Shown: piece after piece, positions 1 through 20,000 of the stretch | How the letters are laid out: each line of letters begins with the position of its first letter | How positions within the stretch are numbered: position 1 is the first letter of the stretch | From: Catajapyx aquilonaris | Lineage: Eukaryota | Length of the DNA stretch: 20,000 bases | NCBI GenBank assembly: GCA_000934665.2 | Contig: JYFJ02001879.1 | Coordinates: forward strand, 47,428-67,427 | Direction: 5' to 3' | Made by a program: the position numbers and the translations under genes | Notes under the pieces: generated by a model | The model's input: the letters and a program-made list of their open reading frames with translations, nothing else | Databases searched by the model: none | Told to the model about the DNA's origin: nothing

Positions 1-1145
1 TGCTTCTCGTTGTAAGTGATCCGGCATGTGCGACTAGCTCATGGCTTCCACGTACCAGCACCTGCAACAGACCCACACAATGAACCACCATACCATCATA
101 TGCATCCTGGTCTCCTCCCATCAGCTCTACGTACATGTCCACTACCTCGTCTGCCTGTCCGTTCGCCGGGAGGATGAGGCGCATGGGTGTGCAGGTACCG
201 CAGAATGATGAAGACATACCGAGTAGTGTCCTGTGCACCATTCTTCTTCAGGATCTGAGTGTTTTGATGGCCTGATGACAGGGGGCTGCACTTGACACTC
301 TACAGCCTGACACCTGCTGGCCATCTGGTCTACCATTGACCCACATGCTGACAAACTTTTGCATATATATGTGTACAGGATATAATATACGATATTAAAT
401 TAAAATGCTAAATTAAAAATGTTAAGAAATTTTGAATTTAAAATGCAAAAATTTTCTTCTCAAAATAAAATGTCTCGTACTTTAAAAGAAAAATGTGAAG
501 TACAGTAGGCCTACAATGCTCAGAAAATGTGAAAAATAAAATATCGGATATTTATATTTAAAAAATACATTAGGAACTATAGCTTGGGAAAATTTTCAAA
601 TGCCAAAAATTGTGACAGTGACATTTAAAGGACTTTATTTCGAAATTTTTAATGTGAACTTTGAATAGGCTTTACTGATGTAGTACTATGTAAAATTGTA
701 ACGTTAATTTGAAAGTTGTTAATATATGTAGGGTTTTAGGCCCTAAATGAAATTTCAGATTCTTTAATAAAAAGACTAAAAATTAACAATTTTTGATACT
801 AAATTTTAACTTAAATCTGAAAGAAAAATTAACGGGAACTTGAAGAAATTTAAAATTTAAGCAAATTTTATAATTCCAAAATATGAAATGTAATTGTAAA
901 ATTCCATATCATACGCATGCAGTATAATCGGGTTTGTCTTTCTCGGAGCTGATGTAGTATCACTATACCCCCTCGCACCACCTGAGAGTGGCAGTAGTGT
1001 GACGCAGAGAGGGAGGATGTGCCATCTATGTGTGGAATATGGCACTACACAGAAAGTCAGATGGGCTGCACTAGAAATATGACAAACAGTGCCTACCGAA
1101 GTCACATGTGACTGTACAATGCAAATGAGATATGGACATCACTTT

Positions 1146-1490
1146 TCACCCATGGCACCTCCGGTGGGCCCGCGTAGTATTGTCCTGTACGTGGTTCCCC
1201 AACTCTTGTTCCACGGGTACGTACTGCCAGGTGAGGGTACCGGTGTCCCTGTTCCACTCCAGATCCAGGTAGTGTCCCTGGAGTGGGTTTTCGTCGAAAA
1301 GATTGACGAACTCCATCCCGCTGTACATCCCTTCCAGGAAGTCCCCGAGCACCACGTCGTCCGTCACCCTCTCCCAGGCGTCCATCCAGAACATACCTCG
1401 GTCCGTCCATACCTCGTATGCCACGTGAGCTATGCGGTACCCCGTCAGAGCATCCTCGTCGAACAGATTTCGCAGCTCAGACCCGTCCAT
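1146..1490 (-). CDS. Hypothetical acidic 114-aa protein (or coding exon) of unknown family
   Basis: GC-rich block in AT-rich surroundings with G/C-biased third codon positions. Protein-like composition (MDGSELRNLFDEDALTGYRIAHVAYEVWTDRGMFW...). A possible acceptor (tgcacag) lies just upstream at 1500-1499. No family recognised. Confidence 0.4.
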   Translation of the reverse strand: MDGSELRNLFDEDALTGYRIAHVAYEVWTDRGMFWMDAWERVTDDVVLGDFLEGMYSGMEFVNLFDENPLQGHYLDLEWNRDTGTLTWQYVPVEQELGNHVQDNTTRAHRRCHG

Positions 1491-1792
1491 ATCATCACCT
1501 GTGCACGATTCATATTGTTATACTCGCAACAATTTATAGTTACTTAATTGGCGAAATGTATTAATTTACTTATTCAATCAATCAATAAGCAATCGCGATA
1601 AATCTTAATTAATTATTATGGCCAGGTGGACTGTAAGGCCTACCTGGTCATCGCTGGTAACCCCATCTTGATGGGAATATGCCGTGAATGTATGTATGTA
1701 TGCATTTATATTTATTATTTATTATTTACTGATATTTATTTATTTAATAATACATACGTATGTATACTACGACGGTATATAATATTATTATT

Positions 1793-1989
1793 TTAATGAG
1801 TCATGAGTGGATAGTTATCCTGCCAGATGTTCTGTCCATTGTCCAATCTCCCCCAACAATCAATAATATGTGCATTGTGTGTATGGGGAGGCCTGTATGA
1901 GTCACAGGGCAACAGGACTGCCAACCCAAACATAATTTTATCATACGGAAACATATCAGCATAAGTTAGCATTTCTGATACGAACATAA
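1793..1989 (-). CDS. Possible small hypothetical ORF (MFVSEMLTYADMFPYDK..., ~64 aa)
   Basis: ATG in an A-rich context, open frame in a moderately GC block bounded by AT-rich DNA. No homology recognised. Confidence 0.2.
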
Positions 1990-2286
1990 TATTTTCCTTC
2001 GTGCTTGTAATATTATTTATTAATAATAATGGTTGCTGCTGTCTAGTGGTAAGCAATACCGTTGCAAGCGGACCTGGGTTTGCTCCTAATACGAGATGAA
2101 TAAAGAGACAACAAGTTGACCTGGCAGGATGACCCCACGACTAACCTGGGTCACTCCCCTTCTTCCTCTTCTTCCAGTCTTGGTCCAGTCCACCCTCCAT
2201 CCTGCCATTCCCAGAGTGTTCCTTCCTGTGGAACTGAGATGAAGCCAGACACCCTGGGAGTGCCTTCTATTTGGGGTATCCAGAGA

Positions 2287-2311
2287 GGGGGGGGGNGGGG
2301 GGGGGGGGGGG
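2287..2311. other. Poly-G tract with ambiguous base (length unreliable)
   Basis: G run containing an n. Confidence 0.85.
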
Positions 2312-2651
2312 TCAGGAAGGACGCCCCCTACATTCTGTCGACCTTTGAACAAGTCAGCTTATATCGGGCTGAAAGACCCAGTCAACACTATCTGGCTTAT
2401 CAGTGTCGGTAAACAGAGTTTCCGGTAATAATTACCACTCGTACAGTCTTTCAAATATTTAAGCCTGCATAATAATATATCACCTGTACTGGCTGTACAT
2501 ATACATGTTATGCAAATAATGACTGAAGAAATTTATTTATTTATATTATATTGTCAAAATGTAGGAGTGTAAATGAAAAAAAACGAACAAATGTTGCCTT
2601 TTATTATAATGGAGATTATAAAGACTAATCATATCCATTTAACAGTTAAGG

Positions 2652-2815
2652 ACAATTATGAATTAACACGAATAATAATTATCATGAACAATTATGAATT
2701 AACACGAATAATAATTATCATGAATAATTATGAATTAACACGAATAATAATTATCATGAGCAATTATTATGAATTAACATGAATAATAATTATCATGAAC
2801 AATTATTATGAATTT
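2652..2815. repeat. AT-rich minisatellite, 36-39 bp unit, ~4.5 copies
   Basis: Unit acaattatgaattaacacgaataataattatcatga starts at 2652, 2688, 2724, 2760 (39 bp variant) and 2799 (partial). Degenerate ttaacacgaa copies continue to ~3070. Confidence 0.9.
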
Positions 2816-2866
2816 ACCGGTATTAATATAACTATTCATTAACACGAAAAATTATTAATTAATTTA

Positions 2867-3003
2867 TTAACACGACTAATAATTATTAGTCATGTTAATT
2901 AATTCGTGTTAACAAATAATTGCTATTCATTTTAATAATTAATAATTATTAGTTAATTATTAGTCATGATTAAAATGAATAACAATTATTTATTAACACG
3001 AAT
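2867..3003. repeat. Inverted repeats derived from the adjacent minisatellite
   Basis: 32-bp palindrome ttaacacgactaataa|ttattagtcatgttaa at 2867-2898 (1 mismatch). Arms at ~2902-2934 and ~2971-3003 are reverse complements with 2 mismatches. Confidence 0.8.
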
Positions 3004-3782
3004 AGCACTTATTAATTAACACGAATAACTATTATTAATTATCATGGATAATAATTATTTATTAACATGAGCATAATTGGTAGTAATTAATAACTTGAGT
3101 TGTTATTTTGTTGTTGTTGTTTTTCCTTTAAAACAGGTGCATTCTATGGTGAGGAAGTTGAGGCGCTGAGGCGTCAGCAGATAGTTCGACCTTGTCATTG
3201 TTGTGAGTGGTGACAAAATCACTTTTCTTCCCAAGACCCTCGTGATACTTGCTGAAGACACCAGGGAAAAATAAATAGTCTACTGGAAGAAACTGCTGCT
3301 AATTAATGAATATCACGCGACAATTTAATAATTGTAACCTCGAAGTGCATATTAAGATGCGTTTATCACGAAAGCACGTACAGTACGTGTTATCCCTGTA
3401 ATTGGATCCAAAAACTGATTAAAAACGCACTCTTTCCACGTGAAAAATACGCTTAAAAAGTTCCAAAAATTACATATTTCACGTGTAATTATAATTACAC
3501 GTTTGCAACTTAAAATCGGTAGGGTTATTTCTACATCTCATGTCTGGAGTCCGTTATCAGTGTTGGAAACAGCAGGTTCTCTCCGTATTCGCGCGGGTTT
3601 TCTCTGGCCTTTTCCGCTTTAAAAATCACAATAAAATAATGTACTTTTGCCTGCTAGGAAAAAAAATGAAGAAACTTGCATTCTTATCAAAAAAACGACG
3701 ATATAGTTAAAGGATAATATATTCCAAGGCAATGCAATAATTATGTGTGTACACACATGGCCTTCACGTGTGTGCTATCACA

Positions 3783-3875
3783 TCTTCCCGGGGATTTTAC
3801 CCAGAACTTTTCTCATTTAAATGTACTGCAGTACATTTAAATGCAAAAAAGTTCTGGGTAAAATCCCTGGGAAGA
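3783..3875. repeat. Near-perfect 93-bp palindrome (loopless hairpin)
   Basis: tcttcccggggattttacccagaacttttctcatttaaatgtactg|cagtacatttaaatgcaaaaaagttctgggtaaaatccctgggaaga, centred on CTGCAG, with about 2 mismatches and 1 indel. Confidence 0.92.
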
Positions 3876-5610
3876 ACGACACAGGAAGCAAATATTGACA
3901 ACCTTCAATAAAAAATAGTAAAGTGAATTTATAGAAAGGACAGATAATCACAATATAGATGTAGTTGAAGGTTAGTATTTTACGATAGTTTGTAATATAT
4001 GAGTTAGGAAATTGCTGACAGGTATTGTGTAGTGCTTCTGGATTCCAATCACGTGCAAGACTCTACAAGCATTTAATGAGAAAAGGGGCTGTCTAATTAA
4101 CACGTCTGAAAAAATTCCTCTCAACACGCGTATCTAGAGTCAAATTGTACAGTGTTCATGTGTTGTTATTCAATTTATCAGGCCGGTAATCCCTTATTAG
4201 TGCTGTAAAACAATTAAACCACTGGGATCATTATAAAACTCGTGGGAATGGAGAGTGAAAGGATTCTAACCCTTAAGAAGCGGGATAATAATACCACAGT
4301 ACATTAATTAAAATTCGCGTAATTAAATACACGCCGGAAACAGTTCGTTTTTGTAGCAGTAGGAAGATTAAATCATAGTGCACAGTTAAATCATTCTATT
4401 CGGGCACAATACCAAACAACCATTGCTATCATTAAATAAAATAATAATATTGTAAGCTGGCCACTTCATAAATACATCTGACGAGTGACGAGTAAATTAT
4501 GACTGTCAAGACGTTTCATTAATTACCATATAAAAACAGCGTGTCCTACTTTCCAATAGTAATAAGAATGACAACGTGCCTGACAAAAAAAGGACACACT
4601 CTCACAATTTTTTTTGCCTCTCCTTGAGGCCATATAAGTGTCCTTCCTTTTGGACAACAATGTTTCTAATTTCATCAAAAGCCCTTAATATTTTACTGCA
4701 CAAAACTCACTTCATTTTGACTGTTCTTTTATAACTTTCTGGTCAATTATTGGAGCTGTAATTTTTAAGCTCATGTTGACATAATGTCCTTCACAGAAAT
4801 GTGTAGAAAAAGTTAATATCGCATATTTTTAGAATATCTGCATAAGGTACAGGATATCAAAATGAGTAATAATCAAATTGTGCAATAATTTCCACGGCTC
4901 ATTGTAATGTAAGTAGATTTCACAACCGGCCTAACAATCGCCAAAAAAAAATTTAGGCACTTCACAATTGCTGCTATCAAAAAATCAACCTTCGACACCT
5001 AATTGCCCTTCATTATCCAAATTATTCACAAAGGTCCCCACAGTGGTCCCAAAGAAAGTGGAAGAACTGGTATGGAGATTTTGATTTCTAGTTTGATATT
5101 CGTGTGGAATAAGGGACAATAAGGAGGCTGTATTTCTTCAGTGTGAAGTGGGCTACTTGCAATACACAACAGTCCTGACCTACCCCACTGCAAAAGATGT
5201 TGGACAAGGTGGTTGCATAAGATACAGCGCCAAGGATCCTGGGAGCTCATTTGCTGGGAGCATGTCACACCTGACATATACGCTTCAGTCACTAGAGAGG
5301 AAGCTTGGAACCATGGCTTGGAACTGAGTCACTGACAACAATATACAGTTGACAAGTGTCAGCGAATAGATTATCACATCGATAGCATCTAGACAAGATG
5401 GATACCACAGAAGTTAAACAAGTGAGTACACCTCTAAATTATTAATTACTTATTGCACATTATTGCCAGAGAAATTATCCATGAATGAGCATTAACACAA
5501 CAATATGGTTAAAATTATCAATTATTATTGGAATATTATCGAAATTATTCGAATTATTTATGTTCATTTATTAATAATAATAATTAACTACTGTCACTTA
5601 ATTCTATTAT

Positions 5611-5731
5611 CAATTATTATCAATTAATTATTATTGTCAATACAATCAATTATTATCAATTAATTATTATTGTCAATACAATCAATTATTATCAATTGAT
5701 TGTTATTGTCAATACAATCGATTATTATCAA
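5611..5731. repeat. AT-rich minisatellite, 36 bp unit, ~3.3 copies
   Basis: Unit caattattatcaattaattattattgtcaatacaat at 5611, 5647 and 5683. Confidence 0.85.
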
Positions 5732-5782
5732 TATTATCAAATGTTATTTTAAAACTACTACTTTTGAAACAACATCAATAAT

Positions 5783-5805
5783 GGGGGGGGGGGGGGGGGG
5801 GNGGG
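5783..5805. other. Poly-G tract with ambiguous base (length unreliable)
   Basis: G run containing an n. Confidence 0.85.
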
Positions 5806-6340
5806 CTACTGTTCATAAAATCCGGTCCTGTGCTCCGAGACAAAAGAGGCCTAAGATGTGGTGCTTATACATTAGCCTACTACATACTAGACCAGTTTCG
5901 AGAGAGACAATGCGGTATGGTATGTTCCTAAAAGCATTATTTTATATCTCACCCTATTCCGCCACCATCTCCATTTGCACATCCGAAGATCATTATCATA
6001 TTATTATATTGTCTCAATAAACTGGTCCGTGAGCTGCTCTTACCTTCACCTATAATTTCTTTTTTATCCAAAACCTGCTCCCTTTTGCTTCAACAACCCT
6101 TCACAAAGATAGGCTTAGAGTATAATTAGGACTGAACCACCATTTTAAGACCAAGCTCAAGGTCTATTCGCCGCATTTGGCGACTTCACGTTGAACATGC
6201 CACACCGTGCGAAAATGCTCAGCCAATAATAGTGCACATAGATTATGCCACTGTTATAAGGCAATAGGTCAAACAGCATCATTATCATTAATAATATTGT
6301 TGCGAGCAAATTAGTGAAGGCAGAAAATCTTGTAGCAAAA

Positions 6341-9247
6341 ATGGATTCAACAACAGTGAATGTGAGTATGGAAAAATGAAACTGATATTATGTCACTGAC
6401 ATAATTCTGGTTATGTCCTCATGCAGCATGAAAATGGCATAAGAAGTGCATCAAGTTTGATAAAAACATACGAATCTGAATTCCGTCTGAATCAGCTGCA
6501 ACAGTTGCTAGCATTGTACGAAGAGAATCGGTCCAATCTGATTCAATGCCTCCAGAGAGATTACAATACCGTAAGTACCCTGTGTTTGTTCCGAAAAAGT
6601 GTCAACCTACAATCGGCATCCCCTCCCCCTTCCAGACGTTTGATATCCAAGATGTGACCAGCCTGATCCAAGAGGTGAGAGCAACAATCGAGAAGATCCA
6701 AGAATGGACCGGCACCAAGAGGATGTCAGGATTGCTCTCGATGAATGTGGTCACTCTCAAGAAGGAATCTGTGGGCTCTGTCCTCATAGTGTCTGACCCT
6801 CACTATCCCCTGCACCTAAGCCTGCTGGCATTTCCTGCTGCCATATGCGCCGGAAATGTGGTGGTCATCAAAGCTCCAGATGGAACACCACTTTTCACCA
6901 GAGCCATCACCCAGCTGTTGCCCAAATATTTGGACCCGGTAAAGAAATTTGATATATGCCAAAAGATCAGGCCCGAAAAAGCAAATAAACAAATCGTAGA
7001 GCCAATAGAAATCCATTGTTCAATATTTGGCATTTTCAGCTACGAATAAATAATTAAACTATTGATAGTAATTAAAATAATTATTTAATTAAAATAATGC
7101 AAGTAATTAATTATATTATAATGGCGCAATTAAAATAATTATTTAATTAAAATTATAAAAGTAATTAATTATAATATAATGACGCAATTAAAATAATTAT
7201 TTTATTACAGTGATAAAAGTAATTAATTATAATATAATGGCGCAGTTAAAATAATTATTTAATTAAAATTATAAAAGTAATTAATTATAATATAATGACG
7301 TAGTTAAATAATTATATAATAATAGTTATATAATGATTAAACTAATTATTATATTATGACATATTTAAAATAATCCAATTATTATATTATGACATATTTA
7401 AAATAATCCAATTATTATATTATAACATAATTAAGATGTTAATATAATAATACTTAATCGTTTTATTAGAATTAAAAATATTGTATGATAAACTGCAATT
7501 ACATGATAATTAGAATGATATAATATAGCCATCATAATAAAACTAATATTAAAATAATTATACCGTACCCTAGATAATAGTAATTAGACTATTAATAAGT
7601 AATAAAAATAATCTTGATATAAACAAACAAACAAATAAAAATTGATATTCTTCTCTCTTGATTGGTGAAGTTCATTTAAGACCTAAAGATTCATAAAGAG
7701 CCAGAAAGTCAGAAATTTCTGCCTTCACTAGCACGTTAGCACGTGAAAGGATTAATTTGTGGATTTCTCTGTTGTATGACGACAAAATTGTGATGATAGG
7801 GCCTACGGTATATTATTTATTAGTTAATGATCGATTAATTATTATTTACCACCTCATATCATTCCCTTCGAACTATGCCCCTATTTTGATTACACAGGAA
7901 ATCTACCGGGTCATTCCTGGCGATTCGGATGTGGACACAGTGTTGGGAGGTCATTTCGATCGCATCGTGGTGATGGGCAAAGCAGGGATCATACGCAAGG
8001 TGTACGCGGCTGCTCAAAAGGAACTGACCCCAGTCACTGCGGTCACCAACGGGAAAAAGTAAGCCACATTTTGTCCAAACTATTCTCATTTATTACCTTC
8101 ATTATTTTCAGCCCAGTTTATATTGACGACTCTATTGATATCGAAGTAGCAGCCATCCACATAATTGAAGCAAAACTATCAAGTTTTAGCAGACCATGCG
8201 TAGGTCCTGACTACATTCTGTGCAACCAAGTAGTACAAGAGCATCTCATATCCACGGTGGTCAAGATGTCAGGTCAAATTGCCAACAAGTTCTGGCCAAT
8301 TAGCAGCAAGGAAAATTTCGAGTAAGTTTTTTATCGAATTGACATAACATTCTGATTACCAATATTGTTGTTTACATAGCCGATTGAAGTATCTGCTGCA
8401 AACTACAAAAGGACGCATTTTGTTAGGCGGACACATCGACGAGCAAGGACAACGTATATCTCTCACCATTGTTGCGGACGTAGCCAAAGACGACCCACTT
8501 TTTCAGGAAGAGTTTTTGGGCCCCATTCTTCCAATTGTTGAAGTGAAGACAGTGTACGACGTCATATCACTTACTCGTAGAACTCGGTAAGTAATTATCA
8601 CCTTATTATCTCACTGAAGTTCTAGTGTACCGCTGGGCCGTTACTCCCCCCTACCGTTATCGCGAGCACTAGCGACATTGCGCTATTGGTGGTTAAGACA
8701 TGAACCTCGAAGTTGTGAACTGTCGCAATTTTTTTTAACATTTCAGAGATCGTGCAAATTCCGGCAAGTGGACAGATTACAAGATGGCTGCAAATGTATT
8801 GTACGCCTTTACAACCAGGAGGATCGCCCAAGTGCGTCTGATGCAAGGGACATTGGCAGCCAACATTGTATTCAACAGCACCAATATTCAAAGTAAGTAC
8901 CCAACATATGAAGGGTGTGGTAGAAAAACGTGACAACACACATTTTTATGTCGCTGTTACTGTGGGAATTACACTGATAGATGTTATTTCCAGACGATGT
9001 CAGCAACTACTTTCTGTGTGGAGAAAGTGCTTACAAGTTATTCACCAAAACCAAGGTGGCGAATAGGCTGCCCTTGAAGCATGTGTCTGAACCTTCTGAC
9101 AAATCATCTGTTCATGAAGAGTCTTGTACCAACAGTAATTATTTTGGGACCAAGCAAGTTCTGGACAGCACCATCCCTCATAGGTTAAAGATAATAGCAG
9201 TTTCTATATTCGCTTTGTTCATAGCTCATTTCTTAGGATGGCAGTAG
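6341..9247 (+). CDS. ALDH3: Divergent ALDH3-family (fatty aldehyde dehydrogenase-like) protein, paralogue 1, 8 exons, ~481 aa, C-terminal TM anchor
   Basis: Hand-spliced exons 6341-6361, 6427-6570, 6636-6938, 7898-8058, 8112-8321, 8380-8586, 8747-8892, 8994-9247. All introns are GT-AG and the total is 1446 nt, in frame. ALDH3-like motifs: FRLNQLQQL, GSVLIVSDPHYP, AAICAGNVVVIK, LLPKYLDP, LTPVTAVTNGKNPVYID, RPCVGPDYILC, DDPLFQEEFLGPILPI. Hydrophobic tail IIAVSIFALFIAHFLGWQ. Confidence 0.9.
7070..7430. repeat. Intronic AT-rich minisatellites (58 bp x ~4, then ~33 bp x 2-3) in intron 3 of paralogue 1
   Basis: Unit aattaaaataattatttaattaaaattataaaagtaattaattataatataatgRcgc at ~7070, 7128, 7186 and 7244, followed by attatattatgacatatttaaaataatcca repeats. 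Confidence 0.85.
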
Positions 9248-9410
9248 AGGTCGCTTGACTAACAGAAAAATTGAGCAACTTATATATCAACTACTAGATA
9301 GTAATCTCCAGAGCCGAATATTGAACATTATATCATTTTTAAGTGAAATATTTTACTGCATTTTTGTATCGAATAGTTGTATTAAATTAGTGTTACAACC
9401 ATTTTTTTTC

Positions 9411-9416
9411 AATAAA
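9411..9416 (+). promoter_or_regulatory. Candidate polyadenylation signal of paralogue 1
   Basis: First AATAAA downstream of the stop at 9247 (~165 nt). Confidence 0.35.
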
Positions 9417-10919
9417 GAGGCAAATGGTTGTACTATTAATTCGCTAAATAATTGGCGTTAAGTGGGGAAATTCTGTTAAGTGGTATTAGTTGACGCTATT
9501 ACAGCATAGAAGTACACAAGGAAAAAAATAGTAGGAAATGTTCACTGTCAGTTCTGGCAGAGTCATAACAAATCCAGTTCTTAAACTTCGTTGTTACGGT
9601 TTTTTTCTGTCATTAAACTTTCTCCTTGAATATTTGTGACCTCAAGGCAAACTGAATTGACCTTCTGGAAGCAACCAGCAATCTGGTTTTCATAGGTATT
9701 GAATAAGAAGAAAAAAAAGAGAGCACTTTTTGAGCATCATACCGTGCGCAGGCAATGTTTTTGCAATATGACGGTCACGTAGTTTTACACATTACGTAAC
9801 ATTAAGCAAGCATTGTAAATCAAAACAACATTTCCAGGATATCTTCTAAATTTAAATAACAATTAAAATAAACCCACAAATGCGCAATAGGTATAAAATC
9901 CCCGAGAAAAACTACGCACTGTTGAAGGCCAATGGTAATTGCTCAAAATAAAATAACCGTGAAACAGACGTCATGTCAACTAATTAGCACTGAAAACTAT
10001 AAAGATGTCATCAATTAGCAACCTGGCTGTAAATTTTTGACATTTACACTTGCTTGTGGCTTCGTATTTAAAAAAAATAAACAATCATTGCTTCCCATAA
10101 GTATGTGAAATTGGCCGATTGTCCTAAAAAATATTCAGGTACCGGTATGTGATATCAGGAGCAAAATATTCCAAATATTTCAGGGCGGAAATCCGTTTGT
10201 TGCAATCAAAAAATTTCCCTTTCGTTCAAATGTTGTTAATAACAACACCGTGACTAACATATTAAAATTTTGATTTACTTTCAAGCCTCTTTCGCAAGAT
10301 TGGCTTTTCTCTCAACGCTATAGTGCAATAAACGTCCTTCAATATTTAAAGAGAGACTATTTATATTCACTATTTCCTTCATAAAACACTGCGTAGTGCA
10401 CTCATTAAATCATCTAGTATTTTCCAGACAGATTTGATGCCGGTTTTTTCTGGTTCAAGTAATATGCATCATAAACATAGGGTTGCATTTCCCCTTTTTT
10501 TCGCAGTCAGCTCACAAGATGACTGACCTACAATTTTTAAAGATGACAAAAAAAAGTTGGAATTTGTCTAGGGAAACCCCCTATTTCAAGGACGCTGAAC
10601 CTCACGTGTACAAAGGTGCACGCAATCACTTTTCTAGTTGTAAATGATTCTGTCACGAGTACACAGTAAAGATTGATGTATTAACTCTTAACACACTGAA
10701 ACTCGCCCATTAAAAACGTAAAATGCATTTTTTTAAAAAAAAATCGTTGTGCATTATTTCTTATGAGGTAAAGTTTTTTTTACAAATTTCTCCGAAAGTT
10801 TCTCTCAGAAAATGTCAAGTGCTTACCAAATAATTCAGAATTAATTGGATGCATCATTTCTGTAACAAAGGTACAGCATATGTCAACAATGCAATCTTCA
10901 AGTGTACACTCTTAACCAT

Positions 10920-11067
10920 TTACCTTCTCTAGAGAGGGTAAGAAAGTGGCCATTTTTTACCTTACATTGTAGGGTAAATATTCTTGGGTAAATTGATTCT
11001 AAGGTAAATTTTGCATGTATTACCTTAGAAAATAGAGGGTAAAAAGGGCCTCTTTTTTACCCTCTAT
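10920..11067. repeat. Cassette of four adjacent inverted repeats built from TTACCYT/ARGGTAA
   Basis: Hairpins at 10920-10941, 10956-10978, 10997-11030 and 11032-11067. Confidence 0.8.
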
Positions 11068-11723
11068 ACCCCCCAATATATTAAACACTTCAAAATGCGC
11101 ACCAAACCTGAAAAAAATAATTACTGGAAACTATTCGGTTCAAACTACTGTAGTTTAGAATGAGCCAGTTTTCAGCAGATATGTCCACATAATGCAAACG
11201 ATGCAGCATAGTTTAATAATTCATCACAAAATATTAGTTAGTGAAGAGAGTCATTGTCAATGTTCCGCACGGGTACCTTTATATACCTTCTTGAATAAGG
11301 AGGTCACAGTGAATTATGGTATACATCTGCTACTGGCAGTACAAAAACTCACTTGCCCAGATATTGCACAACCAGATCTCTCTTGGTGTATTGTTGGCAG
11401 AAGGTCGACCTTGTATTATTACAAAAAAATAAATAACACTCGATTACATCATTAATCCACAAGATTACTCGATAGTAAAAAAAGTTACAGAATCAAACGG
11501 TACATTTTATTATCCGTATAAGTTGTACAGTAAACAAAACTACGCACAATTTTGATTTTGTAAATGACAACACATGCCTTACGCACGGTCAATTAGCATA
11601 TGTAATGCAAACTATTCTTCAGCTTTTGTCAAATTTGTTACGGTTTTTGTCTCCGGTTGGTGAACTGCCTCACCTTGAAGTAGGCTACACTGACCTTGTG
11701 GAATATAACGAACCACACACGAG

Positions 11724-11952
11724 CTAGCAAAAAAAAACATTCCTTTTGCTAATAATATCTGATGCTAATATTCTCGCCATTTTTTGCAAATTAGCACTAT
11801 CCGGTCATAAATTTTTTTCTCAATATAATTATTGTTAATGAAATCACAATAGTAGCATAATTGTTGGCTCAAATATTACTAACACTAAAATATGTGATCT
11901 TACATCATAAACAGGTTCTTAGCACAAGGATCGCTAATTTTTTTTTTGCTAG
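11724..11952. mobile_element. MITE-like non-autonomous element with imperfect terminal inverted repeats
   Basis: Left end ctagcaaaaaaaaa...ttccttttgctaa mirrors right end ttagcacaaggat...ttttttttttgctag. Internal aatattctcgcca mirrors tggctcaaatatt. About 230 bp, non-coding. Confidence 0.55.
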
Positions 11953-12176
11953 TTCCTTGATTGGATGGGCATACTTTTAAGGGAAAGGTCTACACAGTGC
12001 GTATTAAGTATATCTAACTACTTTTTTTCACTATATGGGCCGGTTTTGTCTTTAGAGACGAATAGAAAGCTGGCCATATACTGACCAACCTCATTGGCTG
12101 TCCGCTCACCCAGTTCATACATGTTGTTGCGTTAGACACGAGAGGACGTGTAGTGTCTTCAATCGAACTGTGCGAG

Positions 12177-13937
12177 ATGGAGTTGAAAACAAAGTCTGGC
12201 CTATTGAAAGCATGGGATCGGCCATTTCGTCTAGAACAATTGCAAAAATTGATTGCATTGTACGAAGACAACATATCCACACTGATTGAATGTCTTCAGT
12301 CCGATTATGGCATGGTAAGTACACACACGATTCTAGTTACAAAAATCAGTAACTAAGTGTAATTTATTGTAGGGATCATACGCTCACCATATAAGGTCGC
12401 TGATTAGCGAGGTCAAAGAGTGTATCAGGAACTTCCATATTACAAACACCAAACGGACATCTGGACACTGGATGTCCAAACAAATTGTGACAGAAAAGCA
12501 TGAAGCGGCAGGATTGGTACTGATTGTGTCAGATAGCAATTACCCATTGCCACTCTGTTTGTTGTCATTGCCTGCAGCCATTGCTGCCGGAAATATGGTG
12601 GTCATCAAGCCATCGTTATGTACACCGGAGTTCAACAAAAAAATGGAGTACTTGATGTCGCAATGTTTGGACCAGGTTGGTGACACTGATAATTTAAAAT
12701 AATTTAAAATAAATTTATTCCGAACAATTTTTGAAGGACTGCTACCGGATAGTGTTGGACTTGTCTGTACCGGACGTTCTGGCCTGCCGTTTTGATCATA
12801 TCCTGTGCATGGGAAATGCGAAATTCGTACGTGTTGTGTACGGTGCAGCGCAGGAGCAACTGGTACCCGTGACGATCGTAACAAACGGAAAAAAGTACGT
12901 AGGATTTTATTAATCATTCAGAAAAATATTGTTGCCATAATATTTTGAGCGTAAAAGCAAATATTGTTGCCAACTTAATAGCCCCGTGTATGTGGACGAC
13001 ACCTGCTGTATTGAAGATGCTACAAGGCAAATCATACATGCCAAAATGTCCAGCTTGAGTCAACCGTGTAAGTCACCCGATTACATCATGTGTACTGAGC
13101 CTGTCCGGAACAAAATTGTGGACGAGGCTACCAGAATTTTGGGACAATCAGACACATTCGTACGAATAGCAAGCGAGGACAATTTCAGGTTGGTATAACT
13201 GGAGAGCTTACCATGCTAATGTACTGATACATGTGTTTCAGACAATTGAAGCGGCTTTTGGGTGACACAAAAGGACATGTGATTGGCGGACAGTTCGACG
13301 AAGGACAACGAATGTCGCTCACAATTGTCACGGGTGTCACAAAAGATGATCCGCTTTGGACAGAAGAGTTTGTGGGTCCTCTACTTCCGGTGATTACAGT
13401 GGCCAACGCCTACGACGCCATATCGTTTGTTCGTAACAAGTCAGTCAACGACACTTAAACTGACAAATACAATTTACTAAACGAGCATACTTTTCAGGCA
13501 ATGTATGGGAACATTTTGGCCTGACCATACGTTAAAACCGCTGGCATTTTACGCTTTCACGACCAAGCGGTTGACACAGATGCGTCTGATGGATGGTATT
13601 GTGGCGCAGAGAATTTTTTTCAATACAATACAAGCCATAGGTAAGTACTTAGTTACCATGGTACTTACCTCAAGTAATATAACACTGCTTTACAGACTGC
13701 GACACCGAGGCTGCTAGAGGACTGATCACAAGTGGACAAAACGCATTTGACATGTTCAGCAGAAGCAAAGTTGTGTATCGATGCGTACCTGAACCTCTAC
13801 CTTCCTTAGAGCACGATAAGTCAAACACTAATAATCGGAAATGGCAAATTTTACCTGCTAACATACCTGTTGCTTTCAATTTGAAGATTGTGGCTGTTGC
13901 TTTGTTGGTTCTATTCCTGGCCCAAATGTTTGGATAA
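12177..13937 (+). CDS. ALDH3: Divergent ALDH3-family protein, paralogue 2, >=7 exons, ~462 aa, C-terminal TM anchor (5' start uncertain)
   Basis: Exons 12177-12314, 12373-12675, 12737-12894, 12982-13188, 13242-13439, 13498-13640, 13696-13937. GT-AG introns, 1389 nt in frame. Motifs: FRLEQLQKL, VLIVSDSNYP, AAIAAGNMVVIKPS, PVTIVTNGKNPVYVD, QPCKSPDYIMC, EEFVGPLLPV, KPLAFYAF. Tail IVAVALLVLFLAQMFG. The frame is open upstream of ATG 12177 to a possible acceptor at 12135, so an extra 5' exon is possible. Confidence 0.88.
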
Positions 13938-14286
13938 AAAATGTTAAGTTCGACCAAATTTATTGAGATGTGTCATAATGTTTATTATGCTAATTGACAT
14001 TGATGGCTGTCAAATTAGTACGCTTTAGAGGCTATTTGTCAGGTTTGTAAATTGATATTAAAAAATATTATTCGTAAAGTGCTTAAGAGGTGGTCATTAA
14101 TTTCAATTTATTTCTAACGTTGATTACAGATTTGCATAAATATTAAAGTCACAACTGAATTAACAGGTGATTTTCAATACAGTATTTTTTTATAAAATCG
14201 TGGGATTACTTTAACAGAAAATTGACTTCATTATCAGAGAGGATGACACTAATGTAACTATGCAAATGCAAATGTATTCTATTGTG

Positions 14287-16110
14287 CTACACGATAGTGA
14301 GCCCAAAAATACCTACCAATGACACAAGTATTAGACCCACAGCCACTTTCATAACACCAAAATCACTGGATGGTACCAATTGTGATAGGCCGTCACCAGA
14401 AAATCCAGACTTGATCCAAGAATCTCGATGAGAAATCTTGATTCTCGTGAGCAACTTGTAGGCCTCTTCTCCTCTTATCACGTACATTTCGCTCGGAAGT
14501 GCGGAACTCTTTGAATCCACTGTTACAATACATTTTAGATCATTAGATTTCACATTGGATTTTTGTCTGTAAAAACATGCATACATACCGGTTGTGTCGT
14601 TGAATCGTATCATGTCCGATGGAATTGTCTGTAACATTCTGATACAAGGTATTCGCTTACTGATAAATGCGTAAGTCACCATCGCTCTCAGCTTGTAATC
14701 AGGCCATGTGGAATCTGTTACCTGCCTGTAATTAAATACCACAGTAAGCTTCTTACTCAACAAGACATGTCAATAAGTCACCCACATCTTTCGGATCTGA
14801 ATCATTGCGTCATATGAAGTGATCACAGTCGTAATAGGCAGGATGGGCCCTGAGAAATTTTGAGTCAAAAGCGGATCATCTTTAGGGACGTCAACAACAA
14901 CAGTCAGTGCCATTTGTCTACTATTGTCGTCCACATCTCCACCAATGACAATCCGACCTTTTGTGGACCGCAGAAGTGTCTTCAATTGGCTGCAAATTAA
15001 TTTATTAGCATCTTAATTTGCAGGTTACAGGATATCACCTACGTAAACTGGTCCTCCGAATGTATGTGGCAGAAATGGGGTTTACCATAGCCCATTTCCT
15101 TCATCATGGCCACAATTTTGTCCTGCAATGTGGCAGAACACAACACATAGTCTGGAGCTATGATGGGATACCTCAAATTAAGCAGCTTTTTCTGAAAGAT
15201 GAACTTGGCTGTTGCCTGGACATCACAAGATTCGTCCACAAAAACAGGGCTAAAGAGGACAAAAGACATTTGGTATTATCACATTGCGTAATTTATAACT
15301 CCACACCTACTTCTTTCCTCTGATACAACCAGTCACCGGAACACAATCGTTGTAAGCAGCCTTGTAGACCTTCCGACCCAACTTCTCCTTACCCATGTAC
15401 ACGACATGATCGTAGCTGAATGTCAAAAGCTTGTCCAGAAGTGATTCGTCGCCATGGACGACGTGAAAACAATTCTGAAAGCAAATGCTGGTAAGTACAC
15501 AAATAATTCTGGGCGTCGAAAGTGCTCACCTCATCAAGATACTTGGGAATTAATTCGGCAAACTTCGTTGAGGAAAGTGGAGTGACCTGCGAGGGTTTGA
15601 CAATGACTGTGTTCCCTGCAGCAATGGCAGCAGGAAGAGGTAAGAGGGACAGGTACAAAGGATAACAATCGTCTGCTACTATCAGCACCACTCCTACACC
15701 TTCCCGCTTTTGGGTGACCATACTGTTGGAAAATATGGTTTTGGTGACACGTTCAGTCCTGGTCCATTCATCGATGTGACTGATGCTGTCCTTAATTTCT
15801 GCGATCAGGTAGTCGATGTCCTTAAAGTCTTCCTTCTGCGTACAGTACATGTTAAGCAATGCAGTAAATTGTCACATGTTGCTACCTACTGCGTGATAGT
15901 CGCCTTGAAGACAGTCCATCAGAACATCTTTGTTTTCGCAGCAAAGTTGTAACAGTTTTGTCAGCTGAATGCGACGAAATTCAGCTGAACTTAACTTTCC
16001 AACATTTCCTTTATGGCGTGCCGCTTCCACCACCTGCAAGTAATTAAACTAATAATTAGACTAGGCCTAATAAAGTTAATTACTGATCGTACCTTAACTG
16101 CTTGATCCAT
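14287..16110 (-). CDS. ALDH3: Divergent ALDH3-family protein lacking catalytic Cys, paralogue 3, 8 exons, ~470 aa, C-terminal TM anchor
   Basis: Minus-strand exons 16110-16093, 16033-15890, 15835-15530, 15474-15311, 15249-15043, 14989-14786, 14725-14589, 14519-14287. GT-AG introns, 1413 nt in frame. Motifs: GVVLIVADDCYP, AAIAAGNTVIVKPSQ, ELIPKYLDE, PVTGCIRGKNPVFVD, YPIIAPDYVLC, QNFSGPILPI. Tail VAVGLILVSLVGIFGLTIV. Confidence 0.9.
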
Positions 16111-16163
16111 GTTTGTGAAGAGATAATCCGGAGTGTAATGAAGTAGTTGGAAAAATGTCCTTC

Positions 16164-16171
16164 TATTTATA
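16164..16171 (-). promoter_or_regulatory. Candidate TATA box of paralogue 3
   Basis: TATAAATA on the minus strand ~55 nt upstream of ATG 16110. A similarly placed motif occurs upstream of paralogue 4. Confidence 0.45.
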
Positions 16172-17452
16172 CCATGTTCATTACCATACAGCTGCTTTAC
16201 CCTTCACACGAAATCACGAAAACTCACTGATTGTTGGATCCTTGAGGCGAAATATGCGAATTGTTCATGTATCATACAGTATGTGGTAATAAACTGGTTG
16301 CAAAACTGGCACTCTTCACATGGACATGCAAATTTTAGATTGCTATTTACGCGGATTAAGCAAGATTGCAGCATGTCAAAGCATATTCATGGTGGTAATT
16401 TGGATGTTGTGCAAGTTTGGACGTACACGATGACTATGGTAACGCGTGTATCGCAGGTAGTTCCATCTCCCACTTCCGGAATATTATATTCTCCGGCGTT
16501 CACATATTATTTACAGTAGAGGGAAAGGGTTTATTTACGTCACTCTATCCGTGGTTACCACAGACAAATTTGCATAAATTACGTGTGCTTCTTACTCTCT
16601 ACTTTTGACAGGAAATAATTCTTGTACGGTTTATTAATTGGAGTCACTACTAATTACAAAAATATTTTGATATACATCGGTTTTTAAAATAACTCTCTTT
16701 TAAAATGTTCACTGGTTTAAAATAAGCAGATTTTCTCAAAAATTGATAACAATTTGCGTTGCAACGTATTTTGTTTCCGCTACAATATATTTTCATATGG
16801 CGCTGAATATTCTCACGGCCTCGCCTTTTTGAGAAGTGCGTGAGGACTTAATTGGTTTCATGAAGAAAGTGTTCCTAATTTAGGGCTTACATAAAGGTAT
16901 AATCTGAATTGCGGGCACTTAAATTGGCCCAATGAAAAACTCCTCCTTCTAATTACGACATATAGTGAGAAAATGCAAGTCTTTTCACTTCTAGCCTCTG
17001 CACCAAAAAGAAATAAAGTTACACCCATTACCTCTAGATCTAAGAGAGACAAGTGTGCCTGTTGACCTCTGAACAAAATATATTGGGAATTTGTATGATG
17101 TCAAGGAGGTCACAAACATATGAAACTTTTGATGTTGATTCGTGTTCCAATTTTTATGAAAACATTCAAGCTGAACACTGTGGTAATGAATTAGATTCAA
17201 TAACGAAGTTTGAAGCCTGTTCATATTTTATTGATCATTATACACTCATTGTACAGCACATAAGAGTATCTAAAATCAAGTGACTATCACATGCAAAATA
17301 ATCCAGGATAATAATATATTATTATCTCTGTTACTAGGATTTTGTAAGATACTGCTATTTCTTTACCAGAAAACTAACATGACCATCCATCGATTTTGAC
17401 CCAAGTGTGTCTATTGATTGTTCTACAGATATGAAGGGTTATAGGTTACATT

Positions 17453-19309
17453 CTACATGACCTTGAGCCCAAAAAAGCCTGCCATGGTCATCAGTGTCAC
17501 ACCCACCACCACTTTCATGACACCAGGATCACTGAACGACGACTGCACAAACTTGCATACACCATCTCCTATCAATTCCGACTTGATCCAAGAATCTCGG
17601 TGGGAAACCTTGATTCGCGTGAGCAACTTGAAGGCCTCTTCTCCTCTTATCACGCAAATTTCGTTCGGAAGTGCGGAATCCTTTGCTTCTCCTGTTGGAG
17701 TACAAATATCGTGAGGACTAGCCTTAATTTTCTTGTAAAAAGCTATACATACCCGTGGTGTCCATAAATCTTATTGTGTCAGACGGAATTATTTGCAACA
17801 TTCTGACACGTGATATTCGCCTATTAGTGAAAGCATAAGTGACCGTCGGACGCAACTTGTAATCTCTCCAGCTGGACTCTGTTTTCTGCCTGCAAGACCA
17901 TATCAAAATTAGGCTTATTACTAATCAAGTGGTTGTGAATTAGACTTACATTTTGTCGATCACAAGAATTGCGTCGTATAAAGTGAGTACTGTCGAGATC
18001 GGCAGTATAGGTCCTGAGAAATCTTGAGTCATAAGCGGATCATCTATAGGGACGTCAGCCACAACAGTCAGTGCAATTTGTCTGCTATTGTCGTCCACAT
18101 CTCCGCCAATGACAATCCGTCCTTTGGTGGACCGCAGAAGATTCTTCAGATGGCTGCAAATTTAGAGAGGGTGTTTAATTAGCAGCTTAATTGCAGATTA
18201 AAGCATATCACCTACGTAAACTGGTCCTCCGAATGTGTGTGGTGAAAATGTGGTTTCCCGGAGCCCATTTCTTTCATCGTGGCAACAATTCTGTCCTGCA
18301 ATGTGGCCGAACACAACACGTAGTCTGGAGCTGTGGTCGGATACTTCAAATTCAGTTTCTTCTTCTGAAAGATGAACTTGGCGGCTTCCTGGATGTCACA
18401 AGATTCGTCCACGAAGACAGGACTGCATGGAGAGGACAAAAGACATATTTGGTTTTGTTCAAATAGTGAAAGTCCAAACCTACTTCTTTCCTCTGATACA
18501 ACCAGTCACTGGAACACAACCATTGTAAGCAGCCTCGTAGACATTCCGACTCAGCTTCTCCCTGCCCATGTACACTATGTGATCATAGTTGAATCTCAAA
18601 AGCTTCTCCAGATGTGAAGAGTCGCCAGGGACGACATGAAAACAATTCTGAAACCAAATCCATAAGTCCACAAAATAATTATGAGTGTCTAAAGTGCTCA
18701 CCTCATCAAGATACTTCGGTATTAATTCGGCAAACTTCTTTGAGGAAAGTGGAGTGATCTGCGAGGGTTTGACAATGACGGAGTTTCCAGCAGCAATGGC
18801 AGCAGGAAGAGGCAAAAGGGACAGGTACAAAGGATAACAATCGTCTGCTACGATCAACACCACTCCTACACCTTCCCGCTTTTGGGTGACCACATTGTTG
18901 GAAAACATGCTTCCGGAGAGGTTTTCAGTCCTGGTCCATTTGTCGATGTGACTGATGCTGTCCTTAATTTCTGCTATCAGATAGTCGATGTCCTTCAAGT
19001 CTTCCTTCTGCGTACAGTACAAGTCCATACTTAGCAATACAGTAAATAATTGTAATATGTTGCTACCTACCGCGCGATAATCGCGTTGAAGACAATCCAT
19101 CAGAACGTCTTTGTTTTCGCAGAGAAGTTGTAACAGTTTTGTCAGCTGTACCCGACGAAATTTAGGAGAATGCAGATTCATTATATTTCCTTTACGACGT
19201 GCGGCTGTAATAGCCTGCAAATTAATAATACAAGACAGTAATAAATGAGGTTTAAATATGCATTGTTGTCATGCTCTGATGTGTTTCTTACCTTTATTGC
19301 CGGATCCAT
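17453..19309 (-). CDS. ALDH3: Divergent ALDH3-family protein lacking catalytic Cys, paralogue 4 (closest to paralogue 3), 8 exons, ~472 aa, C-terminal TM anchor
   Basis: Minus-strand exons 19309-19292, 19214-19071, 19007-18702, 18647-18484, 18422-18216, 18153-17950, 17889-17753, 17691-17453. GT-AG introns, 1419 nt in frame. The first seven exon lengths are identical to paralogue 3. Motifs: DDCYP, AAIAAGNSVIVKPSQ, PVTGCIRGKNPVFVD, YPTTAPDYVLC, QDFSGPILPI. Tail VVVGVTLMTMAGFFGLKVM. Confidence 0.9.
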
Positions 19310-19354
19310 GGTTGAAATGCCTGAAGTAAATCATAAATGAAGACGTATACTGTG

Positions 19355-19362
19355 TTTATATA
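19355..19362 (-). promoter_or_regulatory. Candidate TATA box of paralogue 4
   Basis: TATATAAA on the minus strand ~45 nt upstream of ATG 19309. Confidence 0.45.
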
Positions 19363-20000
19363 GGTGCACGCACCACTTCATTAGCATATTATATTAAGCA
19401 GTCTGTTGCCTTTGTTCCCATGAAACGCCCTGATCATGCCCTCCTCGAACCAGAATCAGCGTTGTGAATATTGCTCAACTGCGGTGCATGAGGAAATGAA
19501 TATGTTATATAACAGATGCAACATCTCTAGCTGAACCATGCGAATGATATTTTTTATTTAATTATGCATGAATAGATTGAGCAACAGAGATACTACCGAA
19601 AACCTTCTTTTGAGTTGGTTGAATAAAATTCCAACGGATGATGATATTACGTATATTGTGTTATGCAAGCTGTGCAAGCTCGCATTTGGAAATACAAACT
19701 CTAATATTGTAGAGTGTCTATCATGACTGTGTACTTATTTACGTCGTACGTTGAAAGCGGTTTTATACTTATATACCGTAGTCTTACTCGTATTTGCATT
19801 TTTATAAGTAAGTGATTATAACCTATCCTATACACTAATACATTATGAATCAAAATTTATTCTGCCTATTATGCGTCAACAACTGCTGTCAACAACACCG
19901 CCCGTCGCAAGTTCTGGGTGTTCCTGCTCCATCATGGCCAATACACCGTCGCCTGGGAGACTGCTGTCAACAACACCGTCCGGTGAGATAGAGTCTGCCT

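Follow-up and report, generated by a model that had tools for sequence, protein, structure and literature searches.

What do genes of the class-3 aldehyde dehydrogenase (ALDH3) type encode once the residues of aldehyde oxidation have been replaced: a protein put to another use, an enzyme with a new reaction, or nothing that selection maintains? This question is raised by four ALDH3-class genes at positions 6341–19309 of the window, as we call the whole 20,000-nucleotide stretch of Catajapyx aquilonaris DNA analyzed here. Two of them, g1 and g2, lie on the forward strand, and g3 and g4 on the reverse strand (Table 1); the cluster limits noted in the first-pass annotation correspond to the ATG start codons of g1 (6341) and g4 (19309). 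Models built from window coordinates have 7–8 exons per gene and introns of 53–959 nt, all of which (27/27) are bounded by GT and AG. None of the four models contains an internal stop, the coding length is open in each copy (1389–1446 nt), and the splice sites are intact in all four. The intron phases are the same in g1, g3, and g4 (0,0,0,2,2,2,1), and g2, in which the mini first exon is missing, shows 0,0,2,2,2,1. Because intron 2 of g3 holds an in-frame stop, its splicing is required. The intact full-length reading frames and shared intron phases described earlier are thereby borne out for all four copies.

Table 1. Positions of the four genes, their exons, key codons, insertion cores, and C-terminal hydrophobic stretches within the window.
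Feature	Position	Strand	Remarks
g1, ALDH3-like	6341..9247	+	481 aa, 8 exons
g1 exons	6341-6361, 6427-6570, 6636-6938, 7898-8058, 8112-8321, 8380-8586, 8747-8892, 8994-9247	+	
g1 key codons	His 6801-6803, Val 8042-8044, Cys 8197-8199, Glu 8510-8512	+	His at Asn position, Val at general-base Glu position, nucleophile Cys kept
g1 insertion core W-x-D-(Y/H)-(K/T)	8769..8783	+	from alignments
g1 C-terminal hydrophobic stretch, putative tail anchor	9185..9235	+	mean 2.32; 3 residues after
g2, ALDH3-like	12177..13937	+	462 aa, 7 exons
g2 exons	12177-12314, 12373-12675, 12737-12894, 12982-13188, 13242-13439, 13498-13640, 13696-13937	+	
g2 key codons	Asn 12538-12540, Val 12878-12880, Cys 13067-13069, Glu 13366-13368	+	Asn and Cys kept
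g2 insertion core	13517-13531	+	from alignments
g2 C-terminal hydrophobic stretch	13878..13928	+	mean 2.58; 2 residues after
g3, ALDH3-like	14287..16110	-	470 aa, 8 exons
g3 exons	16110-16093, 16033-15890, 15835-15530, 15474-15311, 15249-15043, 14989-14786, 14725-14589, 14519-14287	-	
g3 key codons	Cys 15667-15665, Cys 15327-15325, Ile 15164-15162, Asn 14859-14857	-	at Asn, Glu, Cys, and second Glu positions
g3 insertion core	14706-14692	-	from alignments
g3 C-terminal hydrophobic stretch	14296..14352	-	mean 2.68; 2 residues after
g4, ALDH3-like	17453..19309	-	472 aa, 8 exons
g4 exons	19309-19292, 19214-19071, 19007-18702, 18647-18484, 18422-18216, 18153-17950, 17889-17753, 17691-17453	-	
g4 key codons	Cys 18839-18837, Cys 18500-18498, Thr 18337-18335, Asp 18023-18021	-	
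g4 insertion core	17870-17856	-	from alignments
g4 C-terminal hydrophobic stretch	17465..17524	-	mean 1.87, weakest of four; 3 residues after

A Pfam scan of eight ORF pieces matched five of them to PF00171 (Aldedh), four above the curated cut-off of 23 bits; the exon-3-bearing pieces score 51.7 (g4), 48.7 (g3), 34.1 (g2), and 32.0 bits (g1), the exon 6 piece of g4 lies under the cut-off with 20.4 bits, and the exon 5, 7, and 8 pieces of g4 gave no match to this profile. Judged by the profile match, g1–g4 are members of the ALDH superfamily, and judged by their relatives they belong to class 3, the ALDH3 family: The best solved relatives are the class-3 enzymes 6k0z, 4qgk, 1ad3, and 3sza (E 2e-15 to 1e-13), and the database matches that carry a name also belong to ALDH3 (Anopheles ALDH3B1-like and dimeric NADP-preferring-like). 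In the tree, most rows of which are unnamed, the four genes form one clade (SH-aLRT 100) whose long stem measures 0.88 substitutions per site; they fall inside a starred set of 12 rows (96*), and the nearest members by path length are the Anopheles ALDH3 proteins. While g3 and g4 share 76% protein identity, the values between g1, g2, and g3/g4 are 38–47%, which indicates that the paralogues are old and not the outcome of a recent burst. No orthologue emerged when 1.84 billion representatives were searched exhaustively, the catalytic Asn being kept in 154/154 aligned matches. The suggestion of a lineage-specific expansion agrees with this lack of a close database counterpart, although the restriction to one lineage is itself read from that absence.

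For the comparison of motifs, the proteins were aligned by MAFFT with canonical ALDH3 proteins and by phmmer with the solved structures of human FALDH (4qgk), human ALDH3A1 (3sza), and the rat enzyme (1ad3). The catalytic positions of FALDH are Asn, Glu, Cys, and Glu, as given in its structural description (PMC4109017). At the oxyanion-hole Asn (FALDH Asn-112, WNYP), the general-base Glu (Glu-207, LELGGK), the nucleophilic Cys (Cys-241), and the second Glu, g1 reads H/V/C/E, g2 N/V/C/E, g3 C/C/I/N, and g4 C/C/T/D, so that the general base is kept in none; the first Gly of the GG following it is Asn, Asn, Arg, and Arg in g1–g4. Among the 154 nearest homologues aligned, the Asn is present in 154/154, the general-base Glu in 127 of the 133 with a residue there, and the Cys in 108/115. 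The surrounding motifs have changed as well, given here in the order g1/g2/g3/g4: WNYP to PHYP/SNYP/DCYP/DCYP, KPSE to KAPD/KPSL/KPSQ/KPSQ, TG(S/N) to MGK/MGN/MGK/MGR, LELGGK to AVTNGK/IVTNGK/GCIRGK/GCIRGK, GQxC to SRPC/SQPC/RYPI/KYPT, and EE(I/V)FGP to EEFLGP/EEFVGP/QNFSGP/QDFSGP, and in 4/4 genes a different, shorter sequence stands in place of the PFGG..G.SG.G stretch. The residues of KPSE, TGS, EEIFGP, and PFGG are proxies for NAD(P)+ binding in ALDHs; the KPSE Lys is kept in 4/4, and the KPSE Glu, the TGS Thr, the EEIFGP Phe, and the PFGG loop are gone in 4/4. Every substitution listed in the first-pass annotation was thus reproduced against canonical proteins and solved structures. The "dismantled active site" it had proposed is complete in g3 and g4, which retain none of the four catalytic residues; the term goes too far for g1 and g2, in which the Cys and the second Glu remain, joined in g2 by the Asn. 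Judged by these residues, g3 and g4 are certainly not thiol-dependent dehydrogenases, whereas g1 and g2 might retain an altered chemistry. The losses are not spread evenly: among 64 canonical relatives, 75 columns reach a conservation of 85% or more, of which g1–g4 keep 44–49, and the columns kept in all four amount to 8/32 within motif windows, which we defined ourselves from ALDH motifs, versus 28/43 elsewhere (Fisher p = 0.00095). Since the losses cluster in catalytic and cofactor columns, the changes are not due to chance.

The odd motifs could be a product of wrong exon models or misalignment, the genes then encoding ordinary active class-3 ALDHs. What speaks for this is that g3, g4, and exons 1–3 of g1 were modeled from sequence alone. 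Splicing was read from contigs of run X5, which we take as RNA from its intron-less contigs and not from the run record. These contigs skip all six g2 introns exactly as modeled, one contig of 1365 nt spans g2, and none of the three differences listed within g2 changes an amino acid. In g1 they skip three of seven introns (joints 8321>8380, 8585>8746 (+1), and 8892>8994), and a loose end at 8058 runs on into the first letters of exon 5; exons 1–3 are without RNA-type support. The DNA run X1 shows 0 such intron-skipping joints in g1 and g2. Splicing is therefore corroborated for g2 nearly as a whole and for g1 in part. The same contigs bear on an insertion of ~13 residues after the FIN-type strand, which is common to g1–g4 and missing in canonical ALDH3: It straddles the exon 6/7 junction, borne out in both g1 and g2 by the X5 contigs, and as the confirmed junctions include those flanking both the insertion and the PFGG deletion, neither is a modeling artefact. 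Against ordinary ALDHs it further counts that the motif residues lie inside exons, away from junctions, that they align gap-free to solved ALDH3A1 and FALDH, and that the g2 model, confirmed intron by intron, carries the same changes. A tblastn search of the window gave 64 matches, 0 of them beyond the four gene spans, so there are no extra ALDH-like pieces to supply the missing motifs. We consider this the least probable of the explanations weighed here.

Nearly as improbable, and largely refuted, is the reading of g1–g4 as decaying non-functional duplicates, that is, unprocessed pseudogenes which have stayed open by chance. The lost catalytic residues and the long stem branch would fit decay, and the transcript evidence concerns g1 and g2 only, being neutral on g3 and g4. 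Yet g1 and g2 do occur as spliced contigs, structural core columns are retained while motif columns are lost, and all four copies are open with intact splice sites over their full coding length despite 53–62% protein divergence of the older paralogues. Moreover, purifying selection acts between g3 and g4: dN is 0.136 and dS 0.460, which gives a dN/dS of 0.296 (bootstrap 95% CI 0.22–0.39; 0/2000 replicates reach 0.5), and exons are more conserved than introns (83% versus 68% identity). In every other pair dS exceeds 2 and is saturated, and for g1 and g2 the evidence of selection is therefore indirect; in the older pairs, pN is 0.35–0.43 versus a pS of 0.70–0.72.

A C-terminal hydrophobic tail, also part of the earlier description, is found in 4/4 proteins (Kyte–Doolittle 17-residue means of 1.87–2.68), and on this hydropathy each has a putative single C-terminal transmembrane helix of the FALDH type. 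In FALDH, such an anchor is preceded by a hydrophobic gatekeeper helix (PMC4109017). In g1–g4, the pre-anchor segment can be aligned only poorly to canonical ALDH3 proteins and shows no RYPPY-like motif; in g1 and g2 it is polar. With this segment, including the gatekeeper helix, not recognizably conserved, a FALDH-like membrane-facing funnel is uncertain.

Because enzyme residues were selectively lost and the genes kept by selection, g1–g4 probably do something other than oxidize aldehydes. They are best read as a subfamily that derives from ALDH3A2, carries a tail anchor, and has become either a pseudoenzyme or neofunctionalised, and within this reading we give a probability of roughly 55% to non-catalytic ALDH-fold proteins that bind or sequester ligands or pair with other subunits at the membrane. 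A single membrane-bound class-3 gene of the ALDH3A2/FALDH type would have given rise to the four paralogues; their common ancestor would already have been without the general-base Glu, the LELGG loop, the TG(S/N) Thr, the KPSE Glu, the EEIFGP Phe, and the PFGG loop, and would have acquired the insertion, before the nucleophilic Cys, the oxyanion Asn, and the second Glu disappeared on the g3/g4 branch. Oxidizing aldehydes with NAD(P)+ would then no longer be possible for g1–g4. The ALDH core and tail anchor appear to have been retained, and from the core one would expect a dimeric fold with a funnel for substrate. Lipid-derived ligands may be bound or sequestered in the former funnel at the membrane of the ER or peroxisome, or the proteins may form pairs, among themselves or with an active ALDH3 subunit, in a regulatory role. 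The earlier suggestions of a lipid or apocarotenal binder, a heterodimer partner, or a structural protein may be kept as candidate roles.

A possible but clearly less probable explanation is that g1–g4 are neofunctionalised enzymes in which the ALDH scaffold serves a different reaction. Here, g1 and g2 would use the kept Cys without water-mediated deacylation, candidate reactions being acyl transfer to a thiol or other acceptor, ester hydrolysis, or covalent aldehyde capture, while g3 and g4 would use two new pocket Cys, for example in thiol–disulfide or metal-dependent chemistry. The Cys kept in g1 and g2 and the Asn of g2 are compatible with this, as are the purifying selection between g3 and g4, the conserved motif of the new insertion, and the pattern within g3/g4, where the Cys at the Asn and Glu positions are the same in both and the residues at the old Cys (I/T) and second Glu (N/D) differ; these new Cys could form a new reactive center rather than a dead one. 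Human ALDH6A1, moreover, is active with Asn in place of the Glu, according to PMC10650815. Given that example and the Cys and second Glu of g1 and g2, "non-catalytic" is weakest for these two, and the claim that canonical dehydrogenase chemistry was abandoned, in line with the selective replacement of catalytic and nicotinamide-side positions, has to leave room for altered catalysis there. On the other side, the nicotinamide-side set (TGS Thr, LELG, EEIFGP Phe, KPSE Glu) is replaced in 4/4, which makes hydride transfer to NAD(P)+ unlikely as the new reaction, and no earlier case of an ALDH whose nucleophile has moved emerged from our literature search. An unlikely, more specific version holds that g3 and g4 are rewired around a relocated nucleophile in a two-Cys center, with g1 and g2 as Cys-retaining partners, together forming a membrane system that senses or handles aldehydes. 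If true, the old ALDH pocket of g3/g4 would serve in redox chemistry, in metal binding, or as a covalent sensor of lipid aldehydes, g1 and g2 would capture aldehydes without acid release, and a previously unknown membrane system would be built from ALDH3 subunits.

The omega-crystallins of cephalopods and scallop and ALDH3A1 as a corneal crystallin are known cases in which the ALDH fold was recruited to structural or other non-enzymatic tasks; the former are soluble class 1/2 proteins and the latter is still active and very highly expressed, whereas g1–g4 carry a putative membrane tail. Closest in sequence are ALDH3A2/FALDH (4qgk) and ALDH3A1 (3sza, 1ad3), the best solved matches, with the same overall length; canonical ALDH3 proteins share ~30–36% identity with g1–g4 across most of the length, and the intron right after the residue following the KYLD motif in g1–g4 has a counterpart in other organisms, where exon fragments of canonical ALDH3 show it as read-through. 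The hydrophobic tail resembles the FALDH transmembrane anchor as described in PMC4109017. Unlike FALDH and class 3, g1–g4 have the catalytic residues replaced partly (g1, g2) or wholly (g3, g4), degenerate LELGG, TGS, EEIFGP, and PFGG motifs, and the insertion, and their pre-anchor segment does not recognizably resemble the gatekeeper helix of FALDH. Human ALDH16A1 has the ALDH fold but not the catalytic residues, and PMC10650815 treats it as a non-catalytic protein that acts through protein interactions; g3 and g4, with none of these residues, are likened to it by description and not by sequence. It belongs to another ALDH family outside class 3 and forms no tail-anchored tandem cluster, and it differs from g1 and g2 in that these keep the Cys. 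The same source describes human ALDH6A1, the CoA-acylating methylmalonate-semialdehyde dehydrogenase, as an active enzyme in which Cys and Asn are kept and the general base is exchanged (PMC10650815). In this it resembles g2, although it represents another family with a normal NAD+ site and g2 is also without the Thr, Leu-x-Leu-Gly, Phe, and PFGG elements; as its activity demonstrates, loss of the Glu alone need not end catalysis, and altered catalysis in g1 and g2 is possible.

The cluster formed by the four ALDH3-like genes g1 to g4 (Table) is a real, well-supported feature that probably represents either an ALDH-fold pseudoenzyme or a set of neofunctionalised paralogues. The models were built from coordinates after reading the three-frame translations of 6250-9300, 11980-13990, 14250-16200 and 17400-19350. 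They contain no internal stop, all 27 introns start with GT and end with AG, and 26 of these are 53-160 nt long, the exception being a g1 intron of 959 nt. The first-pass annotation had described four full-length, stop-free reading frames with shared intron phases, and this description stands: g1, g3 and g4 have the phase series 0,0,0,2,2,2,1 in common, and g2 follows the same series minus a first exon of 18-21 nt. In g4, the second and third introns (63 and 54 nt) are stop-free and divisible by three in length, and exons 2-4 consequently read as a single ORF; because the second intron of g3 carries an in-frame stop, we regard the homologous in-frame segments of g4 as introns and not as coding sequence. 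A tblastn search of the window with the four proteins gave 64 matches, none of them beyond the four gene spans, so the window holds no additional ALDH fragments.

Table. Features of the window, with the residues of g1 to g4 at the catalytic positions of the fatty aldehyde dehydrogenase FALDH (ALDH3A2)
Feature	Position	Strand	Composition	Asn-112 / Glu-207 / Cys-241 / Glu-331
g1	6341-9247	+	8 exons, 481 aa	His / Val / Cys / Glu
g2	12177-13937	+	7 exons, 462 aa	Asn / Val / Cys / Glu
g3	16110-14287	-	8 exons, 470 aa	Cys / Cys / Ile / Asn
g4	19309-17453	-	8 exons, 472 aa	Cys / Cys / Thr / Asp
Read-through ORF of g4	18480-19268	-	exons 2-4, 262 aa	
Upstream ORF, coding-like	2-247	-	82 aa	
Upstream ORF, coding-like	1146-1517	-	123 aa	
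Single N	2296			
Single N	5802			
Unspliced X5 contig	9402-9990	-	589 nt	
High-copy element	10510-11411			

Five public runs cover the stretch, none of them recorded as RNA. We compared X5, a run of unrecorded kind from a separate study of the same organism, with the DNA run X1 over 6000-19500. In X5, 6/6 introns of g2 are skipped at the modelled junctions within their stated ambiguity (12313>12372, 12673>12735, 12894>12982, 13182>13236, 13439>13498 and 13638>13694), and a single contig of 1365 nt covers the gene. Three introns of g1 are likewise skipped (8321>8380, 8585>8746 and 8892>8994), and a loose end at 8058 runs on into the first letters of its exon 5. As none of these joints occurs in the X1 contigs over the same range, X5 behaves as a transcriptome, and its joints mean that the modelled splicing holds for nearly all of g2 and for g1 from exon 4 to exon 8. 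The splicing on which the first-pass annotation relied is thereby borne out for these parts, coverage in X5 being absent, and hence uninformative on expression, over g3, g4 and exons 1-3 of g1. None of the three differences recorded for X5 in g2 changes an amino acid. X5 also contains an unspliced contig in the spacer downstream of g1, which could represent an extended 3' UTR, a separate transcript or a repeat that is transcribed.

The window consists of eukaryotic DNA. Its G+C lies at 34-45% across most of the length and falls to 0.24 in bin 7001-8000; neither Rfam matches nor tRNAs were found in the window. The two coding-like upstream ORFs lie in a G+C-richer stretch and may belong to a neighbouring gene. 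Pfam returned no match for the longer one or for seven other ORFs, and the long upstream ORFs have no useful Atlas neighbour (top score 0.82) and no homologue among the longer proteins. Each of the two single N letters falls within a G/C homopolymer run and is likely an assembly uncertainty. Between g1 and g2, the X1 word depth rises from a baseline of 30-37 to 11,706 (10510-10960) and 2,031 (10961-11411), and by this read depth the segment is a very high-copy element. Loose ends cluster at 10904-10941, an X5 contig links opposite strands at 10953/11045, and a search of 9300-12150 revealed neither direct nor inverted internal repeats of 25 nt or more; the element is probably a dispersed transposable element.

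Membership in the aldehyde dehydrogenase superfamily is evident from Pfam, in which five of eight scanned ORF pieces match PF00171 (Aldedh), four of them over the curated cut-off. A phmmer search of solved structures with the read-through ORF of g4 matched 49 distinct sequences (E <= 0.001), the top ones all being class-3 enzymes: 6k0z (2.1e-15), human FALDH 4qgk (7.7e-15), rat ALDH3A1 1ad3 (4.7e-14) and human ALDH3A1 3sza (1.3e-13). Against 4qgk and 6k0z, the latter a bacterial class-3 enzyme, g4 exhibits the replacements WNYP to DCYP, KPSE to KPSQ, YTG(N/S) to YMGR and TLELGGK to TGCIRGK; GQTC is changed to KYPT relative to human ALDH3A1 (3sza and the variants 9ig2 and 8bb8), and EE(I/V)FGP to QDFSGP relative to other class-3 structures. 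When the four proteins and canonical relatives were aligned with MAFFT, every motif substitution that had been read from the DNA was recovered. Moreover, the alignment revealed an insertion common to g1 to g4, about 13 residues long and with W-x-D-(Y/H)-(K/T) as its conserved core, as well as a PFGG..G.SG.G segment that is swapped out and shorter in all of them. Since the junctions around the insertion and the PFGG deletion are confirmed by X5, both are features of the mRNA and not the result of missed exons.

The catalytic positions of FALDH are Asn-112, Glu-207 and Cys-241 as well as Glu-331, according to PMC4109017. At these positions the losses are graded: g2 lacks only the general-base Glu and g1 the Glu and the Asn, whereas g3 and g4 have lost all four residues and gained two new cysteines. 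The description of the active sites as dismantled is thus complete for g3 and g4 and too strong for g1 and g2, which retain the Cys and the second Glu, and in the case of g2 also the Asn. A broader comparison was based on 75 columns that are at least 85% conserved in 64 canonical full-length relatives, from which the database protein P0150 was omitted because it is itself aberrant. Each of the four proteins retains 44-49 of these columns, and those retained in all four are chiefly structural-core positions occupied by Gly, Pro, Leu, Ala, Asp or Tyr. All four have lost the WNYP Trp, the KPSE Glu, the TGS Thr, the L-E-L-G stretch within LELGGK, the GQxC Gly, the EEIFGP Phe and the greater part of the PFGG loop. 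The Thr, the Phe and the KPSE Glu position the cofactor in ALDHs. With motif windows of our own definition, based on ALDH motifs, retention in all four proteins is 8/32 for the motif columns and 28/43 for the others (Fisher p = 0.00095). This pattern fits a fold that was retained while the catalytic and nicotinamide-side pocket would have been selectively replaced.

A maximum-likelihood tree of g1 to g4 and 65 full-length matches (69 rows, LG+G4, quick search) places the four in one clade (SH-aLRT 100), whose stem measures 0.88 substitutions per column and whose inner support is 94 for (g1,g2) and 100 for (g3,g4); the closest rows beyond the clade by path length are P0028 and an Anopheles ALDH3B1-like row. 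Judged from the tree and the residue states, the common ancestor would already have been without the general-base Glu, the Thr, the KPSE Glu, the Phe and both the LELG and PFGG loops, and would have carried the insertion of about 13 residues. Later, the g3/g4 branch would have lost the Cys, the Asn and the second Glu as well, and g1 would have lost its Asn independently. Six database fragments that represent exons of canonical ALDH3 genes in other organisms (P0016, P0103, P0104, P0156, P0157 and P0158) read through into 'VS...' after the residue next to KYLD, which is the site of intron 3 in g1, g3 and g4 (intron 2 in g2), and this shared site means that the intron position was inherited from a canonical ALDH3 gene.

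A word-index search of the longer proteins with exon 3 of g4 found only five, which have 35-39% identity and are all ordinary ALDH3-type proteins of Anopheles and Glaciecola. An exhaustive phmmer search of 1.84 billion protein representatives returned 2481 matches with E <= 0.001, 250 of them <= 1e-10 and none <= 1e-30, and the top match (1.3e-27) is a 1020-aa protein with two canonical ALDH3 units. Among the 154 nearest homologues, aligned without the double protein, the Asn is kept in 154/154 and the Lys in 153/154; where a residue is present, the Glu of LELGGK is kept in 127/133 and the Cys in 108/115. The exceptions are truncated fragments, apart from the full-length P0150. A search with a profile built from the exon-3 translations of all four genes identified 116 further proteins of similar length, of which 115 fit the motif pattern (114 WN and one FN; 114 KPSE and one KPSH) and the last one shows WNEP...KPSE on visual inspection; the degenerate motif set occurs in 0/116. 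No counterpart of g1 to g4 was found among the 1.84 billion representatives, and none of the three database searches gave a close one; the term lineage-specific applies in the limited sense of 'not found elsewhere'.

The four genes are not relics. Protein identity is 76% between g3 and g4, 47% between g1 and g2 and 38-41% between the pairs, and the values of 38-47% among the older paralogues imply that the family is old; all copies are nonetheless open. For g3/g4, the Nei-Gojobori method gave dN 0.136 and dS 0.460, that is a ratio of 0.296 (bootstrap 95% interval 0.22-0.39; 0/2000 replicates reach 0.5), which ranges from 0.21 to 0.35 across all five fifths of the gene. Because dS is saturated (>2) in the older pairs, their dN/dS was discarded and only pN (0.35-0.43) and pS (0.70-0.72) are given. 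Exons of g3 and g4 are 83% identical, introns 68%. The first-pass annotation had linked a dN/dS near 1 to decaying pseudogenes; the g3/g4 ratio lies well under this value, and together with the open copies and the excess of exon over intron identity it all but rules out decay. The X1 differences over g3/g4 (16 synonymous, 15 non-synonymous) were rejected as a measure of polymorphism, as sequences from g3, g4 and perhaps further copies map onto one another at 90% likeness. X1 depth over the g3/g4 exon bins is 60-130 versus the baseline of 30-37 (14569-19500), and one X1 contig links 15847 to 19068 as a g3/g4 chimera, which suggests cross-mapping and possibly additional g3/g4-like copies or divergent alleles elsewhere.

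In the absence of the canonical Cys, g3 and g4 would not form a thiohemiacetal at this position, and with neither the general base nor the conserved nicotinamide-side residues present in g1 to g4, we hold on the basis of sequence that none of them would be a conventional NAD(P)+ aldehyde dehydrogenase. Each of the four carries the C-terminal hydrophobic stretch noticed at the outset, a putative anchor followed by only 2-3 residues (17-residue hydropathy means of 2.32, 2.58, 2.68 and 1.87 for g1 to g4). The best explanation, to which we assign a probability of roughly 0.55, is a tail-anchored non-catalytic derivative of ALDH3A2. The main rival is altered catalysis, a less likely reading in our estimate that has two observations in its favor. 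First, g1 and g2 retain the Cys, and human ALDH6A1 is active with Asn in place of Glu (PMC10650815). Second, the two new cysteines common to g3 and g4 occupy precisely the positions of the Asn and the Glu, while g3 and g4 differ from each other at the old Cys and second-Glu positions. As non-catalytic derivatives, the proteins may use the old funnel for ligand binding or form pairs with active subunits. In either case, automatic annotation would misname these genes 'aldehyde dehydrogenase', and g2, g1 and g3 plus g4 represent a natural loss series that could reveal the successive steps by which an oxidoreductase becomes a membrane protein with a binding or regulatory role or with a different reactivity.

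Very few ALDH-fold pseudoenzymes are known (ALDH16A1, lens crystallins). Neither a class-3 or FALDH-type pseudoenzyme family nor a tail-anchored class-3 family with a selectively dismantled active site was found in full-text literature searches at the level of abstracts. The unrelated ALDH3-like database protein P0150 (493 aa, representative library) combines a hydrophobic C terminus with Glu to Asp, Cys to Ala, KPSE to KPSN and PFGG to PYGG and keeps the Asn. P0150 thus has its own, different set of losses, and it lies outside the clade of g1 to g4; this protein is a hint that tail-anchored ALDH3 paralogues with altered catalytic sites evolved on more than one occasion. ALDH16A1 is described in PMC10650815 as a pseudoenzyme without the catalytic residues. 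With regard to FALDH, the pre-anchor segment of g1 to g4 is not recognisably similar to the gatekeeper region, whereas their hydrophobic tails resemble the C-terminal transmembrane anchor described for this enzyme in PMC4109017.

Follow-up and report, generated by a model that had tools for sequence, protein, structure and literature searches.

Very few pseudoenzymes with the aldehyde dehydrogenase (ALDH) fold are known to us, the textbook example being ALDH16A1, which to our knowledge is not known to carry cysteines at the active-site Asn and Glu positions considered here. Omega-crystallin, a taxon-specific lens crystallin of cephalopods and scallops, also derives from an ALDH. Human ALDH16 (ALDH16A1), which lacks the catalytic cysteine, is regarded in PMC8160307 as a non-catalytic binding protein, and FALDH (ALDH3A2) is described there as having a C-terminal anchor and a gatekeeper helix. 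The same source gives Cys243 as the catalytic thiol and Glu268 of ALDH2 (Glu209 of ALDH3A1) as required for thiol activation and thioester hydrolysis (PMC8160307). The oxyanion hole is formed by Asn169 (Asn114 of ALDH3A1) and the backbone NH of the cysteine, and Cys-to-Ala and Glu-to-Ala exchanges in a related ALDH lowered activity to 1/120,000 and 1/63,000, respectively, according to bioRxiv 10.1101/2023.03.13.532361. Glu333 and Phe335 contact the nicotinamide ribose, with Glu333 being catalytic in class 3 according to PMC13737355 and PMC8160307.

A 20,000-nt stretch of the Catajapyx aquilonaris genome (contig JYFJ02001879.1 of assembly GCA_000934665.2, forward-strand positions 47,428 to 67,427; hereafter the window) contains four tandem ALDH3-like genes (P1 to P4), all with a predicted tail anchor. 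P3 and P4 share their domain order with FALDH and ALDH3A1, have a hydrophobic C-terminal anchor like that of FALDH, and retain KPS, GP.LP and many structural Gly and Pro residues. They differ from both enzymes in that identity is just about 30–36%, the WNYP, ELGG, GQTC, EIFGP and PFGG.G.SG motifs are altered or missing, the catalytic four are replaced, and they lie with P1 and P2 on a long private branch. Like ALDH16A1, they combine the ALDH fold with a missing catalytic cysteine, but the origins are separate, as P3 and P4 are of class 3 descent; 6mvr and 6mvu, 767-residue chains that we take to be bacterial ALDH16, match at an E-value of 2e-5 only. As read here, they would resemble omega-crystallin as an ALDH fold that was duplicated and then put to non-catalytic use, although omega-crystallin comes from the ALDH1/2 class and is soluble and abundant, and P3 and P4 show no sign of a lens-type role.

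Gene models and relatives of the array

P3 (14287..16110, minus strand; 470 aa) was assembled from coordinates as eight exons (16110-16093, 16033-15890, 15835-15530, 15474-15311, 15249-15043, 14989-14786, 14725-14589 and 14519-14287), with a single, terminal stop and seven GT..AG introns of 53–69 nt. P4 (17453..19309, minus strand; 472 aa) has eight exons as well (19309-19292, 19214-19071, 19007-18702, 18647-18484, 18422-18216, 18153-17950, 17889-17753 and 17691-17453), an open frame and seven GT..AG introns of 54–77 nt. The two genes match in the lengths of exons 1–7, with a 6-nt difference in exon 8. The plus strand carries P1 (6341..9247; 8 exons, 481 aa) and P2 (12177..13937; 7 exons, 462 aa). 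Introns across the array are GT..AG and 53–160 nt long, plus one of 959 nt. The intron positions of P3 and P4 are common to P1 and P2. For the latter two, contigs confirm splicing: run X5 contigs skip introns 5, 6 and 7 of P1 exactly, with a loose end supporting intron 4, and one 1365-nt run X5 contig skips all six introns of P2 exactly. DNA depth hints at additional, unsampled copies of the P3/P4 kind.

Hydropathy predicts a single C-terminal transmembrane anchor of the FALDH type. The top 19-residue Kyte-Doolittle window falls at the extreme C-terminus in P3 (residues 452–470, 14290..14346, minus strand; 2.72) and P4 (residues 454–472, 17456..17512, minus strand; 1.85), that is, 0 residues from the end, compared with 1 residue in P1 and 5 in P2.

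Matches to the Pfam profile PF00171 (Aldedh; cut-off 23 bits) place the pair in the ALDH superfamily by fold family, with 50.6 bits for P4 exons 2–4 and 49.1 bits for P3 exon 3; exon 6 pieces scored 20.4 bits, under the cut-off, and exons 5 and 8 searched alone gave no match. Judged by both sequence and structure matches, class 3 ALDHs are closest. P4 matched class 3 ALDHs in the PDB at E-values of 1e-13 to 1e-15, the best solved relatives being FALDH (4qgk) and ALDH3A1 (3sza, 1ad3; 8.6e-15 to 1.6e-13, N-terminal half), and exon 5 alone matched FALDH and ALDH3A1 structures at 3e-6 to 1e-5. Of the ten PDB sequences with E ≤ 1e-12, eight can be assigned to ALDH3A1, FALDH or class 3 through their titles, or because their length and score match those of a sequence so titled; 6k0z and 5myp/5nno carry just the title 'aldehyde dehydrogenase'. 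In the tree, P1–P4 group as a single clade (SH-aLRT 100) whose long stem (0.84) arises among canonical ALDH3; they lie among the retrieved ALDH3-like relatives, within a 22-row set that includes the named insect ALDH3. No orthologues of P3 or P4 were found among 1.84 billion representatives.

Replacement of the catalytic residues in P3 and P4

All four catalytic residues (Asn114, Glu209, Cys243 and Glu333) are replaced in P3 and P4, as scored in a MAFFT alignment with 69 full-length canonical relatives (all codons below are on the minus strand). The oxyanion position, Asn in 69/69 relatives, is occupied by Cys111 (TGT) in P3 (15665..15667; motif DDCYP) and P4 (18837..18839). At the general-base position, Glu in 67/69, both carry Cys206 (TGT; P3, 15325..15327; P4, 18498..18500), PVTLELGGK having become PVTGCIRGK in P3. 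The nucleophile position (Cys in 66/69) holds Ile240 in P3 (ATC; 15162..15164) and Thr240 in P4 (ACC; 18335..18337), and the Glu333 position (Glu in 65/69) holds Asn324 in P3 (AAT; 14857..14859) and Asp324 in P4 (GAT; 18021..18023). Two codons further on, Phe335 (Phe in 68/69) is Ser in both.

The initial annotation had reported Ile or Thr at the nucleophile position and TGT at the Asn and Glu positions, and all six codons are as it described them. Independent HMMER alignments to the ALDH3A1 and FALDH structures bear out its register: P4 'livaddcyplyl' aligns on 'liigawnypfvl' of FALDH 4qgk and 'pvtgcirg' on 'pvtlelgg', setting Cys opposite Asn and Glu, respectively, while P4 exon 5 aligns ungapped over 51 residues with ALDH3A1 3sza ('ypttapdy' on 'qtcvapdy'), its first Thr opposite the nucleophile. 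The assignment of these three positions to one pocket likewise agrees with the literature on the ALDH active site. To this we add the loss of Glu333, the second catalytic glutamate, and a third shared new cysteine, Cys200 (TGT; P3, 15343..15345; P4, 18516..18518), which occupies the same column in both proteins, six residues ahead of the Glu209 position, and replaces a Leu of 67/69 relatives (97%).

The losses extend beyond the catalytic four. Of 64 columns conserved in the 69 canonical relatives, P3 and P4 keep 37 and have lost 27, among them Trp113, Asn114, Glu140 (now Gln), Glu209, the first Gly of ELGG, the Gly, Gln and Cys of GQTC, Glu333, Phe335 and the PFGG.G.SG motif. On the nicotinamide side of the pocket, Trp113 is Asp, the ELGG Gly is Arg, Glu333 is Asn or Asp and Phe335 is Ser. 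The cofactor lysine Lys137 (Lys192) is present in P1–P4 and in 69/69 relatives; because it is kept together with the first Gly of the GxxxxG turn, some nucleotide binding by P3 and P4 is possible.

Selection, gene conversion and the shared cysteines

P3 and P4 have intact, spliced frames under purifying selection. The NG86 comparison gave dN 0.136 and dS 0.46, hence a dN/dS of 0.296 (bootstrap CI 0.22–0.39), significantly below 1 since the maximum of 2000 bootstrap values was 0.49; pN was 0.124 against 0.264 (42/159) at four-fold sites. Derived amino-acid changes are balanced between the branches (20 in P3, 24 in P4). Indels are many in the seven short introns, absent from exons 1–7 and represented in exons by one in-frame 6-nt difference, and all 14 introns are GT..AG. 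The search for pseudogene marks in P3 and P4 (stops, frameshifts, lost introns, dN/dS near 1) found none, and the open frames, intact introns and dN/dS do not fit a processed or decaying pseudogene. With catalytic residues lost and the gene under purifying selection, the pair would class as pseudoenzymes. A dN/dS of 0.30–0.41 is nevertheless high for strong constraint and is also compatible with relaxed selection.

The initial annotation had read the two cysteines as a rebuilt site rather than random decay. The second half of that statement stands (open frames, 14/14 introns, dN/dS 0.30). The argument for the first half, namely that both cysteines are retained in both copies, does not, as the copies share ancestry and are not independent witnesses. 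At 76% protein identity, two shared residues are the expectation, and all four cysteine codons at the Asn114 and Glu209 positions are TGT. Moreover, silent divergence between P3 and P4 is lowest in a block that begins with intron 2, ends with intron 5 (exons 3–5) and contains all three sites, so here too the copies do not testify independently. Four-fold differences number 13/76 inside the block and 20/57 elsewhere (p = 0.025), and intron identity is 86% inside and 69% elsewhere (p = 1e-4), a pattern that hints at gene conversion in the exon 3–5 block.

Among 128 shared-derived columns, at which P3 and P4 agree with each other but not with P1, P2 or the majority of canonical relatives, four are Cys, and three of these fall in columns with conservation of 97% or more; the chance that the Asn114 and Glu209 columns are both among the four is 7e-4, a post hoc figure. 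Gain of Cys at two near-invariant columns, or three with the Leu203 column, is unusual, and its occurrence at three of the most conserved columns runs against what simple loss of function would predict.

Readings of the re-lined pocket

We consider it probable (roughly 60%) that P3 and P4 are real, selected, tail-anchored proteins of the class 3 (FALDH-like) fold that have ceased to act as NAD(P)-dependent aldehyde dehydrogenases. A canonical ALDH3 gene would have undergone tandem duplication and fast evolution; the ELGG motif would have been lost on the common stem of P1–P4, with Glu209 lost there or separately in each pair, and Cys243, Asn114, Glu333 and Phe335 would have been replaced on the P3/P4 stem. 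The old pocket would thereby have been re-lined, Trp-Asn giving way to Asp-Cys and Leu-Glu-Leu-Gly to Gly-Cys-Ile-Arg, with the new cysteines as members of the new lining. The products would most likely be inactive, non-turnover binding, scaffold or regulatory proteins of the ER or peroxisomal membrane. They may use the former substrate funnel to hold a lipid or an aldehyde, or may associate with active ALDH3 subunits.

The pocket cysteine pair, perhaps with Cys200, could instead be the core of a newly acquired activity, a reading we regard as unlikely. Candidate roles would be a redox switch or disulfide, the binding of a metal, or thiols that covalently capture or sense lipid aldehydes or other electrophiles at the membrane. 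In canonical ALDHs, according to the literature (ALDH3A1 docking for Cys243 and Asn114), the Asn and Glu replaced here by Cys both contact one and the same carbon of the bound aldehyde, and each Cys needed at least two nucleotide changes (AAY to TGT; GTN or GAR to TGT). Besides the placement of Cys at highly conserved columns among the shared-derived residues, the flanking blocks VADDCYPLYLSLLPLPAAIAAGN and CVPVTGCIRGKNPVFVDESCD are identical between P3 and P4, and dN reaches its minimum (0.08–0.09) in the alignment segments over the three sites. Against this, retention in two copies is uninformative given their identity, common codons and low silent divergence in the block, and the formerly invariant columns are identical between P3 and P4 at 16/21, which equals the protein-wide 76%. 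Geometry is also likely to be unfavourable: the Asn and Glu tips reach one carbon from different sides and Cys is shorter, so that, to judge from the mechanism, a disulfide or a shared metal would probably demand a backbone shift to bring the SG atoms close enough. Accidental cysteines in functionless copies on their way out, drifting under relaxed constraint and homogenised by gene conversion, would accommodate the high dN/dS, the silent-site mosaic, the divergence already seen between P3 and P4 at the nucleophile (Ile/Thr) and Glu333 (Asn/Asp) positions, and the empty orthologue search. We nonetheless find this decidedly improbable, in view of the bootstrap ceiling of 0.49, the equal constraint on both branches, the 14 intact splice-site pairs, the confinement of frequent indels to introns as opposed to exons 1–7, and the absence of stops and frameshifts from two frames of about 1415 nt each that have diverged by 0.26–0.46 at silent sites.

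The initial annotation had also raised a migrated nucleophile. That P3 and P4 are still aldehyde dehydrogenases with the nucleophile shifted to position 111 or 206 is very hard to sustain. A thiol at the Asn114 position would probably adjoin the substrate carbonyl, and Lys137 is retained. However, neither glutamate survives, nor do the oxyanion Asn, Trp113, Phe335 and the ELGG glycine; Gln stands in for Glu140, the PFGG.G.SG loop is absent, and no residue remains for water activation or nicotinamide seating. The dismantled nicotinamide side is itself evidence against a moved nucleophile performing NAD(P)-dependent chemistry, and literature searches on ALDH pseudoenzymes and on altered catalytic residues showed no such case. 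More speculative than a functional cysteine pair as such is the proposal that P3, P4 and further copies form a young, expanding, membrane-anchored ALDH3-fold family that traded its catalytic quartet for thiols on two pocket walls, creating a new thiol centre at the base of the funnel for fatty aldehydes. Such a centre could trap lipid-derived electrophiles stoichiometrically or sense them, or could work as a redox or metal switch, and would, if true, represent re-invention of a catalytic site instead of its loss. A functional pair would make this a rare documented catalytic pocket rebuilt around new residues; otherwise P3 and P4 would be an ordinary lineage-restricted pseudoenzyme pair.

On the preferred reading, the array juxtaposes a class 3 tail-anchored lineage that is still selected without its four catalytic residues and two sister genes that have the nucleophile. 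P1 and P2 belong to the same clade as P3 and P4 and share their intron positions, predicted tail anchor and loss of Glu209 and ELGG. They differ in having spliced contigs and in what they keep: P2 has Asn114, Cys243 and Glu333, and P1 has Cys243 and Glu333, with His at the Asn114 position. Because Cys243 and Glu333 are kept, both may still be enzymes. The Glu209 position, unmentioned for these two genes in the initial annotation (as was Cys200 in P3 and P4), is already Val in both, and the graded natural series from P2 through P1 to P3/P4 offers a probe of why the ALDH scaffold persists after its chemistry is lost.

Structure and descent of the paralogue array

The window contains no long bacterial-style frames, its G+C content ranges from 34 to 45% except in one 1-kb bin at 24%, and stop-to-stop frames revealed ALDH-like exons on both strands. 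With exon ends set by coordinates from three-frame translations, we delineated four tandem ALDH3-like paralogues: P1 (6341–9247, forward strand, 8 exons, 481 aa), P2 (12177–13937, forward strand, 7 exons, 462 aa), P3 (16110–14287, reverse strand, 8 exons, 470 aa) and P4 (19309–17453, reverse strand, 8 exons, 472 aa). All 27 introns have GT..AG borders at homologous positions and phases and measure 53–160 nt, with the sole exception of a 959-nt intron in P1, and each frame holds a single stop, which is terminal. Contigs from run X5, which stems from a different sample labelled as the same species, exactly skip introns 5, 6 and 7 of P1 (a loose contig end matches the start of exon 5) and all six introns of P2, whereas no intron-skipping contigs were found at P1 or P2 in the DNA runs X1 and X3. 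This difference identifies X5 as RNA-derived and confirms the gene models of P1 and P2, whose exon plan P3 and P4 share. X5 contigs leave 14603–19400 uncovered, a blank that is uninformative either way on P3/P4 expression.

In a sequence search, the best solved relatives were class 3 ALDHs and FALDH, and the proteins belong to Pfam PF00171. A hydrophobic stretch at the extreme C-terminal end of all four proteins matches the tail anchor that FALDH carries at its C-terminus, according to PMC8160307. A maximum-likelihood tree of 73 rows, 12 of them with organism names, placed P1–P4 in a single clade (SH-aLRT 100, stem 0.84). Inside this clade, P1 pairs with P2 (support 94) and P3 with P4 (support 99), the second pair having an additional stem of 0.5. 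The whole clade falls within a starred set of 22 rows, among them the insect ALDH3 rows that carry names.

Catalytic positions of P3 and P4

The initial annotation had reported that P3 and P4 replace the catalytic Cys by Ile (15164–15162) and Thr (18337–18335), and carry TGT Cys codons both at the oxyanion Asn (15667–15665; 18839–18837) and at the general-base Glu (15327–15325; 18500–18498). All six codons read as described. The register, originally anchored on APDY, also holds independently of that motif, as phmmer alignments to FALDH and ALDH3A1 agree: P4 'livaddcyplyl' lies on FALDH 'liigawnypfvl' and 'pvtgcirg' on 'pvtlelgg', while exon 5 aligns ungapped to ALDH3A1 with 'ypttapdy' opposite 'qtcvapdy'. 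For comparison, we aligned 69 relatives of 420–620 residues, retained from 162 fetched proteins after dropping 93 fragments or fusions, including the 1020-residue tandem fusion P0014. In ALDH3A1 numbering, the Asn114 column (Asn in 69/69 relatives) and the Glu209 column (Glu in 67/69) are both Cys in P3 and P4; the nucleophile column Cys243 (Cys in 66/69) is Ile in P3 and Thr in P4, and the second catalytic Glu, Glu333 (Glu in 65/69), is Asn in P3 and Asp in P4. P1 and P2 are also far from canonical, both having Val for Glu209 and VTNG for ELGG. The oxyanion Asn is His in P1 and retained in P2, and both keep Cys243 and Glu333.

A third Cys common to P3 and P4 lies six residues before the Glu209 column, replacing a Leu present in 67/69 relatives. 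A CxxxxxC metal motif (Cys200...Cys206) was considered and rejected: the stretch corresponds to what we take to be a beta-strand in ALDH3A1, on which residues six apart should point far apart.

The dismantling extends well beyond these positions. Of the 64 columns in which at least 90% of the 69 relatives agree, 37 are kept by each of P1, P3 and P4, and 41 by P2. In P3 and P4, Trp113 is replaced by Asp and Glu140 by Gln, the Thr preceding the GxxxxG turn is lost, and Leu-Glu-Leu-Gly of ELGG has become Gly-Cys-Ile-Arg. Both also lack the Gly, Gln and Cys of GQTC, Glu333 and Phe335, and the PFGG.G.SG loop; Lys137, KPS, GP.LP and many structural Gly and Pro residues are still present.

In published accounts, Cys243 provides the thiol, a residue of the Glu268 type activates the water with which the thiol is deprotonated and the thioester hydrolysed, and the cofactor is held by Glu399 and Lys192 (PMC8160307); the oxyanion hole consists of Asn169 and the Cys backbone NH, and Cys-to-Ala and Glu-to-Ala variants of a related enzyme were disabled ~1e5-fold (bioRxiv 10.1101/2023.03.13.532361). 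For ALDH3A1 itself, Cys243, Glu209 and Glu333 are given as the catalytic set, with cofactor preference set by Lys137 and Glu140 (PMC13737355). Because of these published roles of the missing residues, we strongly infer that P3 and P4 would no longer perform NAD(P)-dependent aldehyde oxidation.

Among longer proteins, a search for orthologues gave 13 matches at E ≤ 1e-10 from 2666 candidates, all of them canonical ALDH3 (31–37% identical). HMMER, queried with a 243-residue P4 exon 2–4 read-through against 1.84 billion representatives, returned 2498 matches at E ≤ 1e-3, none at E ≤ 1e-30, and no orthologue; none of the pattern matches from two metagenome scans (216 and 599) was confirmed as one. 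In a motif census of the 162 fetched proteins, the canonical residue was found in 99/99 cases for Asn, 101/102 for Glu and 80/83 for Cys where the motif was locatable.

Taken as a whole, P3 and P4 are most likely tail-anchored pseudo-dehydrogenases that descend from class 3 and are kept by selection, and most likely end a graded series that runs from P2 through P1. ALDH16A1 offers a known parallel, although of independent origin. Word searches of open-access text, aimed at ALDH pseudoenzymes and altered ALDH3 residues, found neither a class 3 tail-anchored ALDH pseudoenzyme nor a Cys-for-Asn or Cys-for-Glu pattern.

Selection, copy exchange and the pocket cysteines

P3 and P4 are 76.4% identical in protein sequence (359/470). 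Nei-Gojobori estimates gave dN 0.136 and dS 0.46, a ratio of 0.296 (bootstrap CI 0.22–0.39; maximum among 2000 replicates 0.49), and 42/159 four-fold sites differ (0.264) compared with a pN of 0.124. The seven intron pairs are identical at 305/389 positions (78%; shuffled baseline 62%) and require many gaps, whereas exons 1–7 are equal in length and only exon 8 varies, by 6 nt. Amino-acid changes polarised by P1 and P2 are balanced, with 20 in P3 and 24 in P4 (67 unpolarised). Thus, purifying selection holds both genes, though not in a tight grip, which supports the view of the initial annotation that the pair is not in random decay.

Silent divergence is uneven along the pair. A block from intron 2 to intron 5 (15043–15889 in P3, 18216–19070 in P4) is less diverged than its flanks, both at four-fold sites (13/76, 0.17, versus 20/57, 0.35, in the rest; p 0.025) and in intron identity (183/213, 86%, versus 122/176, 69%; p 1e-4). 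This low silent divergence suggests a gene-conversion tract. Further copies of the P3/P4 subfamily probably exist as well. Across the P3 and P4 exons (15040–15913, 17225–19400), contigs of the DNA runs reach 2–4x single-copy depth. A variant DNA contig at full single-copy depth over 15309–15462 carries at least 10 differences, none of those listed falling on the codons for Cys200 or Cys206, and a P4-like exon 2 is linked with a P3-like exon 3 by a contig joint, 15847->19068. Together, these signals indicate additional paralogues, a recombinant copy or else a graph artefact.

The proposal that the two pocket cysteines mark a rebuilt site has to be weighed against this background, and we consider it unlikely. 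Their placement is striking: Cys makes up only 4 of 128 shared-derived residues, three of these four occupy columns with at least 97% conservation, and the chance that the Asn114 and Glu209 columns would both be among them is 7e-4, a post hoc figure. Codon comparison further requires at least two nucleotide steps per Cys change, and dN reaches its minimum in the segments that span the Asn114, Glu209 and Cys243 positions. Sharing of the cysteines is, however, expected from 76% identity, with all four codons TGT, and they fall in the stretch least diverged at silent sites, where the block may have been copied by gene conversion. Between P3 and P4, 16/21 formerly invariant columns are identical, no better than the whole protein, and the pocket has lost its cofactor side. 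Moreover, judging by the reaction mechanism, the tips of the ancestral Asn and Glu reach one carbon from different sides; the shorter side chains of Cys111 and Cys206 would therefore probably lie beyond bonding distance unless the backbone shifts.

Other features of the window

A search for tRNA genes found none in the window, and ORFs at 1083–1547, 1793–2140 and 5026–5328 gave no Pfam matches. The first of these regions is richer in G+C (0.44) and has overlapping frames, 123–154 codons long, on each strand; it may represent a repeat remnant or an exon belonging to an unknown gene. A very high-copy element at 10670–11106 (X1 contig depth ~14,000 versus a baseline of ~30) contains 33-nt inverted repeat arms at 10930–10962 and 11036–11068, 82% complementary and 73 nt apart, and resembles a miniature inverted-repeat transposable element. 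AT-rich minisatellites occupy 2652–2806 (36-nt unit x 4.2), 5609–5732 (36-nt unit x 3.4) and 7070–7374 (58-nt unit x 5.2); the last lies inside intron 3 of P1 and accounts for both the 24% G+C bin and the only long intron of the array.

Downstream of the P1 stop, a 589-nt X5 contig (9402–9990) without a long frame probably represents either the 3' UTR of P1 or an unannotated transcript. The only two N letters, at 2296 and 5802, are crossed by frames giving Gly or Pro runs; each therefore lies within a homopolymer run of G/C and probably reflects uncertainty in the assembly. In P2, the X5 transcript contig differs from the window at three single bases (13341, 13541 and 13606), which are probably polymorphisms between samples.
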